Of a stretch of DNA of 28,576 nucleotides, positions 1 to 28,576 are shown piece after piece. The DNA is taken from positions 1-28,576 of the forward strand of contig PUMO01000174.1 of assembly GCA_003551405.1 (NCBI GenBank). Reading direction: 5' to 3'. How positions within the stretch are numbered: the first letter of the stretch is position 1; every line of letters starts with the position of its first letter. Below the pieces are notes generated by a model. The model saw only the letters and a program-made list of their open reading frames with translations, searched no databases and was not told the DNA's origin. The position numbers were made by a program, and so were the translations under genes. This DNA is from Mollicutes bacterium. Lineage in GTDB: Bacteria; Bacillota_I; Bacilli_A; Izemoplasmatales; Izemoplasmataceae.

Positions 1-16
1 ATAATCTTGCAATAAA

Positions 17-51
17 AAAGTCATTTCCCTTAAGGACTGGGAAATGACTTT
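17..51. terminator. Intrinsic terminator hairpin, probably bidirectional, downstream of pfpI
   Basis: AAAGTCATTTCCC (17-29) pairs with GGGAAATGACTTT (39-51), flanked by A and T runs, 4 nt from the stop at 56-58. Confidence 0.85.
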
Positions 52-55
52 GTTT

Positions 56-562
56 TTATTTTAGCGCTTTAATGATTGCTTGTGCAAATACAGGAAGGTC
101 TTTTGGGGTTCTTGAGGTGATGATATTACCATCTGTAACCACCGCTTGATCAACAAATGTGGCTCCGGCATTTTCAAGATCAACTTTGAGTGTGTGAAAA
201 CCAGTCATGGTTCTCCTGCTTAAGTCGATACTGGAAATTAGTAACCATGCGCCATGACAAATCGCAGCGATCGGTTTATTCTGTGCATTAATCGCATTTG
301 TAAAGGCGATGGTATCGGCATTACGGCGCATGTAATCAGGAGAAAAGCCACCAGGAATAATGAGCGCATCATAATCTTTCGCGTTCACCTCGCTGCTTGC
401 CTTGTCACTGGTTGAGGGTAGGCCGTTTTTGCTTTTGTAGGTTTCGCCGGCTTTTGAGCCAATGAGATCCACCTCGAAGCCTGCTTCTTGCATACGAAAA
501 TAGGGGTAGAGCAACTCTTTATCGTCATAATAATTTTCCAACAAAATTGCAATGCGTTTCAT
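56..562 (-). CDS. pfpI: PfpI/DJ-1 family (type 1 glutamine amidotransferase-like) protease/deglycase, 168 aa
   Basis: MKRIAILLENYYDDKELLYP, DALIIPGG, nucleophile elbow AICHG, SRTPKDLP. Start moved to ATG 562 because AGGAGG lies at 569-574. Confidence 0.88.
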   Translation of the reverse strand: MKRIAILLENYYDDKELLYPYFRMQEAGFEVDLIGSKAGETYKSKNGLPSTSDKASSEVNAKDYDALIIPGGFSPDYMRRNADTIAFTNAINAQNKPIAAICHGAWLLISSIDLSRRTMTGFHTLKVDLENAGATFVDQAVVTDGNIITSRTPKDLPVFAQAIIKALK

Positions 563-634
563 ATGTAGCCTCCTAAGTAAACGATTTACACTCATTATAA
601 TCGATTCATGGCTAAAAAGTAAAAAGTTGTACAT

Positions 635-1306
635 TCACGCCAAATGTTCGATGACATCCGCGTAAGCTTGCAATGCTTTCTTACCATCTTCACTTAATGC
701 ATAGACACCGCGTGAAACGCGTACAAACCATGCATAATGGTTATCTTGTAGCACACGCGTTGTTTTCATCTCCCCCGTATAATCAACAATATCTTTTAAA
801 GGTTTCTCTCCATCTTTTAAAAAGTATGCAATGCGCAAAGCGAGCTCACGGTATGAAGTGATGATTTTAGTGCGTGTCACGCCCCCTTCATTGATAGCCG
901 TTTGTCTTAAAAGGAACTCCTTTTCAAGTTTTCGCCTTTTCTTTGCATCTTTTCTTGGTGTAGGAAGGGCTGGGTCCACCAAAAATGTGATATGGTCATT
1001 GTCAACATCCACCAGCATTAATCCCAGGCCCAATCGCTTGGTAATGGTTTGTTTTTCTTTAAAGGTTTTTGAACGCAAGGTTTTTTCAGTAGGTTTTGGA
1101 ATGGCTAAGTATACATAATCGGATAATTTTTGTCTCTCACTGCCTTGATAAATGAGTGAAATGGAAAAACTGGTTTTCATTTCTACAAGCAGTGTTTTAT
1201 TGTCCTTTTTTGCCATGATATCGACACTGTTGACTTCCGCTTTAACGCTAAATCCCAGTGCATTCAATTGCTTTTTGATTACCGGAAACATTGCGGTTTC
1301 TTGCAT
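635..1306 (-). CDS. DUF2161 family putative PD-(D/E)XK-type phosphodiesterase
   Basis: VKAEVNSVDIMA...LVEMK...YQGSERQ...YVYLAIP, C-terminal T.YRE.ALRIA and LQDNHYAWFVRVSRGVYAL. GGAGG RBS upstream. Confidence 0.8.
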   Translation of the reverse strand: MQETAMFPVIKKQLNALGFSVKAEVNSVDIMAKKDNKTLLVEMKTSFSISLIYQGSERQKLSDYVYLAIPKPTEKTLRSKTFKEKQTITKRLGLGLMLVDVDNDHITFLVDPALPTPRKDAKKRRKLEKEFLLRQTAINEGGVTRTKIITSYRELALRIAYFLKDGEKPLKDIVDYTGEMKTTRVLQDNHYAWFVRVSRGVYALSEDGKKALQAYADVIEHLA

Positions 1307-1438
1307 GTGTCAACCCTCCATCCATTTGGTTTATTCTACCATGTTCCTAAGTGGGTGCAAGCGCAATCCCATAATTGCACGTGTCAATATGTCTTGTATA
1401 ATGACAGTGCATATAAAAACTGTTTTAGGAGGGGGTTT

Positions 1439-1850
1439 GTGGATAAGTCAAACCCAATTGTGGCGTTTTTAGAGGGTGAATGGCAATGTGAAACAGTGCG
1501 CGTATGTGACGGAGAAATTTCTAAAAATTCGTATGAAGAAACCATGCGTAAAATTGATGAGCATACACTTGAAAAAGACAGCCTACGGTATTATGAATGG
1601 GAAGGATTTAACCAAACCAATGGAACGTTCCTTAGAAGATGGCACCGTCACATTGGTCCAGGATGCTTTTGTGGCCACAGGGACGCTTAAAGGCAATGTA
1701 GTGAATTTATCAGGAAAAACTGAGGATAACACGCATCATATGTTAAAGATGGTGCTCATGGACAATGTGTTTATCTACCATTCAGAAGTGTGGAAAAAGG
1801 ATATGATTGTGGACACGCAATGGGCACATGTACGTCGTTTGAAAGAATGA
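1439..1850 (+). pseudogene. Hypothetical protein (~136 aa when rejoined) split by a +1 frameshift near 1572-1576
   Basis: AGGAGG then GTG 1439 opens VDKSNPIVAFLEGEWQCETV...IDEHTLEK. Removing one A from GAAAAAG (1571-1577) continues as TAYGIMNGKDL...HVRRLKE* to 1850. The two ORF-track ORFs (1268..1690, 1476..1850) are its halves. Confidence 0.6.
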
Positions 1851-1990
1851 ACTTTCTTTTTTTATAAAACTAAGCCATTTAATTATAATTTTTACAAAAT
1901 GCTTTATTCATTGTTGTGTCATTGTTATGATGACGGTGTAGAAACAATCATGTTTCCACCAAATCATAAATTTCTTAGGAGGATTTTTTG

Positions 1991-2413
1991 ATGAATGTAC
2001 TTATTGTATATGGGAGCACAACAGGCAATACAGAATCCGTTGCGGAAATGATTAAAGAACATATTGCACATGATGCAGAAGTTGTGGATGTGACGGAAGT
2101 TGACCTTGAAGCATTGAAGCAAGCAGATTTAGTTTTGTTTGGTGCTTCAACTTGGGATCTTGGCGGCATACAGGAAGATTTTGAAGAATTCATGGAAGAA
2201 CAATTTTCTAAAGACTTACTTGAAGGCAAAGACGTCGCTGTCTTTGGGTGCGGAGATTCTGAATCCTATCCGGATGACTTTGCTACTGCAACGGATCAAA
2301 TTGTTGATGAAGCTAAGAAAAATGGTGCCAACATTGTTGCGGAAACGTTGAAAGTGGATGGCGATGTTGAAGACAATGAAGAGGCCATCATTGAATTTGC
2401 CTTACAGTTTTAA
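1991..2413 (+). CDS. Short-chain flavodoxin, 140 aa
   Basis: FMN-binding IVYGSTTGNTE, FGASTW, AVFGCGDS. RBS AGGAGGA before ATG 1991. Confidence 0.95.
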   Translation: MNVLIVYGSTTGNTESVAEMIKEHIAHDAEVVDVTEVDLEALKQADLVLFGASTWDLGGIQEDFEEFMEEQFSKDLLEGKDVAVFGCGDSESYPDDFATATDQIVDEAKKNGANIVAETLKVDGDVEDNEEAIIEFALQF

Positions 2414-2431
2414 TCATTAATATTTTCTGAT

Positions 2432-2472
2432 AAAAACGGCCAAACGCCTTTTATAGGTGTTTGGCCGTTTTT
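2432..2472. terminator. Bidirectional intrinsic terminator between flavodoxin and ABC permease
   Basis: AAAAACGGCCAAACGCCT / AGGTGTTTGGCCGTTTTT stem between convergent genes. Confidence 0.88.
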
Positions 2473-3222
2473 TTACGTGTATTCGGTATCAGAAGACGTT
2501 TGTAGGCGTTTAAGTAAACTTTCTATTAAAAGCACAATCAAAATAATAATGATGGTCCATGCGAATACATCGGCATATTGGATGTTGATGCGTCCCAAAT
2601 AAAGCATGCGTCCAATGCTGATTTGTGTCTGGGCGATGAATTCTGCCATGACTAAGACTTTAAATCCGAGCCCAACACTTTGGAACAATCCAGTTTTAAT
2701 GTAAGGCAGTGCGAGCGGAAAATAGACATAAAGTAATTTCTTTGATTTGTTGACCGCTTCAATGCGCGTGGCATGAACCAACTGCGTATTGACATTGATC
2801 ACACCATGCGCCGAAGCTTCAAACATAATTGGGAAAATGATGAGAAAACCGATGATATAGACGGCTTGTTGTTGTCCGTATAATATGAGTATGACAACAA
2901 TTAAGGACGCAACAGGCAAACTGCGTAAGCCTGTAACCACTGGACGCAACAACGTATAAACCGTTTTGGAAAAACCGGCAATGACACCTAAAATAATACC
3001 GATGAACAGTGAGGTTGCCAACGATATAAGTAATCGAAATAATGTAAAAAGAATGATTCGATACGTTTCAATTTGGCTTAATAGGGTGGTAAGCGACGCC
3101 CATACATTGGCCGGAAAAGGGAATAAAGTTGCATTATCCACCATGGTTGCTCGGATTTGCCAAATGATGAGTAAAGTACCAAGGGTGATGGTGTATAGAG
3201 TGATCTCTTTAATTTTAGTCAT
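2473..3222 (-). CDS. ABC transporter permease, NitT/TauT (SsuC/TauC-like) family
   Basis: TLFRLLISL...GIILG, LRPVVTGLRSLPVASL, EAA-like loop ATRIEA...LYVYFPLALPYI, FKVLVMAEFI; several TM helices. Confidence 0.88.
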   Translation of the reverse strand: MTKIKEITLYTITLGTLLIIWQIRATMVDNATLFPFPANVWASLTTLLSQIETYRIILFTLFRLLISLATSLFIGIILGVIAGFSKTVYTLLRPVVTGLRSLPVASLIVVILILYGQQQAVYIIGFLIIFPIMFEASAHGVINVNTQLVHATRIEAVNKSKKLLYVYFPLALPYIKTGLFQSVGLGFKVLVMAEFIAQTQISIGRMLYLGRINIQYADVFAWTIIIILIVLLIESLLKRLQTSSDTEYT

Positions 3223-4168
3223 CTAAATCGACAGATCGATAAAAGTCATCATCTGGCAGACTTCCACCGATTAAATCTGCTTCAAGTGAAAGAATTTGCT
3301 CAAAAAAGTGTTCCACATCACCGGTGGATTCCGTACTGGTTTGTAACCGGAGGTTGCTTCTGGGGATTGCGTTTTGCATCACAGGTTCTGGAAATGGATA
3401 ATCAAGTGATGCGGCATGCGAGGCCATGGTTTCAGGGTCATCATTTGCAAGGTCAATGGACGCTTTTAACCCATCAAGATAAGTTTTCAGCGCATCATCG
3501 CTCACATCTTCATGAACAAATAGTCCGGCTTGAGGATAGCCTGCTTTGTCAAATGTATCGTACCAAGCGTCTTGCAAATCAATGAATGAAAGGGAGTCAT
3601 CAATTTGTGTCTGTTGAACACTGAGTGCTGGCTCGGCCAGCAATACGATATTTTGTGAATCACTTTGGAGTACCCCTCCAGCAGCGTCCACACTATCAAC
3701 ATAATCAATTGTGGGATGATCATCAAAATCATGGCTATCAAGTAATGTACGCACAATGATATCTGGTACTGAATTTTGTCCGAACAAAGTGATTGTTTCG
3801 CCTTCTAAATCATCGAAATTGTCAATCGTTTTTCCGCTTGCCAAATATAAATTGCCAAAACTTACAACTGCAGCCAATTGATAGGGTGTGCCTGATTGAT
3901 ATAAATTCGCACCCTGATTCGTTGGCGCAAAGATTAAGTCATGACTTTCACTGCCGAAAGCACTGACCAGCATATCCGGCCCAGCAACGACGTCCACTTC
4001 ATATTCGAGAGGTTCAATATAATCGGAGTCAAACTCGATCAATACTTGCGACAGTGATGGTGCGCCATTAGGCGCAATGGCACTTAAGGATTCTTCCTCC
4101 AATTCTGCTTCACATGCTGTAAGCACGCTTAGCGTTAACGCTAACAATAATACAATATATTTTTTCAT
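3215..4168 (-). CDS. ABC transporter substrate-binding lipoprotein, NitT/TauT/NMT1-like
   Basis: Signal peptide MKKYIVLLLALTLSVLTAC (lipobox), APNGAPSL, DLIFAPTNQGANLY, VLLAEP, GYPQAGLFV. RBS AGGAGGT before ATG 4168. Overlaps the permease start by 8 nt. Confidence 0.85.
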   Translation of the reverse strand: MKKYIVLLLALTLSVLTACEAELEEESLSAIAPNGAPSLSQVLIEFDSDYIEPLEYEVDVVAGPDMLVSAFGSESHDLIFAPTNQGANLYQSGTPYQLAAVVSFGNLYLASGKTIDNFDDLEGETITLFGQNSVPDIIVRTLLDSHDFDDHPTIDYVDSVDAAGGVLQSDSQNIVLLAEPALSVQQTQIDDSLSFIDLQDAWYDTFDKAGYPQAGLFVHEDVSDDALKTYLDGLKASIDLANDDPETMASHAASLDYPFPEPVMQNAIPRSNLRLQTSTESTGDVEHFFEQILSLEADLIGGSLPDDDFYRSVDLDD

Positions 4169-4186
4169 TCTACACCTCCTAGTCAT

Positions 4187-4231
4187 TATGGTATACTATA
4201 CATGTCGATAATAGGTGTAACATATATCACA
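4187..4231 (+). promoter_or_regulatory. Extended -10 (TG-G-TATACT) plus Crp-type operator TGTAACATATATCACA for regulator 1
   Basis: TATGGTATACT at 4187-4197. Imperfect palindrome at 4216-4231 directly abuts RBS GGAGGG. Same layout is seen at 9058-9101. Confidence 0.7.
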
Positions 4232-4241
4232 GGAGGGTATA

Positions 4242-4841
4242 ATGGAAAAAATTTTTTCGATACCGATGTTTCGCTCGAAAATATCTAAGCCATACCACTA
4301 CCGAGAAAATGAAATTGTTTGTACGGAAAGTAGTTATTGTAGTCAAGTTGGTTTTATTATCAAAGGGGAACTTGAACTTATTCACTACACCCTTCATGGT
4401 GATGAAGTGACGTTGGCGACGCTTAAGGAAAATAATATGTTTGGTGATTTTTTAGTGTTCACTGACCAGCCTTTTTATCCTGGGACCCTTGTTGTAAAAA
4501 AAGCAGCGGTGATTCGTTTTTTAGACCGAGACAAATTAAATGCTTTATTGCGCGAAAGCGAACAGTTTCGCCAATTATTTCTTACCCATATCAGTCAAAA
4601 AGCAATGACGATGAACCGGCAGAATAAATTATTGCTTCAACCGACCATTCGTGAAAAAGTGCATTACTATATAGCCAGAGAAGCCACTACGTATAAACCG
4701 AAAGTTCGTTATAAAAACAAAACGGCCCTAGCAAAAACAATGAATGTTCAAAGACCCTCTTTGGTTAGAGAACTCAAAAAAATGAAGGCCGAAGGCGTCA
4801 TCGATTATGATGCGTCCTATTTATGGTTTGTCCAACGATAA
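4242..4841 (+). CDS. Crp/Fnr family transcriptional regulator (paralog 1)
   Basis: cNMP-binding-like beta-barrel (VGFIIKGEL...NMFGDFLVF...YPGTLV) and C-terminal HTH ALAKTMNVQRPSLVRELKKM. Confidence 0.92.
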   Translation: MEKIFSIPMFRSKISKPYHYRENEIVCTESSYCSQVGFIIKGELELIHYTLHGDEVTLATLKENNMFGDFLVFTDQPFYPGTLVVKKAAVIRFLDRDKLNALLRESEQFRQLFLTHISQKAMTMNRQNKLLLQPTIREKVHYYIAREATTYKPKVRYKNKTALAKTMNVQRPSLVRELKKMKAEGVIDYDASYLWFVQR

Positions 4842-4846
4842 TAAGT

Positions 4847-4872
4847 AAGGCTGTGTTACACAGTCTTTTTTT
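4847..4872 (+). terminator. Intrinsic terminator after regulator 1
   Basis: AAGGCTGTG-TTA-CACAGTCTT followed by a T run. Confidence 0.75.
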
Positions 4873-4889
4873 ATGGAGTCTTCAACGGT

Positions 4890-4918
4890 TTGACACATCA
4901 TGTAAGCGCTTCTATACT
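4890..4918 (+). promoter_or_regulatory. SigmaA-type promoter for hydCBA operon 1
   Basis: TTGACA (4890-4895), 17 bp spacer, TATACT (4913-4918). Confidence 0.8.
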
Positions 4919-4965
4919 GAAACATAGGAAAGATTTCAATCATAATATAGAAAAGAGGTGTTTCA

Positions 4966-5421
4966 GTGTTAGAAAGTATTTTAAGCAAATATCCTAAAGA
5001 ACAAGACATGCTGATTGAAATTTTACTCGATGTGCAAAATCAAAAGACTGATCAATATCTAAGCGAAGCGGAAATTGAACAGATTGCATCCTATTTGTCG
5101 CTTCCTACCGCACATGTTAGCAGTGCTGTAAGTTTTTACACATTTTTTTCAACACAAAGGCGCGGCGAACATGTTATTCAGGTGTGTAAGGATGTCCCCT
5201 GCTATCTTAATGATAGCGACAATTTGGTTGATACCATTCAAAAACAACTGGGCATAGGGATGCATGAAACGACTGAAGACGGTATGTTCACATTAGAACC
5301 GACAAGTTGTCTCGGAATATGCGATGGTGCGCCGGCCATGCGGATTGGTGAACACACCTACACCAAGCTAAACAAGGACAGGGTGACGGCACTACTTGCT
5401 GAATATAGGGGGAAACGTTGA
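4966..5421 (+). CDS. hydC: [FeFe]-hydrogenase gamma subunit (NuoE/HydC-like, [2Fe-2S]), operon 1
   Basis: VSFYTFF, QVCKDVPCYL...SCLGICDGAP (C-x4-C...C-x3-C). GTG start after GAGGTG. Confidence 0.9.
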   Translation: MLESILSKYPKEQDMLIEILLDVQNQKTDQYLSEAEIEQIASYLSLPTAHVSSAVSFYTFFSTQRRGEHVIQVCKDVPCYLNDSDNLVDTIQKQLGIGMHETTEDGMFTLEPTSCLGICDGAPAMRIGEHTYTKLNKDRVTALLAEYRGKR

Positions 5422-6686
5422 TGGAACAAAAACTACTTACCAAACACATCCCGGGTATGGATCCTATGAATATTCAAGCGTATCTTGATGTGGAAGGCTA
5501 TCAGTCATTTTTTAAGGCATTTAAAACACAGCCGCTTGACATTATCGGTGATATTGAAAAATCCAAATTGCGCGGACGCGGTGGTGCTGCTTTTCCAGTG
5601 CACATCAAAATGATGTCAATGGCTAAACAAAAAGAAACCACACGTTATATCATTTGCAATGCGGATGAAGGTGAACCTGGAAATTTTAAAGATCGTTATT
5701 TGATGGAAAATAATCCACACCAGTTATTGGAAGGCATGTTGATTGCGGCGTATGCAACGCGCGCAAATAAAGGGTACATTTATATACGAGGAGAATTTGA
5801 TACACCCATTAAGATTATGCATGAAGCCATTAGGCAGGCTAAAGCACACGGTTTGCTTGGAACCAACATTCAGGGAAGTGGCTTTGATTTTGATCTTGAA
5901 ATAAGAAGTGGGGCCGGATCATATGTTTGCGGTGAAGAATTTGCGCTGATTGAGTCCATCGAAGGTAAATCCGGGCGCACACGAGTCAAACCCCCTTTCC
6001 CGACTGATGTGGGTCTCTTTGGCAAACCAACACTTATCAATAATGTCGAAACGTTTTCCAATCTTCCATGGATTCTTGCCATGGGAGGTGAGGCGTTTGC
6101 CTCCATTGGGACAGAATCTTCTACAGGCACAAAACTCGTGTCTGTTTCAGGCAATGTAAAACATCCAGGTGTCTATGAAGTGCCCTTTGGCGTCCCGATT
6201 CGTGATGTCATTGATACACTTGGGGGTGGCACACAAAACGCTCAAAAAATTGGCATGGTCCAACTAAGTGGCGCAAGTGGTCCGATCATTCCGGAATATA
6301 TGCTTGATTTGACCATCGATTTTGACCGTTTTGAAGACTTTGATTCTAAAACCGGAGCCGGTGCCATCATTGTCATGGATGATCAAAAAGATATGTTTAA
6401 TATTTTAAAACGGATTTCGGATTTCTTCGAACATGAGTCTTGTGGAAAATGTACACCATGTCGTGAGGGCAATGTCCATATGAGCAAATTGTTGAATAAA
6501 TTCCTGCAAAGCGATGCGACTGAAAAAGATTTGATGAACTTGGAGTCTTTATCGCGCGTCATGCATCAAACGTCATTGTGCGGGCTCGGACAAAGTGCTC
6601 CAACCGCAGTCCTTTCAACACTGAAGTATTTCCGTGACACGTATTTTGACCGGATAGAACATCCGCAAGAAGGGGGGCTTGCTTAA
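5421..6686 (+). CDS. hydB: [FeFe]-hydrogenase beta subunit, short NuoF-like form (FMN/NADH plus one [4Fe-4S]); predicted non-bifurcating type
   Basis: LRGRGGAAFP, CNADEGEPGNFKDR, GAGSYVCGEE, HESCGKCTPCREG...CGLG. No N-terminal thioredoxin-like domain and no C-terminal ferredoxin. ATG overlaps the hydC stop (TGATG). Confidence 0.9.
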   Translation: MEQKLLTKHIPGMDPMNIQAYLDVEGYQSFFKAFKTQPLDIIGDIEKSKLRGRGGAAFPVHIKMMSMAKQKETTRYIICNADEGEPGNFKDRYLMENNPHQLLEGMLIAAYATRANKGYIYIRGEFDTPIKIMHEAIRQAKAHGLLGTNIQGSGFDFDLEIRSGAGSYVCGEEFALIESIEGKSGRTRVKPPFPTDVGLFGKPTLINNVETFSNLPWILAMGGEAFASIGTESSTGTKLVSVSGNVKHPGVYEVPFGVPIRDVIDTLGGGTQNAQKIGMVQLSGASGPIIPEYMLDLTIDFDRFEDFDSKTGAGAIIVMDDQKDMFNILKRISDFFEHESCGKCTPCREGNVHMSKLLNKFLQSDATEKDLMNLESLSRVMHQTSLCGLGQSAPTAVLSTLKYFRDTYFDRIEHPQEGGLA

Positions 6687-8398
6687 TGCCTACAATTACA
6701 ATAAATAATCAAAAGATTGAGGCTAAAGAAGGTCAAACCATCTTAGAAGTTGCTAAAGATCATCATATAGACATTCCGACGCTTTGTCATTTTCCCGATT
6801 TGGATGTCCAATCAGATTGCCGTATTTGTATGAGTGAAATCGTCGGACAGAAAAAATTGGCACCATCATGTTCTACGCCCGTTAAAGAAGGCATGGAAAT
6901 CAAAACCAATTCACAGCGTGTATATAATGCTAGAAAAACCATTACTGAATTGCTTCTGAGCAATCATGATACCAACTGTACTGCATGTGAGCGCAATATG
7001 AATTGTGAACTCCAAACGCTTGCGGACACACTTGGAATTGATGAGAATCGTTTTGAAAACATTTTAGAGCATGAACCAATTGACGACAATAACCCTTCAA
7101 TAACCCGCAATGCGGATCGCTGTATTAAGTGTGGGCGTTGTATTGAAGTATGTAAAAATGTCCAGGGCATTCACGTGCTTGATTATATGAATCGCTCCCA
7201 TGACACCAAGGTTGCGCCGGCCCATGGCAAATTTTTAAATGATCAAGTGTGTACCTATTGTGGTCAGTGTGCCAATGTATGTCCCGTCGCCAGCATTACT
7301 GAAAAGAGTGATCTTGAAAAAGTGACGCACGCCATTCATGATGAAACTAAACATGTCATCGTTCAAACCGCCCCTGCCACCCGTGTCTCACTCGGTGAAA
7401 CACTTGGTATGGACAGCGGTTCCATTGTGACCGGTCAAATGGTCGCAGCGCTCAGACGCGTTGGGTTTGATAAAGTCTTCGACACAGATTTCACAGCTGA
7501 TTTAACCATTATGGAAGAAGGTCATGAATTATTATCACGCGTTAAAGAGGGCGGAAAACTCCCCATGATTACCAGCTGTTGTCCAGGATGGGTCAATTAT
7601 GCCGAACAGAAGAATCCCGATATGCTTGATCACTTATCGACTGCGAAAAGTCCCCAACAAATGTTTGGCGCGTTAGCCAAAACATATTACGCTGAAAAAG
7701 AGCATATTGATCCAAATAATGTTTATGTTGTTTCGATTATGCCTTGTACAGCGAAAAAATTTGAAGCCGCTCGTGAGGAAATGCAAGTTCATAAGGAAAC
7801 GGCGGATGTTGATGCTGTCTTAACCACACGCGAACTGGGTAAAATGATTAAACGTGCTGGTGTGAATTTCAAAAACATTGGTGAGGAATCTTATGATGCA
7901 CCATTTGGCATCACCTCAGGTGCTGGCGCTATTTTTGGCGCAACAGGTGGTGTCATGGAAGCAGCTTTGCGCACAGTCAGTGAAGTTGTTAATGAAAAGC
8001 CGCTTGAGAAACTTGATTTTGAAGATATCCGTGGCATGGAGGGCATCAAGGAAGCCAGCGTGACGCTTGGTGAGAACACATTTAAAGTTGCGGTTGCACA
8101 CACCCTTTCCAATGCTCAAAAAGTTCTTGATGATATTAAAGCGGGTGTTTCACCCTATGCCTTCATTGAAGTGATGGCCTGTCCCGGTGGTTGCATTGGC
8201 GGGGGTGGTCAGCCTTATACCACAACCAATGCTAAACGCCAAGAACGCATAGATGCCATCTATAACGTTGATACAGCCATGAAACTAAGAAAGTCACACG
8301 AAAATCCTGCCGTTAATACGTTATATGAAGAATACTTGAGTGAGCCACTTTCTAAACGCGCACATGATTTACTTCACACGCATTATAAACCACGCTAA
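6686..8398 (+). CDS. hydA: [FeFe]-hydrogenase catalytic alpha subunit (group A, M3-type FeS arm), operon 1, 570 aa
   Basis: [2Fe-2S] (LCH...CRIC...SC), HDTNCTACERNMNC, CIKCGRC and CTYCGQC. H-cluster motifs TSCCPGW, MPCTAKKFE, EVMACPGGCIGGGGQP. Confidence 0.96.
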   Translation: MPTITINNQKIEAKEGQTILEVAKDHHIDIPTLCHFPDLDVQSDCRICMSEIVGQKKLAPSCSTPVKEGMEIKTNSQRVYNARKTITELLLSNHDTNCTACERNMNCELQTLADTLGIDENRFENILEHEPIDDNNPSITRNADRCIKCGRCIEVCKNVQGIHVLDYMNRSHDTKVAPAHGKFLNDQVCTYCGQCANVCPVASITEKSDLEKVTHAIHDETKHVIVQTAPATRVSLGETLGMDSGSIVTGQMVAALRRVGFDKVFDTDFTADLTIMEEGHELLSRVKEGGKLPMITSCCPGWVNYAEQKNPDMLDHLSTAKSPQQMFGALAKTYYAEKEHIDPNNVYVVSIMPCTAKKFEAAREEMQVHKETADVDAVLTTRELGKMIKRAGVNFKNIGEESYDAPFGITSGAGAIFGATGGVMEAALRTVSEVVNEKPLEKLDFEDIRGMEGIKEASVTLGENTFKVAVAHTLSNAQKVLDDIKAGVSPYAFIEVMACPGGCIGGGGQPYTTTNAKRQERIDAIYNVDTAMKLRKSHENPAVNTLYEEYLSEPLSKRAHDLLHTHYKPR

Positions 8399-8401
8399 AA
8401 C

Positions 8402-8440
8402 AAAAGCCAGAATGCCTTTTTCAGGTCATTCTGGCTTTTT
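8402..8440. terminator. Bidirectional terminator between hydA (operon 1) and regulator 2
   Basis: AAAAGCCAGAATG...CATTCTGGCTTTT stem with A and T flanks. Confidence 0.85.
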
Positions 8441-9051
8441 TATATTTGACACGTTTTATTATTGAGCGCATAGGTTTTATTTGACCGAATAATGAGGCCT
8501 TCCTTGATTAACGCATTCATTGTGCGTGATAAGGAAGGTCTTTGCACGTTGAGTTGTGTGGCAAGTGTCTGAATGGATTGAATGGTAATGTGATCGGTTT
8601 GTTGGATGCGCATTTGTTGTTCTAAATGCATAATGATTTTTTCTCTTAATGAAGGCTGTTGAAGTACTTTATTGCTGGTAAATATATTTTGAGCCTTGTC
8701 ACTTAACGTTTCAATAAATGCATCTCTGAATTGCTTATCGTGATTTATGGCCGCTTGTAAATCTTTGCGCGCTAAATAGGACACTTTTGTGTCCGCCTGT
8801 GCAATGAGATGGCCTATGTAAAACGGTGTGTTTGATAAGATGAGCACCTCACCAAACGTTTCGCCGGCTTTGATTATGTTCAACGTTGACATTTCTCCGT
8901 TATTGTTATAGTGGATGAGCGCCAATGACCCTGTAATGACATATCCTATATAATCACACCGCTCCCCTTCGGAACTGATGATGTATCCTTTAGGGTAATG
9001 ACACGGCAACATCCAGGAAACGTTTTCAGTATTTTCGTGAAACAATTTCAT
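8440..9051 (-). CDS. Crp/Fnr family transcriptional regulator (paralog 2)
   Basis: EGERCDYIGYVITGSL...ETFGEVLIL...FYIGHLIA and HTH TLATQLNVQRPSLSRTMNAL. ATG 9051 follows GAGGTG. Confidence 0.92.
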   Translation of the reverse strand: MKLFHENTENVSWMLPCHYPKGYIISSEGERCDYIGYVITGSLALIHYNNNGEMSTLNIIKAGETFGEVLILSNTPFYIGHLIAQADTKVSYLARKDLQAAINHDKQFRDAFIETLSDKAQNIFTSNKVLQQPSLREKIIMHLEQQMRIQQTDHITIQSIQTLATQLNVQRPSLSRTMNALIKEGLIIRSNKTYALNNKTCQI

Positions 9052-9057
9052 CACCTC

Positions 9058-9101
9058 TGTAACTTATGTTACGTTTGTTTTTGTCATTGTATTTTACCAT
9101 A
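9058..9101 (-). promoter_or_regulatory. Extended -10 (TG-G-TAAAAT) plus operator CGTAACATAAGTTACA for regulator 2
   Basis: Minus strand reads TATGGTAAAAT (9101-9091), 17 nt, then a perfect GTAAC-N4-GTTAC palindrome (9073-9058) abutting RBS GAGGTG. Confidence 0.75.
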
Positions 9102-9164
9102 TTTTTGGATGTGTAAGGTGTAATATAAAATATTTTAAAAAATATTCTTACAGGGAGTGATTGA

Positions 9165-9674
9165 ATGTCATCACTATTCGATATGGAATCTTTTGATCAA
9201 GATAAGGTTCAATTACTGGATGACTATATTGGCAATTATGTTGCGCAAAATAATTTAGAAGCGCTGATACCCGCGCTTTATAAAGCGCAAACGTTGTTTG
9301 GCTATTTACCAGCTGCCCTGCAACGACATATCGCAGAAAAACTTGATTTGCCCAGTGCGCATGTGAACGGTGTGGTTTCGTTTTATGCGTATTTCAGTGA
9401 AGTTCCCAAAGGAAAATATGCGATATCGGTTTGTACGGGGACGGCATGTCATGTAAAAGGTGCTTCCGATGTGTTAAATAAAGCAAGAGAAGTGGCTGGT
9501 GCACATGGTGAAACAATGAGTGAGGACGGTCTTTTCAGTGTCAATGATGTCAGGTGTATTGGTGCGTGTGGTCTCGCGCCTGTTGTGACCATTAATGGCA
9601 AAGTCCACGGAAAAATCGATGCAAAAGATATGGAAAAAATTATTCGAAGCACCAAGGAGACTGAAAATGCTTGA
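9165..9674 (+). CDS. hydC: [FeFe]-hydrogenase gamma subunit (NuoE/HydC-like), operon 2
   Basis: LYKAQTLFGYLP, VVSFYAYF, VCTGTACHVKG...RCIGACGLAP. Confidence 0.93.
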   Translation: MSSLFDMESFDQDKVQLLDDYIGNYVAQNNLEALIPALYKAQTLFGYLPAALQRHIAEKLDLPSAHVNGVVSFYAYFSEVPKGKYAISVCTGTACHVKGASDVLNKAREVAGAHGETMSEDGLFSVNDVRCIGACGLAPVVTINGKVHGKIDAKDMEKIIRSTKETENA

Positions 9675-11484
9675 ATCATTTGAGGCGCTAAAGAATTGGA
9701 AATCAACGATTAAAGAACAGTCCACGCACCGCTTGGAAATACTTGTTTGTGCCGGAACATCATGTTTATCTTCACAAGCGGATGCACTGCTTGAAATGTT
9801 CACCCATGAAATTCATGAATACTCACTGGATGCTGAGGTCGTTGTGACCCCCACAGGCTGTTTTGGATTTTGTGGACAGGGTCCGATTTTAAAAATCGAA
9901 CCGGACAATGTCACGTACGTGCAAGTCGGCGCTGATGATGTGAAGACGATTGTGGATGAACATTTGAATGCTGGACGCATTGTTGAACACTTACTATATG
10001 ACCCACCCGGTCAGAAACGTTCCACCAGTGAAGCGGGCATGCCTTTTTATCAAAAACAACACCGTGTTGCGCTTAAGAAATGTGGTGTCATTGATCCCAA
10101 GAACATTGAACACGCCATTAAGCATAGCGCTTATGAAGCCTTAGGAACGGTGTTGCACACCATGGATAGTGATGACGTGATTGACATCATTAAACAAAGT
10201 GGTCTACGCGGACGCGGTGGTGGCGGTTTTCCCACCGGTTTGAAATGGCAATTTACCAGCACCACTCAAGCAGATGAAAAATATGTGGTATGTAATGCGG
10301 ATGAAGGGGACCCTGGTGCATTTATGGACCGAAGCATCATGGAAGGAGACCCCCATACAATCTTAGAAGCCATGGCAATCAATGGTTATGCTGTTGGGGC
10401 TAACAAGGGGTTTATCTATATTCGCGCTGAATATGAATTGGCGACTCAAAGATTATTTAAGGCGCTTTCGGATGCACGCAAACATGGTCTGCTCGGTCAA
10501 AATATTTTAGGCAGCGGGTTTGATTTTGACATTGAAATCAAACTTGGTGCAGGTGCTTTTGTGTGTGGTGAGGAGACGGCGCTCATTCATTCCATGGAAG
10601 GATACCGCGGAGAACCAACAACAAAACCACCGTTTCCTAGTGATGTTGGTTTTAGAACCTTGCCTACCAATGTTAATAATGTTGAAACGTATGCGAACAT
10701 TCCTTCAATCATTTTAAAAGGTCAACGCTGGTTTCAATCGATTGGGACTAAAAATTCTAAAGGAACCAAAGTATTTGCACTGGCTGGCGATGTTGTAAAT
10801 ATTGGTCTCGTTGAAGTCCCCATGGGGATTACTGTTAGAGAAATTGTAGAAGATATCGGTGGTGGTGTTGATGGCGATAAAAAGTTAAAAGCCGTTCAAA
10901 TTGGCGGGCCTTCAGGCGGTGTCATTACGGGGGATGATTTGGATTTACCCATTGACTACGACTCACTGCAATCCGCAGGTGCGATGATGGGAAGCGGTGG
11001 ACTCATTGTCATGGATGACGATACCGACATGGTTGAAATTGCGAAGTTTTATTTGGAATTCACTGAAGATGAATCATGCGGAAAATGCACACCATGTCGG
11101 ATTGGGACCAAGCGCATTCACGAAATTTTGCATCGTCTAACCGATATGGAAGGAACGCCTGAAGATTTGGAATTGCTTGAAGCACTTTGTAACAATGTCA
11201 AAAACACGTCACTGTGTGGACTCGGTCAATCGGCGCCCAATCCGGTATTGTCAACCATGCATCACTTTAAAAATGAGTATGAGGATTACGCCTACCGACG
11301 TAAAAAAACCAGTTATTCAATCGATGCGGACAAATGCATTGGATGCACACGCTGCAAAAAAGTGTGTCCGGTTGACTGTATCAGCGGTTCGGTCAAAACC
11401 GTACATGTCATTGATGAATCTGCCTGCATTGCATGTGGAGCATGCGATGATGCATGTCCCGTCGATGCAATCATTAGACCTTGA
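9667..11484 (+). CDS. hydB: [FeFe]-hydrogenase beta subunit, long form (N-terminal [2Fe-2S], FMN/NADH, [4Fe-4S], C-terminal 2x[4Fe-4S]); bifurcating-type signatures, 605 aa
   Basis: VCAGTSC...GCFGFCGQGP, LRGRGGGGFP, CNADEGDPGAFMDR, GAGAFVCGEET, GGPSGG, ESCGKCTPC, CIGCTRCKKVCP and CIACGACDDACP. Start moved to ATG 9667 (AAGGAG RBS). Confidence 0.93.
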   Translation: MLESFEALKNWKSTIKEQSTHRLEILVCAGTSCLSSQADALLEMFTHEIHEYSLDAEVVVTPTGCFGFCGQGPILKIEPDNVTYVQVGADDVKTIVDEHLNAGRIVEHLLYDPPGQKRSTSEAGMPFYQKQHRVALKKCGVIDPKNIEHAIKHSAYEALGTVLHTMDSDDVIDIIKQSGLRGRGGGGFPTGLKWQFTSTTQADEKYVVCNADEGDPGAFMDRSIMEGDPHTILEAMAINGYAVGANKGFIYIRAEYELATQRLFKALSDARKHGLLGQNILGSGFDFDIEIKLGAGAFVCGEETALIHSMEGYRGEPTTKPPFPSDVGFRTLPTNVNNVETYANIPSIILKGQRWFQSIGTKNSKGTKVFALAGDVVNIGLVEVPMGITVREIVEDIGGGVDGDKKLKAVQIGGPSGGVITGDDLDLPIDYDSLQSAGAMMGSGGLIVMDDDTDMVEIAKFYLEFTEDESCGKCTPCRIGTKRIHEILHRLTDMEGTPEDLELLEALCNNVKNTSLCGLGQSAPNPVLSTMHHFKNEYEDYAYRRKKTSYSIDADKCIGCTRCKKVCPVDCISGSVKTVHVIDESACIACGACDDACPVDAIIRP

Positions 11485-11494
11485 GGAGGCCACT

Positions 11495-13249
11495 ATGGGT
11501 AAAGAATATTCAAGTGTAAGAATCACCATTAACAATATCACTTTAGAAGTTGATCACGGTAGTACTGTCCTGGACGCCGCCAAGCAAGCCGGCATCAATA
11601 TTCCAACACTTTGTCATTTGGACTTGCATGATCTTGATGCCATCAATCAAAGTGCCAATTGTCGCGTATGTTTAGTGGAAAATGAAACACGTGGCACTTT
11701 GGTCCCATCATGTGCTGAAATTGTGCAGGACGGGATGCGTATTCAAACGGATACCAAAAAGGCGGTCCAAGGCAGGCGAACGTCGATGGAACTGCTCCTC
11801 AGCAATCATCCGAAAGAGTGTTTAACGTGTGTGAAAAATCTTGATTGTGACCTTCAAGAGCTTTCCAACTCCATGAACATTAAAGATATCCCTTATCAAG
11901 GAGAAATGATGAATCATCCAGTTGATGATTCCAGTGGAGCCATCATTAAAGATCCCAACAAATGTGTCATGTGTCGCCGGTGTATGACAATGTGTGATGA
12001 GGTGCAAACCGTTGGCGTACTTTCTCCACTTAAACGCGGATTTGATGTATCAGTGGGCACAGCATTTCATTTGGATTTAAGTGAAACAAGCTGTACGTAT
12101 TGTGGACAATGTGTCAGCGTGTGTCCCACCGCTGCACTTGCTGAACATCCGCATGTACCCAATGTATGGCGCCGGTTGAATAATCCTAACCGTCACACAG
12201 TGGTACAGATTGCGCCGGCTGTACGTGTCGCCATTGGCGAAATGTTTGGGTATGAAGCGGGTGAAATTTCAACCGGAAAACTGATCGCGGCGTTGAGGCG
12301 ACTGGGCTTCGATGGTGTTTTTGACACCAAGTTTGGTGCGGATTTAACCATTGTTGAAGAAGCCAATGAATTTCTTGAGCGCTTAAATAATGATGGGCCC
12401 CTCCCCCTTTTAACATCGTGTTGCCCTGCATGGGTTAATTTCATTGAGCAGAAATATCCGGATTTGCTTGATATTCCATCAAGCTGTAAAAGCCCACAAA
12501 GCATGGTTGGCAGTTTATCAAAAACATACTATGCAAAGACCATGGGCGTTGACCCACAAAATATTCGCATGGTAGCTGTGATGCCGTGTGTGGCCAAAAA
12601 AGCAGAAGCGGCCCGTGATGAGCTGGCATATGGTGAGCAAAGAGATGTTGATTATGTGATTACCACACGTGAACTTGGGGCCATGATTAAAGAAGCTGCG
12701 ATTGACTTTAATAACTTGCCGGATGACAGCTTTGATGATATTTTGGGTGAATCAACCGGTGCCTCAAGTATTTTTGGCACCACCGGTGGCGTTGTTGAAG
12801 CAACCGCGCGTACAGCCTATGAGAACGTGACAGGCAAGACACTTGAAAATGGTGAATTTGAAACCATTCGATGGATGGAAGGCTTGCGTAAAGCGTCGGT
12901 TACTTTAAACGGCCGTACCATCAACATTGCCGTCGCCCATGAACTCAAAAACGCACGAAAACTACTTGATAGCATCCGTTCAGGTGACAGTGACCTTGAT
13001 CTGATTGAAATCATGGCGTGCCCCGGTGGGTGTATTGGTGGCGGTGGTCAGCCGTTTCACCATGGTGATATCAATGTGCTGAATAAACGTCGTGAGGCTT
13101 TATATACACTTGATAAAAACAATGTGCGTAGAAAAAGTCATGAAAATGAACAAGTTAAAACGTTATATCAGAAGTTTCTTGGCGATATTGGTGGCCAAAA
13201 AGCCCATGAACTTTTACATACTTCTTATTCTAAAAAACTACGTATATAA
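11495..13249 (+). CDS. hydA: [FeFe]-hydrogenase catalytic alpha subunit (group A, M3-type), operon 2, 584 aa
   Basis: GAGGAGG RBS then ATG 11495 (MGKEYSS...). HPKECLTCVKNLDC, CVMCRRC and CTYCGQC. H-cluster motifs TSCCPAW, MPCVAKKAE, EIMACPGGCIGGGGQP. Confidence 0.96.
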   Translation: MGKEYSSVRITINNITLEVDHGSTVLDAAKQAGINIPTLCHLDLHDLDAINQSANCRVCLVENETRGTLVPSCAEIVQDGMRIQTDTKKAVQGRRTSMELLLSNHPKECLTCVKNLDCDLQELSNSMNIKDIPYQGEMMNHPVDDSSGAIIKDPNKCVMCRRCMTMCDEVQTVGVLSPLKRGFDVSVGTAFHLDLSETSCTYCGQCVSVCPTAALAEHPHVPNVWRRLNNPNRHTVVQIAPAVRVAIGEMFGYEAGEISTGKLIAALRRLGFDGVFDTKFGADLTIVEEANEFLERLNNDGPLPLLTSCCPAWVNFIEQKYPDLLDIPSSCKSPQSMVGSLSKTYYAKTMGVDPQNIRMVAVMPCVAKKAEAARDELAYGEQRDVDYVITTRELGAMIKEAAIDFNNLPDDSFDDILGESTGASSIFGTTGGVVEATARTAYENVTGKTLENGEFETIRWMEGLRKASVTLNGRTINIAVAHELKNARKLLDSIRSGDSDLDLIEIMACPGGCIGGGGQPFHHGDINVLNKRREALYTLDKNNVRRKSHENEQVKTLYQKFLGDIGGQKAHELLHTSYSKKLRI

Positions 13250-13250
13250 T

Positions 13251-13280
13251 CAAAAGGTCATCAATTTGATGACCTTTTTG
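13251..13280. terminator. Bidirectional terminator between hydA (operon 2) and ldh
   Basis: AAAAGGTCATC / GATGACCTTTT stem. Confidence 0.85.
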
Positions 13281-13297
13281 AATGAGTTTATCAGTGA

Positions 13298-14233
13298 CTA
13301 ATGGAGTTGATCGTAGTAATATTTCAGTGTATTTGCGGAATGTTTGAGTGACGCTTTTTCAGATTCGTCGAGTGAGAGCTCAACAATATGGTGGATGCCA
13401 TCTTTGTTGATGACGGCGGGCAGACCAATGTATATATGTGCACAATCGTATTCACCTTGGTTTAACACACTGAGTGGAAGAATGCGGTTTTCATTATTGA
13501 TAATTGCGGATGTGATTCTAACCAAGCTTATACCAATTCCGTAATAGGTCGCGCTTTTGCGTGCAATAATTTCACCGGCGGCGTTTTTGACGCGCTTGGC
13601 AATGTGGTCCAAATCTTCAAAGTTGATCGCGTGCATGCTTTTGATAACATCTTTGATGGGCTTGGCCCCAACATAAGCATTAGACCATACCACAAATTCA
13701 CTTTCACCGTGCTCGCCCAATATATATGCATGCACATTGCGCGTATCAATGTTAATTTGGTGGCCTATTTCATAGCGAAGTCTGGCGGTATCGAGACTGG
13801 TGCCGCTTCCGATGACTTTTTCTTTAGGAAGTTGTGATGCATCATAGACAATTTGTGTCATGATATCCACTGGATTGGACGCGACCAGTAAAATCCCTTT
13901 AAAACCACTTTCCATAATACTATGGGTGATGCTTCGCATAATGTCTGCGTTTCGATCCAACAAATCCAGACGGCTTTCATCTGGCTTTTGATTGACCCCT
14001 GCGGTAATGACCACTAAGTCGGCATCCTTACAGTCGCTATAGGTCCCTGCATATATGTTCATATGACGCGGTGAAAAGGGGATACCATGATTTAAATCCA
14101 TCGCTTCGCCCTCAGCACGTGAATCATCAATGTCAATTAATACCAAATCAGATACCACACCTTGGTTTAAGAGTGCATAGGCATAAGACATGCCCACAAG
14201 GCCAGTACCAATAATAACAACTTTTGATTTCAT
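13298..14233 (-). CDS. ldh: L-lactate dehydrogenase, 311 aa
   Basis: IIGTGLVG Rossmann motif, specificity loop GVNQKPDESRLDL (Gln, LDH type), ASNPVD, GTSLDTARLR, GEHG, ATYYGIG. Start ATG 14233 after AGGAGG. Confidence 0.95.
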   Translation of the reverse strand: MKSKVVIIGTGLVGMSYAYALLNQGVVSDLVLIDIDDSRAEGEAMDLNHGIPFSPRHMNIYAGTYSDCKDADLVVITAGVNQKPDESRLDLLDRNADIMRSITHSIMESGFKGILLVASNPVDIMTQIVYDASQLPKEKVIGSGTSLDTARLRYEIGHQINIDTRNVHAYILGEHGESEFVVWSNAYVGAKPIKDVIKSMHAINFEDLDHIAKRVKNAAGEIIARKSATYYGIGISLVRITSAIINNENRILPLSVLNQGEYDCAHIYIGLPAVINKDGIHHIVELSLDESEKASLKHSANTLKYYYDQLH

Positions 14234-14460
14234 AATCGCCTCCTTGAAACTCATTGTATCAACTGAGCTTTAAAGGGAGGGCGCATGTGCACTAGATTAC
14301 AAATAATCAGTCAATTATCCATTCCTTCATGCTTTTTTATGCAAAGAAAGCCTATTTTTTAGCGCGGGTCCGAATGACAACATGGTTTATGTTTGCTTAT
14401 AAATTGTTAAGTGTTATGGGATATGATACACTTTGATTAACAAACAATTGGAGGGGTATT

Positions 14461-15213
14461 ATGGAACGTAAAGTTGTATTTTGGAAACGTTTTGCGTATA
14501 AAGAATCAGGCTATAAAGTCCTTGAAATTTGTGATGACGGGACGGCCTTATTGCGCACATTTGAAAATCAAAAGGATGAAGACTGGCTCTATAAAGAAGT
14601 AGACCAGGATGAAACCCCGCTTCAAGGGAAAATTCTTATCGAACATGTCGATTTTGGTGAAGACGGCAAGATTAAAGAAGATGCATTGCCAAACAAAGTT
14701 AAGACGATGGAAACCTATGAACTCAAAGACTTCGCATCAGCGCGTGACCGTGTGCAAACCCGTCAAAATTTAAGTCTTTCTACGCTTAAGGAAGACTATC
14801 ATTCTATTCTTGTGCTTGAGCCTTCAAGCATTCCAGAACACATTAAGAATTTATTGCCGGATACTAGATTCCCCATTATTAAATTCCGTTATGAGAACGA
14901 TAAAGGCGTGTTGCTTCGCAAAGAAAAACCGAGACGGCTTGAAACGCGGTTCATCCCAGAATTAAACGAAACCATTTATTTTTACTTGGATACGGGTCAA
15001 GAAAATTTAACAACCACAGGTGACAATATCTTTTCTATCGATACAAAGCACTGTGAACCGGGATTCTGTGAAACGGACTTTGATGCGTACATTCAAAACA
15101 TGGTGAAAGATATGAAAGCGAATTTAAAGCAATATCATGATTTATTTGTCAGACAACGTAACCGTATGGCGATGCTTGATACCGATGTCATCGGGGATTT
15201 GTATCCTCGCTAA
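14461..15213 (+). CDS. Hypothetical soluble protein, 250 aa
   Basis: Long ORF with GGAGGGG RBS and a downstream terminator; no family recognised. Confidence 0.8.
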   Translation: MERKVVFWKRFAYKESGYKVLEICDDGTALLRTFENQKDEDWLYKEVDQDETPLQGKILIEHVDFGEDGKIKEDALPNKVKTMETYELKDFASARDRVQTRQNLSLSTLKEDYHSILVLEPSSIPEHIKNLLPDTRFPIIKFRYENDKGVLLRKEKPRRLETRFIPELNETIYFYLDTGQENLTTTGDNIFSIDTKHCEPGFCETDFDAYIQNMVKDMKANLKQYHDLFVRQRNRMAMLDTDVIGDLYPR

Positions 15214-15221
15214 ACATAATT

Positions 15222-15251
15222 AAAGCACAGACTCAAAGTCTGTGCTTTTTT
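15222..15251. terminator. Bidirectional terminator
   Basis: AAAGCACAGAC-TCAAA-GTCTGTGCTTT between convergent genes. Confidence 0.88.
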
Positions 15252-15870
15252 AATCGATGAACGCCTCGTAATCCAGTGGATGTTTATCCGTGTAGGATTT
15301 AATCAAAGCGTGCGCTTCTTTATGATTGAGTGGAATGTCGACATATTGATTGTAACGATTTCTGATATGAATGCATTTTAAATAATCAATGCGTTTGCGA
15401 TAAGTTTGTTCATAGGCACGTTTGTAGAGGTTGAGCTGCAATGTTAAGCGTTCATGGTTTAAATGGCGACTGCGCTTAATATTGGTGATACCAAGGCCCT
15501 TAATATAAGGTGAGCGTACCACCATGTCAAACCGGCCTGCCGCAATGACCACACCGCTATCATATAAGAGTACAATCGGCTGTGTGTGAACGGCGTCAAG
15601 CTGGTGTTGGCGCTTGAGGGCGATATAACTTTGCATTTCCTTGTGATAGGTCTTTAGCCCTTCCGTTTCGTAGTTCATAATCATCCGTTTAAGATCATTG
15701 CCGCTTTTGGCGGCCTTTTTTAATATCTCAGCATCGACCTTTGGTGCACGGGAAGGGGACATGTCATCGATCATTTGTGTAATGCTTGGGACGTGACGTC
15801 CGTCCACTATGTATTGATGGTTTTCACTGTCAAATAAAACGTCGTGCGCATTGATTCGATATGTTTGCAT
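15250..15870 (-). CDS. PD-(D/E)XK nuclease-fold protein (phage exonuclease/YqaJ-like) with degenerate active-site motifs
   Basis: FDSENHQY...VPSITQMI, AGRFD, NIK in place of D/E-x-K, LQLNLY. Confidence 0.7.
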   Translation of the reverse strand: MQTYRINAHDVLFDSENHQYIVDGRHVPSITQMIDDMSPSRAPKVDAEILKKAAKSGNDLKRMIMNYETEGLKTYHKEMQSYIALKRQHQLDAVHTQPIVLLYDSGVVIAAGRFDMVVRSPYIKGLGITNIKRSRHLNHERLTLQLNLYKRAYEQTYRKRIDYLKCIHIRNRYNQYVDIPLNHKEAHALIKSYTDKHPLDYEAFID

Positions 15871-16005
15871 GCTTTTTTCCTCCAGTATTTTTCATTATAG
15901 CAAAGGTGAAAACAATATAAAAATTTATAGTAAATTATTTAAGCATTTTAGACGAAATGAACTACATTATATGATAGTATTAACGCAATTAAGGAGGTTA
16001 TTATT

Positions 16006-16395
16006 ATGCGTAAAAAACTATTGTTAAGTTTAAGTGTATTTTTAGTGTTGTTCTCTTTGGCCGCTTGTGGCAACGGGGATGATGAAGTGGAAGACACCCC
16101 CGATGATGAACTCCGTGAGTTTACACTTGAAGAGCTCTCCGAATATGATGGTGAAGATGGGGCCGATGCCTATGTTGCTGTTGATGGGTATGTTTATGAT
16201 ATGACAGATTCAGCCCAATGGACGGAAGGATCGCATCAAGGCCAAGTTCAAGCGGGACAAGATTTAACAGAAGAAATTGACAACAATGATCGTCATGGTC
16301 GTGAAATGCTTGATCGTGTGCCACGTATTGGCATCTTGGTAGAATCATCGGATGAAGAAAATTCTGATAACGATGATGACAATGGTGGTTATTAA
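16006..16395 (+). CDS. Cytochrome b5-like heme/steroid-binding domain lipoprotein
   Basis: Lipobox LAAC (Cys21). FTLEELSEYDG...AYVAVDGYVYD..., W..GSH...AGQDLT...HG with two His as candidate heme ligands. Confidence 0.88.
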   Translation: MRKKLLLSLSVFLVLFSLAACGNGDDEVEDTPDDELREFTLEELSEYDGEDGADAYVAVDGYVYDMTDSAQWTEGSHQGQVQAGQDLTEEIDNNDRHGREMLDRVPRIGILVESSDEENSDNDDDNGGY

Positions 16396-16402
16396 TCTTT
16401 TG

Positions 16403-16436
16403 AACGGTGATGCAAACGATATTGCTCACCGTTTTC
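16403..16436 (+). terminator. Intercistronic hairpin (weak terminator or mRNA stabiliser)
   Basis: AACGGTGA...TCACCGTT stem with only a short T tail, between the cyt b5 gene and the ferric-reductase-like gene. Confidence 0.5.
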
Positions 16437-16459
16437 AGTCTTTACGATAGGAGGACATT

Positions 16460-17782
16460 ATGAAATTTATCAAAGAATCGTATAAAGGCATTGTTTTTCT
16501 TTTGGTATTGATGGTTGTCAATGCTCTGCTTTGGTTAACTGCAGAACCGATCATTGATCAGTCACTTCAGAGCACCATCGCGCAAGTATTGGGCGCAACC
16601 CTATTACTTGGGTTTACAATGGTGTTTTTCCTCTCCACAAAAAATCGTGTGGTGAACTGGCTCTTTGGTGGGCTTGAAAATGTCTATTTTGCGCACCGGT
16701 GGTTAGCGATGTTCTCTTTTCTATTTATATTTGTACATGGTCAAACCACGAATTTGATTATTCAGTATTACCGAGATGTTCCCTTGAGCGCTGCGTCAAT
16801 GGGACCATGGGCAAGGAATTTATTTATTGGGCTCATTGTGATGGCGTTACTTGCTAAATATATGAAATATGAGCATTGGCGACTGATTCACCGTTTCATG
16901 GTCGTGCCGTATGTGCTTGCTTTTTATCATGCGGTGTTTATCAGTTCATATGATTTGGTGTCACTGAGTCCGCTTGGCATTTGGACAATGTCCTTGGGTG
17001 TCGTTGGGGTCAGTTCAAGTGTTTATATGATTGCGATTTATCGCAAAACTGCTTTCAAACATAAAGGCAGCGTCGTCTCTAAAAATATTCTGGCCGGTGA
17101 TGTGACTGAGATAGAGATCGATTTAGGTGAAACGCTTGATTTTAAGACCGGTCAATTCGTTTTTATTAAAATTAACAAATCGCCATTTGATGGTGTGCCC
17201 CATCCCTTTTCAGTTTCTGGTGGTAAAGATACCCGTATCTTTTTTACCATTAAGGCACTGGGGGACTATACAGAAGATTTAAAAACACACCTTGAAGAGG
17301 GTGACACCGTAGAAGTAACTCGTGCGTATGGTCACATGACGTTTGATGATTATCCTTCGCCTCAGGTGTGGATTGCCGGCGGCATCGGTATAACGCCGTT
17401 TTTGTCCCATGTTCGAAACATGGATCCACCTAAACAAAAAATTACGCTTTATTACTCAGTAAAAGAAAAAAGTGAGGCGGTTCATCTCGATTTATTTCGT
17501 CGAATGGATCAACAATATGAAAATTTCAATTTTGTTTTTTCTGAGAGCGACAAGGATGGGTTTTTCAGTGTGAACGATTTTGATTTGAGTGATGCCCCCC
17601 ATGTGATGATGTGTGGTCCGCTTCCCATGGCTAAAGCGCTTAAAAAACAATTCGCACGAATTGATGATCACCAGGCCTTGACCTATGAAGCGTTCAGTTT
17701 TACTGGCACCCTGGTAGAAGACACGGTTGCTTATTTTAAACGGTTAATCAAAAAATTCAGAATGAGATTTTCACAACAATAG
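16460..17782 (+). CDS. Ferric reductase-like transmembrane flavocytochrome (bacterial NOX-like) with FAD/NAD(P)H-binding domain
   Basis: TM His pairs H-x13-H (AHRW...FVHG) and H-x12-H (IHRF...FYHA); GQFVF, HPFS, KALGDYT, IAGGIGITPF, MCGP, terminal EAFSF. Confidence 0.9.
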   Translation: MKFIKESYKGIVFLLVLMVVNALLWLTAEPIIDQSLQSTIAQVLGATLLLGFTMVFFLSTKNRVVNWLFGGLENVYFAHRWLAMFSFLFIFVHGQTTNLIIQYYRDVPLSAASMGPWARNLFIGLIVMALLAKYMKYEHWRLIHRFMVVPYVLAFYHAVFISSYDLVSLSPLGIWTMSLGVVGVSSSVYMIAIYRKTAFKHKGSVVSKNILAGDVTEIEIDLGETLDFKTGQFVFIKINKSPFDGVPHPFSVSGGKDTRIFFTIKALGDYTEDLKTHLEEGDTVEVTRAYGHMTFDDYPSPQVWIAGGIGITPFLSHVRNMDPPKQKITLYYSVKEKSEAVHLDLFRRMDQQYENFNFVFSESDKDGFFSVNDFDLSDAPHVMMCGPLPMAKALKKQFARIDDHQALTYEAFSFTGTLVEDTVAYFKRLIKKFRMRFSQQ

Positions 17783-17874
17783 TGATTAATAGAATTCAAG
17801 GAAATACGTGAACGTTTTATTTTGCAATTCAATCAACGAATATATACTTATTCGAATGTAGGGGAGATGAAATA

Positions 17875-18945
17875 ATGAGTAATACTAAAGACCGTGCCAA
17901 AGGCGCGCTGATGGGAACATTTATTGGTGAAGCGCTTGGTGTAGGTCCGCATTGGTACTATGATTTGGATGCACTCCGCGAAGCTTTTGGTGAGTGGATA
18001 GATGATTATAAAACGCCTAAGAAAGGGCGTTACCATGAAGGGCTCAAGGCAGGAGAGTTGAGTCAGCAGGGTTGGATTGTTAAAAAAATGGCGGAGTATG
18101 TGGTAGAAAATCAAGGCTATGACCGTGAGAGTTTTTTAAAAACTATGGATGATTCTATTCTTCCTTACGTTCATGATAATCCGCTTAAAGGCATTGGTGG
18201 CTATACATCACAGATGATGCGTCATCTTTATCAGGCTCGTAAAAGAAATAACGAACCCTGGGGAGAGATTGCGAGTATTGCGGATACGACCGAATCACTT
18301 GAACGAAATATCCCCCTGGCGATTTATTACGCAAATGATCCAAAAGCACTCGCCAATCATATTGCGGAAAATACTGCTTATACCCAGCGTGATAACATGG
18401 TGGGGTCACTGACAGTGGCTTTTAACGTTGTGCTTGCCGCGCTTATAAAAGGTGAAGCACTGGACAGCAAACTAAGCAATACGCTGATGAAAAAAGTTTA
18501 TCGTAAGGAACTGCCCTTTTTTGCGGTGACGAGTGAAGGGCTTAATAAACCCATGGTCGGCCGTGATGTGAGCAGTTCTGAAGGGCTTTTTGCCTCACCA
18601 GATGGCCTTTTGTCGCCGTCGCACATGGCACGGGCAGCCAGTGACCCATCGATTGTGATTGAACCTGCCTGGAAAGCATCGATTGTCTATGGCATGCCAT
18701 GTGCCATTTATCATATGTTGCCGGCCAGTTATTATTTGGCCGCCCGTTTTAAGGATGATTTTGAAAGCGGCGTGCTTCATGCCATCAATGGGGGTGGGCA
18801 AAATCAAGTCCGAGCCATGTTAGTGGGCGCATTAATTGGTGCTCAGGTAGGTTTTGAAAAAATTCCCAAGCGTTTTATCACCGGTTTAAAAGACCATGAA
18901 TCGTTAAGTGAACTGGCTGATCGACTGGTTGCCCACTTAATTTAA
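17875..18945 (+). CDS. ADP-ribosylglycohydrolase / crystallin J1 fold protein with atypical active site
   Basis: RAKGALMGTFIGEALGVGPHWYYD, C-terminal AINGGGQNQVRAMLVGALIGAQVGFEKIP. Confidence 0.8.
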   Translation: MSNTKDRAKGALMGTFIGEALGVGPHWYYDLDALREAFGEWIDDYKTPKKGRYHEGLKAGELSQQGWIVKKMAEYVVENQGYDRESFLKTMDDSILPYVHDNPLKGIGGYTSQMMRHLYQARKRNNEPWGEIASIADTTESLERNIPLAIYYANDPKALANHIAENTAYTQRDNMVGSLTVAFNVVLAALIKGEALDSKLSNTLMKKVYRKELPFFAVTSEGLNKPMVGRDVSSSEGLFASPDGLLSPSHMARAASDPSIVIEPAWKASIVYGMPCAIYHMLPASYYLAARFKDDFESGVLHAINGGGQNQVRAMLVGALIGAQVGFEKIPKRFITGLKDHESLSELADRLVAHLI

Positions 18946-19043
18946 TTCTATGCACATTTCGTATTTTCCTGACTTCACGGCGTTCGTTCAATGGATTGAG
19001 CTGTTTAAAAATGGTACGTAAGGGGCCATTTTCAATATTTCAT

Positions 19044-19084
19044 AAAAAACCACGTTGCTACTCAAGTAGTCAACGTGGTTTTTT
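19044..19084. terminator. Bidirectional terminator
   Basis: AAAAAACCACGTTG...CAACGTGGTTTTTT stem between convergent genes. Confidence 0.85.
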
Positions 19085-19142
19085 AACATTACGGTTTGTC
19101 TACAGGTTTAATGAAAATCATTGTGTTTTTAAGTGTGTTGCA

Positions 19143-19759
19143 TTAATCGTCTTTCTTTTTATGAAAGGGATTATCACCGGTATATTCATCCTTGAATGCT
19201 CGGTGGTGTATTGCTTGGGCATGAACGCCACGGGAGGTGATTAATAAAATTAGAACCACCATGGCGAGTATAATTGTATAAACTTCAAGATAAAGTATGA
19301 TAGCGACGGCTGGGAGGGAAAAAGCCGCAAAGATCAAATCGATTTCCAAATCCCTTGAAAACAAGGAAATAATAAAGAGCGCAATAAGATAAACAACTAA
19401 AAATAAAGGGTTTATCAATGTAAATCCACTCATCAAAATCACAATGCCCACCCCATTGCGAAACCCTTTGAACATATTAAAATTATACGCAATGTTCGCG
19501 AGTAAAATGGCACCCCACGCAAGGCTTGACCATCCATTCACGTTTGAAGCAATTAAAACTATCGAAATCCCCTTAATGGCATCCATTAAAATCATGAAGA
19601 AAAACGGTTTTGTTTTACAGAATGCAGCATGTAATCAGGATCTACGACATCGCTTCTGACAAAATCTAGATCACTTTTTGATATGAATGCTTTTAGTGCC
19701 CATTCATTAGGGAAAGACGCAATTAGTACACTGATGAAAAATACCCCGAAATTAATCAC
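19143..19759 (-). pseudogene. PlsY-like (glycerol-3-phosphate acyltransferase family) membrane protein, divergent, split by a frameshift near 19608-19616
   Basis: GTG 19759 opens VINFGVFFISVLIASFPNEW...MLHSVKQ. Adding one A joins it to KPFFFMILMDAIKG...FKGFRNGVG. Rejoined size is ~205 aa, typical of PlsY, and DxxKG is retained. Confidence 0.55.
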
Positions 19760-20070
19760 ACAATCCCGCCATCTGACTCATTTTACCATACATAATATAA
19801 AAAAGATGCCAAGTAAAAATGCATGCGTTCGGATACTAAGCTTGAAAAACAAGGCACACGATTAAGCTGTCAGTTGGTTCTCTGGCACTCTTGTATTTCT
19901 TAAAATAATCCATCCTAACAGTATGGTTTAGGTTCGTTAGTTCGAATCAAACGCATACAGAGGATTTCTATTGGGAATTAAACATTATTCTTAGAAATCG
20001 TTTGATTGTTAATGCCGATGTTAATTGGTTTTATGCTTTAATGGCATTCTTTTTCTCAATCCCTTTATAT

Positions 20071-20111
20071 AAAAAAGGTAGAGCTATGAAAAAACATAAC
20101 TCTACTTTTTT
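20071..20111 (-). terminator. Terminator downstream of DUF1295 gene
   Basis: AAAAGGTAGAGCTATG / CATAACTCTACTTTT imperfect stem with A and T flanks. Confidence 0.7.
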
Positions 20112-20157
20112 AATTACTTTTCGTTTTAATTGAATACTTTTGTGTGAATTTTTTATG

Positions 20158-21033
20158 TTACTCTTTTTTCCCCCAAGGAAAAATCATCGGAACACGTGAC
20201 TTGTAATCTTGCCAGCCGTCGTATTTTTCCATGTGTTTTTCTAAAAGCGGCGTGGAAATTTTGATTAATACCACACTCATTATAAGTGGTGAAATGATTA
20301 GCGCCAGATAGAAAATCAAGGATATTTCGCCACCAATGAGCGCGAACCCAGTGAGATAAAGGCCAATCCAAATTAGAATTTCACCAAAATAGTTGGGATG
20401 TCTCGTAAGTGACCATAGCCCTGAAGTCATGAGCGTCCGTGTGCCTTTTTGGATGTGTCTGCGAAGTTGTTCATCACCAACGATTTCAAACACGAGTCCA
20501 ATCGCTGCAATCAATAGACCGGCGATTGCTAAAAGTGTGATTGGATCATCAAACGAAAATGCATTGAATTTAATCACGAAGTAACTGGCTGAACCTACTG
20601 TGAAATTGATGATACCTTGAATCATAAATACACGGAAAAATGCTGTGATGACGACTTTATCGCCCCATTCTTTGCGCCATTGCTGGTAGCGAAAATCTTC
20701 TGGTTTTCCGTAATTGCGTTTGAGGAGACGCCCACTTAGACGCACACCCCAAACAGTGATGAACCCGACGATAATGTAAGATAAAAGCGTAGGATCATCT
20801 GTGATCAGTAGCGTGGTCCATGCGCCAATCACAAAACCAAAACCCCAGCCAATATCCACAATGGAGTTGTTTTTTATGATTTGCGCAACAATAAAGAAAA
20901 CAGTAAAATATGCAAGTGTTACAAGTAAGGGGATAAAGAGTCCGCCTTGAGCGAATTCACTAAACCCACGCGTCGCAATCGCAGTAATGACTGCGAATAA
21001 AATAGGATAAATAATTAAGCGTCGTTTGTCCAT
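20158..21033 (-). CDS. DUF1295 / steroid 5-alpha-reductase-like membrane protein
   Basis: NNSIVDIGWG, WGVRL, EDFRY, GDEQL, GLWSLTRHPNYFGE.LIW, PLLEK. Start moved to ATG 21033 (GGAAGGTG RBS). Confidence 0.88.
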   Translation of the reverse strand: MDKRRLIIYPILFAVITAIATRGFSEFAQGGLFIPLLVTLAYFTVFFIVAQIIKNNSIVDIGWGFGFVIGAWTTLLITDDPTLLSYIIVGFITVWGVRLSGRLLKRNYGKPEDFRYQQWRKEWGDKVVITAFFRVFMIQGIINFTVGSASYFVIKFNAFSFDDPITLLAIAGLLIAAIGLVFEIVGDEQLRRHIQKGTRTLMTSGLWSLTRHPNYFGEILIWIGLYLTGFALIGGEISLIFYLALIISPLIMSVVLIKISTPLLEKHMEKYDGWQDYKSRVPMIFPWGKKE

Positions 21034-21100
21034 AATATCACCTTCCAAAATTATCATATCATGGATATTATTCTTTAAAATGAAAAGTGCTTATTTTTGT

Positions 21101-21520
21101 TTACTCAGTCGTTGATATCAGTCGTTTGATGATGTGAAGGAAGGCAATGTAAACGAAAAATCCACTAGCAATAAGCGGTGCAGTGCTTTGCGTTAAGCCA
21201 CCATCAATATAGGGGCCATCATACACAAATATAGAACTAAGTCCAAAAATGAGCGCAAGAACCAAAAAGCTTATGATGTTTTTGCGGATGGTGTCTTTGG
21301 TTCCAATGTAGGCATCATTAAATATGGACCGGGTGATATAATACATGCCGGGAATAACAATCAAAATGATCGTTTCGCTGATCGGGTCAGCCCAAGAAAT
21401 CTCAAAATTTGACTTAATGAGTGCATTTACCAGTAACAATCCAAATACAATCATTAAAGCGTGGTGACTCAAGCGGTAATTAACAAATGTTTGACGTTCA
21501 TCCCAGTTTGGTTTCTTCAT
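21101..21520 (-). CDS. Small multi-pass membrane protein (DUF6773-like), coupled to the XRE regulator
   Basis: MKKPNWDERQ...; about four TM segments; GGGAGG RBS; overlaps the 3' end of the HTH gene. Confidence 0.7.
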   Translation of the reverse strand: MKKPNWDERQTFVNYRLSHHALMIVFGLLLVNALIKSNFEISWADPISETIILIVIPGMYYITRSIFNDAYIGTKDTIRKNIISFLVLALIFGLSSIFVYDGPYIDGGLTQSTAPLIASGFFVYIAFLHIIKRLISTTE

Positions 21521-21722
21521 GGTTATCATCCTCCCAAAATAATGTGTCCAGTGATGTTTCAAGTACCTTCGCAATGCGAAGGCAAAGATTAATGGTGGGG
21601 TTATAGTCCCCTTTTTCAATCAAGTTGATGGTTTGTCTGCTTACACCCACTTTTTCTGCAAGTTCCGCTTGCGTTAAATCTTTCATGGCACGTACACTTT
21701 TCATTGTTAAGTTTTTTCCCAC
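21498..21722 (-). CDS. XRE/Cro-family helix-turn-helix transcriptional regulator, 74 aa
   Basis: LTQAELAEKVGVSRQTINLIEKGDYNPT..LCLRIA..L..SLDTLF; GTG start after TGAGGTG. Confidence 0.92.
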   Translation of the reverse strand: MGKNLTMKSVRAMKDLTQAELAEKVGVSRQTINLIEKGDYNPTINLCLRIAKVLETSLDTLFWEDDNHEETKLG

Positions 21723-21744
21723 AGCATCACCTCATTCTAGGGAC

Positions 21745-21773
21745 AATATAAAATATTATTTAATAAATGTCAA
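21745..21773 (-). promoter_or_regulatory. SigmaA-type promoter of the XRE-membrane protein operon
   Basis: Minus strand TTGACA (21773-21768), 17 bp spacer, TATATT (21750-21745). Confidence 0.7.
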
Positions 21774-21794
21774 ATAAATATTACATAAAGTCAT

Positions 21795-21825
21795 AAAAAA
21801 ACACCAAAATGGATTTGGTGTTTTT
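21795..21825 (-). terminator. Terminator downstream of the DAACS symporter
   Basis: AAAAACACCAAA / TTTGGTGTTTTT stem. Confidence 0.8.
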
Positions 21826-21845
21826 AATGGCTGTTCATATGTGTT

Positions 21846-23186
21846 TTACTGAGCCAGGGCATGTGTTTTGGCGTTTTCTTGCGTAAATATGGCGTCATCC
21901 AGCTCATTTTCACTGCGCGCAGTCAGTGAGGCGCTAACCAAGGTTCCTGTGATGTTGATGGCAGTACGTCCCATATCGATTAGGGCATCAACACCAATGA
22001 CAAGTCCAATGCCCTCAAGCGGCAGTCCAAGCGCCACAAGCACAACACTCGCTGCAATTGAAGCAATGCCGGGGACACCAGCAATACCGATTGATGCAAT
22101 CATGGTGGTTAAAATGATGATGAGATAATCGGTCGCAACCAGTTCAAGGCCGAATGCATTGGCGGTAATGATGGCAACGAAGGCCGGGAACATGCCACCG
22201 CATGCATTCATACCAACGTTTGCGCCCAGTGGGGATGCGAAACTGGCGATTCGCTGTGAGACCCCGTTACGCTCATGGAGACTGCGGATGGTCAGGGGCA
22301 TGGTACCCAGAGAGCTTTGAGAGGCAAAGCCAACAATTTGTGCAGGATAAACATTTTTAAGAAATGTCACAGGGTTCATCTTTCCTTTAAACCAAACAAG
22401 CGGTAATTGGACCAGCAATAAGAATAATGCCATGGTCAAATAAAAAACAATGATGTATAACCCAAGCGCTTGTAGGGTTGAAAGGTTGTTGCGTCCGGTT
22501 GCGTTCGCAATGAGTCCAAACACACCATAAGGGGTGAAGCGAAGCACCATTTTAGTGATTCTGATCATGATAGTGTGAAGGCTTTCTATGAATGACGCAA
22601 ACACTTCCACTTTATCGTTATTGCGTTTGCGTTCACCATTGATGCCTAAAGCGATGAACAGTGCAAAGATAATGACTGGAATCATTTGATTCTCAGCCAT
22701 ATGAGCAATGATGTTGCGTGGGAAGAAATCAACAATGACGTTTTCAAACGGAACGATTTCTCGTGGTGAGTAATCAATTCCTGTTACATCAAAACCGGCC
22801 CCCAAATTAAATAGTGTGCCCATAGCGAGCGCAAACACGGCACCCATGGCCGTTGTGATCATCAACCAAAACACCACTTTGATGCTGATGCGTTTCATCT
22901 TTTCAGTTTTACCAAGCGTAATGAAACTTTGGATGATCGATGTGAATACAAGTGGTACGACAATCATCATAATCAGTGAGACATAAATGCTTCCAAGGGA
23001 TGCAAGCACTGTCGCACGCTCTTTAAAGATGCTTCCGATTAAGACACCAAGTACAAGTCCCACAAGGACCCGAATGGAAAAATGCACTTTATATTTTGCA
23101 AGAAGCCATAGACATGCGATGACCCCCGCAGTTAGTAAGTATAGTAAGCCCATTTGCCATGAATCAATTGCCAAGTTGTCAAACAT
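21846..23186 (-). CDS. Dicarboxylate/amino acid:cation symporter (DAACS; possibly cystine TcyP-like)
   Basis: MMIVVPLVF, FFPRNI, PYGVFGLI, FASQSSLGTMP, LGANVGMNACGG, SIGIAGVPG, LIDMGRTAIN. Confidence 0.9.
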   Translation of the reverse strand: MFDNLAIDSWQMGLLYLLTAGVIACLWLLAKYKVHFSIRVLVGLVLGVLIGSIFKERATVLASLGSIYVSLIMMIVVPLVFTSIIQSFITLGKTEKMKRISIKVVFWLMITTAMGAVFALAMGTLFNLGAGFDVTGIDYSPREIVPFENVIVDFFPRNIIAHMAENQMIPVIIFALFIALGINGERKRNNDKVEVFASFIESLHTIMIRITKMVLRFTPYGVFGLIANATGRNNLSTLQALGLYIIVFYLTMALFLLLVQLPLVWFKGKMNPVTFLKNVYPAQIVGFASQSSLGTMPLTIRSLHERNGVSQRIASFASPLGANVGMNACGGMFPAFVAIITANAFGLELVATDYLIIILTTMIASIGIAGVPGIASIAASVVLVALGLPLEGIGLVIGVDALIDMGRTAINITGTLVSASLTARSENELDDAIFTQENAKTHALAQ

Positions 23187-23411
23187 GTTATCACTCCTTC
23201 AAATTGTATTTTGTTAAACAAACTTAACAGACACAAACATACAAGAAGTGTTGTGTAGTGTCTTACATTTCATGAATTTTTCTAAATAGTCTCATATTGT
23301 ATGTGTTAATTAGAAAGTCTGTTGCATGAAGAAACACAAAAAAATAATAGGTAAACCCCTGAAACAAGGCTATAATAAAGATGGTTTTTCTTTAAAGAGA
23401 GGGTGTAAACC

Positions 23412-24122
23412 ATGCGTATAATTAAGGTGTTTTTAAAGCATTCAATTATTATGGGTGTTATCATTGCTTTTTTTATGGTGGGGCTTTATATTGCCAGTCA
23501 TTTCACACCCCTGCATCCTGATGCTTACGTTGATGGGGCTTTAAGTGTTGTGCTTGTATATGCGGGTGTGATTGGTGTCTTGTTTTTTATGTTTGTTGTT
23601 AAGCGTTATATCGTTTTGCCCATGGATGACCCACGCCACGAGGGATTTCGCAAGATGCTCAGTTTAGCCATGATGCGCATGCAAAGCTTGACATGGTTTG
23701 AAATGGTTGCACTGATTTTCCTTTTCTTGACGTTTGTGAACAGTGTGATGATGATTGTTGGAATGGACACACCTAAAGTTGGTACTTTTGCGTATGTGCA
23801 CCTGCTGATTCGAATGTTTTTGATCAGTGGGGTTGTAACGCTTGTCATGTGGGAAAGCGTTTGGCTATATATAAGACGGTTTATTGGTTATAAAGACCAT
23901 GGTTGTCATACTCTTATAAATGAAGGGCGCGCCAATGTTTTCATTGATGTTGCCAAACGCTTCACCTTACTGACAGTGGGTGGGTCGTTAATGATTATCG
24001 GCTTTTCTCGCTGGTTTAGTATTCAAGGCGGACGTCCCCTTTATAGTGCGCTTGTTTTACTTGCGCTTGCCTTGGTAATTGGTGAGGTTATTATAAAGCA
24101 AATGAAAACGCCTCAGACGTAA
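23412..24122 (+). CDS. Hypothetical polytopic membrane protein, 236 aa
   Basis: About six hydrophobic segments; GAGGGTG RBS; TATAAT at 23371-23376 upstream. Confidence 0.75.
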   Translation: MRIIKVFLKHSIIMGVIIAFFMVGLYIASHFTPLHPDAYVDGALSVVLVYAGVIGVLFFMFVVKRYIVLPMDDPRHEGFRKMLSLAMMRMQSLTWFEMVALIFLFLTFVNSVMMIVGMDTPKVGTFAYVHLLIRMFLISGVVTLVMWESVWLYIRRFIGYKDHGCHTLINEGRANVFIDVAKRFTLLTVGGSLMIIGFSRWFSIQGGRPLYSALVLLALALVIGEVIIKQMKTPQT

Positions 24123-24220
24123 ATGGCTTATTTACTCGCTGTTTTGTATTTGGGTTTACGTAAAGATGCCAATGGGGTATAGTGTAATTACACGCCAAGT
24201 TATGATTAAAGGAGTATTTG

Positions 24221-24601
24221 ATGAGCAATCCATACGATTTTGAAGGATACATTGGCCAAAAGAAACAAGACGATATGTCACAACAAGCCATGGAACAGAT
24301 GGGGACACTTGGTTTTAGGGTTTTGAAAAACTTTTACCTTGTTCCTTTTTTACTGACCCTGCCGTTGACGGTTGTGGGGGCGGTGCTGTTTATGGTCACC
24401 TATCTGTTTGAGAAAATGCGACAGCCCTTCGTATTGAAACGTCGTACACTCCGCAGTAAGAAAACATCGTTCAATATTTTTTTAATACTGCTCAACGTTG
24501 TTATATGGCCGATTTCCTTTGTATATTTTTTCTTTGCGTTACTCGGTCTTTTATTTATCATGCCTTATTCCCTTTTACTTCGGAAGAAAATGCAACGGTA
24601 A
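24221..24601 (+). CDS. Hypothetical membrane protein, 126 aa
   Basis: AAGGAG RBS, two hydrophobic helices, followed by a terminator. Confidence 0.7.
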   Translation: MSNPYDFEGYIGQKKQDDMSQQAMEQMGTLGFRVLKNFYLVPFLLTLPLTVVGAVLFMVTYLFEKMRQPFVLKRRTLRSKKTSFNIFLILLNVVIWPISFVYFFFALLGLLFIMPYSLLLRKKMQR

Positions 24602-24607
24602 GTTACT

Positions 24608-24658
24608 AAAAAAACCTATAAAGCCACTCGCAAATCAGTTTGGCTTTGTAGGTTTTTT
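24608..24658 (+). terminator. Intrinsic terminator
   Basis: AAAAAACCTATAAAGCCA / TGGCTTTGTAGGTTTTTT stem. Confidence 0.8.
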
Positions 24659-24745
24659 ATTTAATCGCTTAAAGTATTGTACCGCATTTTTTTCTTCGAT
24701 ATAATAAAATTAAATATATTTATTATTAGAACAAGGGGATGAAGG

Positions 24746-26250
24746 ATGAAAAAAGTAAGTGTAATTGGGGCTGGTGTTGCGGGGCTTGCCAGCGCATGCC
24801 GCTTGCAGGCCAGTGGCTATGAAGTGACTGTGTATGAAAAAATGCCATTCCAGGTGGCAAAATGCATCAAATTAAAAAAGATGGGTATACGTATGATGTA
24901 GGGCCTACGCTGGTGATGATGCCTGAAGTGTATGAAGATGTATTCAAATTCGCGAACAAGAACCCAGAGGATTATATCACCATGCACCGTCTTGAACCGA
25001 TGTATAGCGTGTATTTTGACCGTGAAACGCTTGCACACTATGACGTGAGCAGCGACTTGGTTAAACTGAATGCAATGCTTGAAGCAAGGCGTCCCCAGGC
25101 CGCGCAAGGGTTTTATCAATACCTCAGTGAGATATATAAACGCTATCAAGTTGCCCTCAACCATTTCATACGCCGGCCGTTTAGAAGTTACCGTGATATT
25201 TATAACCCGTTCATGTTGAAACAAGCGTATAAACTTAAGACGTTTGGCAGTGCTGAGAAGATGATGAATAAGTATATTAAGGACCGCGACATTGCACAGA
25301 TGTTTTCGTTTCAGACGCTTTATATTGGTGTATCTCCTCAAAAAGGGCCTTCTCTTTATAACATTATTCCGATGATTGAACTGCTTTATGGGGTGTGGAC
25401 CATCAAAGGGGGCATGCATGCTATGGCCCGCGGGATGGAACAATTACTAAAAGACCTTGGTGGGTCGGTCAAATACAATCAGACGGTTGAAGAAATACTT
25501 ATAGACAATAAACAAACCCAGGGAATCAAGGTGAATGGTCAAACCATTAAGAGTGACTATGTTGTGTCTAATGCAGACTTTCCTTATACCATGAAACATT
25601 TGATTCATGACGTTAAGGCCAAAGGGAAATATACAGATAAAAACATTGATAACATGGATTATTCATGTTCATGCTTAATATTTTACTGGGGCATGGACAA
25701 GTCCTATGACCTGCCGATGCATACATTCATTGTTTCAAAAGATCTCGACACCAATCTCAAACAAATCTTTAATGGTGAGTTCATTGACGATGCGTCTATT
25801 TATTTGAGCATTCCCTCAAAAGGGGATTCAGATATGGCCCCCAAAGATAAAGACGGATTTTATGTGTTGATTCCAGTGAGTGAACTTTCTACTGTAAAAT
25901 ATGCCTATGATGATACGGTGATTGATGCTTATAAAGAAAATGCCCTTAAAAAAATTGAGCGCTTACCAGGGTGTGACAATGTTCGAAGTGAAATCGTCAG
26001 TGAAAGCATCTATACACCGTATGACTTCAAAGAAAAATTCAACGCCTATAATGGTGCAACGTTTGGGTTGCAGCCGACGCTCAGGCAGAGTAATCACTGG
26101 CGCCCTCAAGCCAAGTCAAAGACTGTTGAAGGGCTTTATTTTACCGGTTCATCAACCCATCCGGGTGCGGGTGTGCCGATTGTCCTTGAAAGCGGAAAAA
26201 TATGTGCAGAAGAACTGCGCCGTGACGAACCATCCGATGGCTTTACATAA
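24746..26250 (+). pseudogene. crtN: Phytoene desaturase family, CrtN-like (4,4'-diapophytoene desaturase), frameshifted at A6 run 24837-24842
   Basis: ATG 24746 gives MKKVSVIGAGVAGLASA (GxGxxG)...YEK. One extra A gives NAIPGGKMHQIKKDGYTYDVGPT, continuing FQTLYIG.SP..GPSLY.IIPMIE...GLYFTGSSTHPGAGVPIVLESG. Rejoined length is 501 aa. Confidence 0.8.
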
Positions 26251-26413
26251 AAAAGAAACACGCCGTAACAGGGGATGGGGGCCGGCGTGTTCCTATGTTA
26301 TACGTGTAGGACATACGTTCTCAATAATAAAACAATTAAACCCTTTATTTTATTGGTAAAATCCTTAAATTTATAAAATCGACAAGACTTGCACATATAT
26401 CATGAGGCGAACT

Positions 26414-27290
26414 ATGGAAACAATGGTTCTTTATCCGCTGGATTTATCGTTTGTTAAGGACGACGCATTTGTGAGCCGGTTCATTCAGTATCATGTTGAA
26501 AATACCGGCGAATCCTTGAAAGATGTCCTGGATTCTATCAGGATTGCTTATACATCATATGCTTACGCACGAACAAACGGTTTTTTAAATTCTAAAAAAG
26601 TGCTTAGTGCTAGGGTTGATTATTTTAATTTATCGCTTGAAACTGATGAATTATGATACGTAATATTTTTTTCGAAAAACTGAATATTATTTTCATTCGC
26701 ATAAAGATGATGAAGCCATTGCGCTCATCAGTAAATATAATCACCTTGATTCTTACGTGAATGAACGATTAAAGACGATGGGCTCTTTTGATTTATATAC
26801 ATTGTATACAATTGATGAGAATTTATCACGTGCGCTTTCTGTGATGGAAAAGGGTTATGATCTGTGTTTTGAATATTACAATGTTGATCGTCTCAAAGCC
26901 ATCCGCCAAAATCGGACGGCCCTCCTTTTTAATCAAGGGGACTATGAAGAAGCCCTTGTGAATAGGAGAGGTGATTTGCTTTTTAATTGTCGCTGTGACA
27001 TTCAGGAAAAAAGACGTATTTTAAAATCATGCTTGTCATCATTGTGTTTTCATTGATTAAATTGAACTGATTTGAAGAGGGTGAAAAATTTTTTGAACAC
27101 GGGCTTAAAAATTACTACGGCCAAGCCTTGTTTTTTTAAGGCTTTCGCCCAATATAAGCGTTCGGATGAAACTGGCGTCAATCAGGTCCGTACGGTGCAA
27201 AAAAAGTTGAATGCAAACGGTCAAGAGTTTACTGATCATAATTGCGGAATATATGAATGAATTGAAATGCTTATGAACAAATAGAAAAGT
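26414..27290 (+). pseudogene. Decayed helical-repeat (TPR-like) protein gene with several stops and frameshifts
   Basis: Consecutive same-strand fragments: METMVLYP...ETDEL*, TEYYFHSHKDDEAIALI...ALLFNQGDYEEAL, LIKLN*FEEGEKFFEHG. TPR-like Y/F-EEA motifs. 3' limit is uncertain. Confidence 0.5.
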
Positions 27291-27533
27291 GCAATGCAAA
27301 CCTTTGGATCAAAACTCAAACCTTACCGGTATGAATGGGTTAATCATTACAACCGATTTCCTTAATTATTGGAATAGGAGTATATTGTTTATCTTAAAGC
27401 GACGGGGCAATTATATTGATGTGCTTGATAGGTGAACGGTCACTTCCCTTAAACGATGTATTTTATGTAACATTCATGTGTGGTTTCGTTTATTGAAATA
27501 CGATAAATTATTAAAAGTTGGTGAAATGCAAAC

Positions 27534-28576
27534 ATGGTAAAGATTATTATGCTTTTGATTGGTGTGTTATGGATTGGTAGTGGATGTGAGTCTTCGTATT
27601 CGGTTGAATTTGACACGGGCAACGGGGAACCCATGGAATCTCAAACTTTTTCTTCGGGTGAGACGCTTACCCTTGAAGCACCGCAAAAAGAAGACGCTTA
27701 CTTTTTAGGGTGGGAGCGTTCAGGTGATTCAACCCTTTATGGTGCAGCTGATACGGTTGAAGTCACAGAGGACATGGTGTTTAACGCTGTTTATGAACCC
27801 TATGAAGCGGTGTTTTCCTATACTGTCATTGAAAATGCCGATACGCGCGATACAGTGCGATTGGACAGTTATAAAGGGGAACAAACATCGATTGATCTTC
27901 CGTTGTCCATTGAAGGCTATCCGGTAAGCCGCCTTGCGTCTTACATGTTTGAAGACAGTGATGTTGAAAGTGTGCGTGTGCCAAAAACAGTGCGTCACCT
28001 TGCCAACTTTCCATTTTCCAAAGCGCAGTCTTTAAGGGAAGTATCCTTTTACGGTGAATTTGGCGGCGAGCAAAAACGTGTGCTTCCCAGTGACGAGGTT
28101 TATGCGTATTTAGAAGACACATCACAATGTGGAGACGTTGATATTGACGCGGACATCACTCAAAAATCCTTTCCAGATGATTGTCCTATTTTGGATGTTT
28201 TTAAGAAAACCGACACCGTCACTGGTCCTGATGGGAATCTTTATTACTCTTATGACGTTGTGGTCAATGTAAAGCACCATTATGAACGCGCTGATTACCG
28301 AATAGGTCTTGATGGTTTCAGCGCTTCAAACGTCGAAACCATGCATTTACATGAACGTTTCGGTTACATCGATCCCCAGGCATTTAAAGAGACGCCGAAT
28401 TTAGAAGATGTACATATTTCAAAAAACAATCCATATTATCAAAGTGTGGATGGCGTACTTTATGATGAAGAATCAAACAATTTGCACACTCTCCCCGGCA
28501 ACAAGGATATTGAAACCTTACATATGCCATCTCATATAGTTGGGCTCATGCCTGGGGCGCTTTCATATAACCCTAA
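27534..28576 (+). CDS. Surface lipoprotein with InlB B-repeat-like domain and BspA-type leucine-rich repeats; 3' end runs off the window
   Basis: Frame is open from ATG 27534 to the window end: MVKIIMLLIGVLWIGSGC, YSVEFDTGNGEPM...APQKEDAYFLGW, LPLSIEGYPV..LASYMF...VRVPKTV, IDPQAFKETPNL...NNPYYQSVDGVLY. Absent from the ORF track because it has no stop. Confidence 0.82.
   Translation, partial: MVKIIMLLIGVLWIGSGCESSYSVEFDTGNGEPMESQTFSSGETLTLEAPQKEDAYFLGWERSGDSTLYGAADTVEVTEDMVFNAVYEPYEAVFSYTVIENADTRDTVRLDSYKGEQTSIDLPLSIEGYPVSRLASYMFEDSDVESVRVPKTVRHLANFPFSKAQSLREVSFYGEFGGEQKRVLPSDEVYAYLEDTSQCGDVDIDADITQKSFPDDCPILDVFKKTDTVTGPDGNLYYSYDVVVNVKHHYERADYRIGLDGFSASNVETMHLHERFGYIDPQAFKETPNLEDVHISKNNPYYQSVDGVLYDEESNNLHTLPGNKDIETLHMPSHIVGLMPGALSYNP

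Follow-up and report, generated by a model that had tools for sequence, protein, structure and literature searches.

Region 4966-13249 of the window (the whole stretch of DNA analyzed, 28,576 nt) contains two complete hydC-hydB-hydA operons, both on the plus strand, coding for [FeFe]-hydrogenase trimers with very different beta subunits. Their possible interest is that the enzymes are held by selection in bacteria in which no known H-cluster maturase was found and, further, that the bifurcating-type beta lacks a metal site common to all solved members of its family. The explanation that best accounts for the data as a whole, to which we give an even chance, is that an NADH-only complex 1 and a Bfu-type complex 2 are kept as a pair by selection and that their H-cluster is still made without HydEFG.

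Tandem operons, their signals and their conservation

The claim of two complete operons with intact H-cluster motifs held, as ORF calls, Pfam and the NCBIfam model NF040763 agree. "Back-to-back" here means in tandem, on the same strand and 766 nt apart, with a Crp-family gene on the minus strand separating operon 1 from operon 2. The features of the locus are as follows.

1988..2413, plus strand, flavodoxin gene (Pfam Flavodoxin_1, E = 9e-26)
4242..4841, plus strand, Crp/Fnr-family regulator 1, 5′ of operon 1 (Pfam cNMP_binding and HTH_Crp_2)
4847..4867, plus strand, terminator-like hairpin and T-run, 3′ of regulator 1 (hairpin scan and sequence)
4890..4918, plus strand, promoter-like site TTGACA-17-TATACT, 5′ of hydC1 (consensus match only)
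4966..5421, plus strand, hydC1, NuoE-like [2Fe-2S] subunit, 151 aa (Pfam 2Fe-2S_thioredx, E = 1e-47)
5418/5421..6686, plus strand, hydB1, short NuoF-only flavoprotein (422 aa from TTG, 421 aa from ATG)
6686..8398, plus strand, hydA1, [FeFe]-hydrogenase catalytic subunit, 570 aa (NF040763)
8406..8441, unstranded, hairpin GCCAGAATG...CATTCTGGC with T/A runs on both sides (read by eye; its loop of more than 8 nt places it outside the scanner's listing)
8440..9054, minus strand, Crp/Fnr-family regulator 2, divergent from operon 2 (Pfam cNMP_binding and HTH_Crp_2)
9059..9072, unstranded, palindrome GTAAC-N4-GTTAC in the divergent spacer (sequence)
9165..9674, plus strand, hydC2, NuoE-like [2Fe-2S] subunit, 169 aa (Pfam)
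9667..11484, plus strand, hydB2, Bfu-type flavoprotein, 605 aa (Pfam, Cys motifs, PDB alignment)
11498..13249, plus strand, hydA2, [FeFe]-hydrogenase catalytic subunit, 583 aa (NF040763, H-cluster motifs)
13298..14254, minus strand, L-lactate dehydrogenase, convergent with operon 2 (Pfam Ldh_1_N and Ldh_1_C)

The locus codes for two paralogous heterotrimeric [FeFe]-hydrogenases, probably in separate transcription units, each beside its own Crp/Fnr-family regulator, and the two may be differentially regulated. The regulators are 34% identical, and the promoter-like and terminator-like sites of the locus are separate. The site before hydC1 is the top consensus match of the region (11/12 positions), the hairpin at 8406..8441 is likely a bidirectional terminator serving hydA1 and regulator 2, and the palindrome is a candidate operator.

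HydA1 and HydA2 are 47% identical, score 877 and 852 bits, respectively, against NF040763 (cut-off, 765 bits), and both contain TSCCP, MPCxxKKxE and ExMACPGGCIGGGGQP. The H-cluster motifs L1 to L3 are invariant among 18 HydA1-type sequences and 17 HydA2-type sequences of the closest group; both HydAs of the locus and their orthologues from 17 (HydA1-type) and 16 (HydA2-type) relatives carry them. Since both operon types occur in 17 of 40 Izemoplasmatales relatives, the pair is ancestral, or old, in Izemoplasmatales/Acholeplasmatales. All six hyd genes are under strong purifying selection, with dN/dS values of 0.02 to 0.10 (hydC1, 0.08 against the sister strain L137; hydB1, 0.10; hydA1, 0.02; hydC2, 0.06; hydB2, 0.06; hydA2, 0.05). 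We rejected the tandem layout as a conserved feature: it is confined to this species group (L137, L138), outside which the operons lie 12 to 19 kb apart or on separate contigs.

The host is a wall-less Izemoplasmatales bacterium from a soda lake, represented by a metagenome-assembled genome (MAG) of 222 contigs; sequencing runs carrying DNA of the locus come only from salt-lake and soda-lake metagenomes, and no RNA run was found to contain it. Genes for PFOR, RnfD and flavodoxin were found in the host, and a search for a [NiFe] hydrogenase as an alternative enzyme found none. The flavodoxin, whose gene is kept in L137 with a dN/dS of 0.015, is a possible low-potential partner for the Bfu-type enzyme. 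The L-lactate dehydrogenase is another possible NADH sink.

Beta subunits of the two complexes

The sizes, domains and motif strings originally quoted for the two HydBs were each found in the translations or by Pfam. HydB1 (421 aa) has only Complex1_51K, SLBB and NADH_4Fe-4S domains, i.e., a bare NuoF core, lacking both the additional [2Fe-2S] domain at the N terminus and the 2x[4Fe-4S] domain at the C terminus, as in the short architecture defined by Losey 2020, and its alignment to the solved bifurcating HydBs covers the core only. In three characterized systems with short NuoF-only betas, H2 production is NADH-only and independent of ferredoxin (PMC5626996, PMC7311640, PMC13556243). The strings GGAAFP, DEGEPGNFK, SYVCGEE and SGASG give HydB1 an Asn88, a Lys90, a Tyr168 and SGASG at the positions considered by Losey 2020 (PMC7311640). 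Three of the four residue features agree with the NADH-only type, namely, Lys where Lys/Ser/Ala is expected (TmHydB 234), the FMN-site Tyr and the lack of GGPSG, whereas Asn (DEGEPGNFK) takes the place of Thr/Ser at TmHydB 232. This Asn is kept in 112 of the 120 closest HydB1 homologues. The assignment of HydB1 to the NADH-only type, as first proposed, therefore stands on architecture, Lys, Tyr, lack of GGPSG and tree position (below), but not on this residue.

In HydB2 (605 aa), the NuoF core is extended by a 2Fe-2S_thioredx domain at the N terminus and a double Fer4 at the C terminus, and the protein aligns over its full length to the solved bifurcating HydBs, with about 589 to 719 bits. Its strings GGGGFP, DEGDPGAFM, AFVCGEE and GGPSG provide every bifurcating feature of Losey 2020, i.e., the NADH-site Ala/Met, the FMN-site Phe and GGPSG. 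The N-terminal 4-Cys [2Fe-2S] motif lies at residues 28/33/65/69, and two CxxCxxCxxxCP motifs are present; operon 2 thus codes for the Bfu core, made up of the FMN/NADH core, B1, B3/B4, the N-terminal B5 and a BfuC with C1. However, alignments to 8a6t, 7t2r, 7q4v and 8oh5 show that HydB2 has none of the four residues (3Cys+1His) that make up the Zn (B2) site of every solved Bfu enzyme; the losses fall at two places.

11014..11040, plus strand, HydB2 'DDDTDMVEI', with Asp454 in place of the first Zn (B2) Cys ligand (PDB alignment)
11275..11325, plus strand, HydB2 linker 'EYEDYAYRRKKTSYSID', with Tyr in place of His and the CPxxxC ligands lost in a deletion of 8 residues (PDB alignment)

The ligand loss, with Asp at the first Cys position, is shared by 119 of the 120 closest HydB2 homologues. 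The assignment of HydB2 to the predicted bifurcating type is supported by its residues and end-to-end alignment, with the Zn site as a caveat.

The check proposed for the two assignments was a HydB phylogeny with characterized bifurcating and non-bifurcating references. In trees built with FastTree (182 rows) and IQ-TREE (81 rows), HydB1 fell outside the bifurcating-beta clade and grouped with short T-K-Y betas, and HydB2 was placed inside the A-M-F/GGPSG (Bfu) clade; the trees contain no S. wolfei, S. aciditrophicus or T. maritima sequence and so no characterized non-bifurcating enzyme, the nearest named short beta being a Halanaerobium MAG protein, and PDB alignments stand in on the bifurcating side. 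The HydB1 clade (SH-aLRT 96) consists of 10 N-K-Y and 8 T-K-Y rows (18 in all) with no A-M-F, and in the FastTree run its neighbors include the Halanaerobium-type short beta. Identity between HydB1 and short betas from outside its own 'NKY' clade does not exceed 48%.

In the proposed mechanism, the beta subunit of complex 1 (HydA1B1C1) would hold FMN, the NADH site and one [4Fe-4S] cluster; as the ferredoxin-reducing branch is absent, electrons should run only from NADH through FMN and the Fe-S chain to the H-cluster, and complex 1 would be a plain NADH:H+ oxidoreductase, of use only at very low H2. Complex 2 (HydA2B2C2) retains all the redox cofactors of the Bfu core (B1-FMN-C1, B3/B4 and B5) and is expected to draw on both NADH and ferredoxin or flavodoxin reduced by PFOR to form H2; it is a variant particular to this lineage, in which the structural Zn site is missing.

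Both assignments have a competitor. Complex 1 might not be strictly NADH-only if HydA1, like the monomeric clostridial hydrogenases, also took electrons directly from ferredoxin or flavodoxin by way of its N-terminal clusters. HydA1 does have the full N-terminal [2Fe-2S] and [4Fe-4S] array, and HydB1 departs from the Losey signature at one position, but the characterized short-beta complexes do not use ferredoxin (PMC5626996, PMC13556243), and we regard such a direct feed as decidedly improbable. For complex 2, loss of the Zn hinge together with the shorter linker could uncouple the C-terminal ferredoxin domain, so that the enzyme would not confurcate and would be left as an NADH-only or ferredoxin-only hydrogenase. 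Almost all BfuB proteins have the site, its His being absent from only 8 of 1558 sequences (PMC9304861); it lies between the C-terminal domain and the helix bundle and is the proposed hinge of the mobile domain (PMC9499530). Yet B3/B4, B5, C1 and A/M/F/GGPSG are kept across the whole Zn-less clade, including the maturase-bearing Izimaplasma, and the B2 Zn is redox inert, the minimal bifurcating site being B1-FMN-C1 with B3/B4 (PMC11829005). We therefore consider uncoupling quite unlikely and retain a Bfu-type complex 2.

Missing maturases and the fate of the H-cluster

HydE, HydF and HydG are the three genes normally needed for assembly of the H-cluster, the active site. Profile models, and for HydE and HydG also tblastn, found none of them in the 83.6%-complete MAG, nor were maturases found in 35 to 36 of 41 genomes (the MAG and 40 relatives of the order), including closed ones or ones at least 97% complete. 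Of 151 genomes sampled across the class, 70 carry HydA but no HydG. The close relative Izimaplasma still has hydEFG. The cultured isolate Peloplasma aerotolerans has the same operon pair, and the HydEFG maturases (HydG and HydF by name) were not found in it. Two other sources of maturation were tried and rejected: HypFCDE replacing HydG, as neither the MAG nor four relatives have HypD, and an alternative maturase beside the operons, as clustering of ORFs from 45 loci of at least 12 kb each showed only hydC, hydB and hydA to be conserved, the remaining recurrent ORFs being antisense shadows.

That maturase genes are present but were overlooked because of assembly gaps, binning or extreme divergence, which would make the locus a fully ordinary hydrogenase pair, has in our judgment only a very slight chance. 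The incompleteness and fragmentation of the MAG speak for it, but 12 relatives with a completeness of 95% or more, including two closed genomes, show the same absence, as do five genomes from four other families that are closed or nearly so, and the models reach 450 to 930 bits where the genes occur. In addition, tblastn of Izimaplasma HydE and HydG against the MAG gave no match, the site 3′ of dnaB that holds hydEGF in the Izimaplasma relative is taken by RF1, prmC and topA, and the six radical-SAM genes of the MAG all belong to other families (MiaB, MtaB, MnmL, a B12-rSAM, glutamate 2,3-aminomutase and AmmeMemoRadiSam). Alternatively, the proteins may no longer be hydrogenases and, holding just the [4Fe-4S] portion of the H-cluster, may act in another redox role, e.g., as an NADH-linked diaphorase or electron-transfer module. 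The failure to find maturases in the MAG, the order and the isolate favors this view, as do the listed products of P. aerotolerans, which are acetate, ethanol and CO2, with H2 not among them (PMC11122141). However, genomes without maturases show no variation in TSCCP, MPCxxKKxE or the bridging Cys of ExMxCPxGC, whose only contacts are with the [2Fe] subcluster or the proton path. There was no sign that selection relaxed once the maturases were lost, dN/dS being no different from that of maturase-bearing relatives (0.09 and 0.07 versus 0.11; synonymous sites are saturated in deeper pairs), and HydAs of maturase-less and maturase-bearing genomes differ by conservative changes only, without systematic signature substitutions. 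Furthermore, NADH-only enzymes yield mere tens of Pa of H2 (PMC7311640), which routine GC could miss. We consider it unlikely that hydrogenase function was lost.

Because residues serving only the [2Fe] subcluster are conserved although HydE, HydF and HydG were not found, we infer that these bacteria still assemble the H-cluster, though by another route. Counting against this overall explanation are the Asn of HydB1, the Zn-site loss of HydB2, the failure to find HydE, HydF, HydG or HypD, and P. aerotolerans, with the same pair, no HydG or HydF and no H2 in its product list. As the maturases were not found, H2 production by both complexes stays a prediction, and the idea of a locus for switchable H2 disposal, which presumes active hydrogenases, lost ground for that reason and because of the relative's product list. 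More broadly, a large branch of the Bacilli, whose members have small genomes and mostly lack a cell wall, might keep canonical, selection-constrained HydABC without HydE, HydF, HydG and HypD and form the H-cluster by a HydEFG-independent route, as postulated for archaea and some protists; we offer this tentatively, as possible though somewhat doubtful. In the branch as proposed, several other families stand alongside this Izemoplasmatales genus and the Peloplasma/Mariniplasma-like Acholeplasmatales.

Should the enzymes be active, they would offer a tractable bacterial way into how the [2Fe] subcluster forms without HydEFG, as well as a naturally 'Zn-less' case for testing the hinge model of Bfu bifurcation. 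A true HydEFG-independent route would provide cultured bacterial models (P. aerotolerans) comparable with maturase-bearing sister genera. If the enzymes are inactive, many genome-based H2 predictions for Izemoplasma, Acholeplasma and RF39-like bacteria need rethinking.

Comparison with known systems

The pairing of a short-beta NADH-only with a long-beta bifurcating enzyme in one genome was already a published idea. The original prediction had held it notable in a fermenter that is not a classical syntroph; Losey 2020 (PMC7311640) anticipated this, listing the short type in non-syntrophs, both types in one genome and H2-dependent use. What is added here is a new host lineage and the tidy tandem layout. 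A limited search found no literature on maturase-less bacterial HydABC, and publication elsewhere is possible.

Complex 1 resembles Hyd1ABC of Syntrophomonas wolfei and the predicted non-bifurcating short-beta HydABC of Halanaerobium, Halothermothrix and other genera (Losey 2017, 2020) in being a hydC-hydB-hydA trimer, and HydB1 resembles their short betas (about 400 to 430 aa) in its FMN, NADH site, single [4Fe-4S], Lys and Tyr, and lack of GGPSG, and groups with them in the tree. It differs in the clade-conserved Asn for Thr and SGASG/GGACG for GGxSG, and in a host without maturase genes found. HydB2 shares domain order, A/M/F/GGPSG and the B1, B3, B4 and B5 motifs, and HydC2 the C1 motif, with HydABC of Thermotoga maritima, Acetobacterium woodii and Thermoanaerobacter kivui (7p5h, 7q4v, 8a6t), but HydB2 lacks the four Zn(B2) ligands and has a linker 8 residues shorter, and HydA2 lacks the T. 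maritima-type C-terminal extension.

As in Halothermothrix orenii, Dehalobacter and Ruminiclostridium papyrosolvens (Losey 2020), short- and long-beta trimers occur together in a non-syntrophic anaerobe; unlike in these, the operons are adjacent, each has a Crp-family regulator, and the host is a wall-less member of the Izemoplasmatales. Canonical H-cluster motifs without recognizable maturases are also found in most archaeal carriers, which lack HydEFG, and in Giardia and Entamoeba (Cell 2024, PMC11216029), for which an alternative maturation route has been proposed (PMC11216029). The present case differs from those in that the hosts are bacterial, the enzymes are multimeric and NADH-linked, and close relatives (Izimaplasma) have hydEFG.

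Gene content and typing of the beta subunits

Two complete hydC-hydB-hydA operons lie in the window, both on the + strand:

4966-5421, +, hydC1 (operon 1)
5421-6686, +, hydB1 (operon 1; 421 aa)
6686-8398, +, hydA1 (operon 1)
9165-9674, +, hydC2 (operon 2)
9667-11484, +, hydB2 (operon 2; 605 aa)
11498-13249, +, hydA2 (operon 2)

Their predicted completeness and intact H-cluster motifs were borne out by the ORFs, Pfam and an NCBI model. HydA1 and HydA2, which are 47% identical, each contain the three H-cluster motifs and scored 877 and 852 bits, respectively, against a cut-off of 765 (model "NADH-dependent [FeFe] hydrogenase, group A6"). The MAG (1.30 Mb, 222 contigs, 83.6% complete) has no other Fe_hyd_lg_C match, and a search of it for a [NiFe] large subunit found none. 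The closest named records of HydB1 come from uncultured Izemoplasmatales and "Mollicutes" MAGs (77-69% identity); identity to the isolate Peloplasma aerotolerans M4Ah is 68%. Among the sequencing runs searched for this DNA, those containing it were metagenomes of salt lakes and soda lakes, and none was an RNA run. A glutamate 2,3-aminomutase encoded in the MAG (G000:C104:3080-4180; 590 bits, just below the equivalog cut-off) points to beta-glutamate as a compatible solute, which would be in keeping with such habitats.

Every motif string quoted for HydB1 and HydB2 in the original prediction was found in the proteins. By Pfam, HydB1 is a bare NuoF core (Complex1_51K, SLBB, NADH_4Fe-4S), whereas HydB2 has two more domains, a thioredoxin-like [2Fe-2S] one at the N-terminus and a double [4Fe-4S] one at the C-terminus. 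Four criteria split bifurcating from non-bifurcating betas (Losey 2020, PMC7311640): the extra Fe-S domains; Ala/Glu plus Met versus Thr/Ser plus Lys/Ser/Ala at TmHydB positions 232/234; Phe versus Tyr at the FMN site; and GGPSG. HydB2 reads A/M/F/GGPSG and has both extra domains. HydB1 reads N/K/Y/SGASG, has neither domain, and fits the non-bifurcating type in all but the first position, where Asn replaces Thr/Ser, as in 112 of its 120 nearest homologues. Among PDB structures, HydB2 aligned end to end with the bifurcating HydBs of A. woodii (709 bits), T. kivui (670) and T. maritima (589), and with A. mobile NiFe-HydB (719 bits), whereas HydB1 matched the solved bifurcating HydBs in the core only.

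A HydB phylogeny had been proposed as a check. Our tree of 182 core sequences comprised HydB1, HydB2, samples of close homologues and the best 150 representatives retrieved when 1.84 billion proteins were searched; none of the rows was an experimentally characterised non-bifurcating sequence. HydB1 fell inside a 17-row N-K-Y clade (named for the residues at the two TmHydB positions and the FMN site; support 96-99), nested among short T-K-Y betas, one of them from Halanaerobium, a kind predicted to be non-bifurcating (PMC7311640). HydB2 fell inside an A-M-F/GGPSG clade. An IQ-TREE analysis of 81 rows was concordant, placing HydB1 in an 18-row clade of N-K-Y and T-K-Y rows only (SH-aLRT 96). The best match of HydB1 among 50%-identity representatives reaches only 47-48% identity, so the short-beta clade of Mycoplasmatota stands well apart from all other short betas. 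NuoF-only betas of S. wolfei, S. aciditrophicus and the fungus Caecomyces churrovis (2026) are NADH dependent and ferredoxin independent (PMC5626996, PMC7311640, PMC13556243). With these three characterised systems, the criteria and the trees, the predicted classification of HydB1 as non-bifurcating and HydB2 as bifurcating is sound as a sequence-based typing.

The Zn site of HydB2 and signals around the operons

All solved betas of the bifurcating enzyme family (Bfu) have the Cys of D-x-x-C-M-V and a linker motif, H-x5-CP-x3-C. Aligned to them, HydB2 has Asp454, a Tyr and an 8-residue deletion at these positions. The four residues are the ligands of a Zn "hinge" (Furlan 2022, Katsyv 2023), which Schut 2022 calls "B2"; only 8 of 1558 BfuBs lack its His. 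HydB2 is not alone in losing the ligands: 119 of its 120 closest homologues, among them those of Izimaplasma HR1 and ZiA1, have lost them too, and these Zn-less proteins form one clade in the 182-row tree (support 100). In later structural work, B2 is treated as a redox-inert Zn and the minimal bifurcating site is defined as B1-FMN-C1 feeding B3/B4 (PMC11829005). As HydB2 and HydC2 keep all the B1, FMN, C1 and B3/B4 elements, complex 2 is still predicted to confurcate despite the Zn loss, with lowered confidence.

Features around the two operons:

1988-2413, flavodoxin
4213-4232, TGTAAC-N5-TCACA before regulator 1, candidate Crp-type operator
4847-4867, terminator-like hairpin 5' of operon 1
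4890-4918, promoter-like site TTGACA-17-TATACT before operon 1, the best of the region
8406-8435, hairpin between hydA1 and the convergent regulator 2 gene
9059-9072, GTAAC-N4-GTTAC in the regulator 2/hydC2 spacer, candidate Crp-type operator
13298-14254, L-LDH

The two Crp/Fnr-family regulators share 34% identity, and a 110-nt divergent spacer separates regulator 2 from operon 2. Independent control of the operons is plausible. PFOR-type enzymes and RnfD are encoded in the MAG. The flavodoxin gene lies 1.8 kb upstream of the regulator 1/operon 1 unit and accompanies it in the sister strain as well; its product is a candidate partner of low potential. Two further genes of the window, at 16006-17782, code for a 129-aa protein resembling cytochrome b5 and, after it, a membrane flavoprotein of the ferric-reductase/NOX kind (Pfam Ferric_reduct, FAD_binding_8, NAD_binding_1).

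Conservation, maturases and predicted hydrogenase activity

Both beta types, a long one and a short one with 58-77% identity to HydB1, are present in 17 of 40 relatives of the order. Elsewhere, at 44 loci for which 12 kb or more of sequence was available, there was no second operon within 9 kb, and the conserved neighbours were hydC, hydB and hydA only. Outside this MAG, the two operons lie in tandem, accompanied by both regulators, flavodoxin and LDH, only in the sister strain/species from other samples (loci L137 and L138). Relative to L137 (synonymous divergence 0.12-0.28), dN/dS was 0.08, 0.10 and 0.02 for hydC1, hydB1 and hydA1, and 0.06, 0.06 and 0.05 for hydC2, hydB2 and hydA2, similar to flavodoxin (0.015) and LDH (0.07). 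In four relatives of families f2/f3 (G029, G026, G034 and G038; loci L136, L124, L130 and L118), the second HydA has TSCSP, not TSCCP, with Ser in place of the proton-relay Cys, and its L3 motif is CINGGGQP; these HydAs may be a different functional subclass.

Profile searches of the MAG (83.6% complete) gave no match for HydG or HydE and only generic GTPases for HydF, and tblastn with HydE, HydG and HydF of the relative G019 returned nothing except Der-like GTPases. In G019, hydE-hydG-hydF lies directly 3' of dnaB; downstream of dnaB in the MAG (contig C151) are a lipoprotein gene, RF1, prmC and topA instead. The six radical-SAM genes of the MAG encode MiaB, MtaB, MnmL, a B12-type enzyme, the glutamate 2,3-aminomutase and an AmmeMemoRadiSam protein. 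HypD was likewise not found in the MAG and four relatives searched. Among the MAG and its 40 relatives, HydE and HydF occurred only in G015, G016, G019, G021 and G022, and HydG in the tested ones of these five plus one contig of G007. None of the three was found in 15 of the 17 relatives that carry the short and the long beta, including G018 and G025 (99% complete), G029 (closed), G031 (100%) and G037 (97%), nor were HydG and HydF in P. aerotolerans. Across the class, 151 genomes were sampled (149 at least 90% complete); HydA (Fe_hyd_lg_C) was present in 93 and HydG in 23, all within the 93. Whole families have HydA and lack HydG (for example f10, 12/12 versus 0/12; f19, 7/8 versus 0/8), and HydE and HydF were not found in five closed or near-closed HydA-positive genomes of four other families. 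Control genomes gave the expected outcome in every maturase search. G007, the sole HydG-positive genome of the genus to which the MAG belongs (498 bits; C112:1748-3145 and C99), yielded no HydB and only a partial HydA; because the genome has 5% contamination, its HydG contig may be foreign.

The main rival reading is that the proteins no longer make H2. The products listed for P. aerotolerans are acetate, ethanol and CO2, with gas chromatography in use and H2 not among them (PMC11122141). Pointing to continued maintenance of the enzymes, the HydAs of maturase-less genomes are intact, with TSCCP, MPCxxKKxE and ExMxCPxGCxxGGGQP unchanged, and neither relaxed selection nor signature substitutions were seen in them when looked for. 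Alternative maturation has been proposed for archaea and some protists without HydEFG (PMC11216029). We regard loss of H2 production as rather unlikely, and hold with middling confidence that both complexes function as hydrogenases, each of its predicted kind, with maturation by a route without HydEFG. The proposed switchable H2 disposal depends on this activity, which is now in question. It is the absence of maturases that merits further work, and isolates such as P. aerotolerans put it within reach of experiment. Our limited search found no published description of maturase-less HydABC in these bacteria, which does not in itself prove novelty.

Comparison with published hydrogenase pairs

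The pairing had been expected to be notable in a fermenter that is not a classical syntroph, which did not hold up: the short-beta type is known in many non-syntrophic anaerobes, and Halothermothrix, Dehalobacter and R. papyrosolvens are on both the short-type and the bifurcating-type lists (Losey 2020, PMC7311640). In the P. aerotolerans paper, its copies are annotated without comment as NuoE, NuoF and hydrogenases A1 and A3 (PMC11122141). A short-beta and bifurcating pair is thus not new as a concept, and the pair typed here is a further case of the published pattern, with two lineage-specific deviations, the Asn in HydB1 and the Zn-less HydB2.

What the first reader, a model, noticed from the sequence alone, without database searches (positions are those of the whole stretch)
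11017..11325. Bifurcating-type HydB that has lost the whole Zn-hinge ligand set
Seen: HydB2 reads DDDTDMV where canonical HydB has D/E-D-T-C-M-V (Asp codon GAC at 11026-11028). The linker before the C-terminal ferredoxin reads EYEDYAYRRKKTSYSID instead of the usual EY..H....CP...C. The changes are in frame and at two separate sites, so they are not a single sequencing slip. Known: HydABC structures (for example T. maritima) show a Cys3-His metal site here, at the hinge of the mobile C-terminal ferredoxin domain implicated in bifurcation. Inference: either a natural metal-free-hinge variant that tests whether this site is needed for bifurcation, or an enzyme with an altered mechanism.
Basis: partly seen in the sequence, partly recalled or inferred. 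Interest (0 to 1): 0.65.

Follow-up and report, generated by a model that had tools for sequence, protein, structure and literature searches.

The report
Zinc-free hinge in bifurcating-type hydrogenase subunit
A hydrogenase flavoprotein subunit (HydB) in this wall-less fermenting bacterium has every domain of the electron-bifurcating type but has lost all four residues that bind the zinc "hinge", as have its orthologues throughout the order, so nature offers a ready test of whether that zinc site matters.

Summary
HydB2 (9667-11484, +) has Asp (GAC 11026-11028) where solved bifurcating HydB/NfnB subunits have the first Zn cysteine. Tyr replaces the histidine, and an 8-residue deletion removes the loop carrying the other two cysteines.

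It is neither a sequencing slip nor a one-off. All 146 relatives examined (59-98% identical) share Asp, Tyr-Ala and the deletion. All 123 other full-architecture HydBs examined keep Cys/His/Cys/Cys. No substitute Cys or His is conserved nearby.

On trees the Zn-less proteins form one group nested among Zn-bearing HydBs, so I infer a single loss. The group comprises Izemoplasmatales and a few Bacillota. Woesearchaeota lost the site separately.

Nine genomes of the same family also carry a distantly related Zn-bearing paralogue. In five genomes, including this one, the Zn-less protein is the only full-length HydB.

All other cofactor motifs are intact. HydC and HydA partners, PFOR and Rnf are present, and the AlphaFold model superposes on bifurcating BfuB structures (TM about 0.9).

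Best reading (about 0.65): a working NADH + ferredoxin confurcating hydrogenase whose hinge is held by protein contacts instead of Zn. It is a new variant of a known kind. The literature only hints at it ("His missing in 8 of 1558"). Activity is untested.

The parts
9165..9674 (+). hydC2: thioredoxin-like [2Fe-2S] subunit (C1 cluster) of operon 2
   Evidence: PF01257, E 5e-44. The four-Cys pattern is visible in the translation.
9667..11484 (+). hydB2: full-architecture HydB/BfuB (605 aa from ATG 9667; the ORF is open from 9595)
   Evidence: Pfam hits: 2Fe-2S_thioredx, Complex1_51K, SLBB, NADH_4Fe-4S and 2x Fer4. E 5.8e-215 to 7t2r_B. AF2 mean pLDDT 93.7, TM 0.87-0.95 to BfuB structures.
11026..11028 (+). 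Asp454 codon (GAC) at the position of the first Zn-ligand Cys
   Evidence: Asp in 146/146 clade members versus Cys in 123/123 Zn-type HydBs. It lies immediately before helix 455-468 of the model.
11287..11316 (+). Shortened Zn-free linker Tyr541-Tyr550 (Tyr at the His position, Lys at the second Cys position, 8-residue deletion that removes the third Cys)
   Evidence: Tyr541 and Ala542 146/146, deletion 146/146, Arg/Lys544 138/146 where Zn-type proteins have Asp/Glu. pLDDT for block 541-550 is 89.
11335..11481 (+). C-terminal 2x[4Fe-4S] ferredoxin-like domain (B3/B4), both Cys motifs intact
   Evidence: Fer4, Fer4_21 and related hits at residues 551-602; translation.
11495..13249 (+). hydA2: [FeFe]-hydrogenase catalytic subunit of operon 2
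   Evidence: Fe_hyd_lg_C E 4e-98, Fe_hyd_SSU, Fer2_4 and NADH-G_4Fe-4S_3. H-cluster motifs TSCCP, MPC..KK and MACPGGC are in the translation. Start and RBS.
4966..8398 (+). Operon 1 (hydC1 4966-5421, hydB1 5418-6686, hydA1 6686-8398). HydB1 is the short NuoF-only type, without the N- and C-terminal cluster domains
   Evidence: Pfam. HydB1 is 45% identical to HydB2 over the core only.

Best explanation
HydB2 is the NADH/FMN subunit of a HydABC (group A3, Bfu-type) [FeFe] hydrogenase. [quoted passage not shown] The Cys and His ligands became invariant Asp454 and Tyr541, and the Cys-bearing loop was deleted. I infer that protein contacts now hold the junction: Asp454 as N-cap of helix 455-468, possibly hydrogen-bonded to Tyr541 or salt-bridged to Arg544. 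I also infer that the shortened, unstapled linker leaves a tether of similar free length, about 8 residues against about 5 beyond the last Zn ligand in canonical enzymes. I further infer that the enzyme still couples NADH and reduced ferredoxin (from PFOR) to H2 production through the FMN/B1/C1 site, with B3/B4 as the ferredoxin port. Shown here: ligand loss, clade-wide conservation, nesting within Zn-type HydBs, intact other cofactor motifs, partner subunits and fold. Inferred: the replacement contacts and the retained bifurcation.
For: All four ligands are absent and there is an 8-residue gap relative to solved HydB/NfnB chains. Asp454, Tyr541, Ala542 and the deletion are invariant in 146 homologues at 59-98% identity, while 123 Zn-type HydBs keep C/H/C/C; that pattern indicates purifying selection on the new state. 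The Zn-less rows form one clade nested among Zn-type HydBs (SH-aLRT 98). With the trait columns dropped they still sit in a 98-supported clade alongside four Zn-type Bacillota rows. The B5, B1, B3/B4 and C1 motifs and the H-cluster motifs are intact. The AF2 model is confident, including the linker, and matches bifurcating BfuB structures over the full length. In five family genomes at 84-99% completeness it is the only full-length HydB. PFOR and RnfC are present in this genome. The literature places the bifurcation site at FMN/B1/C1 and describes the B2 site as not an essential part of it (PMC12018979, PMC11829005).
Against: No enzyme of this clade has been assayed. Furlan et al. (PMC9499530) proposed that the Zn site acts as the hinge for the domain movement needed for bifurcation; if so, its loss could alter coupling. 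Coexistence with a Zn-type paralogue in nine relatives could mean the two enzymes do different jobs. Schut et al. (PMC9304861) noted that the His is absent from non-bifurcating homologues.
Confidence: 0.65

Rival explanations
1. Loss of the Zn hinge changed the mechanism. The C-terminal domain is no longer gated, so the enzyme is non-bifurcating: either a plain NADH- or ferredoxin-linked hydrogenase, or one that uses both donors without tight coupling. It would be specialised relative to the Zn-bearing paralogue.
For: Nine related genomes keep a separate Zn-type HydABC next to the Zn-less one, which suggests a division of labour. The linker is 8 residues shorter and its charge is reversed at position 544. 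The His is reported absent from non-bifurcating homologues (PMC9304861). The Zn site was proposed as the hinge for the movement (PMC9499530).
Against: The known non-bifurcating HydBs lack the B3/B4 and B5 domains (PMC9304861, PMC7311640), and HydB2 keeps both under strong conservation. This genome already has a short, NADH-only type HydB1, so a second NADH-only enzyme would be redundant. In five genomes the Zn-less protein is the only full-length HydB.
Confidence: 0.22
2. The site still binds a metal through non-classical ligands (Asp454 carboxylate, Tyr541 phenolate, water or backbone). It would then be a remodelled metal site, not a lost one.
For: Asp and Tyr are both possible metal ligands, and both are invariant exactly at former ligand positions.
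Against: Only two candidate ligands remain. The loop that supplied the other two is deleted, and the former Cys position now holds Lys/Arg in 136 of 146 sequences. No other Cys or His is conserved nearby. Asp454 is sufficiently explained as a helix N-cap.
Confidence: 0.06
3. Artefact or decaying gene: a sequencing or assembly error, or a pseudogene in a reduced genome.
For: The genome is a fragmented MAG (222 contigs, 84% complete).
Against: The frame is open with all motifs intact. The same state is found in 146 independent sequences, including closed genomes.
Confidence: 0.01

Closest known systems
Electron-bifurcating [FeFe]-hydrogenase HydABC of Acetobacterium woodii, Thermoanaerobacter kivui and Thermotoga maritima (PDB 7q4v/8a5e, 8a6t, 7p5h)
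   Same: Same three-subunit operon and the same HydB domain order (Trx-like [2Fe-2S], FMN/NADH core, SLBB, four-helix bundle with [4Fe-4S], 2x[4Fe-4S] tail). 45-54% identity and TM 0.87-0.91.
   Different: Those enzymes bind one Zn per HydB through Cys3His at the core-to-tail junction (PMC9499530, PMC10021017). HydB2 has none of the four ligands and a linker 8 residues shorter.
Other Bfu-family B subunits (A. mobile NiFe-HydB 7t2r, S. ovata Stn/NfnB 8oh5, C. saccharolyticus NfnB 9bov/9bp5, T. sibiricus NfnB 9n5u, WOR BfuB 9mqx)
   Same: Same BfuB fold and cofactor layout. 7t2r_B is the best sequence hit (E 5.8e-215).
   Different: All are reported with the B2 site occupied (PMC11829005, PMC12018979). 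Some vary at B5 (Zn instead of [2Fe-2S]), but none lacks B2.
Short non-bifurcating HydB of Syntrophus aciditrophicus / Syntrophomonas wolfei type (PMC7311640), and HydB1 of this window
   Same: They also lack the Zn ligands (HydB1 has Asp at the Cys position).
   Different: They lack the N-terminal [2Fe-2S] and C-terminal 2x[4Fe-4S] domains altogether; HydB2 keeps both.
Zn-bearing HydB paralogue of Izemoplasmataceae (for example locus L144 5076-6866)
   Same: Same family of organisms and same full architecture.
   Different: Only 53-55% identical and in a different clade. It keeps Cys/His/Cys/Cys. Its operon carries two HATPase-domain genes and a more divergent HydA.

Membership tests
BfuB / HydB of the electron-bifurcating Bfu (HydABC) family (Schut et al. 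2022) | NuoF-like core with FMN/NADH site and B1 [4Fe-4S] | tested here: met
   PF01512 E 5e-47 and PF10589 E 3e-34. The ESCGKC.PC ... LCGLG ligands are invariant.
BfuB / HydB of the electron-bifurcating Bfu (HydABC) family (Schut et al. 2022) | N-terminal thioredoxin-like [2Fe-2S] domain (B5) | tested here: met
   PF01257 at residues 15-98. The C-x4-C ... C-x3-C pattern is in the translation.
BfuB / HydB of the electron-bifurcating Bfu (HydABC) family (Schut et al. 2022) | C-terminal 2x[4Fe-4S] ferredoxin-like domain (B3/B4) | tested here: met
   Fer4 family hits at 551-602; both C..C..C...CP motifs are present.
BfuB / HydB of the electron-bifurcating Bfu (HydABC) family (Schut et al. 2022) | B2 site: Cys3-His (Zn, originally modelled as [2Fe-2S]); the His is reported present in 1550 of 1558 BfuBs | tested here: not met
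   Asp, Tyr, Lys and a deletion at the four positions. This feature is near-universal but not used as the family's operational definition, so I file HydB2 as a B2-less variant nested inside the family by descent, not as a canonical member.
BfuB / HydB of the electron-bifurcating Bfu (HydABC) family (Schut et al. 2022) | Adjacent BfuC ([2Fe-2S] C1) and BfuA (here [FeFe] HydA) partners | tested here: met
   hydC2 and hydA2 flank hydB2.
BfuB / HydB of the electron-bifurcating Bfu (HydABC) family (Schut et al. 2022) | Ferredoxin- and NAD(H)-coupled bifurcating/confurcating activity | not testable with these tools
   This needs an assay of the purified enzyme.
Non-bifurcating short HydB (Syntrophus/Syntrophomonas type) | Absence of the B3/B4 and B5 cluster domains | tested here: not met
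   HydB2 has both domains, so it is not of this type. HydB1 in the same window is.

The most novel reading that the evidence does not exclude
The Zn-less HydABC is a mechanistically distinct hydrogenase. Removing the metal staple and shortening the linker would change or abolish the gated movement of the ferredoxin-port domain, giving different coupling from the Zn-type paralogue kept by many of the same organisms. Examples are loose or uncoupled NADH/Fd use, or a different direction bias. Zn-site presence would then become a predictor of coupling mode across the Bfu family.
Probability: 0.2. Interest if true: 0.65.

Novelty: new variant of a known kind. Interest (0 to 1): 0.45.

Why it matters
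The role of the B2/Zn site in Bfu enzymes is unsettled. It was first modelled as a redox cluster central to bifurcation, then reassigned as Zn and proposed to be a conformational hinge, and it is now often treated as dispensable for redox chemistry. I found no mutagenesis of the site in the papers read.

This clade is a natural knock-out of the site that evolution has kept under strong selection in an otherwise complete enzyme. In some genomes a Zn-bearing paralogue sits alongside it as an internal control. Purifying one pair would show directly whether the Zn site is needed for bifurcation or for the domain movement. The result also cautions against using the His/Cys motif alone to predict bifurcation from genomes.

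Tried and rejected
- **Representative search.** I searched the 50%-identity representative library to count Zn-less lineages. The query's own clade is hidden behind a Zn-type representative (P0126), so this gives no prevalence figure. It did reveal two Woesearchaeota Zn-less sequences.
- **Geometry around Asp454/Tyr541.** I wanted to measure it in the AF2 model, but coordinates are not exposed to the script box. The proposed contacts therefore remain inference.
- **The eight His-less BfuBs of Schut et al.** I searched the supplement for their names and found no mention of Izimaplasma, Tenericutes or Woesearchaeota.
- **Alternative ligands.** I checked for other Cys/His ligands in residues 425-560 and none is conserved. 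The query's own Cys508, His485/489 and His532/533 occur in 12% or fewer of clade members.
- **Recent duplication.** I considered that the Zn-type paralogue of relatives was a recent duplicate. This is rejected, because it forms a separate, strongly supported clade.
- **Monophyly without the trait columns.** This is not fully resolved: five subclades, one of them Zn-type, form a polytomy. A single loss is the most parsimonious reading, not a proven one.

Full report
**What is in the window**

Two [FeFe]-hydrogenase operons lie head to tail on the + strand.
- Operon 1 is hydC1 (4966-5421), hydB1 (5418-6686) and hydA1 (6686-8398). HydB1 is 422 aa with a NuoF core only.
- Operon 2 is hydC2 (9165-9674), hydB2 and hydA2 (11495-13249).
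- The hydB2 ORF is open from 9595. The likely start is ATG 9667, behind an AAGGAGA ribosome-binding site, giving 605 aa.
- HydB2 has the complete domain series of bifurcating HydB/BfuB subunits: a thioredoxin-like [2Fe-2S] domain, the 51K FMN domain, SLBB, the NADH_4Fe-4S bundle and two Fer4 motifs.
- The MAG is 1.30 Mb in 222 contigs and 83.6% complete. It holds only these two NuoF-like genes.
- The nearest named relatives are Izemoplasmatales / "Candidatus Izimaplasma".

**Checking the observation**

The Asp codon GAC sits at 11026-11028, which is residue 454 from the 9667 start. HMMER alignments to four solved chains show D-T-C-M-V and EY.AH....C....C in every one: A. mobile NiFe-HydB 7t2r_B, A. 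woodii HydB 7q4v_B, T. kivui HydB 8a6t_B and T. sibiricus NfnB 9n5u_B. The query has Asp at the first Cys, Tyr at the His, Lys at the second Cys and an 8-residue gap that removes the third Cys.

The literature confirms what this site is:
- It is a Cys3-His Zn site, with ICP-MS giving about 1 Zn per HydB (PMC9499530, PMC10021017).
- It was proposed as a hinge for the mobile C-terminal domain (PMC9499530).
- It is present in all characterised Bfu members (PMC11829005).

**How widespread the state is**

- Of the 120 best homologue clusters (62-98% identity), 119 share the Zn-less state.
- I pooled these with GTDB species representatives and genomes of the same class. The pool held 146 Zn-less clade members and 123 Zn-type full-architecture HydBs.
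- In the clade, Asp454, Tyr541, Ala542 and the 8-residue deletion occur in 146 of 146 sequences. Arg/Lys544 occurs in 138 of 146, where Zn-type proteins have Asp/Glu.
- In the Zn-type set, all four ligands occur in 123 of 123 sequences.
- Between residues 425 and 560 the only conserved Cys or His in the clade are [4Fe-4S] ligands, so there is no replacement ligand set.
- The state is therefore binary, heritable and under purifying selection. It is not an error.

**Evolution**

- A 122-row tree puts all Zn-less rows except two in one clade (SH-aLRT 98). That clade is sister to Zn-type HydBs of Acidaminobacter, Peptostreptococcaceae and Tissierellales, and is nested deep among Zn-type HydBs of Bacillota, Bacteroidota and others.
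- I rebuilt the tree with a mixture model after dropping the trait columns. The Zn-less subclades and those four Zn-type rows form a 98-supported clade whose internal order is unresolved. One loss is the most parsimonious reading but is not proven.
- The clade includes four Bacillota MAGs (Peptoniphilaceae and unclassified; L012, L019, L027, L036), so it is not strictly confined to Izemoplasmatales.
- Two further Zn-less, full-architecture sequences (P0142, P0162) come from Candidatus Woesearchaeota. They use different replacement residues (Ser at the Cys position) and sit on separate long branches.
- Schut et al. reported the His missing in 8 of 1558 BfuBs without comment (PMC9304861). I found no description of this clade.

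**Distribution within the lineage**

- In a sample of 301 genomes of the same class, proteins at 62% identity or more were found only in the window's own order. All those I fetched were Zn-less.
- They occur in 14 of 18 genomes of the family, including the window's genome, and in 3 or 4 of 15 genomes of a sister family. One of these (G278) is judged by identity only.
- Nine family genomes also carry a Zn-type HydB at 53-55% identity. It belongs to a different, strongly supported clade.
- In an Izimaplasma HR1-sized genome, that paralogue's operon has hydC, two HATPase-domain genes, hydB and a more divergent hydA. The Zn-less operon there is hydC-hydB-hydA, as in the window.
- In G000, G243, G119, G166 and G187 (84-99% complete), the Zn-less protein is the only full-length HydB. 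In four of these five it is accompanied by a short HydB1-type protein.

**Is it likely to work, and how**

- All Cys motifs for B5, B1, B3, B4 (HydB2) and C1 (HydC2) are intact, as are the H-cluster motifs of HydA2.
- The AlphaFold2 model has mean pLDDT 93.7 and pTM 0.91. The linker block 541-550 scores 89.
- The model superposes over the full length, C-terminal domain included, on bifurcating BfuB structures:
  - TM (normalised to the query) 0.95 to 9mqx_B
  - TM 0.91 to 8a6t_B, 7q4v_B and 8oh5_B
- In the model Asp454 immediately precedes helix 455-468, and Tyr541 ends helix 535-542.
- From this I infer that Asp454 acts as a helix N-cap, perhaps hydrogen-bonded to Tyr541 or paired with Arg544, so that protein contacts replace the metal staple.
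- In Zn-type proteins the metal pins the loop, which leaves about five free residues before the first strand of the ferredoxin domain. In the Zn-less form about eight residues follow Tyr541. The free tether is therefore of similar length, which is also an inference.
- The genome encodes PFOR and RnfC, so reduced ferredoxin is produced. A confurcating NADH + ferredoxin hydrogenase fits a fermenter of this kind.
- Recent structural work places bifurcation at FMN/B1/C1 and treats B2 as non-essential for electron transfer (PMC12018979, PMC11829005). I therefore put about 0.65 on retained bifurcation with a metal-free junction.

**Rivals**

- The main rival (about 0.2) is that loss of the hinge changed the coupling and that the Zn-less and Zn-type paralogues divide the labour.
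  - Evidence for it: the two forms coexist in nine genomes, the His is absent from non-bifurcating homologues, and the hinge proposal itself.
  - Evidence against it: the B3/B4 and B5 domains, whose loss marks the known non-bifurcating forms, are strictly retained. This genome already has an NADH-only type HydB1.
- A remodelled Asp/Tyr metal site is unlikely, because only two candidate ligands remain and the loop is deleted.
- An artefact is excluded.

**Verdict**

It is also less singular than supposed, because it characterises a lineage, not one enzyme. It is a new variant of a known kind.

Interest is moderate. The finding gives a clean natural test of an unresolved structural feature of Bfu enzymes. 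However, losing a non-redox structural Zn site would not greatly surprise specialists, and no functional data exist.

Noticed in passing
window 4966-8398: Operon 1 encodes a short HydB1 (NuoF core only, no N- or C-terminal cluster domains) together with HydC1 and HydA1. This is the layout of the NADH-dependent non-bifurcating hydrogenases of Syntrophus/Syntrophomonas. The same short type accompanies the Zn-less HydB in G243, G119 and G166.
   Followed up: partly
window 4242-4841 (+) and 8440-9054 (-): A Crp/Fnr-type regulator (cNMP_binding domain; HTH_Crp_2 also detected in the second one only) sits next to each hydrogenase operon.
   Followed up: no
HydB2 residue 419 (window 10921-10923): In the GGPSGG-x motif, Val is invariant in the Zn-less clade (146/146), whereas 68% of Zn-type HydBs have Cys. 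This is a second clade-specific substitution and its meaning is unknown.
   Followed up: no
P0142, P0162 (Candidatus Woesearchaeota): Archaeal DPANN HydB-like proteins with the full architecture also lack the Zn ligands, with different replacement residues (Ser at the Cys position). The Zn-less lineages found so far all belong to small-genome organisms.
   Followed up: partly
L143 (G145:C2:420000-439999): In one family genome the Zn-type and Zn-less hydB genes lie about 7 kb apart on the same strand (4740-6530 and 13324-15090 of the locus).
   Followed up: no
L144 1770-8580: The Zn-type operon of an Izimaplasma HR1-sized genome contains two HATPase-domain genes and three small ORFs without Pfam hits between hydC and hydB. 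Its HydA-like protein scores much lower on Fe_hyd_lg_C (208 bits against 334) and shows no Fe_hyd_SSU hit.
   Followed up: no
window 16006-17782: A cytochrome b5-like protein is followed by a ferric-reductase/NOX-like membrane flavoprotein (Ferric_reduct, FAD_binding_8, NAD_binding_1). This is unusual for a wall-less fermenter.
   Followed up: no
window 13298-14254 (-): A lactate/malate dehydrogenase gene lies directly downstream of operon 2 on the opposite strand. It offers an alternative NADH sink beside the hydrogenases.
   Followed up: no

Follow-up and report, generated by a model that had tools for sequence, protein, structure and literature searches.

A NOX-type flavocytochrome paired with a predicted cytochrome b5M-type lipoprotein: a candidate outward electron route in Izemoplasmatales

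The crystal structure of the bacterial flavocytochrome SpNOX has an exposed outer haem, and the enzyme reduces cytochrome c directly; its physiological function and acceptor were stated to be unknown (PMC11031084). In a 28,576-nucleotide stretch of DNA from a wall-less bacterium of the Izemoplasmataceae (contig PUMO01000174.1, hereafter the window), a gene for an SpNOX-type protein directly follows a gene for a cytochrome b5 that is predicted to be exported. This raises the question of whether the b5 protein receives the electrons that the flavocytochrome carries across the membrane, as an earlier note on this DNA had proposed. Taken together, sequence, predicted fold and gene order favour, with moderate confidence, an outward-directed electron route made of these two proteins and using b-type haems only.

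Organization of the locus

The two genes are adjacent and co-directional on the forward strand, at positions 16006–16395 (gene A) and 16460–17782 (gene B); the open reading frame (ORF) list agrees exactly with the coordinates given in the earlier note. They are separated by 64 nt, and each is preceded by its own GGAGG ribosome-binding site. The pair is flanked on the 5′ side by a divergent minus-strand gene without a Pfam match (15250–15870) and on the 3′ side by an ADP-ribosylglycohydrolase gene (17875–18945). The spacer between gene A and the divergent gene (15947–16007, forward strand) contains promoter-like hexamer pairs, found by a consensus scan only, and the ribosome-binding site AAGGAGG (15991–15997), read directly from the sequence. 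Between genes A and B, a hairpin followed by a broken T-run (16402–16434, forward strand; RNA fold −21.1 kcal/mol, z −3.7) may act as a leaky terminator or as an mRNA stabilizer; it is not conserved in most of the relatives compared, and no argument is therefore built on it. Among the ORFs and Pfam matches of the window, no two-component system was found around the pair.

The 222 contigs of the host assembly total 1.30 Mb, with a completeness of 84%. The closest loci include those of Candidatus Izemoplasmatales and Mollicutes metagenome-assembled genomes from sediment samples.

A predicted cytochrome b5M-type lipoprotein

Gene A encodes a protein of 129 residues with a signal peptide (positions 16006–16068, forward strand) composed of an n-region with two lysines (KK), a hydrophobic core and the lipobox L18-A19-A20-C21 (LAAC; Cys21 codon, 16066–16068). 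The cysteine is conserved in 90% or more of 19 homologues, and a lipobox-like motif is present in 75 of the 85 b5 ORFs of the survey. The host genome has a gene for Lgt; a search of the 84% complete assembly for the signal peptidase II family gave no match.

The b5 haem-binding domain is composed of residues 40–111 (16123–16338, forward strand), which match Pfam Cyt-b5 above the cut-off (E-value of 1.5e-9). Its predicted axial ligands are H77 (16234–16236) and H97 (16294–16296), which were mapped through an HMM alignment onto H42 and H61 of the structures with PDB entries 6NZX and 6VZ6. Across the 19 homologues, H77 is invariant and H97 is present in at least 90%, and W72, G75 and the motif AG.DLT are conserved alongside them. 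A profile of the gene A family matches 6NZX (E-value of 1.3e-25) and 6VZ6 (E-value of 7.7e-23) far ahead of any classical b5. The AlphaFold model, with a core pLDDT above 90, is structurally similar to 6NZX (TM-score of 0.93, r.m.s.d. of 1.3 Å and 49% identity) and, by Foldseek, to 6VZ6 (TM-score of 0.92). By these profile and fold matches, the protein is a member of the prokaryotic cytb5M class with a bis-His ligand pattern, and it is predicted to bind haem; the lipobox and the cytochrome b5 fold with two candidate His ligands, as described earlier, are borne out.

Downstream of the domain, residues 113–129 form an acidic C-terminal tail that ends in GGY (16342–16392, forward strand); among the 108 residues of the mature protein, 35 are acidic and 5 are basic. 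Proteins of the bis-His b5 type are usually acidic one-electron carriers, and in relatives two to five b5 domains are arrayed in tandem. The outward electron transfer proposed below fits both this usual role and the chains of domains. In 6NZX, from Hadesarchaea, and 6VZ6, from Methanococcoides burtonii, the haem is buried and held by the two axial histidines (10.1101/2021.11.30.470528). Gene A has the fold and the two ligands in common with these proteins. However, the solved cytb5M proteins lack a leader and consist of a domain of about 78 residues, whereas gene A encodes a protein that is predicted to be exported and lipid-anchored and has an acidic linker and tail, and it is paired with a gene for a membrane flavocytochrome.

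An SpNOX-type transmembrane flavocytochrome

Gene B encodes a protein of 440 residues that aligns over its full length with the sequences of the SpNOX structures (PDB entries 8qt6 and 8qq7; E-value of 1.5e-73) and matches the Pfam families Ferric_reduct, FAD_binding_8 and NAD_binding_1, all above the cut-off. The six-helix ferric-reductase domain (16460–17059, forward strand) contains the four predicted haem ligands H79 (16694–16696), H93 (16736–16738), H144 (16889–16891) and H157 (16928–16930), with the spacings H79-x13-H93 in helix 3 and H144-x12-H157 in helix 5 aligned with those of SpNOX. The FAD-binding domain (residues 207–286; 17078–17317, forward strand) has the motif HPFS at 17201–17212. 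The NAD(P)H-binding domain (17372–17695, forward strand) has GGIGITP at 17378–17398, CGP, and F412 (17693–17695), which is aligned with the flavin-stacking F397 of SpNOX. Across 15 gene B orthologues, HPF (residues 248–250), GG.G.TP (307–313), CGP (385–387) and F412 are invariant. The x13 and x12 His spacing of NOX and ferric reductases and the FAD and NAD(P)H motifs, both noticed earlier from the letters of the sequence, thus recur in the alignments and domain matches. The protein fits the bacterial NOX architecture, with fused FRD and FNR, and NAD(P)H-dependent reduction of O2 to superoxide is a putative activity of it.

Full-length architecture, the four haem histidines, HPFS, GGIGITP and the flavin-stacking Phe are common to gene B and SpNOX (PDB entries 8qq7 and 8qt6; PMC5676040, PMC11031084). 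Gene B differs from SpNOX in having longer first and second outward-facing loops, which appear as gaps in the alignment of the two, and a basic C-terminal extension of 26 residues after an EAFSF motif (17702–17779, forward strand); the extension is kept by the orthologues of Izemoplasmatales and of a sister family and is absent from SpNOX. It also differs in its host, an anaerobic fermenter, and in its adjacent b5 lipoprotein gene, a b5 of this kind being missing from the sampled Lactobacillales genomes with SpNOX-like genes.

Conservation of the pair

Position in a single window, taken alone, would be compatible with two functionally unrelated genes that are neighbours by chance. The neighbourhoods of homologues were rebuilt from genome contig loci by ORF calling and clustering; the genomes surveyed are related by descent, and the counts below overstate their independence. 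In the host family, a b5 gene is adjacent at 8 of the 12 NOX loci, the locus described here included, and 2 further loci among the 12 are cut by contig ends. The adjacency takes four gene orders, with b5 upstream, a double b5 downstream, convergent or divergent. In a phylum sample of 401 genomes, an SpNOX-like gene occurs in five only, too few for statistics, with b5 beside it or within 3 kb in four of the five. Two genomes of another, sister mollicute-type family (L098 and L099) have a cluster of two b5 genes, a response regulator with a histidine kinase, and a NOX gene whose product is 42% identical to gene B. This two-component system most resembles the heavy-metal (CopRS-type) and HprR families, with all matches below the cut-off.

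More distant pairs are found in Trichococcus, which contributes five loci with NOX directly upstream of b5 to the 80 closest b5 loci among species genomes; these NOX proteins are 22–27% identical to gene B and retain both His pairs. Among 301 genomes of Lactobacillales, a NOX-like gene occurs in 28 and a leader-bearing b5, defined by a match that extends over the leader region, in 10. All ten of the latter are NOX-positive, against a background of 9% (hypergeometric 9e-12, with related genomes treated as independent), and NOX is directly followed by b5 at six loci in five genomes, including two paralogous pairs in Trichococcus pasteurii. The adjacency of NOX and b5 is far above chance. With adjacency conserved in several lineages and co-occurrence in ten of ten genomes against the 9% background, a fortuitous neighbourhood is highly improbable and has effectively been refuted by the synteny survey. 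The earlier note had staked its proposal on the pair being conserved together, and the two genes do stay together, both through the rearrangements in the host family and in two distant lineages.

The association is not obligatory. About 19 NOX-bearing genomes of the Lactobacillales sample have no b5, including those with SpNOX-like ORFs of about 400–414 residues, and about 18 contain a b5M of some 83 residues that lacks a leader, and no NOX; neither protein is therefore strictly dependent on the other. No fusion of b5 to NOX or to another cytochrome was found, a search for longer b5 proteins giving double-b5 proteins only, and no Cyt-b5 domain is present among the best 120 NOX homologues listed. 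The many NOX-bearing genomes without b5 count in favour of another explanation, in which the NOX protein would be a stand-alone O2 reducer, as SpNOX is in vitro, and the b5 would be merely co-regulated with it under haem, oxidative or metal stress and would receive no electrons. SpNOX is active without a partner (PMC11031084), the clusters of the sister family include the CopRS- and HprR-like system, and a second ferric-reductase-domain gene of the host adjoins genes for SOD and Dps. However, adjacency survives the four rearrangements and is also seen with membrane cytochromes of three unrelated kinds (see below), some of which have no dehydrogenase domain, so that co-regulation alone is hard to credit. 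Moreover, production of superoxide on its own naked membrane would seem costly for a fermenter with [FeFe]-hydrogenase. We consider this explanation quite improbable, short of the degree to which chance is.

Operons comparable to the pair have been described in CPR bacteria, in which genes for a ferric reductase (pFre), cytb5MY and cytb5-like proteins occur with two-component systems; a 2021 preprint stated that it had not seen this co-localization outside CPR (10.1101/2021.11.17.468889). As in the window, a ferric-reductase-domain gene there lies beside one or more genes for membrane-tethered b5-domain proteins. The CPR operons carry the Tyr-ligated b5MY, whereas the b5 of the window is a bis-His b5M, and their two-component system has no counterpart near the window pair but does have one in the sister-family genomes. 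Co-localization of ferric reductase and b5 is thus not confined to CPR, as it is also present in Izemoplasmatales, in the sister mollicute-type family and in Trichococcus, and the claim of the preprint needs revision. New relative to that preprint are the Bacillota-type lineages, the bis-His b5M class and the lipoprotein anchor.

Other membrane partners of the b5 family

A transmembrane cytochrome-like gene is adjacent at approximately 59 of the 80 closest b5 loci (manual count). The partner is of the SpNOX type at 13 loci, a four-helix protein with four histidines at about 39, and a ferric-reductase domain consisting of the membrane part only at about 5, so that a single b5 family links three kinds of membrane cytochrome. 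The commonest neighbour is a protein of about 130 residues, encoded 0–130 nt from b5 at the approximately 39 loci, which belong to clostridia, Tissierellia and Lacrimispora. AlphaFold confidently models it as a four-helix bundle (pLDDT of 92), and its only invariant residues are four histidines, in two H-x13-H pairs, and one glycine. Members have sub-threshold matches to three families of a single Pfam clan, cytochrome b561, Ferric_reduct and DUF4405. This protein is a putative di-haem cytochrome. Neither of two comparisons tied it to the NOX membrane domain: the profile comparison with the NOX family gave a probability of 17% only, and Foldseek placed NOX5, CybB, cytochrome b561 and SpNOX first, none significant at E < 0.2.

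Membrane-only partners are found closer to the host. In two genomes of the host family (G011 and G024), a b5 lipoprotein gene is followed after 7 nt by a ferric-reductase domain of about 225 residues, and a cluster in Acholeplasmataceae comprises a chromate-transporter gene, a fasciclin–b5–b5 lipoprotein and a membrane-only ferric-reductase domain of 211 residues. Other paralogues are linked to transport, one b5 being fused to a solute-binding domain and some lying beside MacB-type ABC transporters, which hints at further roles of the b5 family. The neighbours of orphan b5 genes gave nothing coherent.

The arrangement of a membrane di-haem protein with an outer partner has precedents. Haem b binding has been demonstrated for one DUF4405 protein, the family has been proposed to feed extracytoplasmic partners, and DUF4405 and MsrQ-type cytochromes are known feeders of such redox partners; the preprint makes no mention of b5 (10.1101/2024.03.13.584918).

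Haem supply

The earlier note had remarked that dependence on haem would be of interest in a host that cannot make it, and the genomes agree with that situation: no haem-synthesis genes were found in the lineage. A search for ALAD in 25 genomes of the host family and order, of which 16 are at least 90% complete, gave no match, whereas it was matched in 11 of 14 control genomes searched in the same way. The 84% complete host genome gave no match to ferrochelatase or porphobilinogen deaminase. Cytochrome bd and catalase, the other haem proteins checked, were not found there either, which leaves ferric-reductase-domain and b5 proteins as the only haem proteins found in the host. From the absence of ALAD in the 25 related genomes, the haem of the host is probably scavenged from outside.

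A lineage that lacks haem synthesis could put an exported haem protein to another use. The b5 lipoprotein might serve to capture, buffer or chaperone haem rather than to carry electrons; it would collect external haem and supply it to the neighbouring haem-dependent membrane protein, or shield the cell from free haem, and in one variant the NOX protein might reduce bound ferric haem for its release. All conserved neighbours of b5 are known or putative haem proteins, and a haem-loading factor would give the same synteny. The paralogues that are fused to a solute-binding domain or adjoin ABC transporters would suit such a role, and a chaperone function for haem is under discussion for the eukaryotic relatives MAPR/PGRMC (10.1101/2021.11.17.468889). 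In the solved cytb5M structures, however, the haem is six-coordinate as well as buried, which resembles electron carriers and differs from hemophores, and both ligands are kept in gene A. Chains of up to five b5 domains and a partner driven by NAD(P)H are better suited to a redox role, and no dedicated haem importer linked to the pair is present in the window. We regard haem handling as unlikely, although less so than the stand-alone oxidase.

Proposed electron route

In the favoured route, with electrons passing from gene B to the lipoprotein, gene B would take hydride from cytoplasmic NAD(P)H onto FAD, from which single electrons would pass to the inner haem and then to the outer haem, across the single membrane of the wall-less cell. 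The outer haem would in turn reduce the bis-His haem of the acidic b5M lipoprotein, tethered on the outer leaflet, and the b5 would reduce a soluble or surface acceptor outside the cell. Domain architectures, ligand residues, fold, conservation of the pair and the lack of haem-synthesis genes are observed features; we infer occupied haem sites, docking of the two proteins, the direction and rate of electron transfer, and the terminal acceptor. An outward route from NOX to b5 agrees with two properties of SpNOX, whose outer haem is exposed and which reduces cytochrome c directly. Because unrelated bacteria have the two genes side by side, the lipoprotein is put forward as a possible natural electron acceptor of NOX-type enzymes.

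The same logic, in which a transmembrane di-haem protein feeds a redox protein on the outer face, is found in MsrQ–MsrP and in the DUF4405/PepSY/MsrQ systems (10.1101/2024.03.13.584918). There, the outer partner is a molybdoenzyme or a flavinylated protein, whereas in the window it is a b-haem lipoprotein; unlike in the MsrQ- and DUF4405-type systems, one polypeptide contains both the membrane domain and the FAD/NAD(P)H donor module. In eukaryotic cytochrome b5 with b5 reductase, and in Ncb5or, an FNR-type NAD(P)H flavoprotein reduces the haem of b5, as is proposed here. However, the eukaryotic b5 and its reductase share one side of the membrane, whereas the partners in the window are separated by two membrane haems, so that the electron would have to cross the membrane.

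A broader generalization is more tentative and, in our estimate, slightly on the doubtful side: exported cytb5M lipoproteins may be general acceptors of bacterial cytochromes of the NOX type, of the membrane-only ferric-reductase type and of the small four-His type, forming an electron-export route with b-haems only that would be common among anaerobic Bacillota and wall-less relatives, which cannot make haem and have to scavenge it. If so, this export would parallel the c-type multihaem wires that metal reducers use, and the enzymes of the SpNOX family would gain a natural partner. The conserved, surface-tethered b5 beside a subset of bacterial NOX proteins provides a concrete candidate, with which the question of the acceptor becomes testable; Trichococcus pasteurii DSM 2381, with its two NOX/b5 pairs, is a cultured strain in which this can be done.

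For the host, the route would be a sink for NADH tied to the neighbouring hydrogenases and LDH. The proposed haem-dependent export of electrons in fermenters without a haem pathway bears on the disposal of reductant, or on coping with oxidants, in sediments. Candidate terminal acceptors include ferric or cupric chelates, humic or sulfur compounds, and O2 or other oxidants at the cell surface. Two observations provide hints to the acceptor or trigger, neither of them decisive: the second ferric-reductase-domain gene of the host genome adjoins RidA in addition to SOD and Dps, and the sister-family clusters carry the heavy-metal/HprR-like two-component system.

C-terminal extension of NOX and surroundings of the gene pair

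The NOX protein carries a conserved, basic C-terminal extension of 26 residues (window 17702–17779), which directly follows the flavin-stacking Phe region and is absent from the Streptococcus pneumoniae NADPH oxidase SpNOX. The extension is probably amphipathic, and could serve in regulation or in binding to the membrane.

The b5 lipoprotein and NOX genes are separated by a strong hairpin (window 16402–16434, z −3.7). A different hairpin, also strong, occupies the same intergenic position in one relative (locus L021), but relatives whose spacers are short lack one. Just upstream of the pair lie two open reading frames encoding 250 residues (window 14461–15213, plus strand) and 206 residues (window 15250–15870, minus strand), neither of which had a match in the Pfam search, with a bidirectional terminator-like hairpin between them (window 15222–15248).

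Further b5 and ferric-reductase genes in the same genome

The genome possesses a second b5 lipoprotein paralogue (contig C144, L093:2–487, minus strand), whose (DDDDSY) repeat tail is cut by the contig end. A second ferric-reductase-domain gene, encoding a membrane-only protein, is located at the edge of contig C103 and is followed by genes for Fe/Mn SOD, RidA and Dps (L094:1–2024). The two contigs may represent a single locus, split at the repeat.

Cytochrome b5 proteins in other genomes

An uncultured Tenericutes MAG has five tandem Cyt-b5 domains in one protein of 532 residues (L032:577–2175), and in L015 (4004–5086) an amino-acid-type solute-binding domain (SBP_bac_3) is fused to a b5 domain, with an ABC ATPase gene downstream. 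Four further loci (L033, L037, L049 and L051) share the order fused MacB-type ABC transporter, two b5 genes and lactate/malate dehydrogenase gene.

Other membrane proteins also adjoin b5 genes. An Acholeplasmataceae cluster (L027:2848–5830; also in L035, L038 and L052) comprises genes for a chromate transporter (ChrA), a lipoprotein of approximately 400 residues in which two Cyt-b5 stretches accompany a fasciclin domain, and a membrane-only ferric-reductase-domain protein of 211 residues. In L097 (3356–7944; genome G015, contig C31), a b5 lipoprotein gene is adjoined by a minus-strand series of membrane-protein genes, the first encoding a dehydrogenase domain with a weak match to the NOX query; in gene order and sizes the series resembles an Nqr/Rnf-type operon.

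Two genomes of another family have response regulator and histidine kinase genes between double-b5 and NOX genes (L098:135–4521 and L099:63–4186), the best matches of this two-component system being the heavy-metal CopRS-type and HprR families, below threshold. The layout is similar to that of Escherichia coli hprRS-msrPQ. The published CPR operons, in which ferric-reductase, cytb5MY and cytb5-like genes accompany a two-component system, are also similarly arranged (10.1101/2021.11.17.468889).

Many of the sampled Lactobacillales genomes without any NOX-like gene encode a leaderless b5M protein of approximately 83 residues (for example, G585:C1:805648–805878), and the archaeal b5M proteins of known crystal structure are likewise leaderless.
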